Shown piece after piece: positions 1-64,000 of a DNA stretch of 64,000 nucleotides (position 1 is the stretch's first letter; each line of letters begins with the position of its first letter). Under the pieces are notes generated by a model that worked only from the letters and a program-made list of their open reading frames with translations, was not told the origin of the DNA and made no database searches. The stretch is taken from positions 197,780,001 through 197,844,000 of the forward strand of contig OX597815.1 in the NCBI GenBank assembly GCA_951406725.2. The letters are read 5' to 3'. This DNA is from Octopus vulgaris. Taxonomy: Eukaryota. The translations under genes and the position numbers were made by a program.

Positions 1-735
1 TGGAAACGCCTGTGCAGTTATGTTGGCATCCACCGCATGTAATTGCTTAGATTAAGTTTTCGGAGTTGCGAGTGAAGTTTATTTTTATTTTGCAGGTTTG
101 CCTGTCTTTAAATTTCAGTTCTGCTCCTTCTATTAGGTAAAAGAAGGTGCCATAATTTGTTCTTCCAGATTCTGTCACAGTTCGGTGGGGGATTTATGTC
201 TATGTTCCGGTGAGGATTTGGTTGCCTTTTACTCGGGAGGATTTGGTATCTTTCTAGAAGTTTCTTCATTATTTCGCCTTCAATTAGAATGGGGAGGAAT
301 TTGTGGATATGGTAAAATATTTTCCGTTGTTTTGATTTTCGTATACATTATTTTCTGGATATCAATATGTTTTGGCCTGTCTATTCCATTGATAAATACG
401 CCTAGTGGGAATGTTATTTGAATGAGTATGTTTTTAAGTTCTTCCCGTCTTTTTTCAGACTTAGATGGGTTCACACTATTATGTTAGATTAAAAGGAATA
501 TTCAGTTTGATGTGTTGTGGGTGGCATGAGGTGAATAGAAGGTACTGATTGGTGTCAGCTGGCTTATAGACTATGTCCGTTTCTATTTCCCCATCCTTGT
601 TAGTGATTAAAATATCCAGGAAGGCAAATTCCTTTATGCCAAACTCCACTGTGAACTGGTTTTCATTTTCTTTATGCTTTTTCGGCATATTTTTTAATCT
701 TGTGTGTATTCAAGTTTTCCTTCCATAAGCTAAAG
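1..735 (-). mobile_element. Penelope-like retroelement remnant (RT thumb, linker and start of GIY-YIG endonuclease), frameshifted
   Basis: Minus-strand peptides FLDILITNKDGEIETDIVYKPADTNQYLLFTSCHPQHIKLNIPFNL (PLE RT C-terminus), RREELKNIL..GIDR, and manually read INFTRNSENLI*AITCGGCQHN at ~15-90 (GIY-YIG N-terminus with CxxC). Confidence 0.8.
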
Positions 736-899
736 CAATCATCTAGGAATCTTAAGCAATTTTATTTTTTTAGTTGTGGTTGGAATGTGTCTCCATCGAG
801 AAGAAGTTATTGGGTGTAAATCTTTGGGCCATGAAATCTCATGATTAAATTGGCATATGCAGGGGTTACCTTCGTTCCCAATGCAGTACATATATATAT

Positions 900-1056
900 A
901 TATACGATGGGCTTCTTCAAATTTCTGTCTGCCAAATCCACTCACAAGGTTTTGTTCGGTCCGAGGTTATAGTAGAAGAGCCTTGCCCAATGTACCACGT
1001 ACAAAGTTTGAACTCGGAACCATGTGGTTGGGAAACAAGCTTCTTATCACACAGTG
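900..1056 (-). mobile_element. tRNA-derived SINE family A, 5' half
   Basis: Reverse complement matches the head of the copy at 40141 (ccacatggttccgagttc..ttgggcaag..cttctactata..gtgagtggatttgg); adjoins (TA)n. Confidence 0.8.
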
Positions 1057-1860
1057 AAACCTAATATTTTTTGTTCGTGTATAATGGCAAAATGAATAAG
1101 CAAGCATTCAATGTACGGATATCGATTTCCTCTCTCTTTTTATATATCTGTCTAAACATATTCTCGAGCCCTTCTCTTTATTTATGTATGCGTGAATAGT
1201 GAGAGTTTCTACCCAATCTCCTGTAGGATGGATATAGCGTTTTGTATTTTCATATATATTTTATACACCTACTCCTTTTAAAAGAAACTTAGTAGCAAAA
1301 TAGAACTGTTTCACAGCAGTCACATTTGTATTTGTCTTCTAGAATATAAGCCCGAACTGAATCTAAATAAATGGAATTTATTTAGAAAGATTTAGCTATT
1401 AAAATATTTAGGAATTACTTCATACCATTGAGAGTCAAAGTTATTGTGTAAAAATATTTTAATTTTCTTCACTTATATCTCTTCCGACATGCCGTTCTAA
1501 GACAAGGGCAACCCCACCATAAATGTTACATATCAAACAAAGAAATGGAGCTCGTAAAGGAAAAAACAACTTAATATATACAAATAAACTGATACTAATA
1601 TTTTGCTACACATACGTATTAACCGCAAACAAAATGAAAATATTACTAGAATTCAGTACAAGAAAACTGAACTTTGCAGACAACATTTTCTAAAACAACA
1701 TCAAACGCAAATCCAACTGTATGTTTTTGCTCGGTCAAACGAATATCTGGTAAACAATACGTAAATCTGATCGGTTAAATTTTTCAATATACAGAAATTC
1801 CATTGGTATTATTCATTTCAATAGAAGATAGCAAGAATCAGTCAATATGTAATCCCCGAA

Positions 1861-2050
1861 AAGCGGTGAGTTGTAGAATCGTTGGCATGCCGGTAAAATG
1901 CTTAGCGGCATTTCGTCCATCTTTAATTCTGTTAAAATTCCGGGTTCGATAAAATAAGTACCAGTTGACCACCACTCGTAGAGATAAAATGGACAAACCC
2001 CCCATCCCTCAAAGTTACTGCCATTGTGCCAAAATTTGAAATTAATATTT
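1861..2050 (+). mobile_element. SINE family B, degenerate, alternative tail (..gccattgtgccaaaatttgaaa)
   Basis: Head aagcggtgagttgtagaatcgttggcatgccgg..aaatgc and core tcgataaaataagtaccagttg are shared with the copies at 28001 and 58341. Confidence 0.7.
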
Positions 2051-2254
2051 ATTCCTTGTATATCGACAACGTCGTCTCGTAACCGATTCGCGCTTGGCAA
2101 TATTGACGAACCTATGATACAAAAGAAACTCCTTATTCGGGAATATTCTCCACTGAATTATATGCAACATTATCAAAAATAGAACTAGTAGAATATTAAG
2201 TCGCAAATAGTAGAAAGCACCCGACAATATTTATTTAGCTGCAAAATATATGTT

Positions 2255-2548
2255 GTGGAGGCACATGGCTTAGTGGTTAGAGCAGCAGACTCGCAGTCGA
2301 GAGATCGTGAGTTCGAATCTCAGATCGGGCTATGTGTGTGTTTATGAGCGAAACTCCTTACCTCCACGCGGCTCCTGTAGAAGGTAATGGCGAACTTCTG
2401 CATGACTCTTCCGCCACAACTTTCATTCTTTCCTCCTGCATCTTGCAGCTCACCTGCGACGGACCGGCGTCTTTTCCAGGTGGGGATTCTATATGCCAAG
2501 GAAACCTCCCCTTATGAGCTCGGTGTGGCTCGAGAAGGGACAAACAAT
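2255..2548 (+). mobile_element. tRNA-derived SINE family C with V-domain-like central block
   Basis: Pol III A box tggcttagtgg and B box gttcgaatc; block cctgcgacggaccggcgtc..tccagg resembles the V-SINE domain; 3' stem-loop gagc..tgtg..gctc followed by acaaacaa. Confidence 0.7.
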
Positions 2549-3314
2549 ACATTTGTCATCTACTTGAGAGTCATCTACTTGACTCCCGGCTCAATTATTT
2601 TAAAGAAAAAGGACGCTGTGGATTCACTACAATAGAATGTTTCGTTGTGCAACATAAATTATTTCAAGGTCACTCAAGTGAGTGTGAAAGATAGTGAGAG
2701 AGGAAACTACAAAGAAGAGCTAATGAAGGATGACTAAACATGTCAGCCGAATTTTCAATCACGGAACACTGATCAACACTTTTGTGTTTGTCGGTATTTA
2801 ACTTGAAACACACACCCGCGCATAAGATACAATAATGGATTTTAGCTGACGCTGTAACGCGTACACCAATCCCCTCACTTTCTGCATATACACACACAGA
2901 TATACACGCATGCACACGTGTCTGTATTGATTGTATCTGTATAAACGAGTCTAAACGTAAATTAAGTAACTGTTTTGGAACACAGAATGATTGCTACTGA
3001 TTAAAAAAAAAAAAAAAAAATGCAGCTACAAAACGATGAAAACCTATACAGAATACAATGACAGTGACACACAAATTTCCAGTTGTATCCATTTGTAATA
3101 TACATGAAATCTGGTTGTAAGAATGTGACGTATATATAAAAAAAGAAGTTAAAGAAATGCTCTAGGTTATAGTTTCAAAAGACGCGTGCACGAATTGTGA
3201 GAATGTTACAAAATGCGCACCCGCTGACACAGGGACAAATACTAGGAAAAGAAGAAACTATACAATAATATATACAGAAATGCACATGCACGTACAGCTA
3301 CACCTTCATTTATA

Positions 3315-3413
3315 CATATATACATGCATAAATGTATATACATATATATGTATGTGTATATATACACATATATGTATATATATATGTATATATTCATATA
3401 TATATGTATATAT

Positions 3414-3486
<73 letters not shown>

Positions 3487-3537
3487 TATATACATATATA
3501 TATATATACATATATGTGTATATATACATACATACAT

Positions 3538-3617
<80 letters not shown>

Positions 3618-3790
3618 CTACTTCTCTTACGAAAGGTGTTTGCATACATTTATATGTATATAAACACATACTTGTGCATAAATACACACACAAACACGCA
3701 CACACAAACACACACACACGTATATCTTCATTCACATACACTCACAAACATTCACACACACACACACACACATACATACACACACATGTA
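3315..3790. repeat. Compound (TA)n/(CA)n microsatellite
   Basis: Direct reading; source of the YI/HT/CV ORF artefacts. Confidence 0.95.
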
Positions 3791-4189
3791 TACGGCAAAC
3801 TATTCAATGTTTCCATGGAACATTCACTCTATAAATATTAGATGAAGAGCAGATAATAGAAAGTGATTATTTAATGCAACACTCCGATCCCAATCATAAA
3901 TTATTACTAAAAGCACGTATACAGAATACAGATAAAAGTAGTTTTTTTTTTTGTTTAGCCATTTAAGTAATATAGAAATACGCTGAAGAATGAGAAAATG
4001 AATCCTGATGGTCTTCATCCATAAAGGTAATAAGTCTCTACAGAATAGTTTCTAACACGAATACTGGGACTCGTGTCTGGCAGGTAATCTGTTTGCACGG
4101 AACTAAATGGCAGAGGAATATTTCATCAAAAGCTTGTAACGCGGGCGTTAATATGTTTTTAATTTATGCCGACATATATCATATCTTTC

Positions 4190-4199
4190 TGTCTATCTA

Positions 4200-4276
<77 letters not shown>

Positions 4277-4293
4277 TTATTTATCTATCTATA

Positions 4294-4344
<51 letters not shown>

Positions 4345-4363
4345 CTAATTATCTATGCATCTA

Positions 4364-4412
<49 letters not shown>

Positions 4413-4499
4413 ATATATATATCTATCTATCTATCTATTTATCTATCTATTTATTTATCTATCTATTTATTTATCTATCTATCTAGCTATCTATCTATC
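4190..4499. repeat. (ATCT)n/GATA microsatellite, 5' flank of Tx1 LINE
   Basis: Direct reading. Confidence 0.95.
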
Positions 4500-7042
4500 T
4501 TAGCCAGAGATAGAAGTAGAGTAGAGGGTGAGCTAGTTAAGAAGCTAGAAGAGGCAATTAGAAGCGGCATCACATCCGACGTTTTGGCGGCGAGGTTGGC
4601 CCTCGACCAAGACTTCAACGCCAAACACGAAGGATGTGCTGTCAGAGCTAGGATGCGTGCTCTAAGGAACGAAGGTGTTGGAGCCGCGAGAGAGGCCCGG
4701 GTGGCAGAGGCGCAACAGGGCAACAAAGCCACCATTCGGTCCCTGGTAGATGAACAGGGGCGCGAATTGCTCGAGCCAAGTAAAATGTGTGAGGCCTTTC
4801 AGCAGCATTTTGCCCGACTGTTCGGAACGAGTGGAGGGCAATAACGTAGGGTGGACTTCAGTGCCTACCTACATAGCCTACCACGACTCTCGACAAGAAA
4901 GGCAGGGTGCTGCGAAGGTGCCATCACGGCGGCGGAAGTGCAGGAAGCGATGGCAGAATGCTCGAGGGACAAATCACCGGGTTTGAATGGTCTACCCTAC
5001 GAGCTTTACAATTGTATGCCAGACTTGTTTGGAGATCTCTTGGCGGCGGTGTACTGCAACTGGCAGCAAAACGGGAGCATTCCTGGTTTTGTGAGCCGAG
5101 GAGCCGTAACACTGCTGAAGAAAGATCTAAACAAGGGAAATGTAATAGATAACTTTAGGCCCATCACTCTGCTTAATGCAGACTTGAAAATTTTGGCCAA
5201 GGTGCTAGCCAAGAGGTTGGCGCTTGTCATCGAGAAACTGGTCGACAAGGCGCAAACATGCGCCGTGCCAGGCCGGACCATGCATGACAACCTCCACCTG
5301 ATGCGCTACATCATAGACAGGGTAGTTAACGAACCTGGCATGGGTGGGGCGCTGATCAATTTGGATCAATCGAAAGTTTTCGATAGGGTGGACCATCGAT
5401 ACTTGGAGGCGGTCCTCGGAGCGGCTGGCTTCGGTCCCGTCTTCCGCGGCTGGATAGCCGCTTTGTACAGAGGCATCCGTTCGGTAATTCGCGTGAATGG
5501 ACATCTATCGTGACCCTTCGACATCGCACGTTCGGTCCATCAGGGATGCCCCCTCTCGTCGCTTCTATACGTATTGACTCTCGAGCCATTATTGCGGAAG
5601 CTGGCAACCTTGAGAGGCATCCCGCGAGAACTGGGATGCGGGACGAGCGTGTCTGCATACGCGGACGACGTCACCGTCATAGTGTCTAGCCACGAGCACA
5701 TCGAGCAGGTCGGCGAGACAATGAAAAACTACGAAGCGGTGACAGGAGCGAAAATCAACCGGGAAAAGTCAGTGGGCTTGCGACTAGGCACCTGGAGAAG
5801 CAAGCCCATGCCGTCCACCAGCGCCTCCGTCGTGGGACGCTGGACCGACGGCCCGGTTGAGTTGCTCGGGGTCTGGTTTGGTCCGGACCTCCAAGTGGAG
5901 AAGAACTGGAACGAGATAACGAGTAGGGTGGTCACTCTCGCCCGGCAATGGGCCGAGAGGAAACTGTCCCTAAAAGGTCGGGCGGAGGTGGTGAACACGT
6001 ACATCGCGTCCGTCATCTACTACCGCCTGACCGTCGTACCTTGTCCCGACCCTACCATCACCAAACTACAACGCATTCTCTTTCGCTTCTTGTGGAAAGG
6101 ATGCGTTCCGATGGTCAGGCGATCCATTTGCTGTCAACACCCGTTAAAAGGAGGGCTGGGCATGCCGTGGTTGATGATGAGCAGACACGCGCTGAGACTG
6201 CGACATCTCTGGCTCTATGTAGACGACGGTGAACAGGTGTGGTCGCCGTTTGTGAGGCACGCTTTCCCGCAGCTCGTTTCCATGACCGAACTGCAGTCGT
6301 GGATCAAAAAGAGGCCGAGGAAGGGCGAATGGCACCGCGAGTGTCGCGTTGCTCTCAAGCAACTCTGCCGTCCTGGGTCGACCTTGAGTAACTTCAACAC
6401 AACCAAAGCATTCTATAGGGGTTTAGTGGAGGGGAGGTACGACGACGAGCTCGGGGCGAACCTGGACGTCGACGAGGAGTACCTGACCCGCCTGTTCAGG
6501 ACGACTTTCGGGCCAGAGCCCATGGACAACTTCCAGAGATCCCTGGCCTGGCAGTGCTACCGAGAAGCGCTACCCGTTCGGGATAAGCTCTACAGACACG
6601 GCTCGAGAAACACGGGGCCGACCTGCCCGAGATGCGGTCAGAGCGACGAAACCGTTCTGCACGCACTCGTGCAGTGTCCAACAATTTCCGACCTGTGGGC
6701 TTATGTCGAACAACTGCTGTCACGTGTGGGACGAGTCGGTTTATCAGCTGAGTCTATCGTCAATATTGTCACGCCTCCTTCCTTCAAACGGGAAGGAAGA
6801 GCTATTTTCATCATCCTTGTGTCTATGGCGAAAGAATGTATCTGGTGGACGCGTCTGAAAGGATTGGAGACAAACACTTTCCTCTCTGGTCAATCTCTCA
6901 TCAACTTCTTCAAGTACCACTTGAAAAGGAAAGTGAGAGTAGAGAGGCAAGTTTTGTCTAGCGAATGTTTTAAAAAAGATGGGTGAATGTAGCAAGAATT
7001 GCACGTATGAATGACGAAGCCACCTTGAGCATGATCCTATGA
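4500..7042 (+). pseudogene. Tx1-like ORF2 (reverse transcriptase plus CCHC zinc knuckle), disrupted
   Basis: One frame across ORFs 4584/4851/5574 with stops at 4842-4844 and 5511-5513. Motifs KSPGLNGLPYE, NFRPITLLNADLKILAKVLA, QTCAVPGR, LDQSKVFDRVDH, QGCPLS, AYADD, KGGLGMP, CPRCGQSDETVLHALVQC. Restoring one A in the A-run at ~6972-6977 gives FKKRWVNVARIARMNDEATLSMIL* ending at 7042. Confidence 0.92.
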
Positions 7043-7420
7043 ACCCAGAAATTGAAAACAGAGAGTTGCTTATTCGCAAAAAAAAAAAAAAAAAAAAAGA
7101 AATATAACATGTGACTCCATTGACCGAGGTTATCGTGGTCTTTTCCGTAGGCTTTTCTTTCCACGGGTAAACCTCACCTGTCCTCCCCTTTACACTTCAT
7201 ATTGACATTTCTGTGATAACGATCCCTATTGATCAATTTTTTTTTCATCTCCCTTTTTTTTTACCCCCTTTTTTTGTCCTCTTTCTCTCCTTTTACGATC
7301 CCTTTTGATCGAAACTCCCCCTTCCTTTTTTTTTTTTTTTTTTTAAACCTTCAAAAGAAAAGCTCTACCTTGTAATTTGTTCTATCTGTGTGCAGCCCTG
7401 TGTGGCTAATAATGAAACAT
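4500..7420 (+). mobile_element. Tx1-clade (L1 group) non-LTR retrotransposon, 5'-truncated (endonuclease missing), with ~380-bp 3'UTR
   Basis: GC-rich block bounded by ATCT arrays; ORF2 motifs (see pseudogene entry); pyrimidine-rich 3'UTR ending aataatgaaacat; the same 3'UTR recurs at 61837-62181. Confidence 0.93.
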
Positions 7421-7490
7421 ATCTATCTATCTAATTATCTATGCATCTAATTATCTATCTATCTATCTATCTATCTGTCTGTCTGTCAGT
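7421..7490. repeat. (ATCT)n 3' flank containing a duplicated target marker
   Basis: ctaattatctatgcatctaattatct occurs at both 4345-4370 and 7431-7456. Confidence 0.9.
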
Positions 7491-8047
7491 CTTTCTATCT
7501 TTCTACGTATCACTGAAAATATATGAAGTAATATAAAGCTTACTCTCTATTCTCTTATGTCAAGTGTTTGTCGTTTCAATTTATGAATGAACAGAAAATT
7601 GTGATCTTGAAATGCTTTGAAATAGTTTAGAAGGAATACTTCGAAGCGATTTTATTTTACTAATGAATTTATCATCATTAAACCAGATAATTTCTGATTT
7701 GTTATGCGGAGTTCGGTTTTGTTCGATGATCATGCTTTATCTACAAAAGGTAGTTTGTCAGAATGCGGTTTTGCGATCGTGATAGAAATTTTGTGATTAA
7801 TGAATTTGAAATTGAGAGAAACAAGCACCACAATATTTGACGAACTTCTGCAAAAAGTGTCACGTGATAAAAATGGGTGCCTTTGATCCGTTCTTGAGGG
7901 AAGAATAACGAACCAGTAATGAACACGAGGTTATTCAATCTAATAATACCGTTCAACCCCAAATCTTCTATTCGAGTTATTAATATTTATAATGATTACT
8001 TTTTCAACTTTAATGAATTGTCCATACGTTTGAATCTAAAATATTAA

Positions 8048-8437
<390 letters not shown>

Positions 8438-8705
8438 CACGTATGTGTATCTGTGTGTATGGCGTTAAAATTTCTCTTGGTCGAAACTGCAACAAGTTTC
8501 GAATCACTGACAAAATATTTTGCTGCGTCCGAAAATTTTCGCCTTGGCTTATTCTTTTGTTCCTTTCCTCATTGTTGGAATAGGTCAGTCATTCATGTTT
8601 ATCAGTAGATATATTTGAATAATCATAATTCTTTTACTTAAATACAAGTTCTGCTCTGCAAAATGAAGTGAAGCATCACATATTTCGTCCATTGAACTTC
8701 AGTTA

Positions 8706-8828
8706 CTAAGTCTTTGTTCGGCTTGAAGCTGTTGTAGAAGACACTTGCCCAAAGTTCCACGGGGCGTGACTAGACGCGGTAACATGTAGTTGGGTAGTAA
8801 ATTTCTTACCACCCAACCATGCCTGCAT
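8706..8828 (-). mobile_element. SINE family A 5' fragment, degenerate
   Basis: gtagaagacacttgcccaa...catgtagttggg...cttaccac..ccatgcctgc matches the family A head (reverse complement). Confidence 0.7.
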
Positions 8829-9699
8829 CAAAATAATTGTTATTGTAATATTCATTACAGTGTATATGAGCAATAGAATTTTATTTATTGTTTTTCTACC
8901 TAAATACTGCAACTATTGAACCATGAGTCTAGAAATTAGTTATTAATAGATTTTCTCTTGAAAAGTTAGAAATTTTGTCAGTCCCTTAGGATATATGATT
9001 TTAGTAACCGAACAAATTTCTTAGCTTATTTCAAAATATTTGACAATTGCATTTGTTACATACTATACATATTAGTTGTTTATTACATCTACTATTTCGA
9101 ATTAATTTATATTCGTATATGCAGAGAACATATACGTATATTAAACCTAACAATTAATAGTTTCTTCATTTACATTTGTTAGTTATTGTTAGTTATTATA
9201 CAGCACCTGCTCGGTAATGTGAATTTAGATTCGTTCTCAGAAAACTGTATGTGACTATGATTTTATGTTAACAACAGACTATGTGGTGTTTGACTTGTTT
9301 TTTTCTTTTTGCTTTAGTTTAAATGATTAATTCCAACGTAAGCTTTAAAACATTGCAATGAATAAGAAGAATAACAGTGTAACAACATTTGCTTATATTA
9401 ATGACCAGCTGTGGAATTATTGAAATTAAAATATATTAGTAAGATTGCAATTAATCACTATATTTTATGACAAATTTTCCTTGTTACAGAATTTCAATAA
9501 CCATTAAGTAGCAGAATTAAATGTTTTGGCTTTTTAAATAGAAGCTCAGAATAGAAATATCTTACCTGTGATAGCTGTTTAGGTCGTGTTAAATTATAGT
9601 AAAACTTTAAAAAAAACACGCAATGAATTTTTACAAGACGAGAGATATGGTATAAAAAGATTGGACTAACTATTCTAGTGAGTCCATTTTTCTTAGAAT

Positions 9700-10060
9700 G
9701 TAACCTGGCCGGGACTTCCTCAACATACAGGGAATTTCAGTTGCTGACGCGAAAACATTTACATAGTAAGTCTCATAAGTAATCGGTCTCGCCAGTAATG
9801 AAGTGATGGGAAAGCTAGTTCCAAAGACTCACGGTTCTTGGTCATTAGGTAATCGATGAGAAAGTGAAAGAGATCGGTGGTGGCTACGCAGCCCTGTCTG
9901 ACCACGCTGCTGATGCGGAACCAGTCAGAGTTCAGCCCCTTCACACAGCACTCTGCACTGTGATAAAGCGGTTGGAGTAGTGCAGAGATCTTTGGAGATT
10001 CACCGACGAGCTTGATAATTTTCCAGAAAGCTGCTTTGAGGTCGTCGCAGGATGTGTAGA
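9700..10060 (-). mobile_element. RTE-like LINE reverse transcriptase fragment
   Basis: Peptide PKISALLQPLYHSAECCVKGLNSDWFRISSVVRQGCVATTDLFHFLIDYLM (non-LTR RT, GVRQGCV region). Confidence 0.75.
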
Positions 10061-10543
10061 GGTGACGAACGTTGTGGAACTCCTGAGCTTTTTTCAATGC
10101 TGGTAGGAACATGTCTCTAATTAGATCATTTTACCAGGGCTAACTCTTATTCAACACAGTAGCTGTGATTTATAAGTGGCATCGTTGCAGAACCTGTACC
10201 AGATGGCTGCATGTGAATGGGGAAGATCTTCAGAAGCTTCATGTCACCTTGGAGAATACAGAGTGGTTCGCACATATATATATATATATATGTAGAAGGT
10301 TCAAAAGGAACACACGTGTTGATATATATGGAAAAAAGTCAAGGTAAAAAAATGCTAAAATAATTTTATAAAAAGACATTTCATTACCGGTTTCAGTCAT
10401 TGAGACTTTTTCAAATGTAAGTATGGAAAACAATTAAATTTTGGATAAATTAAAATTGAATTCCATATATATAATTACATATATATATAAATAAACATAT
10501 AAATGTACCTACACATATGTGTGTGTGCATGTGCATGTATATG

Positions 10544-10595
<52 letters not shown>

Positions 10596-11506
10596 ACATC
10601 AGTAAATGTTAAGAACACCATAAATCCATATGTCAACCCTCGTCTACATAAGGAAAATATTGATGTCATACATGGTCTAGAACAAACGTAATAACACCCC
10701 TGTATAATATTTTAATATAATTGACAGGTTTAAAAATATTCATCCTGGAACAAAATGAATGCTTGAGATTATACTTATAGAATATATATATTTTTCCGTT
10801 TTAAGTTATCGATTTTCATCACGCATAATAGTTTACTGCTTCCCTCATCGTGCTGAAAATATTTATCAATAATTGACGCAAAACACATAAATACAGATCT
10901 AAAATATTCTAAAATATTATAATTATGGGGTATTTAGAGAATATAATTTAAATGTGGAATTTATTGCAAACTGATTTTCGTAAAATCATTACAACGGAAA
11001 GAATAAGCGAACAACATATGCATATATTTTCTTGAAAGCTAATTTTCAGAAAGAATTATACGAAAACAAATTACGATACTAAAGAAATATGAGATAATTG
11101 TTGTTTAAAGTATGTGTTATATATTTAAGTATCATAATAAAAAGCACACATCTGAGAAACCTCAGTGGATTGAAAATTGATACTGAATATAAGAATTATT
11201 ATCATCTCATCAAAGAAATAAATTAGAAACCTAAAAATTATAGACTTTGTGTTTTTCGGATTCTATAGAACATTTATTACATAATCTGTGCATTGTTAAA
11301 TACATGTTTATAACTAAGTTTAATATAAATATCTGGAGTAATAACATTGTATGGCAGAAGTGCTAATCCACCAACATGAGCAAGTTGAACAAGTTAAAGC
11401 ATAAGTTTTCGACGCCTAAACTTTATTTTGGTCCAACACACACACATAGACGTAAGTGTCTGTGTGTTCCTTATAATAAAACGTTGTAAAATGTCTTATA
11501 TGATAT

Positions 11507-11569
<63 letters not shown>

Positions 11570-11571
<2 letters not shown>

Positions 11572-11857
11572 TATTTGAGGGAATAAAATCCAAACTTACA
11601 AGGAAAAGAATTCAATTTAGAAATACTAAATCAAATTCCACAACGATATAATATTTATAAAATATTAGAAAAAAACACCTTTTATCAATTCAAAATTAAT
11701 AATTAAATTAATCTAGAAAATTAAATATAATAGAAAAGTTAAAATTAAAATAACAATTAAAAAGTAAAGATTAAGTAAATTTCAAGAATAATATAATGTA
11801 TATAATAGGTGATATAATTCATTTTGAATTGATAAAAGGTGTTTGTTTTTTCTAATA

Positions 11858-11861
<4 letters not shown>
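11570..11861. mobile_element. AT-rich PLE-type terminal fragment with terminal inversion, between (TA)n runs
   Basis: 11662-11697 is inverted at 11821-11858; start gggaataaaatccaaacttacaa is shared with ~29420. Confidence 0.55.
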
Positions 11862-11902
<41 letters not shown>

Positions 11903-11931
11903 CAAAATAAAAACATGATGCCAAGGATTCA

Positions 11932-12009
11932 GCGGTACATATGTTTCGGGCCTTTATTAGACGGATTTATAACAATGCATAATGTATGTCTGTGGCCTTC
12001 TTCAGCCGC
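11932..12009 (-). ncRNA. Type-I hammerhead ribozyme motif (PLE/retrozyme type)
   Basis: Minus strand GCGG-CUGAAGA-AGGCC...GGCCC-GAAA-CAUAUG-UA-CCGC: complete core, 4-bp stem I, palindromic stem III, GUA cleavage triplet. Confidence 0.8.
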
Positions 12010-12195
12010 GCACAACAACTTTCACAAGGACATGTATTACATCAAAAATTCTTGGTTGGGGATGCAAATCCTCTCATTCGCGTACGACATAATGCGGCAA
12101 CAGCATAAAAATGAAGCGTCCATCTCGTTCTTCTCTCAATGTAGAATGAGGAAATTTGGATGTTGAAGTAATGTGAATAAATGTACTCACCCCGA

Positions 12196-12231
<36 letters not shown>

Positions 12232-12234
<3 letters not shown>

Positions 12235-13450
12235 TATAAAAAGATAAGAGTAATATATCAAGGGGGTACGGTTAAAGCACTCAATTATAATTAAACTTGC
12301 GGCTAACCGCACATTTGGCAAGGAATATCTAGGATTATTTGACGTAAGAAATCCCAATATATTTCAGCCGATGGGTAAATCCTGGGTCTGATTTATTGGA
12401 TTATAAACCATTTACCGAGTGTATAACCAAGACGATTACAACGAATACGGAGAATATTATATCTGCACTCTATTTTTCTGTCTATCATACAGCATATTTA
12501 ATTCAAAATCTGTTATAAGTATGCTCCTGCTGCATAGACATGCATTTCGCAATTGCATTCGCACCAAGTTTCATTAATTTGGTTAAGAGTCTATGCATCT
12601 CTTTTCAAGGTTTAGTCAGTTGAAGCTAAGGAGTGTTGATTTACCTAGCATTATATTTCGTAGGGGTCAATAACATTTGAGTTTAAATAATGGGAGATGA
12701 ACATTTGGAAATCTGATACGAATATATATACGCTAATGAGTTTGACCCTATAAGGAATTTCAAATCATGAATACTAGATCCTAAAATAGGTTAGAGTATA
12801 TCTCAACTAATGCCCTACGACACCCTAGTACTAGACAGATTCCACTGAGGAGATGCATAGACATATCTGCAAAAAATTATGTCCCCCAAATTCTAGATTT
12901 TCCCACTCTACCAAAGTGAATTAAAATTAATTAGTTTCAGAGATATATGTGTACAATTACGAGCCACTAAATTAGATATAACTTAGAGAATGAGATATGT
13001 ATAACTTACTTGTAAGGCAAATCCGAATCTTTGTTCATATAAATCAAATTTAAATCAACATGTAGATTTCGCTATCTTAGTTTAATTTATATTTGAAGTT
13101 TTACATATGACGAATGTAAATTACTACAAGGATATAGGTAAACTAGATATTACATTGACATTTATCATGGATCTCTTACATAAGCGGTACTTAATTAAAA
13201 ATCTTAATTAAAAATCTTTTCTATGGAAATATAGAGATGCCTTTCCGTAAAGGTGTGCACACATTCAGGCTAGCTCCTGTTTAGTACTTAGTTACAGGTA
13301 TTTAGACATGAAAATATGAATATTTCTTCTTGGAGTAAATTGCTTATTTTTACCCCCGACTTCGTAAGGCTCTGCCCCGCTGATTTTTCCCATTATATTT
13401 TAAAACCTGATCGCATTTATAGCCGATCAGGTTTTTAAATGTTCCTCTCC
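12232..13450 (-). mobile_element. Highly degraded Penelope-like RT remnant
   Basis: Frameshifted minus-strand similarity to YRYVDD (taccgcttatgtaagagat, ~13172-13190) and LYDKRxDF (ttatatgaacaaagattcggattt, ~13019-13042). Confidence 0.4.
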
Positions 13451-13635
13451 CATTCTTTACCAAAATCTCTACCCTACAAAATACAATTCTAGCGAAACCA
13501 ACAACCCCTTAGTTCGCTTCAACCTACGAAAGTGACTAAAACTTTTAATAAAGATGCCTTGACTCTCAACCAAATGAATGAAGCTGGATGTAATTGCAAT
13601 ATGTCTGTGCCGCAGAATTATACACATATACATAT

Positions 13636-13792
13636 ATACGACAGGCTTCTTTCAGTTTACGTCTACCAAATCCACTCACAACGCTTTGGTGGGCCTGAGG
13701 CTATAGTAGAAGACATTTGCTCAAGGTGTCACGCAGTCGGACTGAACCCGGAACCATGTGATTGGTAAGCAGGCTACTTACCACACAGCCTC
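13636..13792 (-). mobile_element. SINE family A, 5' half
   Basis: acgacaggcttctttcagtt..ccaaatccactcaca..ggaaccatgtg..ctacttaccacacagcc is the reverse complement of the family A head. Confidence 0.85.
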
Positions 13793-14589
13793 TCTGAACA
13801 ATTTTTCAAGAAGTACATAAATGGCGATGTGGCCAATTTGATGTTGAGTGCCTGAAGTTCTAATCCGTTGAATTCGAAAAGAGCTTATCATAACCGCAAA
13901 TACACAATTGTCAGAAATATTTGAAATTATGCATTTCATACTGAAATATCTACTCAAACAATACTTGATATTTAGAAATATAATTAATAAATCATATTAG
14001 CGTTATCAAAATTGCCAGTCATACGAGGGAAATCATTTTAACTTAAGATATTTAAAGGTGAAATTACATGGTGATTCTTCGATATTTCTATGAGATCGCA
14101 TGCTACGCCTGAGATGTTTTAATTTTCTCGTATTATATATCTGTGTTATATATCTTAGATTTATTGCGTAAAACATTAGAGACTATCTCTTTAAAATACT
14201 TTTATTTAATAGAGAAAAGATGGTCATAGAATTATCTACAATATAACAGTCAATCGATTATATACTTTTAGAAAAATATCTTGATAATATAATTGTTTTG
14301 AAAACATTAAGTTAAAAAAATGAATTTTCAATTATTTTTACATTGTGTCTGTTAGATTCGTGAAAACAGTTCAATTCACTGATGCGGTGTATACGGGCTA
14401 ACTTTTACAGAGCTGAGTCAGAGTTAAAAGTCCACTATAATCTCGGACTAACCAAATTGGTACGGGGAAAACGTAGCAGCAGCGTGTCGCCTCACTCTTC
14501 CTCTCCATCTCTCTGTCTGTCTCTCTTTCAATCAGTCTATCAATATATCTATCAACATTTTAACGCATAAATACTCACATGCATGTATA

Positions 14590-14815
14590 TGTGTGTATGT
14601 GTGTGTGTCTGTGTGTGTGCTTATGTCAGTGTTTTTCATTCATCACCGCTTGACAACCAGAGATGGTTTGTTTACGTCCCAGTTATCCAGCGGCTCCGCA
14701 AGAGAGGCCAATAGAATAACTACCTAGCTTAACAATAAATCCAGCGGTCGATTCGTTCGATTAAGAATCCATCAAACACGACAGTGGTCTAATGAATGAA
14801 CCAAGTAAAAGATAA
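14590..14815 (+). mobile_element. SINE family A, 3' half, degenerate
   Basis: cgcttgacaacc..tttacgtccc..gcgg..aatagaataa..tgaaccaagtaaaaga matches 40345-40505. Confidence 0.7.
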
Positions 14816-14824
14816 ATACATATA

Positions 14825-15460
14825 TAGGGGTTGGACAAAATAACGGAAACACCTATCATCATAGCATCATAATTTTGAAATATCTGTAAAACCAGCAAAA
14901 GCTTACTTATTTTTATGATTTTTGATTTATTATTAGTGTTGCTTAATGTTTTGATAAAATTGCTGTTTCTTTTCAGATATCATCGGAAAAAGGTAATTAA
15001 AATTACTTAAAATAAAGATCTATAGGACTTTCAAAGAGGTCAAATTGTTGGTATTCGTACGGCAGGCGCTAGCGTAACGAAAACAGCCGAAATGTTTGGT
15101 GTATCAAGAAGAATTGTCTCGAAAGCAATGACAGCCTTTGCGAAAGAGGAGAAAAAAACCTCCTTGTCGAAACAAAACTCTGGAAGAAAACCGAAACTTT
15201 CAGATAGGGACCGTCGGACTCTTACGTGAATTCGTAGAAAGGATCACAAAAATACAGCTAACAAAATTACTGCGGAGTAATGACAACCTCGAGAAGCCAG
15301 TTTCCATTAAAATGTTGGCCGGAAGCTGCACAAAACCAGATTTCACGGGAGGACTGCAATCAGAAAACAACTACATTCAAAAATAAACGTTGCAAAGCGT
15401 TTAGAGGGGTGTAAAAACCTACAGAATTGGTTCCAAGAGCAGTGGAAGAAAGTTATTTAA
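14825..15460 (+). mobile_element. Tc1/mariner DNA transposon, left TIR plus N-terminal transposase remnant
   Basis: TA followed by (c/t)aggggttggacaaaataacggaaacacc TIR; peptide DFQRGQIVGIRTAGASVTKTAEMFGVSRRIVSK..SGRKPKLSDRDRRTL..QNWFQEQWKKVI (paired-like HTH, GRPR-like motif). Confidence 0.85.
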
Positions 15461-16620
15461 TTATATCTATATTTGGTGACAACAATATTTTGAATAAAAG
15501 CCTTTGTTGTTTGATAACGCAAGTTGTTTCACTATTTGCAGTTTCTTTAGGAGGCTATGTTGTGAATTATGTACTAATGATAATTAGGTACAAGGTTATT
15601 GAGAATATCCCACCTTATATTGATGTGGTTGTATCTCTGAAGGGGCAGTTTCAAGATGAAATGCCTTTAGTAAAAATTTCTCTGGACCTATTCCTGTAAA
15701 TGTTCATCATAGGTTATTTTTTTTATATCTGAGCAGTGTCTGATCATAATATTGAATTACGAGGAGGTGTTACTGAATGTCACTGCCTGCAAGTACTATA
15801 TGTCTCCTAGTTAGTAGTTGGTGGTATTTTGCAAGCTAAAGCTCTATGTATAAGAGGGAATATCTGTAGAGGTGTGAATCAAACCATCTAAGCATGTGTA
15901 GCCAACTTAAGGTTTAGAGAAATTAAAGAGTGTATGATAAAAATCAGTTCGTTGGGAATGTTTCTTAATTAGCCTGAAACAAACTTCGAGATACATTGAT
16001 TCAAAGATCTTGATTGAATAGAAGATTAAACTAGATTACCTTTCTACATCATTTAGCAATGTCGGTGTGGGGTGTATGATCTTTCTTATACGGTGATAAT
16101 CAGTGAAATTAGTTTAGATTTTGCTTCCTTTTGATGTGGACCGGCAGTACTGAATATCTTCGTCTGTCCATATCTTGGAATTTCTTCTGCCAATACCAAT
16201 GACTAGATTTCCAATTATAGCTAATGTTTTGTGGATTTTTGTATGGATATAAGTAATTTCCTCATTTGGCGTTCGTTACGTGTAGTATTTCCCTGTCCCG
16301 TCGTCTTGATGATGTCCAGGTATTCAATATCTTTTTGAATCGGTAGTAACAACTGTATCCAGTCGAATTCATAAAAGATAATACTATTTTTTTCTCCTGA
16401 AATTATCCGTCTTCGTTCCCAAGCTTTGAGACTGCAAGGCAAAATCTCTCCAGAGAACCGAAAGATGGGGAACGAAGACATGCTTTTAGCGTATACAGTT
16501 TATATAAGTGGTGAAGCTTAGCAGATCCAGCTGCTCCGTAGGTCCACAAGAGTATCTCGAACTTTGGGCCACATTCCTTTTATAACAAAATATGAATCAT
16601 CGTCCAAAATCTACATTACA
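15460..16620 (-). mobile_element. Very degraded LINE C-terminal region, possibly I/Nimb-like with RNase H
   Basis: Weak manual similarity: ILL*K..PKFE..YGAAGSAKL..FRFS (RT thumb region) and KIWTDE (RNase H start-like). Confidence 0.3.
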
Positions 16621-19600
16621 ATATGATTGAAAAAGAAGCGTCATTAGCTGACATTAAATATAAGTGTTGTAGAAAGCTTCCGACATCTACAGATGCTCGG
16701 TACATGCCTAATTACGACGGGTGGTTTCAAGCTACATTAGTGCATGTATTTTGATTAGACAAAGGAATGAACCAAATTATCTTTCCATTCCAAGCTCTTT
16801 TCGTTTCGAATTGTTTTCCATATTCAATAAGTTATCACTATAATATGGCGGGACCCGTCATAATATAGTGATAAGTAATATAAACACTAAGTAATATAAT
16901 CACAATATTATGACGGGTCTCGTCATAATATAGTTTTGCCTTGTTGATAATCGCGCTCTCTACCGATAAACTGAAGAGCCTTCTGCTGAGGTGTAATTAA
17001 TTTTCTAATCTAAACTTTGGTGTAGTCTTTTTTTATGAAATCGGTTTGGTTTCTTCATACAGCAGTGACTGTTTTTGCGTCATTTAAAACCTATTGTGTA
17101 ACCCAGTAAATCGACTTTAATGTCTAGAAAGGAAATACCATCATAGTTAGGCTTGTTCTGTACACTGAAAACAAAGCAAATTTATTACAATTCATTTACT
17201 TACGAAAGAGAGAAAAACTATGGGAAATAAAACTAATGAATGTACATCAAAATATGTTCTCAAACTATTGTGATCATAACCAAAACCTACAAAACAGTAA
17301 TCTATGTAAATATATTTTATAGAAACCTCGAAATTTGAACGATGACGTTGTGTACTGAAAGTTATTGTCTATACAAAATACTTCTTAATAATATATCATG
17401 GAGAAAGCGATATATAATTTGCAGGAAAGATACACTCACTGACTCGAAGGTAGATCATATGAAAATCAAATTTATTTGAACGGCCTCCTGAAAATATTTA
17501 AAGCATATTTCTGGAAAGTGCTTAGAATAACTTTCGAAAATGTTCTTACATAGTTATTTTGATCGATACAAGTATATAAGTAGAATTTTGTGAACAAGTT
17601 GTTGTTTTTAATGTATCTGAAAGAAGATAGTATACTCTAAAGACACAATGTCTTAGGGGCCTGAAGAATTCTGTCTCATTACGCAACGTATTTTTGTAGA
17701 AATTAACATACACCAATGCACAGTTAAATATATGGTAACAAGTTTTGTTTTCTCAAGCCATTTTCTATCTCTGTATTCCCACCTGGCAATGCGTCATAAT
17801 ATGTTAAATACCAATTTTCTATAAATGTGTATTCTTCGATAGAATTGTTGCAACCTTTTCTCAAAGGCTATTCTCAAGTATTTTCTTCTCAGACAAGTAA
17901 TTTACAAAATAAAAGAGAGTTGCTAAGTTTTACAGAACATTGAAAACATGCTCTACTTCTAACTTATTGTAGCTGATTAAGTGCTACCCATGAGAGGATT
18001 ATTTTAGAGAAATATTGATTTAATTAACATCGGAAAAAGCCTCTAGATAGAATAGAGAAGTTGCTGTACCTGATCATTCGTACTGCTTGTGTATAAAGAG
18101 TTATGGCATGAGTTTCAATAAGAAACAGCACTTGAATGCGTTTATTGTGAATATAGTTCGTTGCTCACAACCATACAATTCACCAGAAAAAAATATTAGG
18201 TACGCATTTATAATTACTATACATGAATTAAAATGAAAACGAAAACAAATGTTCACAAACATCCAATTCCTTATCATTTAGTTGAGAGATTTCTCGATTT
18301 GTGACAGAATTAATACGCGCATATACATACATACAAAGTACACACAAATGCACGTACACCTGTAGTTAATTATTTTTGACCTATAGAAATGTCTAGATAA
18401 ATGAAAAGCATGATGGCAACTCAGAGCAGACGTTCTATTGGTTATGTGGCCCATTTATCTGTTACAGAAATTCATACTAATTGTTATTAACCGTTTATTG
18501 AAAATGATATGTTGATTGAGTAAGGAATCTAGAAATGTTATTTTTTGTTTCTTTTTGTAACAAACGAGTCCACGTGAAATGGTAAGGAAAAGTGAGCTCT
18601 TGTTCACCGTCAGATATATAACATTTGTGTCCAAACAACAGAATAAAATATTACGTGGTATGGACTTTAAATTTAGTAGGATATAAAATATAATTTTAAG
18701 CCTATATTGATTTGGCCAATAATGGTAATATTGTATATCCTGGATAATATACTGCCTAGTCTTGTACAGATTTTATCGACCATAGGTGGACGTAAAAAAT
18801 TCTTAACATGAACATAAGTGCCATACAAAACTGAAAGTAAAGCGATATATAGAGTTAGTGATGAGAAGTAAACAATATCGACATGAAAACTTCTGGTGAA
18901 AGATGCTAGAGGACCAATCCGTATTTAAACTAATTAAAATGAATTGAAGGTATGAGTCAGTGGAATGAGAAACTGCAAGTCGGCAGTACAGAGACGACTC
19001 CGGTTATGATTCGATCCCATTAGCATAGCCTTTACAGTAGACCTTAGTGTTACTGGTGAGATATTTATCTTATTTATTAATGAACAACGAAAGACACTGT
19101 AGCATACAATATGGTATGGGTTAAGATAACGCAGGGCTGCTTGCTACCTTAACAATTAATAATGAAATAACACGAACGGATGTCGCCCGTAATGCTTACG
19201 ATTAGACTTGCTCCCCATTGCATTTTAAATTGAATCACTTTTAATTAATTTAAATGCTGGGCTGTAGGACTTGCCGTTTTTTCAGCAGAGCTAATCAATT
19301 CAATGGAAAGATTTCATAGCATTACAAAAGTTATTTTAATTAATTGATATTTCTTGGCTCGCTGCACTAATATTTTAGTCCGCTCTTTATTATTAATAAC
19401 AATGAAAGTTTTTATGATTGAGTATTTTAAAATTTATATGTTAATGAATAGACATCGAATAATCTGATCACCATGCTTTCAAGAAAATGCTGTTGCCGTC
19501 CATATAGACGTATATGAAGACATGTTAGAATGATACTACTCACAGAACTACATACGACTGACATTAAATCGTTTTCAAGGATGATTATGTTATTTCTTGC

Positions 19601-20524
19601 TCTAAAATGAATTGTGTGTTTAAGTAATATGATTTATTGCATAAATGTGAATCCATGCAATCGAACCATGTTATCACTTCATCGCTGTGTGATACATACC
19701 ACTATTATATGCTTCTCATTACACCATGATACGGCAAGAATCTCCTCTACGAATTTAATCATCCAACTAGCTATATCAGTCAAATCTCACAGTAACTATT
19801 TCCAGACGAATTGAAAAAGGGAATATATTGGGTGTTGTTGTCAGTGTGCTGGTTCTTTATAAAACAAATGCTTGTGAATATCGTCTTTCAGTGAACTCCA
19901 CTATAGAACTGTTCTTTTAAATCCCTCTCGTATTCTAAAAAGAATAAGGCAGTGGAACGTGATACTACACTGTCACACGAATTTCTAGATATATGATTGA
20001 AATATTGCTCATTAAAATATTAATGCTTTAAAAGACATCAGTAAAAAGAAGCTTTTGATAAATTAGACTTTTACAAAACAATGTAGTGGAAATGAAAGCT
20101 AAAACGTTCCCTTCATCGTTCGTGATGGATATGCAGCAGTATTACGAATGTGGTACATTAAACTGCTTGTGAAAAATTATCTTTCAAATCACACGTGAAA
20201 TATATCAGAGGGTAACATTGATTAGAGATTTGATGTCGGCGACATTCATGGATACTCATGGATTGTGATACAATTGTCAAATCTGGAGATCATGTTTTTA
20301 TAAACAAATCAGTGATAAAAATTAAAACACAGTGCAAACAGTTAACAAACAATTCTCATACAAAATTCAAGCGTTAGAAATATAGACAATACTGCACAGA
20401 AATGTATATATAATATATACATACATGCAAACATCTCTCTCTCTCTCAATATATATATGTATATACATATAAATACAAATATAATTTTATTTCTATTTCT
20501 CATATGTATATACATCTATCGGGA

Positions 20525-20692
20525 AGAATTCACAAAAAAAAAAAAAGACAGGTGGTGTAGACAACAAACAGATGTATTAGTATAACGCTCGGGAAGTGAA
20601 AAAGTCATTAATGTTTCGAGCCTACGCTCTTCCACAGAAAGGAACACAGAAAGAAACGAGGAGAGAAAATAAACAATGTGTAGTGGCTAGCG
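20525..20692 (-). mobile_element. PLE-derived repeat with degenerate hammerhead-like motif
   Basis: Minus strand CUGUGGA-A-GAGC-GUAG-GCUC-GAAAC, same layout as 29688-29720; flanked by TA/AAT microsatellites. Confidence 0.55.
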
Positions 20693-20693
20693 A

Positions 20694-20757
<64 letters not shown>

Positions 20758-21705
20758 TATACGTGAGTTTGTCGTATTCCCAGTATGTCTTACATACAAT
20801 CTTTAAAATGTGACTTTTTGTAACTAATATTAAGAAGTATTACGTTTTTTGTTCAAATCCTTTAAATATTTTTTGTAAGAGTTCTATATTTAAGAGATAA
20901 GTATTTATGTACATTATTTACATTATTTACATTTGACGGATATTTGTCAAATGTAAATATGCGTCAAATGTAAATAATGTGCCTTTTGTAATGTATACGA
21001 ACTTTGAGCGTACACATTCAACTGAACAATAACACAGATACATATTCATTATATGAGTATATAACAAATGTATTTAGATGAATGTTTGATAAAATAGCAT
21101 GAGTGATTAAATGTAACCTTTGACTGATGTCCTTGTCATAAACTATCACACGACATGCTAGCAACTAATTCAATTATTGCTCGAGCATGCAATATATATA
21201 TATATATATATATATACACGTATATATGTATATGCGCAAAAAGGCGGGCAAATATGCAAAAATATAATACACATTGGTAAATTTAATATTTATCTCATAT
21301 CTTTCTAGAGAAATATATTTTGTCATGTTTGTACCCCGTTAATCTAATACTGGATACTGAAGTGACATGCGGAGGAGAGTGGTAAACGCAGGCATAAACG
21401 CATTGATTCTCCCTCCCTATCCCGATGCTTTTTGCATTTGTGTACATTAAAAGAAGGTAATTGTTGTCACTCTATCGCCAGAGAAGAATAGGTTTTTGAA
21501 AATTCTGCGGTCTTAATGCGCTTCCAACATATGTTCGATAGCGACATTCGCATCTGTCTACACGTGATTTGTTAACATATGTTACCTTCCATTTACCCTG
21601 AGTTTCCAGTGCGTCGTATGCTTCCCATTAGTCTGATGCTAAAATATGTCTATCAAAGGACACCGAATATTAATGTTATCATTGTAAGCAATGAATTCGA
21701 CATTA

Positions 21706-22021
21706 TTTTGCTGCCTATTTTGAGACAGGGTTCAAGCATTTGAGCTTAACCAATCTATAGAATAATATTTGAGATGTGGTCACATATAAAAATGGAACCG
21801 TTGCTGCAGGGATAAAGAGCTTCAGTGGTTTTTTTGCTGCTTATTTTGTGACAGGGTACAAGCATTTGAGCCTAACCAATCTATAGAATAATATTGTGCG
21901 TGACTCGAGGCATGCTAGACTTGAGTATTTTGCTCATTGCATTTCAATCGCTTCTATACATGAGATGTGGTCGTGTATAATAATGGAACCGTTGCTGCAG
22001 GGATAAAGAACTACAATGGTT
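21706..22021. repeat. Local imperfect tandem duplication (A-B, A'-x-B')
   Basis: Blocks ttttgctgc..gacaggg..ctatagaataatatt and tgagatgtggtc..ggaaccgttgctgcagggataaaga each occur twice. Confidence 0.85.
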
Positions 22022-22599
22022 GCTAGACATATGGCAGTTAGTGCACTGTACCGCATTTGCAATTATGAAGCCAATAACAATATGAGGCAGTGGCAACAAC
22101 AAGAAAGACAAAAGAAACAGAAATGTCCATAAGAAAACAATATCATTATTCATTTGACATATCTGTCGTATAATTCATTCCGTGTTTTGTCTTTGTCGAT
22201 TTTATGAAATATTTGCTGTTAGGACTCACTTGCATGTTTTAAGCTCCAGCACATAAAACTGTATCATTAACTACTGTTGATTTCCTATATGTCATCTGTT
22301 ATCATTAACAGCCGACCAGATGGTATACAGAGACTCTATTGTTCATAGAGTTCCCTGTGCATATCATAAAATGCTCAGTTTACCTCTAATTACATTGAAG
22401 TGTGGAGACCGCTTTCATTTTGTGAAATTCATGTCTACAAGCAGCACATGCTGTGCAAACTTATTCATTATCTCTTATTATAACTTATTCATTATTCTAC
22501 AATACCGAATTAACCTGTGTGTTTTTTACACCCTTACATGTTCTTCGGGACCCAGTTATTCACTGACAAGATTGCGATGAAGATAAGCGACCATACTAC

Positions 22600-22985
<386 letters not shown>

Positions 22986-23309
22986 TTATTAAACTTGAAT
23001 TTGATGTTAATGTTCTTACTTTAATACTTTTCTTTCAATACAAAAAAAAAAGAAGTTAAACGCTTTAAATTTAAAGCATATTATATCGCCTTTCAAGTTC
23101 AAAAGCCTAGCTTTTCTTTCGTAATTCTTCCCCATCCCAGTTACATTTTTATAATTGTAGTTTTCTTCTCTGCCTCCATTACCTATTCAACTAACAGTGT
23201 TATTGATTTCTTACCTTACTTGCATTAAGTTCTTAATCGTTTTCATGGTTTAATCATACGTATATGTATGTGTGCATGCATCACCTACATGTATGTATGC
23301 GTGGTGTAG

Positions 23310-23670
<361 letters not shown>

Positions 23671-24419
23671 CAAACATACATAGCTATAATACGTATCCTT
23701 TCCCTGTTTTGTTTTTGTCTTAACGTAAGATCAGCTTAATGTTACCTACAACTTTTTTCTTACTTCAGTATTTTATCAGAAAATGTAACTGAATGGAATA
23801 ATGGTAAATACGGCAACAATAAATGGCGCAAGTATCGTATAAATTAAAAAAAAAACAACAACAAAAAAACAGAATTACAATTCTATATAAATAATATGAA
23901 AACTATAAGAAGGCAAATAATAACCAAGCAGGCTGACGTTCTTGAATAAGAAAATAAACTGTATCATACAATGGATTACTTAAATGAAATTTAACTAAAA
24001 TAAAGAAATATTAACCTTAATACTGTAAAAGAGCATGAAATGAAAATAAAATGTGCATGAGATTCAGAATTTTAATGGAAAGCACTAAAACGTATGAGTT
24101 TTTAAAGTATCATACAATATTCTTCTTCCTTCGCACATTCCATTTCATTCCTTTCTCTTCTCGTCATCTGCAATTTTATTATAACGACTTCTAATATGTG
24201 CTTGATAGTGTCTTAGCAACGAAGTTTTATCGTGGCGTCATTTGCAATAGAGCAATGACGTAAGCTGCTGTCTACGTTTACTCTGATAGAAAGACAAAGA
24301 TGACTTTTCGTGTGAATAAGTTTTGTGGTAGCTATATAAAAAAACACAGGGTTAAACGATATATAAATATTAGATACCTATATACCTACCTACCTGTCTA
24401 CCTACCTTTCTTCCTTCCT

Positions 24420-24779
<360 letters not shown>

Positions 24780-24782
<3 letters not shown>

Positions 24783-26155
24783 TAAGATTCAGTTTAATTA
24801 AATACTTAAATTAGGCCTCCTTATAAGTTAAATATAGCCCGCACAGCTCCAAGTTAGGTGAGCCTGCTCGGCTCCAAATTAGGTGAAAAGAATGTAAATA
24901 AGTAGCAGATGTCAATACATTACGGCTGTTTCAAAGGGCTCCATTCAATTGATCAATGAACACAGTACATCAATTTGAATGAAACCGCTCTCTTCAATGC
25001 AGATGACCTTATAGATTTCAAATACAAATGATAAATCATATTTTAACAAATTTCCATCAATAATAGGAACTAAAATAATTACATTGTTTCCTTATGTTAT
25101 ATCTGTGGCAGAATGTGTTTAGAAAATAATACATACCTTATTAAGCCTTCTATAATTTAGAGAGTAGCAGAGGAAACGTAGTGGGTGTCAAGATAAAGGT
25201 GTGGTGACGTAGCTATTTATATTTAGAAGATTTCATATAGCGTGTAGTCTTCAACCATTTACAATTAAATCCGTTGGGAGTTGTCAACCGTATTCTAGTT
25301 GATAATGATAAATCAATTAATATCGAACAATCTCCCAGATCCTCATTGTACTGGAACCATATATCTTGCTTTATCTACATAAGAAATGGTATGCCGCAGA
25401 ATGGCTAGTAAGAGAATGACTGAAGGGGAAGTGGTGGTAGCGTGAAGAAGGAAGGATAGGTGTGGCCAATAATTATTTAGATTATCAAATAAAGTGGAAT
25501 ATAATGAAAAACAAGAGAAATAAGTAATATAAGCTTTAAGAGTGGAAATTGGAATTGAGGGATACAGGAGGTAGTAATTCATATATTAGCAACGTATTGT
25601 ATTATATTAAGAAAATTTAAATCAAGGGGCGACATCTAGGAGCATTGCGGAACGACTAAATGACCATCAGAGACAATATGACGACAAAGAACAGTCCTCC
25701 CTACTCTATCAACATGCTAAAAAGAAGATAGAAATAAAGATATTAAAGCATTTCTACGAACACTATTAAGGTGGTCATAGTAAAACCGTTCTACAATAAA
25801 TATATAACTGAAATAAATTATCATCTGAGAAGGAGTACGCAGTATATATTAAAGCAATAACATGGATTATTTTCTTCATTACAGGAGGATCAGTATAAGA
25901 TATTGACAATATAGAATCGAATAGAAGGGGTAATTGAATTAGAGGCATACTAAATGTATAAGGGATTACATGCGGAAGCAATAGCTAAACCGATTTGGGT
26001 ATGTAAACATTTAGTGAGTATGGCATACTTAAAAAAGATAAGGATATCCATATCCAGTAACAGAAATCTATATGGTTATCTGCACTGAAGAGAGCGGTTT
26101 CTTGCAAAATGACGTAATATTTTCATTGATCAATGAAATAGAGTCGTTTGAAACA
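24780..26155 (+). mobile_element. Penelope-like element remnant: GIY-YIG fragment between inverted hammerhead-bearing repeats
   Basis: SNVLYYIK then QGATSRSIAERLNDHQRQY..SSLLYQHA (25588-25725); 24927-25019 is an inverted copy of 26063-26155, both with (C/U)UGAAGA-long stem-GAAAC. Confidence 0.7.
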
Positions 26156-27929
26156 ATTAATTTCTACTAAACTTCCCGTGTAGAGCATTAACTCTACTAG
26201 TAGACCTGACCAGGTTGATGTACAAAGATTGAACACAAAACGTCTAGATGTGAAGCGAACTACACTATCTACAACGCTTGATACAGTTGAAGACAGCCAA
26301 TTTCTGAATAACCTTGTCAAGAACTGTCCACTTGATTAATTCAAAAGTTTCAATTTACCAATGGAATAAGCTAATGAGGATCATCAGTGTGGTTGTTTAA
26401 CCTACTAGAGGTAGCAAGCATTTCTCTTTTGAATCAAGTTGAATTGTTTCATAAAGCTTGGCAAAAGTCGTCAACAAATCAACCTGTGCGTAATGCGTTC
26501 AGAGTGAGGGACACACATACCACACACATTTTGAATCCGTGCATTGTTGATGATCTGTGCATTTATAAGCAGCAGTCTTCCATCCTGAGGGCAAACGTTT
26601 GACGACTTCTGTTTCATATATAAGACGGAATATGTTAAGGCAGGAAATCTAATCCTCAAATTTAAGGTTGTTTAGTCGATAAATGTAAATATACTGTTGT
26701 AAGCTGATGGCAAAATAGATTTACGATCTTTTCTATTTGACTGCCTTGTTTCAAATTTGAAAAAGAATTGAATCTTGACAACTTTGGTATATTGATGTAA
26801 TTTTCACACTGCTATTAAGGCCTTATTCACTTGTTCCAAGAAAGTTAGTTAAAAAGTTGCTGGGGTTTAAAATTTGATACTTACCCGCCAGAAAACAGGA
26901 CTTGGAAGCTATCATTCCGTGTGTGTCTGCACGTGTTTTCAACATCGCAACGATTGCAAGTGTTATAAAATCAAACTGTAAACAAATGAAATATTACGCG
27001 CGCCATGCAAGCCCTCAAAATTTTTCATTTTATGGAATTTTCATAAAACTTTTGCGATTTTATATTCTACACACGGATATTCATATGATTATGCAGAATC
27101 AAAAAAAAAAAAAAGAAAAAGAATGTTGATGCGTGATTAAGGGTCTGCTTAACTGTTTAGCACATTTTACAATCACCTCACACATCATGTGTTTTAAGCA
27201 GTTAAGCAGCTTCGCCTGTAACTATGGAAAGAGGTAACTGTATGTCTGTGGCTTTCGATTTCCTAAAATTACCCAAGATTTGCAAATGTTAAAACAAATA
27301 AATCTTCATTTATTGATTTATAGCGAAAATGAATTTCACATCAATAATTGCTATACACAACTACACCAATACACCAAATGTGTAATCAACTGGAACAAAA
27401 TTGAAGAAACTGAAATGTGCTATCCAAAGATACAACGTCCTACTTTCAAAATCTTGTAATAACTGAGTATTTATCCGTTGCTCGGATTTGAATTCGTTCC
27501 TCCAATTGTGTGTTGACCAATAATTTGTTCTTCTTTAATGTGACAGAAAGATATACGAGAGGCAGCGGAGGCGTTCTTGGCTTTAAGGTATCACTAAAGG
27601 CGTGGTTGGAGCCCTATCGTAACGTGTTCTTGTACAGGGCTTACAAAAACTGAAGAACCACTGCAATAAGTGTGTCAATCTCAGAGGAGTATAAGTTGAA
27701 TAAGACCATAATAAAATGATCCTCCTGTATTTTCAAATTCAGGAACTTTTACAGTACCCTTTCGTAAAGTTAGTAATAGATTTTTATTGTTATTGATGAG
27801 CACGTCCGTGTTTCTTTTCCAACTTAAATAGATGTTGCTTCTGCTACAGCTAAAACCTGAACAACTACTGCCATCACCATTACCATCACCACCACCATGA
27901 CCACAAATTCCATTGCCACCACCATCAAT

Positions 27930-27930
27930 T

Positions 27931-27978
<48 letters not shown>

Positions 27979-28346
27979 ATATTACTACTACTACTACTAC
28001 CTATTTCTTTACTACCCACAAGGCGCTAAACACAGAACGGACAAACAAGGACAGACACAGAGATTAAGTCGATTACATCGACCCCAGTGCGTGACTGGTA
28101 CTTAATTTATCGACCCCGAAAGGATGAAAGGCAAAGTCGGCCTCGGTGGAATTTGAACTCAGAACGTAACGACAGACGAAATACCACGAAGCATTTCGCC
28201 CGGCGTGCTATTGATTCTGCCAGCGCGCCGCCTTAATACTACTACTACTATCACCACTTTTACTACCACTGCTGCTGCGGCAACTAATACTACTACTACT
28301 ACTAATGCTACTACTACCACCACTACTACTACCACTGCTGCAGCTG

Positions 28347-28404
<58 letters not shown>

Positions 28405-28514
28405 AACTACTACTACAACTAATACTACTATTACTACTACTACTACTACTACTAATACTACTACTACCACCACTACTACTACCACAGCTACTGCTGCTAC
28501 TGCTGCCGCTACTA

Positions 28515-28578
<64 letters not shown>

Positions 28579-28594
28579 TACTACTACTACTACC

Positions 28595-28674
<80 letters not shown>

Positions 28675-28675
28675 A
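27930..28675. repeat. (ACT)n/(ACC)n microsatellite array interrupted by a SINE
   Basis: Direct reading; source of the poly-T/V/L ORFs. Confidence 0.95.
28001..28234 (-). mobile_element. SINE family B, full length, Tx1-like tail
   Basis: tRNA-like head (ggcggcgcgctggcagaatc..gagttcaaattcc B box), core ctttcatcctttcggggtcgataaattaagtaccag, tail ccttgtttgtcc..tctgtgtttagcgccttgtgggtagtaaagaaatag; closely similar to 58341-58571. Confidence 0.9.
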
Positions 28676-29281
28676 TTCAGTATAATAGATTTACGTATAC
28701 AATAAATTTCTGTACGCCTCCAAGTGAAACTTGTGGTAACTTTCCTAGATCATTTATCATTTTTCTACAGTGCTTGATTCACTGCATAATAGACACGAGT
28801 AAAGGCTTATATCTCAGAGAAACATGATTTCATTCCAGTGTCTCGCGTACAAAGAATTTCTAATCACATTTCACTCTGCTCACAGGCTTAAGTCTATTAG
28901 CAAAATAACTTTCAAATAAGCATTTATCTAAAAAGATCCGATATATTTTAGTGAAGAACTTAGCCGCTTTTATTGCATTTCGAAAGATATCTTTTCATTA
29001 AGCATATACTATTGAGAGCATTATGAAGAAATAATACTTATTTGAAAAGTGCTGTTGTTTTAGAAGTTTAAGGAGATCTCATACGTTTTTCTTAGACAGA
29101 AAGCTTCAAATCATAATGGAGGCGTAACGAATAATAAGCGACGTGGGAAAGGTGATTTATTGTAAGACGTGTCATTTACTGAGTCAAAATGTATTACATA
29201 TTGCATGCAAGTTTATGTATTTAAATCTTTACATGTATATAATCAATACAACTATGACATGCATACATACATAATACATAT

Positions 29282-29354
<73 letters not shown>

Positions 29355-29527
29355 AATATATATATATTTTATTATTAATTTATATATATATATATATATA
29401 AATTAATAATAAAATATTAGGGAATAAATCCAAACTTACAAATGAAAAACTTAAGCCAATATATAAGATTAATTAATTTATATTATTTAAAATATATATC
29501 AAAATTATTAAAAAAGATAATGAGTAT

Positions 29528-29595
29528 AATACTACGATCGTTTCATGGATGTCCAATTCGTAATAATTCGAGTTACAGTCAATCTTCAGGTGATT
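29528..29595 (-). ncRNA. Type-I hammerhead ribozyme motif in a PLE-type fragment (29400-29630)
   Basis: AAUCAC-CUGAAGA-imperfect long stem II-GAAA-CGAUCG-UA-GUAUU; palindromic stem III. Confidence 0.6.
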
Positions 29596-29682
29596 GAAAT
29601 ATTTATCTTAGCGAGGTTTAACAATAATATATGTATGTGTGTGTTCCTCCGTCTTCCCTTCTCTGGATCTTTCCTTTTCCTA

Positions 29683-29720
29683 TGTCTCTGACGAAGAGCT
29701 CCGCTCGAAACGTTAAACCC
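29683..29720 (+). ncRNA. Minimal hammerhead-like motif (extra-A variant)
   Basis: CUGACGA-A-GAGC-UCC-GCUC-GAAA-CGUUAAAC. Confidence 0.5.
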
Positions 29721-29733
29721 TCCTCATTCTCTT

Positions 29734-29775
<42 letters not shown>

Positions 29776-29779
<4 letters not shown>

Positions 29780-30364
29780 ACTAATGTAGGATAAAAAATT
29801 TTTTTTTCGAGAAAAAATTTTTATCAATGGCCAGCATATCAAAAAATACCTTTACAGGTTAAATTTATAAATAATTTACAAAATAAGGGCAAAGGAAAAA
29901 TTCTAATGCCACATATGCCGAAAAAAAGACAAAATTGTTAATAACCATTATAATTTATGCGTCTCCAAACAAACCGATACAAATTTCTAAAAAGTCCGTT
30001 ATTACCGTATTGGTCCCAATTTCGGAGTTAATTCATAAGAATTTTCCCCTCTTCAGCGATAAATACGTGAGATATAAGTGAAATACTTACTCATACCCAT
30101 GGAAAAATCAAGCACTAAGTCCTGAGCAAACCTAAGTACCCCAAATATATCTAAAATAGAAAATCTTCGGCACATCTAGAGACACCTGTGATTCGAACCA
30201 GAAACTTTCACAGAGTGAGAGAATCCGGAAGTGAACACTATTAAATTTTTAACTAATGTAGGATGATTTTTTTTCCCGAGACGCATAAATTATAATGGTT
30301 ATTGACAACTTTGCCTTTTTTTCGGCATATTTGGCATTAAAATTTTTCTTTTGCCCTTATTTTG

Positions 30365-30369
<5 letters not shown>
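29776..30369 (-). mobile_element. Non-coding PLE-LTR/retrozyme-like unit inside (TA)n
   Basis: Direct repeat aactaatgtaggat at 29779 and 30251 (472-bp period); ~92-bp inverted repeat 29874-29965 / 30278-30369; internal hammerhead motif. Confidence 0.75.
29997..30067 (-). ncRNA. Type-I hammerhead ribozyme motif
   Basis: CGUAUUUAUCG-CUGAAGA-GGGG-AA-AAUUC-UUAU-GAAUU-AA-CUCC-GAAA-UUGGGACCAA-UA-CGGUAAUAACG; intact core, G10.1-C11.1 pair, AUA triplet. Confidence 0.8.
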
Positions 30370-30406
<37 letters not shown>

Positions 30407-30418
30407 TATATATATGTG

Positions 30419-30449
<31 letters not shown>

Positions 30450-31255
30450 GGGTGTGTGTGTGCACACATATTTGTGAGTATATATGCATGTAGGTATGTA
30501 GACACGAATTAAAACGAACTAAAATGTGCCGTTTCTTGTCATAATACATTAAAAAACGTAACCATATAGAAAGTACGCTCTTTTGATATATATTTATTGG
30601 TCGCAAATACACGAGAGTGCATCAAACGATACATGTGCCTAATAATGTATAGACATGTGTATGCATATATATACATATATATATACATATATATATATAT
30701 ACACACATTTCCAATTTCCAAGTAGAAAACGTATGTGTGTCTGTATATGTTTGTGTGTGAGCATGCACACGCTAATATATTAATAGGCACATGTGGCTGT
30801 TCTGCTATTTTTGACATTCCTCATATGTGTGCATATGAAATTTTGTATGTGGTTGCATTTACAATATTCATGATTGCTCAGTCATTCACAATGTTAAAAT
30901 AATATTCTTTTGTGCTCTAGTCATTCATATATAAAAGGTGATGTTGGAGATAATTTACAAATGGCAGCTATACTGCATAGCGTATGTCGAAAAGCGAATG
31001 CTGAACAGTAAATGTTGAACGTCGTAATTTCAGTAATTGAATCACATATTCCAAAATTAGAAAGAGTTAAAAGCCAAACTGAATCACTAAAATGTTTCGA
31101 AACGATAGTTTAAATTTCTAGGTCATTAGAGTAACGTCACTTCACACGCTCGTCTTCACTTTCTTCGGTATATATTTTTTAAAGAATAAACGTAAGCTCT
31201 GTACAAATGTATCACGCAAATTAATGCACACACTTATACATATATGTATACGTAA

Positions 31256-31332
<77 letters not shown>

Positions 31333-31897
31333 TGTGTGTGTATGTGTGTGTTGTGTGCTTGTGTAGGTATATTAATATATATATATATACACATACCTAT
31401 ACATACATAAATATGCAGGCATACATATATGCTGAGCCTTTGCATATGAAAACGCTGTGTCGCTGATTCTCATCTTGTATCATCGTGGAAGCCTACACTT
31501 GAATATAGCACTTCGTGCCAGTATACATATACGTGTGTATATTATGTTCTGCATTTATCTTCATCTCACTTTTGTACACTGGAGGATATCATATCATACT
31601 CTTCCCCTATTAGTAAAAAAAAAAATCATTAATATTTTTTTATGATTTGCGCATTTTTATTTCCTTCTAGAAGTCGCACAGTTTTTAAAAAATCTAGAAG
31701 AAATAATTCTCATCCTTTTATCTTTAGTGTTATACCATTTCAGATAGAATAATGGAGTACACAACAAAAACAAGAAAAAAAAAGTCATAGAATTGTATTC
31801 GAAATGATATTTCCTATCCTGGATTCGTTTTAACATAACAAAAATACTTTAAAATATATTTCCATGTATATGGATACGTACGTAGATTTATTCATTT

Positions 31898-32147
<250 letters not shown>

Positions 32148-33979
32148 TTTTCCGTGCTGCTTTCCTTTACGATCTGCCTCTTCTTGACATGTAGTTGCAT
32201 ATTCATGAAATAGATGGAGAGATAAAAGAACGCAAGATGTTTTATTTCTAAAATATCTGCAGATATAAGCGTAAATAGAAGATAGTATGTACATATTTAA
32301 TGACTGATGTTTCACTGATTGTATTTTTATGTCTTTCACCTTGCAATCCATTTTGATGAAGGATGGGCGAAAGGTTAGTTGCACATGTAGCAGAATAAGT
32401 ATGCAGATAACATGCATATGGATTCCCAAATGATTAAGCAGGTATATGAAACCGTAGACAGGCAGGTCACTGATAGGAATATATTTGAATGTTCATGTAT
32501 TTTTCGTACTTATTTCCTCTTTTTGTATTTTGACAAGTTTCACTGATATTATTCAAATATATAACTTATCAATTTAAATAATTTGTTTGTTCTTTAGAGT
32601 TCCATGTAGTGTGTTTGTCTGACGAAATATATATCTTAGTGTCAAGTATATTATACTATCAAGTGAACTCTGGCGCCATATTGATATTCATATATTTCAA
32701 TGAAATGATTCCAAATCAGTTCTGAGAACATTCATTTCACCTCTCGAGATCTTGCTTGTCAGAAGAGAGGAAACATTACACACTGAAAGTTTTTCTTAGT
32801 TACTTGAAGACTACGCGTCCACTGAATATATTTTTTCGAAGGAAAATTACATAAAACATCAAAATGCTTCAGTAGTTGTGTTTACATATAAATTTTATTA
32901 GTCATATCATACGCATGATTTTCTCAATATGTATGAAAATCCATTTAGTTATGAACTAAACAATAACCTATCCTTAATAGCAACCAACCTAATTAGTGTA
33001 ATAATATCACCTTATGTATTTCTGCATGTTGTTGATAGCTCCTGTCTCCCTTTTAAAAATAAAGTAACTCGATTTGAAAGAGATTCGCCTGCTACCTCCA
33101 GTATGATGAACATATATATGAGTGATATTCAAATCTGATGTACACTTTGTCGACAGTTACATAATACAATAATAACCCCAATCTAGCCAAACATTTCTAT
33201 CCAGCTCCTTCTTAAGTGGAGCTGATCTATGACACGCCCTCTAGATATGGAGATATTTTAAAATCACAAATATATATTGTATGTTATTTGACATGCTTGT
33301 ATTCACATACATGGAAAGGGACACTGGTTTATTACTCGTGTATCACTTTTGTTTAAATCATGGAAATTGTCAAGGCAATAATTACTTTCTAATATAATAT
33401 GACTGTCATTTTATCTCTAGATATTAAGCCTATGACATGTCAATTTGGAAAAAAATGTTCGTTGTGATTATCTCCTCTTCTGAAATGGAATTGGTCTAAA
33501 TTGACATTTGTTAATTATGGCAAATATTCTAGAGTTGTAGCTATTTTAGTAAATCATAAATGTTTCTTAAATGTTATTTGATATACCTCTGTATGGCTAT
33601 GTTATACAAATTCATTTCATGCTAAAGAGTTATTTCGAGTAAAGAGGTTATATTTTATATATCGTCATCGTCGAAGTCGTCATTCATTTTTATAAAGAAG
33701 TTTTATCATTATATATATATATATATATATATATAAACCAACAACCTACGAGGTTCAAAACGTTGTGCTGACATCAACCACCAATCTTCTCAGGCGTTTT
33801 TCTCCATTTAGTATATGTGTGCCTTAGGTCTCTGCTTGAGACCCAGCCAAGGACAGCAAATCAATTTAAAAATTCGGGATCTTCATAAACAAGTGTAACT
33901 AATTATAATAATAATGATAATAATTTTCAAAAATATTGTAACAACGTTCCCAAGATAAAGATAGTATCACCGAGCATGA

Positions 33980-34330
33980 AGTTATACCAGAGATCCTAAT
34001 CACAGCGACTGCCAAGGGAACCATTAGGTAGCGACCATCTCTCAATTTTTTCCATGACACAGGAGTAAGCATAAAATAGACTAACCTCTCAACCTCTCAG
34101 CAAATTTCCTAATGTGCAACACCGGCCACTCATCACCCAACCATTTTTTTAAATGGAATGTAAAATGTTTATGGATGCTTGGCGAAAGAAGAAAATGTTT
34201 GTTGTCTGTCCACTTCCCTCACATCCATCACACATCCTGTTTCTGCAAAGGTACGAAGCAGGAAAAAACCGCCTGCTGGAAACAGCAGGCGGTGGTGCAA
34301 TATTTGCTATGGAGAGGTCCGATAGACATA
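33980..34330 (+). mobile_element. Possible degraded LINE fragment (end of AP endonuclease and linker)
   Basis: ccattaggtagcgaccatctc = PLGSDHL (SDH motif); downstream EKTACWKQ; weak support. Confidence 0.35.
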
Positions 34331-34397
34331 CTTCGACATCATTGACAACTCAGACATGTCTGACGCTGTACGTGCGTGTGCATAATATCGGTGTCTA

Positions 34398-34480
34398 TTT
34401 CCGAAGTGCTACGTTATAGGGACGTAAACATAAAAAACACCTGTTGTCAGGGGAGATAATAAGACACAAACACACCCATA
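34398..34480 (-). mobile_element. SINE family A internal fragment
   Basis: ccgaa..gcta.gtta..gggacgtaaaca...gttgtcag is the reverse complement of 40345-40400. Confidence 0.55.
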
Positions 34481-36874
34481 GATAGATAGATAGATAGATA
34501 GATAATGCTGAGACTGAGAACTCCCCATGCTGGTAGTACCCGCAAAATGGGCGGAGAACATAGGGCCGAGAGCACACAAAACAATACAGAGTGGACAAAT
34601 GTAATTTAAGAGGTTGGACAAAGACGAAATGAATAAGAAACGAGCTAAATATAGCCTTAGGGTCAAATAGGCAAGAATAGTGGGTAACGCTTGGAATGTA
34701 TCCTAAGGGATTAGAAAGCAACAAATAGCAATTAAGTACGGGTCAGCGACACAACCGGTGTGAAAAAGGGAAGAAAGAAATGCTGGTCACAGGTTACATG
34801 TCAACAGCAGGCAGAAGACGCAGAGGGCAAGAGAGAGATAGCGACAGAGAGAAAGTAAGTGGAAGAGTGAGGGGGGAAGGAGAAAGGAGGCAGGAGGAAG
34901 GCTAGGAATTGAAGTAAGAGGGTGAGAGAGAGAGAAAGTTCTACAGCGGATAATGTAGTACTAGATATACTATGTAATTTGTAGAATCTGTAAAACAAAA
35001 TTTACGAAAAAACAAAACAAAAAAAAACATGATATACACTCGCAGCGACCTGAATTGGCGATCAAACTTTTGTTTGTTCGGTAATTTATCTGTATCTATT
35101 GTAGAGAAAGAGCAGCAGAAAATAGAAAATATTGTCGGAGATTTTAAGATTCCTGTCTTGTAGCATGTGTAACTAATATTTTCAGTTTTATATTTAAAAA
35201 ATATCGTGATCAGTCAACCATTAATATCTATTGCAGTTTATACCATTACCAGATGCGGAATAGTTTACTTATCTCGCCCATATCTTTATTCTATTGTTAA
35301 TTGATTTCTTCTTATCATAATCATGAGAATTTGCATATCTTTTAAACCGTTCAGAAATTGTTTCTCACAGGAGATATCATACTTAACAACGCCTTTTTTC
35401 TTCGATAAATGTTTTAACGTAATCAGCATTGTCACTATCACCACTCCACTACAACCAACACTACCACTTAAAACGATGTGAGTAACAATAATATTACAAC
35501 CAGTAATAAAGATTTTCTCCTCCTACTTCTTCTCGCCATCCTCCTCCTCATCATCATTATGCTCATCACCATCCTCAGAATTCTCTCAAAACGCCATCGC
35601 TTTTAATATTATGTACCTTTATAGCTTTTCCGTTCTAATTTCTTTTGTTTCATTAAAGAAATATTTTTGTTTTCGTTTTAATTGTTGTTTTTTTTTTCAA
35701 CAAAATTAGATATAACATTTTAAAAATTATTCTTTGTAATCAATCTAAATAATGATTTACTACAATTGTGATAATAAACTGCCCTTGTAATACGGTGTCT
35801 TCGTTCGTTGTGTGATCCAATCAAATGCAACAAAACCGGTAGCATATTCGTAACTACGCTACAAGGATAATTAATTTTCCTATTTTTCCTGCTGATAATA
35901 GCAAGTTACTATTGTACATTTTCTATGCTTCATAACTCTATTCTTTTACAGTTTTTTATTATTGGTATTTTTTTATAAATTAATTTAATCTTTATGTCTT
36001 ATAAATATTCTTTTTTTTTTTTAGGATTTTTATAAAAATGATTCTATTATTAAATGAGTTTTATCATCATTTGATAAAAATAATTAAAAGTTTATCTTTA
36101 CAGTCATTGATTTCCTACCTCATTTAATGACTCTCTTCTTCTGTCGCTATTAGATTCGTTGCTGTTGCTATTGCTGCTCGATGCAAATTTTAGTTTTTCA
36201 TTCAATGTTATTCTTGATTAGTTAATTTTACTGGCGCAGACTCTCTTGATAACGTTAATGCAGCAGTTATTGTTTACGTTGCTGTTGTTGTCGTTGCATG
36301 CAGTTGGAGTTGTTCTTCATACTGTTCTTGCTGATGTTTGTTATAGTTTAAGATTTTGGTGATGGGTTTTCAAACATTGAGTATATTTGTTTTTATATTA
36401 CGCTGGAAATTTTAAATTTCTTCTTTTTTTTTTAAAGCTGAAACGAGTAAGGATCTTAGTTAACATAAAATAGCTTCGACGTTGGTGAGTTTTTACCTGA
36501 AATAATTAGATAGCTGATCGATATTTGCGTCATGGCAGTTATTATTAAACCCTAGAACATTGTTTTCATATAGTTTGAAGTAGCAGTTGAGATTATATTT
36601 TTAGCAGTTGTTATAAATTATTCAAAACTGAAACATATTGCACGCTGCAGGCAAATTACAGAAGCTAACAAAATAAAAAGAAATTAGGATTAGTGTGTTG
36701 TATAATTTTGTGAAATGTAATTTTAGAGACAGCATTTCCCAACGTCAAATAAGCTAACGTAACAATAAATTATATATTCCATTACTAATGTATATTTTAT
36801 TTTCTCCTTGTTTAACTGTTTCGCTAACTCTCCCCGGCTGTAACTTTCTCTCTCTGTCTCTGTCTGTCTGTCTG

Positions 36875-36911
<37 letters not shown>

Positions 36912-38796
36912 CTCTGTCTGTATATACTTTCAAACTTGGAAACCTACACACATATATACTCAAATTTATAATTAGGTGTGCATAAATATGTTTGCAATAT
37001 AATCACATGCTGCATCTTATACTCACATATATACCTATTTGTGTTTTGTCATGTGTACGCTTCTGTGCGTGTTGTATGTATTAACACAGTATCGTGGAAT
37101 GAAGAATAAAAATCAATGCCGTACAATATTACCTTTAATGCAACTTATGTGTGTTTCTGTGGTGCATTAAGTCTGACAACTAATTTTCTGAAGAATTATA
37201 TGTTAAGGTGCCATCATACCCAGTGGACAAATGAAAGTATATTGCATATCACAATTATTTTTTTTGCTGAAATGAAAAATTGAAATATAATTGAAAAGAA
37301 AGATTGTCATAAGGGTTCTAAGCTAATCTCTGGTATAACTAGTACACTGCATGTTCTTCAATTTGCCAATTATTGTCGGTATGTGAATTTATATTAGCAG
37401 GTTTGAGAAAATCTGAAATAAAGGTAATGCTAATAAATTTTTGAGACTAAAAGTCTTCATCATGACTTCAATGTTTTCTAATTTAATCAATACATGTTCC
37501 ATCACGACATATCAATACAAAGTGTAATCAAATAATTATATTTTCTCATATTTCCACGTAATTATGAAGGCGCCAGTATGAGTTTAATAATTAAGAAATG
37601 TCATTTTAGCTAACTATCTACCTATAGAACATACTGCACGACAGAACAAATTATATACCTGTTAGTTTTCTGCTAGCAGAAATTCATTTTTGCACTTTTA
37701 ATGAATTGCAGAACTACAAAAGAGGAAACATACAGAATATGAATGAATTTTCTCTTCACCCCTCGAAGAACATATTCAGAACCACGAGGCAAGACAGAAT
37801 GATTATGATAGTTAATAATTAGAATAGAGAATTTCTAACTGTTCACTACTGACGGTGTAATCAGGACTGAACATAGCTGCATGTACGTATGCTTCTTGCC
37901 TTTTATAGCATTGGTTGGCATCTTTGGTAGATTATAAGTACGATAGTGCCGGACGAATCACAGGATTTTTAAGGGAAAATTTTCAGCAGCTATTTTGCTT
38001 AACTCTTGCTGATCTACGCTTTCCCTGGTAGAATGAATCCACCACTCGTTTCAGAAAAATCACTTATGTGTACAGTCACCGAGTAAACTTTCTGAATTTT
38101 TCTTGATACCTTTGAAGCTATACGAAAATAGTCTATCAGTTTCCAATAATCAGCAATCTGTGAGATTCAGTGTTGGGTAATGTATGCACATGAATGTATG
38201 AGACACATCGTTTCAGTGAGTTGGACAATGTAATAAATATTAACCAACATGGGTGAGTTTCTGTAGGTCAATATACTGTGTGTTATAACGCATAACGAAA
38301 AATAGAGAATATGTATCAATACAATACACTACGTGGTGTAATGCTTAACAAGCTTATTCGATATAATCCACACATCAGCAGGTGTATGTGATATAAGGGT
38401 TAATTACTTTTGCACTATGCTGTGATGCTAATATATAATTTGCAAAAATGAAAGTGTATAACTTGACTATGCTGTATGATGTAATCTATAATTAATAAAC
38501 AATGAGCTGTATCAACCAAGTAAGCTGACTCGTTCAGAATATAATTTACATTGCGTGAGTTATATCTTTTCATTGTGCTATACGGGGAAGTGTCTAATTA
38601 GCAATAAGTGAGGTGTGACGCATCAGATGCCCTGTTGCGTAATGTATAATTATAATTAGATAGGATATACCACTTCAGTTTGCTGTACGATGTCCTGAAT
38701 AATTAATATTGGGTGTGGTGTACCACTTCAATGTATCGTATAATGCATTAAAATGAGTCAAGAGATATCGTTGCGCACAGAACCCTTCTTGTTACC

Positions 38797-38912
38797 ACGG
38801 CCACATCCTAACCCTCACACCACCAACTTGCATTTCCATACACCACAACTACGGCCACATCCTAACCATCACACCGCCAACTTGCATTTCCATACACCAC
38901 AACTACGGCCAC
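38797..38912. repeat. 54-bp minisatellite, ~2.1 copies
   Basis: Unit acggccacatcctaacc(c/a)tcacacc(a/g)ccaacttgcatttccatacaccacaact starts at 38797, 38851 and 38905. Confidence 0.9.
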
Positions 38913-39017
38913 CATACTCGACATCAATAATACGATCACTGCCAACATCACAAGTACTCTACTCATTAGCTACAACCACCACCAACACTATCACCACCAC
39001 CGCCGCTGCAGCGAGTG

Positions 39018-39019
<2 letters not shown>

Positions 39020-39099
<80 letters not shown>

Positions 39100-39102
39100 T
39101 AG
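39020..39102. repeat. (AGT)n microsatellite
   Basis: Direct reading. Confidence 0.95.
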
Positions 39103-40140
39103 TATTCGGCATTATTACTGGACGAAGGATAAACATAAACACGACAAGGAAGACTAAATTTATACTAAATTTCAAGAGTATCCTTTCACTGTTCCTCATG
39201 GAATGAAATTCATGATTACATACATAAATACATACATACATACATATATACGTACATACATATATACATACATACATACGTAAATACATGTAAGGATATG
39301 CATGAGACGAAATACAAAAAACAAAACATACAAATCGGCACGTATACATACATACATTCATATAAAATACTCTCTTGTTGATGTTGAAATTCTAACGAAG
39401 GCGGCTTGGATCTCGGCTAGATACCGACTCTTTCTCTATTGGCAAAAAATCTGGAAATAAAACTCAGTAATCACAAACACATACAGACACACACACACAC
39501 ATAGCATATTATACACGACTTTACGCAAACAGTTGTATAATAACGTTTAAAATGGCTGAATTAAACAGTATTGCAAGCATGACCTCCCACAGAGAGGATC
39601 TAATATCAGTTCACAGCTTTGAAATATGTATTTGAACACTAAATGCAAATTGCATACGCTGTTTCAAAGCCATGAAAGATCTCTTGTTTATCGATGTGTA
39701 TTAAAAAAAAAGTGATAAGTTACCTACTAAAAACAGAATGACTGGTAAGACTAAACCATCGGTTTTACATCATTTATGACCAATTTGCTTGTCATTCTTC
39801 GGTGTTCGCTAAAATAATTATCATGCGTAGCAATCAGGTTCGATATAATCGATGACTGTGAAGAAGTTAAGACAGAAAAGTATATTATTGCTTCGTCACA
39901 TTGTAAACGCAACAGTTAGGTTGACATATATAATGTTTAGAGTTTCTGACATACGTAGTCATTACACGATGCAACAACTGTATTTTAATCTTATATGAAG
40001 CAAGGTAGAGTTTATGAAGCTACACTAAGACATGATAAAGAAAACCAGGCTCTTTATCGTGAATGAGTTTAACGGATCTACATGTAATTGCACGATGACA
40101 AGTATATGCATATTTAAACATATTATCTATTTAAAGTATA

Positions 40141-40502
40141 CAGGCGCAGGAGTGGCTGTGTGGTAAGTAGCTTGCTAACCAGCCACATGGTTCCGGGTTC
40201 AGTCCCACTGCGTGGCATCTTGGGCAAGTGTCTTCTGCTATAGCCCCGGGCCGACCGGAAACTGAAAGAAGCCTGTCGTATATATGTATATATATGTATA
40301 TATGTGTATGTGTGTGTTTGTGTGTGTGTGTTTGTCCCCCTAGCATTGCTTGACAACCGATGCTGGTGTTTTTACGTCCCCGTCACTTAGCGGTTCGGCA
40401 AAAGAGACCGATAGAATAAGTACTGGGCTTACAAAGAATAAGTCCCGACTAAAGGTGGTGTTCCAGCATGGCCGCAGTCAAATGACTGAAACCGGTAAAA
40501 GA

Positions 40503-40510
<8 letters not shown>
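40141..40510 (+). mobile_element. SINE family A, near full length (tRNA head, internal TA/TG microsatellite, core, CR1/L2-type tail)
   Basis: A box tggctgtgtgg, B box ggttcagtccc; tail ggtggtgttccagcatggccgcagtcaaatgactgaaac followed by gtaaaaga repeats and (GA)n. Confidence 0.9.
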
Positions 40511-40543
<33 letters not shown>

Positions 40544-42531
40544 ATATCAACACTCTTACAAAGATATACATTCATATACTTGTCTCTATAATATATAGGT
40601 GTAAATATATAGAGAGAATGTCTATCGGCATTTTTTTTACGAGTTGAATTTCACTTTATAACAGGCTCTTCAAATTTATGTGTTGTAATTTTCCAAGAAC
40701 AATAATATATCGTTATTTGCACTGTGAACTGCAAAACCTGAATCGGCAAATTATTGTTGTTAAGTAACAAGACGGGTAAGGGTGATTAGGTGATGGTCAA
40801 GAGCGTAGGCGCGGGAGACCGTAGACATTGGAAAAAAAGAACTTTGGTCGTCTTGTTGTAGTCGAGAGCTCTTCGTTGACGCCCGACACCACTGGGAGGT
40901 GGACCTCAAAGTCGCTGGAAATGGAGATCTCCAGGTCCAAATTCTTGAACGGCGAATCGACAACTAGTATATTTAGGCGGCAGAACCGAATAGCTGTTGT
41001 ATGCGTCAAAGTAGAACTGCTTCTCTTTACCATGACAGTGTGTTAATAACACAATCGACTCATTGCTACACATGATTCAGAGTGCCAGCGTTTCGACATG
41101 CTGTGACTCGTCATCTAGAAGTACTTGAAATATCCGGACCTTTGAGTGTATAAATGACTGGATTGCATAGTTTATAATTTCGGCGAATAAAATATTCGAT
41201 AATTAATATTGATAGCAGCCAACCGATAATAAATTGTCATTTTAAACAAAGCCATAAACAAGAAAGTCATCATTTATTTAAAAGCAATTGCATTATCAAG
41301 GCTTTTTAAGCCTTCCAATATTTCTCGCGTCATAATCTGAATAAAATGAGATCATCGTAGACATCGTAACAGAAAATTATTATTGTTTCAAGAGTAACAC
41401 TATATTGAGAACATCTTCAAATATATACACTGTATATTTCTGGGTTAGTTTTCCAAGTGCTGCTTATGCACGAGGATTATGTATTTGAACCTACTCTAAC
41501 TAAATTTACAATATATATGAAATCCAATGAAACCATATTTGTGGGATTATACTACTGATCTTTATATTCCGGATAATGAGTGCGGTTAGGAATTTTAAGT
41601 GTTACGTATATGTATTGTACTCGTGCTGAAACAGGGGACGAGTAACATAAAAAAATTCGTCAATGAACTATTAGGGACAAATGCAGTGCCCCAATACAAT
41701 ACATCTGAAAGTAATGGACCATATTAACACGGACACCTACACGCAAGCACATACTTACAGGCAAACATATGTACCTATAAACCTGGATGGGATTATTGTT
41801 CCTATGTGGAGAGAAATACACATATATATACAGATATATACACGTTAATAATGATAATAAAAACCGCCTGTATAATTACATTTATGAGTAAATAACTAAT
41901 TGATATATGACTAAATATCAAATGTTGCCAAATTCCAATTGAGATTTTAAGACATGTTAGAAAAATTTCAGAATTCTTGATAATAATCTTATTATTGCAT
42001 AATATTATGCCTATGGTTACTTCCAGGCAAAAGCAAAACAATTGTTTTAATGCATTGCATGGGTATGCGTATTGTATCACTGACCAAGTCTTACTGTGTT
42101 GCATCGTTTTCTGTTTGAGATTCTATATTAGATCAGCGAGTAACGTGCTTTGTTTATTGAAGATAATCCTAAATGATGTAATATGGTTTATCCTGCGGTT
42201 TTTTTGAAATTATCCTTCGTCGGATCTATATGCTTATACATATGATAACAGAATATTTGTATACAATGTTTCTACACTAATTCACTTGTTTGCCGGAGGT
42301 CAATGTTTTCCTATCATTATAATCAGATCATTTAAATCACTATTTACAATCAGGTTATTACTTGTATATATTCTTATAATCTAATTCTTAGTAGTATTGT
42401 TGTTGCTATTGTTATTGTTGTTATATACATTTTTCTCCTTGCTATTTTACTCAGTGGTATTATTATTTCCATCGTTATGTGTGTGTTTGAATATAAGTAT
42501 ATGAAAGCATATATGCATATATGTATGTATG

Positions 42532-42601
<70 letters not shown>

Positions 42602-42629
42602 GAGAGAGAGAGAGAGAGAGAGACGTCGT

Positions 42630-42730
42630 TGTTGCTGTGTCGTAACAAGCTTCCTAACTAACCATATGGTTCCAGGTTCAGTCCCACTCATCGTCACTTT
42701 GGGCAAGTGTCTTCTACTATAGTCTCGATA
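42630..42730 (+). mobile_element. SINE family A 5' fragment
   Basis: gctgtgtcgtaacaagctt..ccatatggttccaggttcagtcccact..ttgggcaagtgtcttctactatag. Confidence 0.8.
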
Positions 42731-42952
42731 TACTCGTGATATCTCTCTCTATATATATATATAATTGTGTCTGGAGAAAGTCATTCTCGTTTAGTGCCTT
42801 ATTACTTTACACACACACCGGTTTGATTTCCACTCATTTATTCCTATATTTTTTACTAAACTTTTCGTTGCCATTTGCAACCTCTCCAATAATCGTTGAC
42901 TATTTTATGTATGTGTGTAGGTGTGTGAGTGTGTACGTATGTATCTGCGTGT

Positions 42953-43005
<53 letters not shown>

Positions 43006-43819
43006 CATAGAGTAAAAAAGAGAGAGAGTGTGTGTGAGTGAGAACGAGTCACAGAGAATCACATTTCCTAAGTATCTGTTGGGATATATCAGTGTTTTCA
43101 GATGTATATGTGAATGTTTAATTTATATTGTATATACGTATGTAAGCATTTGTGTTTACATATAGATATCTCTGGCAATAATATTGAAAATTACTTATTG
43201 CTTGTTTACCGACGTGAAAAAAAATACCCTCGTTTTTGTTATCCTTAATCATGCAAATTTTCATAATTTTAATATCTAGCAATAATTTGTTTTACCTGTG
43301 TAATTTTTGGAACTAATTTTGAAGAAATTGTGTTCTTTATTGTTTGTATACGTTTAAATTTTCCTTTTAATATGCATGTGAATTCTAAGCTAAATGAATT
43401 TCATTCTCCCTCTCTCACATTATTTAATATATTATAAATGAATAAAAAAACTATTTTCTGAGAGATCCACTTAAGTTTTTTAAAATTTTATTTCATTGCC
43501 CATCGGTGCGAGCACTTTACGGTCATTTTTATTTTAAATGCATACACACACATGCACACACACACATATCTCATATATACACATATTTGATGTTGGAAGT
43601 AACTCAATATATACACAATCATATTTTATTGGATTCTAGCACCGATATGTTTTTATTTCCGTTTCCAACAAATCGTTTTTTCTTCATTGCATATATGACA
43701 CTGTAAAATCCACATAGAATGTAACCATACTTGTATGGTTGCATATACACACACAACTCACAGACACACACGCACACAGACACACACGCACACAGACACA
43801 TATATAAGACATATATGTA

Positions 43820-43949
43820 CATACGCGCATATATATATATATATATATATGTAAATATATGTGTGTATATATATATAAATATGAGTGTATAAATATATAT
43901 ATATATGAGTGTCTATATGTATACATATATGTATACATATATGTATACA

Positions 43950-43987
<38 letters not shown>

Positions 43988-43989
43988 TA

Positions 43990-44025
<36 letters not shown>

Positions 44026-44162
44026 GTATAAATATATATAAATAAATATATATATATGTATATATATGTATATATATATATGTATATATATATATCTATA
44101 TATATGTATATATATATATGTATATGTATATATATATGTATATATATATATGTATATAAATA

Positions 44163-44226
<64 letters not shown>

Positions 44227-44228
44227 TG

Positions 44229-44275
<47 letters not shown>
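43820..44275. repeat. Long degenerate (TA)n microsatellite
   Basis: Direct reading. Confidence 0.95.
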
Positions 44276-44277
<2 letters not shown>

Positions 44278-44854
44278 TGCATGCGTGTAAAGCTGTCATT
44301 GAATGAAATCTGTAGTAAAGCATTGTAGAAGCATAGGGGGAATTTATACCGTTGTCTTCCTCTCTAAGAAAGCGATGAAAACTGCAATTCTTCATAGCAC
44401 TTCAATCTAAAGAAAATATTTGAATTATTAAATTTTACTATATGACACATCTGCAATTGCGCGCTTGGATATTGAATAGAAAAGCGCCGTACAGTCTCTG
44501 TGTATTACATGAAGGTTTTCATCGTTTTGCTTTTCTCAATTGAAGTATCGAATATTGTGAAGCCGAAGTGGTAACAAACAGAGGATGGTGTTTATCTTTT
44601 CTTTTTATTGTTTACTACCCAGGGAATTTACAAAATATATTATCGACCATTCTTGAATAATACATCGTAAATAATCATTCTTCTGTGCTATCAGTATAGT
44701 ATTTTGGAGAGAATGTTTTATATTTTATAAATAAATATTGGCAAAAACCTAACCAGTTTTTGGATAAATAAAATACAACGTACATAATGTGAGGGGGTAG
44801 CTATTGATACATCATATGCCAAAATTGAAATTAAGACACTCCTTTTTCTATACA

Positions 44855-44907
44855 TGATGATGATGATGATGATGATTAAGATGGCAATAATAATAATAAA
44901 GATGATG

Positions 44908-44973
<66 letters not shown>

Positions 44974-44979
44974 TAATAC

Positions 44980-45060
<81 letters not shown>
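44855..45060. repeat. (GAT)n/(AAT)n microsatellite
   Basis: Direct reading. Confidence 0.95.
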
Positions 45061-45061
<1 letters not shown>

Positions 45062-45266
45062 TTTGGAACAAAAGCCAGCCATTTTTCGGAAAGGGATTAG
45101 TCGATTAGATCGACCCAAGTGTTCAAATCATACTAAATTTATCGACACTGCTAGTATGTCAAAGAAAGTCGACCCTTGCGGCATTTGAACCCAGAACGTA
45201 AAAATAGACGAAATCAACTGAAAATTTTACTCGGCATGCTAAAGATTCTGCTGCCACACCACCTTA
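45061..45266 (-). mobile_element. SINE family B, degenerate, alternative tail running into (ATT)n
   Basis: aaagtcgacc..gcggcatttgaacccagaacgta..gacgaaat..cggcatgcta..gattctgc matches the family B head and core; tail differs from the 28001 copy. Confidence 0.75.
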
Positions 45267-45289
45267 ATTGTAGTAGTGTCTCATAACAT

Positions 45290-45600
45290 ACCAAATTTAT
45301 TTAGGTGACCAATGAAAAGTTGAAATACAGAGCTAACTTCGTGTGGATAATTTCTGACGAGGGCTATCATCAAAACAGACATATTTCAAGGAGATATCAT
45401 ATCACCATTTCTGTTTGCGATTTGTATGATATCCATCACACAGATACAATGGAATGTGACATCGAATTACACCTTGAAAAGTGGAGGAAAATTAAATCAT
45501 CTGTTATATGTGGATGATATAAAGTCCTTTGGGAAGACTGAATGTAAAATTAATAGCCTAGTTTCAACAGTACATATATTCACTAAGGATAACGGAATGG
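45290..45600 (+). mobile_element. R4/Dong-clade LINE RT fragment 1
   Basis: IFQGDIISPFLF..KSGGKLNHLLYVDDIKSFGKTECKINSLVSTVHIFTKDNGM. Confidence 0.8.
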
Positions 45601-46245
45601 CGACACACGAACCTGAGCATGGCATGGAGTGACTATCTTAAGGCATACAATATGATAGCACACTTCTGGATAATAAAAACAATAGAAATTTATAGAATAG
45701 TAGAAAACAGGAGAAGCCTTATATGGAAGATTATGTAATTTTGGACAACGGAATTGACAGCATGGAATCAAGTATTAGGAGAGGTGAAAATCCCGAGAGG
45801 AATCTTCCTGGGGGACAGTGTGTGCCCATTGGTCTTTGTGCTATGGATGATCCCCTTGAGTGAAATATTACAGAAAACAAAGTTGGGGTATGTTCTGGAA
45901 AGAGATAAGGGAACACTAAGCCACTTGTTATTCATAGACGAATTGAAGTTATTCTCAAAATGTGAGGCAGAACTGGACAGCTTTGTCCAGTCTGTGCGGA
46001 TTTTCTACGGTGTTAGTAAGGAGTTTGGGCTCTCAAAATGTGATACGATGGTGATGAGACGAGGAAAAAGTGTCAAGACAGAAAGCATATATTTGCCAAG
46101 AGGTAAAATGATGAAGGCAATTCAACCACAATCAATCTATAAATACCTGTGAATACTTGAGACAGACGGAATTAAACACAGTAACATGAAGGAAAAGACA
46201 AAACGCGAGTATCTGCGGTGAGTGTGAAAATATTGGCTTCAAAGC
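45601..46245 (+). mobile_element. R4/Dong-clade LINE RT fragment 2 (different subfamily)
   Basis: RHTNLSMAW.DY.KAY..HFWII, RGIFLGDSVCPLVFVL, LSHLLFIDELKLF, EFGLSKC, YKYL. Confidence 0.85.
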
Positions 46246-47251
46246 TTGTGTATATAAATTTGTTCATCATTATATTTTAAAATGAATGGAAAAGGTTTTA
46301 CATTCAACGCATTATTGATATGCTCTATCGGAGCGGACTTATAACCTGAAGCACTGCAAATGATATCATAATTATATTTTTTCTAAAAATGATAAAGTGA
46401 TCTACATTATCCATTGTCATTATTATGTTATGACAATGTATTCGACAATATAACTTGACGCGATTTCACAGAAAAAACGCTTTCATTTTGTGTTTGTTAA
46501 CACAGCTGTATATTGGATTCATATAATATATATATATATGTGTATCTGCTATGAACAATACTTTTCCTCTTGCTACATAATTCTCTGTATTACTTCATGT
46601 CCACAAAATAAATACAACACGTCACAGGTAATTTTCTCCTCTTCAGCAAAATTTTGAAACTCAAAGCAACTGAAGTGTGAATTGAATGTTCCTTAATATA
46701 ATTACTCTAACGTCAATCACACTTGCATCCACTATATTTTCCGCACATTAGACAGTAATAAAAATAGTAAATCCAATACCCACTGTCAAAGTCCAGATTT
46801 AATGTCCACGATAAGACATTAAATAAACATCGGAATATGAGATTGTATAAGTATCGATTTTAATTAGATTGACGCAGAAATATATTACATTTTCGCTTCA
46901 TTAAACTATATCCATTTACGTTGAATTCCTCAAGTAACAGCAGAGAGTATTTAAAATGTTATTGTCAGAAGCAATTTTAAATTTCAAAGAAAGTGTTATG
47001 ATTCCGAGTTTATTTGTACAGTAGAATTTGAACATCATATCAGAAAATGTAACGAATAAGACTTTGGAAATGCTATTAGTAGGAAGTTTAATTAGATGAA
47101 GAATAGCGCAATGATGTGTTTGTATATTACGAACATTATTTAGTTATATTTATAAAATTTCCGTTTCGATATTACTCGGAAGAATAATGAATGGTACGAT
47201 ATCAAATATTAATAGATTAAAATATCGTTAGTGTATTCCAGAGATTACAGT

Positions 47252-47337
<86 letters not shown>

Positions 47338-47528
47338 CATTTATATGTTGTTCATGTTTCAAGTCATTTCAGTTTCGAATTTTTACATACACATTGAGCA
47401 TAATCAGCTTAACTGCTTTTGAAAATCTGGTAAATGATTGTATAATTTGAAGAATTATGCAAATATTTTAAAGGAACAATAATGCATAAAATATTATTTT
47501 AATCCAATATATTTCTGTCAGTGAAGTG

Positions 47529-47583
<55 letters not shown>

Positions 47584-47639
47584 TATATGTAATAGGTGTA
47601 TATATGTAATAGGTGTATACATTATGTCATGTATATTTA

Positions 47640-47880
47640 TGCCTGTTTGTGTGTAAGTGGATGCACGTCTGTGTGTTTATGTTTGACTCACCAACCATTT
47701 GACAACCAGTACTGTTTTGTTCAAGTCTCTGTAACATGGTGGTTCTATATAAGTGAATGATATTAAAATCGCCACACTTAAAATATGTTTATTGTGGTTG
47801 ATTTGTTTGACAAAACGTTTCGACATGGTACCTCAACATGTTCACAATACATTGAGTGGAACAAATAAAAGATAAAAGCC
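47640..47880 (+). mobile_element. SINE family A 3' half, very degenerate
   Basis: tgtgtttatgttt..ttgacaaccag..gtaac..ggttc..gatttgtttgac..caacatg..aaataaaagataaaag. Confidence 0.5.
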
Positions 47881-48321
47881 TAAAGATAGACTGACGCTGC
47901 CGAATATTTTTCCTTTGACATATTTTACTGTACACTGTGATAATATGGTTGCATGACCCTATTAAAGAAGGCGGGCTCTACAACATCACGACTGTCTCCC
48001 TTCTCCATTTCCTCAGCTAGATGATGTGGAGCCACAAAAACATTTTGTTTCACTGTACACTCATTTGCTCCGGAAGACTGATTTTTCATCTACTAAATGT
48101 TCAACACCTTCGCTCATAAGACAGGTAAGTGGAACAATACGGAAGAATTTTACAATGTCCGACAGTCAAAATGTTTTACACATTTTTTGCAGTCGCTTAG
48201 ATTTCCATTCTTTGAGTATACTACTATTTCTAAGGTACTTCACTTCCCCAAATCTTTCTCTGTTTGTGATATTAGTTTACAAAGGTGTAACTCTCCCGCG
48301 AATTATCTTCTCCTTTACCTA

Positions 48322-48460
48322 TCTTCTTCTTCTTCTTCTTCTTCTTCTTCTTCTTCTTCTTCTTCTTCTTCTTCTTCTTCTTCTTCTTCTTCTTCTTGTT
48401 CTTCTTCTTCTTCTTCTTCTTCTTCTTCTTCTTCTTCTTCTTCTTCTTCTTCTTCTTCTT
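48322..48460. repeat. (CTT)n microsatellite
   Basis: Direct reading. Confidence 0.95.
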
Positions 48461-48464
48461 TAAT

Positions 48465-48669
48465 GTCTGTGCACAGCATCTGACGCTAGAGATACACTAC
48501 TGTGCCAGCTCTTCACGACTGTTCTTTAATTTTCGAGCACCTTCGGAGTATTTGACTGGTTCCAAGCAGTTCTGTTTTCTGCAAGTGCTCCACCCTTATT
48601 GCAGCCCGTATTTGTTCCATGCACTTCTCAAGATTTTTACTCATTGTTCCCAGGGCTCCGACAATAACT

Positions 48670-48724
<55 letters not shown>

Positions 48725-50520
48725 CATCCTTTTCATCGATCACAACTGCTTAACCTTCCAAGCTATCCTGTCATACCTATCGACTTGTCTTTCTTCCATT
48801 TCTTCCATATCGCATACCTTGGTATGCCATATGTATGATCCAGTATCGATTACTCTCTTTCTCAATGAACACTATGTCTAGTTTCATATTCTCTATCTCG
48901 TGGCCGCACTCAATTCATAAATTCCATAGGATCTTTGTATTATCATTTTCGATTATGTCTTCGGGTTTATGTTCGTACCACATATTTGCTCTGTTAAATC
49001 CATACCTGTGACAAAGTATCCGATGGACGATCCTTGCTATATAGCCATGACAACTTTTATATCATTTCTGGGCTAGTGGCGTACATTGTCTGGTAATATG
49101 CTACGCAGTTTCACCAATTCGTCCACAAATTCTGCATTTTAAAATTTCTTATGTGTTGTCTCCTCTGTATTTGATGTAATTGGTTCTTAATGCTTGCATT
49201 TGGGCAGCACAGATTAGAGCCTCTTGTTTTCGATCTTAAATCACTTCTAGTCATCTATTGCCAGCTTTTTTCTCTGTCTGTCTTATCTTCAACATCCCTA
49301 TGAACTTGTCCATGCATTCTTTTCTTTATCCATCTATTTTCACTTTCATTCATTCAAAAGTCCTTGTACAGTGCTTTATCATTGCAATCTTTTATCCTAC
49401 ACAAGTCTGACCTTCTTACATCCAGTAATAGTGGTTCTGTGGAATTTTTTTTACATACCATGTTACGTTGTTTTCTTCTGATCAAATGCGGTGTTCGCAT
49501 CCAATCAGTCCTTTCCCCCCTCTTTTCTTGGCACATACAGTCCTTGTCACTTTTCGGTGGAATATCTTATTATCGAGTCAGCAACTTCCTTGTCTTTCTG
49601 TCTAAGATGTTTAGTTCTTCTTCTGTCCATTCTATTATCCTGATCAATATCCAAGGAATGAAACCGCCCAGGTGTTGATAGCTTCAATCTTATTCTGCCC
49701 GTTTAATTTCGATTTAAGTATCAGTCTCAGTCTGCGCAAGTATTCTACCTTAAATTATTCTGTCATTTCTTTATCCATCAATTTATCCATTTCCTATATC
49801 CCCAAGTACCTGTAGTCCGTGTCTTCTGTTGGCTTCATAACCCATCCTCACGATGTAATCACTAACTCGTCCATACATTTGATTTCGCCTCTTTTCAAGA
49901 CTAACACACCATACTTTTTCAGTCCGAACTCCATTGTGACACCAGCACTGAATGTATACACCGTATCGGGCTTCATCTTTACCATAAATTTTGAGGTCAT
50001 CCGTGAATAAAATGTCATTGACCTTTCGTTGGCGGCTTATGAATTTACATTTCTTTGATTTGGCCAGCACTGGTTTCCCTTCTTCAGTTGTTATATCTTG
50101 CCATTCTTAATATTTGCCTCTTCTATAGATCTGACAGAATATGCATTCTGATTAAAGCCCTATGATTACACCAAATGTTTTTCCAAAAATATTCAGTTTG
50201 TGTTCACAGTAATGGTATTTTTCCCTAGTTCCCTGTAGAAATTTTTCGTATTCTTGAATAGTATCTGTGTATCCTTTGATTTCTTGTAAAGGTCATGTTT
50301 AGCAATTATTCTTATGAGTTTGTTGGGATTATTAGTTTTCCCTTTGCTTTCTTCAAGTAGAAAAGATATATCTGCTCTTAGCTGGATTACTTGCCGGTTC
50401 ATTCTTTCCATCCATGCAGGTTGTTTTTGAACATTACTCTTTTTTTTTTATCTTTCTCCAATTTCAATACCGCAATTCTGAGTTGCAAAATAGGCAGCTG
50501 ACTGAGTAAATGAGTTGTTG
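48465..50520 (-). mobile_element. R4/Dong-clade LINE remnant (RT, CCHC, restriction-like endonuclease), internally deleted
   Basis: VNDILFTDDLKIYGK, YKYLG, CRICG..HI...C, WYEHKPE..ENDNTKILW, VIVGALGTMSKNL..EHLQKTELLGTSQILRR; 5' end abuts (ATT)n. Confidence 0.85.
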
Positions 50521-50523
<3 letters not shown>

Positions 50524-50585
<62 letters not shown>

Positions 50586-50594
50586 TACTATTAT

Positions 50595-50675
<81 letters not shown>
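50524..50675. repeat. (ATT)n/(ACT)n microsatellite between two Dong remnants
   Basis: Direct reading. Confidence 0.95.
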
Positions 50676-50679
50676 GTTT

Positions 50680-52130
50680 CTATTAACTCATTTTTGTTCC
50701 TATTCCTGGTATATTTTATGTTGATAGCGATTTTCTGCCAGTAACCTTTTATAACCCTTCAATAATCATTCAAGCGCTCAAAATCCTCCTGCTAATCATT
50801 CCTTTTCCGCAACTGGGAAAATTTCTGTCGAAGATCCACAGGACATATTATTCCAATCTCTTTCAACCAGTTTTCTGTGTCATTACACACAGCTGCTTAT
50901 ATACCAATTATTACAGACACAACATTTACAGTTTTCATACACCATCTTCTCACAATTTCAAAATTTTAAGCGATTGTAATTTTTTTTATTTTCGTCTTCC
51001 ATCTTTACAATCCTTGAATAAAATGGATAGAACCGAACATTTCATAAGCAATTTTGCTTTTCCTTGTCTACTATTGTCATTTCTGGGCTATTATTGTACT
51101 AGTTTCTCGTTCGTTTGAATAGGAAAATCCCGTAAAATTTTGCATTGCTTTCACACCACCACTCTTGAAACCCGCTGATCATATCAAGTACCTCCAGCTT
51201 CAAATTCTCATTTCTGACAAAGCTTCCAGAGCAAAACTTTCATAATTTAGTCCTACCGCCATTTCTTATACTCTCCCTGCGCCAACTTAGAATATTCTGC
51301 AACAATGTGTGGCAATATTTTATCCTAGACTCCACAGACTCTACATTTTGCTGCCACCTCCCCGTGCATCCTCTACCAATACGCCTATTTTCTCAAATTG
51401 TTTGTCTCTATCGCTTAACCTTCAGCTGCTACAATAGGACGCTCTGTTTCTTTGTTGTAATTGCCCTTTGTTCAACCAAGTACAAGTCTTTGTTCCACAT
51501 AGATCATCAGTAGTTTTCCACGCAAAGTTTTCTCTCCAGAATCTTTTACAGGCTTTTTAAAATTTCATTCTTCTACTTGTTCCCTATTCCACACTTCCTT
51601 ACATGTTCTTTATTCCCTGCCTTTAGTAAATTCTCTGTCAATTTCTGTAAATTTTATTATAGCTTTCTTCTTTCCATCTGCACACACTATTTCACAGCAA
51701 TTATGCTTCTTCTATTCATGTCTCTTTTCAGGTATAGCCGATTAATATTTGCTTTCGGATGTTGGGCTCCATACATTTTCATCAGCTTTATAGTTTTTCT
51801 GTCGATCTACAATGCAAAATCTATATCTGATTAACGGTACTGCTCTTGCTTCAATAACATTTTTTGAATTCAATTTTGAGTAGCTAGAGCTACAGTAGGA
51901 ATACTGGAATATTGTGGTGTTGATGACACCTATTGAGGCGAAAATATGTAACGACAGGTGTTCACGTATTTCCAAACTATAAGTGTGTACTTACAGTCTG
52001 GAAATTATTCATAATACGGGTATGGAAAATAAATTCACTTACGTTTCATTTTCAGGTTGGAAGTAAGTTCGTGGGGAATGTAATGGTGTCAACTGATTTC
52101 CAAAAGCATCTTTTTCTAAAATGATGTTTT
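50680..52130 (-). mobile_element. Second R4/Dong-clade LINE remnant, more degraded
   Basis: SKLNSKNVIEA..AVPLIRY..IVD; CRVCGV..ILPHIVAEYSKLAQGEYKKWR; 3' end runs toward the (AGT)/(AAT) array. Confidence 0.65.
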
Positions 52131-53151
52131 CCCTGTTTGTAGTTGCGTAGCGCTAGACAGAGAAAAGAAGAAAATATGGCCAAAATCGGCCCGCATGTGG
52201 GGAGAGGGAATTCACAAATATTTTTTATAAAAAAGCTTCCTCCTATCATTTGCCCGAGTGTGGTGAAGAAAAATAAAACACCCGTCAAAAGGGAACGAAT
52301 GGAACTAATTTGGGCGTACTATTTATTCCAAATGTTGCTCAAGGCATTCTCTAGTGCAAATTTCCCGACATCGACGGGATATTCAGGTCGTATACATACA
52401 TGCACACATACAAACATACACACACACACTCAAACACATACATACGCATACACACATACACACATACATATATATAAAATCCGTCATTTTCTGGTTACCT
52501 TTTCAATCTTGGAGTGATGTGAGTGACGTGAGAGAAGAATTTATGTAAAATTCTAGCTTCGAAATTCTCCAAATTGAAACTCTAATGAGTATGAGTACTA
52601 AACTTTCTACAAAATCTTAATAGTTATGTAATTATCTGAACTATAACCAGAAGCCATAAAATACACCAACTAAAGAATTTACGGATGTTAATGATAAATA
52701 CATTTGAAATCAAATTTATAAACAAAATTGTTCACAGTCAAAATGATAAAAAAAAATCCCCAGACAATGGTTACTACACAGTTTTGATAACGTTAATTCA
52801 TCTCATTGCAAGAGTGAATAACGCTACATATCCTAACATCATGATTTACAATTCCATACAAAATTGAATTATAATTATTATTGTGTTAGGGAAATCGTAT
52901 AAGGATATAATGTGATAACCAGATTAGGATATTTTATGATGAATTTTTAATATAGAGCCACATAAAATGCGCATAGTGCATTTATAAACAAGCCTCTTAA
53001 TTACACAGAATGATTTATGCAATTAAATCTAAGCAGCAAGTAACACAGTGTTTCCATTGCATTACATACAATACTGGAGACAAATATTCACACTGCCCAC
53101 ATATTACTCATTACTTGAGTTAGCATAAACATTATGCTTCTACGCAAACAC

Positions 53152-53201
<50 letters not shown>

Positions 53202-53848
53202 TATCTAATTTTGTAGTATGTTTCTCCATTTTCTAATTTTGTATATTATATATATATATATGCCTGCGTGTGTGAGCATGGATATAAATTTGTATGCAAA
53301 ATTATATATACATGACTGTATGTGTATATGTTTCCGCAGAAACATATACGTTATATATTCATGTTATTTCCCTTTCTCATATATTATTACAAGATTACTG
53401 AATTATATCATGTGTTTTTCTTGTTTTCATGGATGCTATCTCATCCTCTTTAACATTTATATAAATGAGCAATACATGTTTTAAGTATCGAAATGCAATT
53501 TTTCTCATTCTCATTCAGGAATGTCAAACAATAAAAATGATTAACAAAGGATTCAACAACTGAACGACATATGTTTACGTATAGAGAACCCTAAAGAAAG
53601 GCAACAATAAAAAATCGACGTATGATTCTCAAGCATAGAAGTTTAGCTAGAGTTTCTCAACGTGAAAATCTACAAAATGCCATGCATGTTGGACAGTGAT
53701 ATAGCAATTAGGAAGGGACTTATGTTATTTTAGATACAAGATATATAAAAGATTAACTATATGATTATAGTGCATGTAAAAGTTCAGTTGCTCAATCCGT
53801 TAGAATCCAGAATTCTGTTGTGAATTATGAATACACCTTGGGATCTTC

Positions 53849-53883
<35 letters not shown>

Positions 53884-53905
53884 ACAGGCACACATATATT
53901 TATAG

Positions 53906-53942
<37 letters not shown>

Positions 53943-54230
53943 GTGTGTGTGTGTGTGTGTATGTGAAGTATATTTGCCCCTTAAATGTGGCTAACCACTA
54001 AGGGTGGATGCTACTATACTATAAGCCCCATGAGAACATCTTCTCCAACTGGCTATTGACGCACTTTCTCTGACCTACCAGTATTTACAAAGGGAAGCCA
54101 CCCTTCTCATCGTCGACCTGACTTGATACGCACGGATCCAAATTTCTGGGTATTTACCCGTCGTCAGCGAACGACAATCACCGGTCTTCGATGCGAAATG
54201 GTCCCAATGCAATGGGAGTTCATCTACGTG

Positions 54231-54284
<54 letters not shown>

Positions 54285-56109
54285 CACTTAACACAAATGA
54301 GATTGAAAGTGCTGTTACGGTAGCATTTTACACGTGTATTCATAGATTACAACATAATATATACATCCACCACCTTAAAATAAAATTTTAAGTAGGTATG
54401 AAATTTAAGATAACACCTTGTTCATGACAGATGCAACAACCATATTGGGATAATACACACGTCAGTTATTTTTTAGATGCTCTATGAATCATATCGATGT
54501 GAGTATGAATGTAGAATTTTCGCAATGTTTCCTAATTCCAAACGGAAAGCAGTTCTACTTTATTCAAAATATATAACCTAAAATGCTTGGTGAAATTCGA
54601 CAATATCAGTAGATATAAAAAATATCAGCAGAATATTAAAGGCTGAATTTCAATTCGTAAACATAATTCAAAATATAATTTGTTACAAACATTCCTTCAC
54701 AGTAAATATATTTCGAATTAGGGACATAGGTGACAGTTATTAAAAAGGGCTTCGTGTTAATTAAATGAAGCATGAGACTAAGTCGAAAAGAAGGAGCTAA
54801 GTGCGGGAAGTAGTCTCTTGTAACATTTAGTATCATAATTTAGCAAGGAGATTGTTTTTAACTGTTTTGTTTTCACTGTTGGTTGGAAAGAAAGCAACGT
54901 CGATTACTTCGATTTGGGCCAATATATAAAATGGTATAAGAATTAATTCCAACGTGTCCTTTTTGCTCAGACTAGATTTATTATCAGTGTTTCATGAAGG
55001 GTAAACTACATTAAAATGTAATAACGAAGCTGATTGAAAAAATGCGCACACCTTTGTTACAATATTGCCTCACACGTGCGCTCTCTCACTCTCCCTCTTT
55101 CTCTGTCACTTTGTATACGTACATACATACATACATACATACATACATAGATCAATACATGTGTGTGCATCCACAAGCGCACGTGTGTGTTTGTGCTTGT
55201 GTGTGCGCGTATGTGTATGTGAGTGTGTGTGTGTGTCACTGTTTCAGATAGGTAGGTTTCATTTAGATTGTATGGAAATCACTCGAGAAACTCACGTTGA
55301 CTGAATTAGGATGTTAAAAATTATACACTTTTCTGTATCCGAATGGTAATCCCCGCTCTAAAAACTGCAATGCTTGATGCACGTCATATGATCCGGAACT
55401 GATAAAAATCATTTTGCAAAACCAAGCCACTCAAGTAGAAATGGATGTACTCTTGATGATTAGATCAGTACGCTTTCATATCACGTATATAATAATTGAC
55501 GTAGTGCGTAGTATCTTACTAGACAACCAGTGGCGTGTAAAGTTCAATCGTTTGTGAATATCTTCAATACTCTTAGGACATATTTAACGATGTAATGAAA
55601 TGGTACGCAAACATGAAAATTTCTTTTTCACAAGTTGCAGAGTAACATTTAAGCATGCACACAAAGGTAACTAAACAGGACATAAAAAACAAAATATATG
55701 TTGAAATGAGATAACTGTCTTTTTTTAGCAAGGAATACAATTACTTCGCCATCAGTGACAGAGGAGCAAGCGATTATTGTATATTATTGCATTCAATATT
55801 GCATTCAAATACTTAATAAAACCAACAATATTAATTTGAGGTAAAGAGTAAACTGAGTGTTATAAACAACAGCGAGACTGAAGATTAAACATTTTAATTA
55901 AATAATTTTGATGTTAACCCCATGATGTGTGCACAGTAATATCTGTCGTTTGGGTACAACTGCCCCTATGAACGTTGTATATGAATGAAAGTCTAAATTT
56001 CCGTTTGTTTTATCAATAAATCTCTTCTTTCAAATAGTGCTATTCCCCAGAGAAAAATAAATATTTAGCAATGTGTTTATATATTACTGAACTTGCAAAC
56101 AAACACACA

Positions 56110-56334
56110 TATATAAGTATATATAGATATGTATATACATACATATATGTATATATATATATATACATATTTATATATACGTATATATATGTGTTTGAGT
56201 GCAAGATCAATGAAATATCAAACATTAGTAAATATACATGTATATATATATATATTTATATATACATATATGTGTGTGTTTATATATATATATATTTATA
56301 ATTATATATGTATATATATGTGTATATATATATA

Positions 56335-56405
<71 letters not shown>

Positions 56406-56430
56406 CACACACACACATATATATATATAT
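56110..56430. repeat. (TA)n-rich microsatellite region
   Basis: Direct reading. Confidence 0.9.
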
Positions 56431-56660
56431 GTACAACTTACTGCAAACGAGAAAGGTGTCTGCGCACAAAAGAGAAAAATGAAACGGAATTAATCTTCCC
56501 CATCAGGTGTCATGTAGAGATCACTTCTGCTTCGGCACCTTGGAACAGATAAATCTTAGCTAATACTAATTGCATTGCATAAGTAAGTATCCAAAAACAC
56601 ACTTATGTACTACATACGAGATTTAATCATAAGGAATATATATATATATATATATATATA

Positions 56661-57060
56661 GCATCGAGAGTTACACAAATGCCAGAACTGGGCGCCACTG
56701 CATAGTGCCAAGGACTTCAAATTTTCCATCAAGGTGTTGGACAAGATACTGTGATAGCCTGGGCTTCCGAGGCCCACATCTCTTCAATATCCTCCCGAAG
56801 AACCTAAGAGACCTGCATGGGGTTGATGCAGATGTTTTTAAAATGAAACTGGATCTCTTCTTGTCAGGTATCCCAGATGAACCAACTTCCCGACAGGAGG
56901 TGCAGATGAGGGCAGCTGCATCGAACTCTCTCATGCACCAAAAGGCAATTGCTAAAAAGCATTCGTGAAGTAAAATCATGAAGCAACACCAAATGGCGGT
57001 GCCCCAGCATGGCCACAGCTTGTGAGCTGAAACTAGATAAATAAATAAAAAATAGATAAA
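56661..57060 (+). mobile_element. CR1/L2-group LINE 3' end (5'-truncated), intact ORF2 C-terminus and tail
   Basis: IESYTNARTGRHCIVP..DSLGFRGPHLFNILPKNLRDL..FKMKLDLFLSGIPDEP..AASNSL* (stop 56968); 3'UTR stem-loop cagct-tgtg-agctg, then (ATAA)n; 5' side (TA)n. Confidence 0.85.
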
Positions 57061-57279
57061 CAGACACATATATGTGATTGTGGGTTCGAACGAGCGCATC
57101 TTTGTGTGCACGAGCACGTGACTTTGAGGGTTGGATTGAATGCCTTCATTTTTTTAAGGTCAAATAAAGCAACAAAAGTTTTGCCCTTTATGGAAAAGTA
57201 ACGGAAAGAAAATACTATATTGCTTGTCTGGTAATGTGTACTTGCATTTTATAGGAAAACAGCAGTGTGTTACTGATGT

Positions 57280-57430
57280 GAAAAGAGAAAAACGTCTTGA
57301 GACTTGCATCGACATGACTGAGGAAAATGGCCTGGAATGCATGCAGGACATCGAGGCAATGATGATGGACCGAGAAGGGTGGATGGTAGACAATTTAATT
57401 GCGGTCCGCGATGGAACTCGTCTATGCTAA
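57280..57430 (+). mobile_element. RTE-like LINE C-terminal fragment
   Basis: KRLETCIDMTEENGLECMQDIEAMMMDREGW resembles the RTE C-terminal TYID..GL..AM.DR..W pattern. Confidence 0.55.
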
Positions 57431-58174
57431 AAAGATTTGGTTAAAAAGAGACGATGAGCGATGGCTAGCAGTATATTGAGTTCTTCATAACCAGCTGATC
57501 TAGCAAGCGGGGTCTCATATCAGTGAGGGGGGCCGGTTCGCATTAATGCCGCCGAGAGGCAGGCCCCGAAACGGCGCGCATTCCCTCCTGATGACCCCAT
57601 GTACTTGCTAGCTTCCAGTATACGGAGCTTTTAACCGGTAGCACTTGCATGTGCAAGTTGTTTGCAAGACATCTAACTAAGACTCCCGTGTTCTTTATTA
57701 GAAATGAAACGTGAATATTACATGTGAGGGTCCAATGAGGAATTGTAGAAGTCATTTTGCGAAGGATTGGGAATGAATGAATCTAAGAATCCAAGTTGAG
57801 AGAAGTTGTAAGATGTGATAAATGTTTATTAAGAAAAAGATCAAGAGTTATTCTACTAAAAATACAATGATAGTTTGCAAAATGGTCAGACGAACTAGCA
57901 TTAAAAACGGAAGGCATTATGCAGAAACATTAAGGAAGTATTTGGGGAATAGTTCCACTCATCAGCTCCCTTAAATTGGATTGGTTTGCATGCGTGAGAT
58001 AAGAATGTATCATTAACACTCGTGGTATCCACTAACCTCTGAGAACCTGCCATGAAAAAATTTAATTGCAATTAGCCATATATGTTAACAAATATATGTG
58101 TGTCGGTGTGTGTGGTGCGTGTGTGGTGTGTATGTGGTGGGTGGGTGTGGTGTGGTGAGGTATGTGTGAGCGTA

Positions 58175-58310
58175 TGTGTGTGTAAGAAGTTAAATTTGCA
58201 CCCACATGCTTCCGGGTTCAATCGCACTGCGCAGCAACGTCAGCAATTGTCTTCTACTCTAGTCTTGGGCCGACGAAATGCTTTTGAGTCGATACAGTAG
58301 ACAACAACTA
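58175..58310 (+). mobile_element. SINE family A 5' fragment, degenerate
   Basis: gtaagaagt..ccacatgcttccgggttcaatcgcactgcg..gtcttctactctagtcttgggccgac. Confidence 0.65.
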
Positions 58311-58340
58311 TCGTGGGAATATATATATATATATATATAT

Positions 58341-58570
58341 ATTTCTTTACTACCCACAAAGGGCTAAACACAGAGGGGACAAACAAGGACAGACAAACGG
58401 ATTATCTCGATTACATCGATCCCAGTGCGTAACTGGTACTTAATTTATCGACCCCGAAAGGATGAAAGGCAAAGTCGACCTCGGCGGAATTTGAACTCAG
58501 AACGTAGCGGCAGACGAAATACGGCTACGCATTTCGCCCGGCGTGCTAACGTTTCTGCCAGCTCGCCGCC

Positions 58571-58571
<1 letters not shown>
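58341..58571 (-). mobile_element. SINE family B, full length, Tx1-like tail, inside (TA)n
   Basis: Closely similar to 28001-28234; TA repeats on both sides. Confidence 0.9.
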
Positions 58572-58620
<49 letters not shown>

Positions 58621-58877
58621 TGTGTGTTTATATGTGTGTACACACATATGCATCTATCATTTTACTTACTTGACTAGTAAATAACATTGGGAGAGATCGT
58701 TTAATAGGAAATGAAATGCCAAAAAAACTTAAGAGAAAAGAATGTTTATAGTAGAGTACCAGAAACACAGAAATAAGAGGGCAAGGATATAAGTGTGTGT
58801 GCTCGGTAATGTCATTTTACAGATAGTAATGTGCTTGAATAATACATACATGCATACATACATACATACATACACAC

Positions 58878-58923
<46 letters not shown>

Positions 58924-60674
58924 CTACCATTCAAAACCTTTTAATCTTTATATATATATATATATATATTGATAGAAATGGTAAGACAAGAAAAGAATCA
59001 AAGAGACCTCGATATTATGTAAATAGAGGAATTTATCTGTAAAAGTAATATGTGACAATTATTCGGTAGCCATGATAAAACCCCGAGTTTCGGATGTCGG
59101 GGTCGAAATCCCAATATATATATATATACATGGGGGTTTCTGTAAGTGTGTCTCCCTCTATCTGCGCAACAATTTCTCTCTTTCTAATCTTGTATTTTCC
59201 TTCTCATATATATTGCTTATGTAGCTTTACCTTTGCGATATATGATGTATGTAATTTACTCCCCACACCCCCCCAAAAAAAACTTTCCCTTATTCACTCC
59301 TCATATTCTCTATTATTTACTAACCATCCAATTACTTCTCTTTTCCTTTCTGTCATAGCAAATTGCAACGCGAATATATGTTGATTATCATCAATATTAT
59401 TACACGCAATAGCAATGAATGTTTTCATTTAAATTATTTTAATCCCAACATATTTGTGTTCGCTTTTGTCTATAATATCAATATTGGCTTTCATTAAACC
59501 GATAATTATGTACATATGTCATTGTTATTTGCACCATTAAGGAAATATATATCGTGTCGACAGTGTTTCTTGTACGTAAGGTGTAAATACGTAATAATCC
59601 CGCTGATAATAGCGAAAGGGATGAAAAATATTTTTATAGATCCAATGTAAACCGATGAAAATAATATATGCTTAACTTCTACATGAAAACAATGCATAAG
59701 CTATTGCTGTAGCTACTCCGTTATGGAAATTAAATATTTGTGTTCTTGAAAAAACAATTATGGATATATTTGTATCGTTAATGTGGAAATCTACGATAGA
59801 AAGTATAACAGTTTTTATCTAGTATTTATTTTTATCATACATCGTTGTTTCCTTGGAGTTTTGAAAACTTCCTATTTTATCGTACCATCTCTTGGGAAAT
59901 CTAATTACGTAAGAATATATCAAAGAAATAGCTTAAAGGTAAATTGAAGTTTCAGGTTGATAAAAATAAATACCAGTATAAATGAGTGAACAGAAAAGAT
60001 AATGTAACAGTTATAATTACATGAGATACAGTTTCCAAACCCTTCACGTAATGTTCGTGTTATCGCTTCCTTTTACCGACATATTGTCGCTGAAAATGCT
60101 AGGTTCATATGCGTAGTCACCGTGTCAAATTATATAACCGATATAAAACTTATACACATGTATATACGTTTCAAATTTTAATGATGCACTAATTGGACAC
60201 CAGATGTAGGAACAATTAGCAACGCTGAAAGTATACGCCTGTGCAGGTGCATGCTTGTATATTAACAAAAACTCTTATCAAAATGTATAGCTGTATATGC
60301 TGAAACTACAGCGTAAGCTATTTCACATTACTATTCGACAATAATATATTTTGTCAGTTCTGAATCACTTTTGGTTGGCAATTTTGTCACCGTCTACGCT
60401 CTATATGACTATCAGACGTGGGTAATTGTTCTTAAATGTATAGATGCTCGCGTCACGCTCCGCCGGATTTGCATATATCCGAAAAAGTAAATGCTTTAGG
60501 CGTCTTTACTTATTACCAAACAAAAATATGGATTGAATGGCAGAGAAAGCGGCATTTATTTATATTTGCTTTAGTTTGCGTGTAATGCAGTTTTTCAATA
60601 GCAGTTTTCTTACGTATCACTACAGTGATTCAGAAACACCTAAAACATTTTGTTAAATTATATTCTACATATAT

Positions 60675-61345
60675 ATGATGGCTGCCCCCTCGTTATCGAG
60701 TATGGCCATTGCACGAAGCTTAACTGTTATTGGTGCTGAGATCGAATGTGACTTTTATTGGCTTTTTAAGGCTACAACCAGCTATTCAGTTGAGACTCAG
60801 AGCACTATCAACAATCATGAACAATGTTGCTATCGTGCAATGCCTGTGCAAGAAGATTTTTTTTTTAAAGTGAGGAAAGGCTGTGCACTGAGTCAATCCC
60901 ACTCACTAAGCAATAGCAGCCATAATCCGAAAAGGAGAACAAGTCAGCATCATCGGAAACCACTGAGCCGCAGGTTTTATGTCGGAGTTATTCCAGTTAC
61001 CCGAGTTACCTTCTCCCAGAAGGACACCTTGACAAAGGCTAGGAGTCCTTCACTCCCAATGGTTTAACCGCGCGATCGAGTATTCAGTCCAATTATTTCT
61101 ATGTCCCCGTGCATGATACAGCCTTAAGCCTTAAAAAAAAATACACACTTATTGGATGGCCGTTGACTCTCAAGATTTCCTCCGCCCTTTGACGGGTTTT
61201 GTTTTTCATTCCGCAGGGTGTCCAATAAACACACTCCTCACCAAGTAAGCTTGGTGGGGTTGTCGGTTTAGACGCCGACGGCCAGACCATGCAACAGGTT
61301 GTACTGGGTTACATGTTACCAGTAGCACACGAAAGTGACCTGACA
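60675..61345 (-). mobile_element. Non-autonomous RTE-derived element (5'UTR fused to 3' tail), in (TA)n
   Basis: No ORF. gagttaccttctcc..gacaaaggctaggagtcc resembles RTE 5'UTR sequence, and the minus-strand end caatggccatactcgataacgagggggcagccatcat resembles RTE 3' tails (both recalled, not verified). Confidence 0.5.
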
Positions 61346-61366
61346 TATATACATACATACATACAA

Positions 61367-61479
<113 letters not shown>

Positions 61480-61719
61480 TTTATTATTACATTGACAGAT
61501 ACACATTTGAAACTGGTTTCGTTTCATTGGTCCTTTCGATTAGAGGTTATTTTTATGAAACGATGGTGTACATAAAAAGGATTAAAATCATACTCTGAGT
61601 AGCATTTATTGTTTTGATAATTTTGCAGCTTTAACAATAAAGCATAGTACTCTTTATCCGGTATTCGGTTGCTATTTCTCCCGCCTTGTTTCAAATTTAT
61701 GTGCTTACTCTGTTTTATA

Positions 61720-61720
61720 G

Positions 61721-61794
<74 letters not shown>

Positions 61795-61836
61795 TTATCT
61801 ATCTATCTATCTATCGATCGCTCTATCTATCTATCT
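61720..61836. repeat. (ATCT)n microsatellite, 5' flank of second Tx1 copy
   Basis: Direct reading. Confidence 0.95.
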
Positions 61837-62181
61837 CAAATAAGTAATACAGAGAGTTGCTTATTTGCAAAAAAAAAAAGAAATATAACATGTGACTTCA
61901 TTGACCGAGGTTACCGTGGTCTTTTCCGTAGGCTTTTCTTTCCACGGGTAAACCTCACCTGTCCTCCCCTTTACACTTCATATTGACATTTCTGTGATAA
62001 CGATCCCTATTATTCATTCCCCCCCTTTTTTAACCCCTCCCTTTTTTTGTCCTTTTTCTTTCCTTTTACGATCCCTTTTGATCAAAAACCACCACTCTCT
62101 TTTTTTTACCCCCAAAAGAAAAGCTCTACCTTGTAATTTGTTCTATCTGTGTGCAGCCCTGTGTTGCTAATAAAGAAACAT
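61837..62181 (+). mobile_element. Second copy of the Tx1-like LINE, 3'UTR only
   Basis: Colinear with 7046-7420 (acagagagttgcttatt..ttgaccgagg..ccacgggtaaacctcacctg..aataaagaaacat), followed by atctatctatc. Confidence 0.93.
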
Positions 62182-62997
62182 ATCTATCTATCAATCTATC
62201 TGTAGAAACTGCACTGTCTATGAACGTATCCTGTTGTTTAGAAACCATTCTTAACTCCTACAAGTGAGACACTGCTTTCGTTACAGGGTAACGTTGCGTA
62301 GTGTTTGCAATTATTAGTACGAATGATGTGTTTAATCATATATATGTAATATGAAGCAAGTGTCTCGAACGACACAGTTACCCCTGTTTATCTTTTAATT
62401 CTTATCCTTACATTACCGTCTTGTCATATGCACCTTAAATATATTCTTAAGATTAATTTCTTACAATTGATTATAGACAATATAGATAAAACAGGAAAAA
62501 ATATTTATTAACGTACTTATGGCCGTCATAATGACATTCTGAAATGCGCTGTTATCTATGCATTTCAAATATGAGCATACGCGCATGAAGCACATTATAG
62601 TCATGTTTTATGTGCTAACGAGATTCACGTAACATCCTAATAGCTTGGAGAAAGATTATACCTAGCATACAGAATTAGAATTATGTTACCTGAGACGGAA
62701 TATGCTGCAATGCAAATGCTTTACAAACATGTTTCTATGTATCCATGTTAGGTTTTAGACTACACAAATAACATAACAGTGCATGCACAACATTTGTTCC
62801 CGGACAATTAACGATTGCATAACAATCAGCTTTATAAATGCCTATTGGGGAATATATACACGTCTTAGAGTTTGTTTATCATTCTGTTTTTATGTATGTG
62901 TTCGCATACCAATGACTTGTTTATAGCGATGAAATGTTCATGCTGCACAAACTAAGACAAAAAGACACGCAAACACATAGAATATAACTATACGTAT

Positions 62998-63125
62998 ATC
63001 CGACAGGCTTCTTTTAGTTTCCGTCAACCAAAGCCACTCACAATACTTTGCTCAACCCGAGACGATAGTAAACTGAACACTGAACCATGCGGTTGGGGAA
63101 CAAACTTCTTACTACACGCCTGCGT
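62998..63125 (-). mobile_element. SINE family A 5' fragment with internal deletion
   Basis: cgacaggcttcttttagtttccgtc..ccactcacaa..gaaccatgcggttgggg..cttcttactacac. Confidence 0.7.
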
Positions 63126-63439
63126 TTATAATTAACAAATATATATAATTTGCTAAAATTCTTTTAATATTTGTAACATCATGCCTCTAGTATTTGACTA
63201 ATTTATCTGTAGTCTCTGTTGTTTTAGTCCCATGCAAAGTAATAAATAAACATTTGTATGTCAATTTATATTCCATTTTTTATACTATTTGAGTTAACTA
63301 GAGTAAGCAAATTAATATACATAGCGTAATAAAACTTTACTATAAATAATTGCATATTTCAGCGTATGCGGCAAATGGCGGTACATTTACATCGAGTACT
63401 CAACTTTAAATCTAAAGAAGATTAAATTATATATCCCCT

Positions 63440-63760
63440 TGCAAATATATTTTACATGCAGATTTACCGAGTTCGTCATCTTGGTATTGAAGCCATTGTT
63501 TCGAAACATCTGATATCTCTAGTTTTTCAGAAGTGAAACTCCCCAAAATCCCAAACCGTAATCAATATTAAATCGAATCCACGGATATCATTCTTAATCA
63601 ACGAAAATATTCTTATGTGAATTGCTGAAATGAGTGTCCACGTATATAAATGCCTTGCAATGTGATCAGGTTCCGATCGTTTTCGCATTCGAATTGCCAT
63701 ACAGAATATAAAAAATTTAGCGTGATATATAAGGAAAAAGCCAACAAACATCACATAATT
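63440..63760 (-). mobile_element. Possible mariner transposase N-terminal remnant
   Basis: Weak frameshifted similarity: ILYG..KT, GFDL, QYQDDELGK (cf. GDFDL.D..QT.RELA). Confidence 0.3.
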
Positions 63761-64000
63761 CAGAAAATAATCTTATAAGATATAGGAATGTATTAAAATG
63801 CTATTGCTTTAATATATTGAATCATCTCATAAATATATATTGAATCAGCTCATCCGTAAAAAAAAAACTCTCAACATAATTAGCCTTTCACAAATATTCC
63901 AAAGATATACTAAATTCAGTTTTCGTTGGATGTATGAAACAAAATTCAAAATCTCTTGGTAGAACGTAAGTTTATTGATTGCTCACAAAATAAACTTAAT

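What the first reader, a model, noticed from the sequence alone, without database searches (positions are those of the whole stretch)
58341..58400. SINE family B carries the 3' tail of the Tx1 LINE: candidate Tx1-mobilised, microsatellite-homing SINE
Seen: SINE tail (minus strand) ccttgt---ttgtcccctctgtgtttagccctttgtgggtagtaaagaaa versus the consensus end of the two LINE copies ccttgtaatttgttctatctgtgtgcagccctgtgtggctaataaagaaa (7368-7417, 62129-62178). By hand this gives about 39 of 47 aligned nt identical, ending at the same point, with a small terminal stem-loop in both. Both full SINE copies sit inside microsatellites on both sides ((TA)n here, (ACT)n at 28001). Known: stringent-type SINEs borrow the 3' end of their partner LINE, usually L2, CR1 or RTE; Tx1 partners are rarely reported. 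Inference: an abundant SINE uses a Tx1-family RT/EN and inherits a microsatellite-insertion habit. The partner may be a sister Tx1 family, since these SINE copies are not in GATA.
Basis: partly seen in the sequence, partly recalled or inferred. Interest (0 to 1): 0.8.

Follow-up and report, generated by a model that had tools for sequence, protein, structure and literature searches.

The report
Octopus SINE with a Tx1-derived tail
A short, very common jumping element in an octopus-like genome ends in the same 47 letters as a longer self-copying element of a group not previously found to lend its tail end, which suggests that it borrows that element's copying enzyme.

Summary
Observation confirmed. 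Two 230-bp tRNA-headed SINEs (58342-58571, 28004-28233, minus) match the last 50 nt of both LINE copies (7368-7417, 62129-62178) at 38/47 and 36/47 and end at the same base; 0 of 5000 tail shuffles score as well. The LINE is an octopod L1-group element that falls with U2-splitting, Keno-like elements and apart from vertebrate and plant L1 (96/98), so Tx1 is supported by proxy. Both LINE copies sit in GATA arrays. The tails differ by 19% while the two LINE tails differ by 4%, so the partner is probably a sister family. New here: the same SINE head and body also carries a second tail (swap point 58407) that resembles the 3' ends of related LINEs from another animal (10/3000). Those ends carry a hairpin with compensatory changes, as stringent recognition predicts. 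Microsatellite homing is only locally supported (2 of 2 copies, background 3-12%); the genome-wide flank data are heterogeneous and filtered. No Tx1-tailed SINE appeared in the papers searched. Mobilisation itself was not tested.

The parts
58342..58571 (-). SINE-B, full-length copy: tRNA-like head, central body, LINE-like tail
   Evidence: A-box-like motif at element position 12, B-box-like motif at 76, no T4 run
58342..58388 (-). SINE-B tail shared with the LINE 3' end
   Evidence: 38/47 identical, 0/5000 shuffles
58400..58412 (-). Tail-swap point (about 58407): relatives leave the B sequence here and go on into a second tail (C)
   Evidence: loose ends in 3210 (X5) and 2224 (X6) contigs
28004..28233 (-). 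SINE-B, second full-length copy, inside an (ACT)n array (27931-28000, 28237-28674)
   Evidence: tail 36/47
4501..7419 (+). 5'-truncated Tx1-type LINE: ORF2 remnant 4503-6986 (RT and zf-RVT, two in-frame stops, endonuclease part missing) plus 3' UTR
7368..7417 (+). LINE 3' end shared with SINE-B
61846..62180 (+). Second, 3'-UTR-only copy of the same LINE; shared end 62129-62178
   Evidence: 160/163 and 64/67 identical to the 7k copy outside the homopolymer tracts
4177..4500 (.). (TATC)n array upstream of the 7k LINE; 4334-4389 is identical to the 56 nt downstream of the LINE (7420-7475), including an irregular 35-nt word found only at these two places
61721..61836 (.). (ATCT)n array upstream of the 62k LINE copy; short TATC run downstream
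58180..58341 (+). Older SINE of another family (A) whose internal (TA)n is the target of the 58k SINE-B; the rest of the repeat follows at 58572-58639
   Evidence: alignment with three other A copies puts the (TA)n at the same place
1860..2046 (+). Old relative with the same head and body but the other tail (C)
22742..22855 (+). Old 5'-truncated relative with tail C, followed by (TAT)n
45060..45264 (-). Old relative with tail C, followed by (ATT)n

Best explanation
SINE-B is a Pol III-type, tRNA-headed SINE of an octopus genome whose last 47 nt were taken from the 3' end of a Tx1-group LINE, and it is copied in trans by the ORF2 protein of that LINE lineage, probably a sister family of the GATA-inserting family seen in the window. 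Steps. (1) Shown: shared 3' end, ending at the same base. (2) Shown by proxy: the LINE belongs with Tx1-type elements. (3) Shown in relatives: this lineage keeps a structured 3' end under selection, a hairpin just before AATAAA. (4) Inferred: the SINE RNA is made from its internal A/B boxes and reads through to the tail. (5) Inferred from the L2/CR1/RTE precedent: ORF2p binds the tail, nicks DNA and reverse-transcribes in place. (6) Weakly supported: a loose bias for AT-rich simple repeats, not homing to one motif. The same head and body has swapped tails at least once, and the second tail also looks like a 3' end of this LINE lineage.
For: Tail match and controls; its length and identity lie within the 35-61 bp and 72-95% accepted for bivalve SINE-LINE pairs (PMC11481361, passage). 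At 3 of the 9 sites where the 58k tail differs from the 62k LINE, SINE variants carry the LINE base: 58376 in 27% and 25% of depth, 58367 in 6% and 8%, and 58350 in the X5 junction consensus. ORF2 has RVT_1 and zf-RVT; its relative P0001 hits human L1 ORF2p at 1e-50 against R2 at 1e-24. The careful tree of 30 rows puts it in an octopod clade (100/100), sister to array-forming LINEs (100/100), inside a 24-row clade (96/98) with elements that split or abut U2 snRNA genes and apart from vertebrate and plant L1. In 9 array-LINE 3' ends, two stem positions show three pair types each, paired in 9/9 and 8/9. Tail C matches those ends: mean score 27.9 against 18.4 +/- 2.9, 10 of 3000 shuffles; best hits score 30 or more in 25 of 49 array loci and at most 29 in the 98 other loci. 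Both LINE copies lie in GATA arrays, which cover 1% of the window.
Against: No partner copy with a closer tail was found: the shared pattern gave 0 hits in the viral and metagenome collections, and no genome is held. The window's own hairpins are weak. The B tail and the last 50 nt of the window LINE do not match the array-LINE ends (1318, 327 and 1068 of 3000), so the hairpin argument for them rests on position, not sequence. The tail-C match is post hoc and uses a 30-nt C-rich consensus. It was significant against one of four whole units (3, 272, 854, 380 of 2000), and the three window C copies gave 59, 132 and 675 of 3000. A covariance model of those ends found nothing significant in the window (best E 0.14). 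The tree holds no named Tx1 reference. In one search, depth running on into (TA)n past the 5' end is under 1% of the depth at 58554-58564 (0.29 M against 41 M in X5).
Confidence: 0.68

Rival explanations
1. The partner is the very GATA-inserting family in the window. The SINE's insertion sites are looser because pairing between the RNA's last bases and the nicked DNA helps to choose the site (the LINE runs into TATC repeats, the SINE into TA or TAG repeats).
For: Both are young: LINE copies 98% alike outside homopolymers, SINE copies 90%. All three targets contain TA steps. SINEU families share their Tx1 partner's target at only 13-90% (PMC4494074). 3' repeats are proposed to steer site choice in RTE pairs (PMC6007223, passages).
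Against: The tails differ at 9 of 47 sites while the two LINE tails differ at 2 of 50. Neither SINE copy is in GATA. Several octopod sister families exist (68-72% amino-acid identity), and 13 recently active L1-Tx1 families are listed for O. vulgaris (PMC13282606).
Confidence: 0.12
2. The tail is a relic of an old Tx1 partner, and present copies are moved by another LINE (RTE, CR1 or Dong/R4) that reads only the last few bases.
For: 19% tail divergence; RTE-BovB and Dong-R4 are abundant in octopus; Dong targets TAA repeats (PMC3812793, passage); the hairpin is weak.
Against: The tail is kept to the same terminal base in young copies, and the listed variants in it stay at 27% or below in X5 and X6 (43 rows not shown). 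The family swapped to a second tail that also resembles this LINE lineage.
Confidence: 0.09
3. The direction is reversed: the LINE family picked up its last 50 nt from the SINE by template switch or 3' transduction, and the true partner is unknown.
For: The SINE is far more abundant, so it is an easy donor. The window LINE's last 50 nt do not resemble those of its relatives.
Against: The LINE end has the layout of its relatives (hairpin, then AATAAA), and in the 62k copy the stretch just upstream of the shared block aligns weakly with their ends (65/3000; the 7k copy does not, 1559/3000).
Confidence: 0.08
4. Chance likeness of two T/G-rich stretches that both end in an A-rich run.
For: The match is short, and the whole-element shuffles reach the weaker 28k score in 2/500 and 1/2000.
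Against: 0/5000 in all four tail tests, 0/500 and 0/2000 for the 58k copy, co-terminal ends, and top rank in the whole window.
Confidence: 0.02

Closest known systems
Stringent SINE-LINE pairs (UnaSINE/UnaL2; bivalve CORE, V, Meta and Deu SINEs with CR1, CR1-Zenon, L2, Nimb; PMC3747384 Table 1, PMC11481361)
   Same: tRNA-type head, central body, and a short 3' tail shared with a LINE; tails swapped under one body; similar match length and identity.
   Different: The partner is Tx1-type. The table of pairs in PMC3747384 lists no Tx1 partner, and the bivalve survey found four other clades.
SINEU of crocodilians with Tx1-Mar (PMC4494074)
   Same: A SINE proposed to be moved by a Tx1-clade LINE, with a partly inherited target bias.
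   Different: SINEU has U1/U2 heads and poly(A) tails, and no LINE sharing its 3' end was found; the link rests on shared targets. Here the link is 3'-end homology and the head is tRNA-like.
Plant and algal L1-tailed SINEs (ZmSINE2/3 with LINE1-1_ZM; SINEX-3_CR with L1-1_CR; PMC3472496)
   Same: L1-group partner with a conserved 3' hairpin, taken as stringent recognition.
   Different: These three were the only L1-tailed SINEs among 58 pairs; none is animal or Tx1.
Kibi, Koshi and crocodilian microsatellite-targeting Tx1 families (PMC4494074, PMC3812793)
   Same: Tx1-type LINE inserted in a simple repeat in a fixed orientation.
   Different: Their targets are (TC)n, (TTC)n, (TTCC)n and (TTTC)n; GATA is not named in the passages read. 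No Kibi or Koshi sequence was in my trees.
Octopus SINEs: OR1/OR2 (CORE), OK, and the RepeatMasker classes tRNA-Core and tRNA-Deu (PMC8967140)
   Same: Abundant tRNA-derived octopus SINEs. Family A of the window looks CORE-like and B/C may be the tRNA-Deu class (both labels from recall).
   Different: No sequence comparison was possible. The 1994 paper was not seen (OK is recalled). The SINE itself may already be catalogued without a partner.

Membership tests
tRNA-derived SINE | Internal Pol III A and B boxes in the 5' part, no internal T4 terminator | tested here: met
   A-like motif at position 12, B-like motif at 76, no T4 run, in both copies; box patterns are from recall
tRNA-derived SINE | Head homologous to a named tRNA | tested here: inconclusive
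   Rfam gave no tRNA match at E up to 10; ARAGORN called no tRNA in either copy
tRNA-derived SINE | Short, non-coding, dispersed in many copies | tested here: met
   230 bp; 2 B copies and 3 relatives in 64 kb; over 280,000 contigs laid in each of two runs
Stringent SINE-LINE pair | Shared 3'-terminal sequence ending at the same point | tested here: met
Stringent SINE-LINE pair | Conserved 3' stem-loop with compensatory changes | tested here: inconclusive
   weak in the window's four ends; clear in 9 ends of related LINEs
Stringent SINE-LINE pair | Tail needed for trans-mobilisation by the LINE's ORF2 | not testable with these tools
   needs a cell assay
Stringent SINE-LINE pair | Overlapping periods of activity | tested here: inconclusive
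   only two copies each: 98% (LINE, outside homopolymers) and 90% (SINE) alike
Tx1 clade (the LINE) | ORF2 with APE endonuclease, RT and C-terminal zinc motif of the L1 group | tested here: met
   RT and zf-RVT in the window copy; the endonuclease is cut off by 5' truncation but present in full-length relatives; L1 far closer than R2
Tx1 clade (the LINE) | RT groups with Tx1/Keno-type elements, not with L1 proper | tested here: met
   96/98 clade with U2-splitting elements; these are proxies, no named Tx1 reference; the larger quick tree left the deep nodes open
Tx1 clade (the LINE) | Target-sequence preference | tested here: met
   2 of 2 copies in (TATC)n, same orientation; such arrays cover 1% of the window; n = 2
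Microsatellite-specific retroelement (the SINE) | More than 20% of copies flanked by one target type (criterion of PMC4494074) | tested here: inconclusive
   2 of 2 in simple repeats but of different motifs; pooled 5' flanks heterogeneous, 3' flanks skipped by the tool
MetaSINE or DeuSINE superfamily | Central Meta or Deu/Nin domain | not testable with these tools
   domain sequences are only in figures; motif searches of supplements and full texts found nothing relevant

The most novel reading that the evidence does not exclude
One of the dominant SINE superfamilies of octopus runs on Tx1-group LINEs through two different borrowed tails. This animal Tx1 lineage recognises its RNA stringently through a 3' hairpin, and the SINE takes a bias for simple repeats with it. 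That would be the first animal L1-group stringent pair, supporting the proposal that stringent recognition is ancestral in the L1 group, and it would tie the octopus SINE expansion to its microsatellite-rich genome.
Probability: 0.3. Interest if true: 0.75.

Novelty: new variant of a known kind. Interest (0 to 1): 0.57.

Why it matters
L1-group LINEs are the stated exception to SINE-LINE tail sharing: 3 tailed SINEs for over 800 LINEs, all in plants or algae (PMC3472496). The one proposed Tx1-driven SINE group has no shared tail (PMC4494074). An abundant animal SINE with a Tx1 tail makes it testable whether Tx1 elements recognise RNA stringently and whether a SINE inherits a site-specific endonuclease's targets. 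It also names a candidate engine for part of the octopus SINE expansion (SINEs 11.6% of O. vulgaris, PMC13282606). It is a matter for mobile-element specialists and does not show a new kind of mechanism.

Tried and rejected
No whole genome is held, so no genome-wide consensus or flank count could be made. Rfam found nothing meaningful in the SINE (11 chance-level rows). Pattern scans for the shared tail: viral 0, metagenome 0; one search used a pattern one position too long and is no test. The window pattern count (4 matches) was built from those four sequences and shows only that there is no fifth. A single-protein scan of viral contigs found nothing. The two raw-read runs laid only 15 and 206 of 12.9 million reads each, far too few for this genome's repeat load; the cause is unknown, so I did not use them for copy number or flanks. 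The covariance model of relatives' 3' ends gave 25 window rows at E 0.14-8.8, none significant; the 62k LINE end ranked 6th and the 1863 C tail 8th. A blastn of seven window tails against 147 loci gave only short or simple-repeat matches. My first label 'Meta-domain' (in the notes) came from recall; I could not test it and now think Deu/Nin is as likely, also from recall. The Atlas look-up gave only unnamed RT clusters. Four look-ups of earlier findings returned nothing. The 85-row careful tree did not finish; the 30-row tree used 30 of those 85 rows, chosen by me to cover each clade, under LG+G4.

Full report
Setting. The window is animal DNA, rich in simple repeats (99 tandem-repeat rows). 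Protein relatives of its LINE include an Octopus bimaculoides entry (83% over a short piece) and, for the relative P0001, an Argonauta protein (71%), so the genome is most likely an octopus; the species was not determined. No whole genome is held.

The observation. Two SINE copies, 58342-58571 and 28004-28233 on the minus strand, are 90% identical. Each has A- and B-box-like motifs and no T4 run, although neither Rfam nor ARAGORN names a tRNA. Their last 47 nt align with the last 50 nt of both LINE copies, 38/47 for the 58k copy and 36/47 for the 28k copy, with one 3-nt gap and the same end point. No tail shuffle reached the observed score (0 of 5000 in all four pairs). Whole-SINE shuffles against the whole LINE copies reached it in 0/500, 0/2000, 2/500 and 1/2000. 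In a scan of the whole window the two LINE ends rank first after the SINEs (49 against 29 for the best unrelated site). Likeness stops upstream of the block. The stem-loop is predicted but weak: of 8 folds, 7 have z between +0.4 and -1.1 and one has -2.7.

The LINE. 4501-7419 is 5'-truncated inside ORF2, with RT and zf-RVT domains and two in-frame stops; 61846-62180 is a 3'-UTR fragment, 160/163 and 64/67 identical outside homopolymer tracts. Full-length relatives of about 1150 aa carry endonuclease, RT and zinc motif. P0001 (71-72% identical) hits human L1 ORF2p at 1e-50 and R2 at 1e-24 or weaker (10 hits). With no named Tx1 reference at hand I used proxies: loci in which the element splits or abuts a U2 gene (L006 has U2 1-27 upstream and 35-161 downstream; also L146, L144, L014), the habit that defines Keno (PMC4494074). 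In a careful tree of 30 rows the window LINE forms an octopod clade of 4 (100/100), joins 6 other-animal relatives (100/100), and lies in a 24-row clade with the proxies (96/98), apart from rows from a frog L1-like set and plant L1. The 85-row quick tree agrees on the first two nodes and leaves the deep ones open. Both copies sit in (TATC)n in the same orientation, and such arrays cover 1% of the window. The 56 nt after the 7k copy are identical to 4334-4389 before it, including an irregular word found nowhere else, so both flanks belong to one array. This may be a long target duplication or an older duplication within the array.

The family genome-wide. Laying four runs on 58290-58590 at 80% likeness gave 534,296 and 282,825 contigs for X5 and X6; X23 and X24 gave 15 and 206 reads and were set aside for counts. 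Depth is no copy number, but the family is plainly very abundant. Three things emerge. First, the 58k tail is near the pooled consensus, and at 3 of its 9 mismatches to the 62k LINE a variant carries the LINE base (58376: 27% and 25%; 58367: 6% and 8%; 58350: X5 junction consensus); 43 variant rows were not shown. Second, at 58407 many contigs (3210, 2224) leave the B sequence for a different tail, C, which three old window copies also carry. Third, the tail is often joined to a headless second unit at about 58522 (1685, 840 contigs).

Relatives' 3' ends. An alignment-based scan returned 49 loci from one record labelled as a bacterial genome, holding head-to-tail arrays of a LINE 42% identical to P0001; I infer these are animal DNA. 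Their 3' ends are conserved across subfamilies while the sequence after AATAAA diverges. They hold an invariant hairpin and a terminal hairpin in which two positions show three pair types each, paired in 9/9 and 8/9 of the 9 ends used (four core positions were fixed by my search motif). That is what stringent recognition predicts, although the ends come from one record and are related. Tail C resembles these ends: 22 of 25 aligned nt in the best case, best hits of 30 or more in 25 of 49 array loci against at most 29 in 98 other loci, and 10 of 3000 shuffles against the 9 ends. Against that, only one of four whole-unit tests was significant (3, 272, 854, 380 of 2000), the old window C copies gave 59, 132 and 675 of 3000, a covariance model found nothing significant in the window, and the test is post hoc. 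The B tail and the window LINE's last 50 nt do not match these ends in sequence; they share only the layout of a hairpin followed by AATAAA or its variant.

Microsatellite homing. Both B copies have simple repeats on both sides, against a background of 3-5% of sites by strict definitions and 12% by cover. The 58k repeat is the internal (TA)n of an older family-A SINE, at its usual place, so it predates the insertion. But n is 2, the motifs differ from each other and from GATA, the pooled 5' flanks (B and C together) are AT-rich with agreement 0.42 and 0.40, and depth into (TA)n is under 1% of that at 58554-58564. The tool skipped the 3' flank as a repeat and drops human-like records without notice, so this does not refute a bias. 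I read it as a loose bias at most.

Mechanism. Shown: shared co-terminal tail; Tx1-type LINE by proxy; tail swapping; a selected 3' hairpin in relatives. Inferred: Pol III transcription, binding of the tail by a Tx1 ORF2 protein and target-primed reverse transcription. A sister family is the likelier partner because the tails differ by 19% while the LINE tails differ by 4%, several octopod families exist, and O. vulgaris has 13 recently active L1-Tx1 families.

Literature. Searches. None listed a paper reporting a SINE with a Tx1-derived tail or a partner for this octopus SINE; I saw listings and abstract openings only, except as follows. PMC4494074: parts 1-4 of 5. PMC4824008: parts 1-3 of 6 and a supplement search, one file not searched. 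PMC3747384: passages and the table of pairs. PMC11481361: passages and a supplement search. PMC4758252: passages and a supplement search, one file not searched. Passages only: PMC13282606, PMC5786205, PMC3812793, PMC8967140, PMC3472496, PMC6007223. Not seen: the 1994 octopus SINE paper, Repbase Reports, Dfam, SINEBase, subscription journals and figure alignments; any of these could already hold the SINE or the pairing.

Verdict. A real tail homology and a probable new SINE-LINE partnership, with a Tx1-type partner: a new variant of a known kind. Homing is unproven. Interest 0.57.

Noticed in passing
window 4334-4389 and 7420-7475: 56 identical nt of irregular GATA array on both sides of the LINE, the upstream one ending 111 bp before the insertion: possibly an unusually long target duplication (up to about 167 bp) later eroded by slippage.
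   Followed up: partly
L084-L131, L142 (contigs CAXXMW01): A record labelled as a bacterial genome holds head-to-tail arrays of Tx1-type LINEs with two ORFs (6.4-6.8 kb units, several subfamilies, no RNA gene found between units in the five loci scanned); most likely animal DNA in the bin.
   Followed up: partly
L006, L133, L134, L139, L144, L146: Tx1-type elements that split or abut U2 or U1 snRNA genes, some in 5S-U2-U1 clusters; U1 insertion was not among the targets named in the passages read.
   Followed up: no
window 58522 and 58404 (loose ends): SINE-B tails joined directly to a headless second unit in many contigs, and in run X24 short tandem repeats of the tail alone.
   Followed up: partly
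window 887-1054, 8712-8830, 13621-13794, 40146-40445, 42631-42726, 58180-58318, 62957-63125, 14579-14742: SINE family A, at least 8 pieces, with an internal (TA)n(TG)n repeat that can serve as a landing site for other elements.
   Followed up: partly
window 34093-34275 (-): Degraded fragment like the C-terminus of a different, older Tx1 ORF2 (38%, E 1.5e-4). Upstream on the same strand, 34900-34504 is a pyrimidine-rich stretch running into (ATCT)n, perhaps another LINE 3' end in GATA.
   Followed up: partly
P0085 (O. bimaculoides RhoGEF10-like model): An annotated host protein model carries a short piece 83% identical to this LINE's ORF2: a gene-model artefact or exonised LINE.
   Followed up: no
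window 12519-12732 / 13412-13623; 24927-25019 / 26063-26155; 29860-29965 / 30278-30384; 11646-11875: Inverted repeat pairs and a long palindrome, possibly ends of DNA transposons or MITEs.
   Followed up: no
window 19646-19734 (-): Weak tRNA-Thr call at a lowered ARAGORN threshold; may be a SINE head or chance.
   Followed up: no
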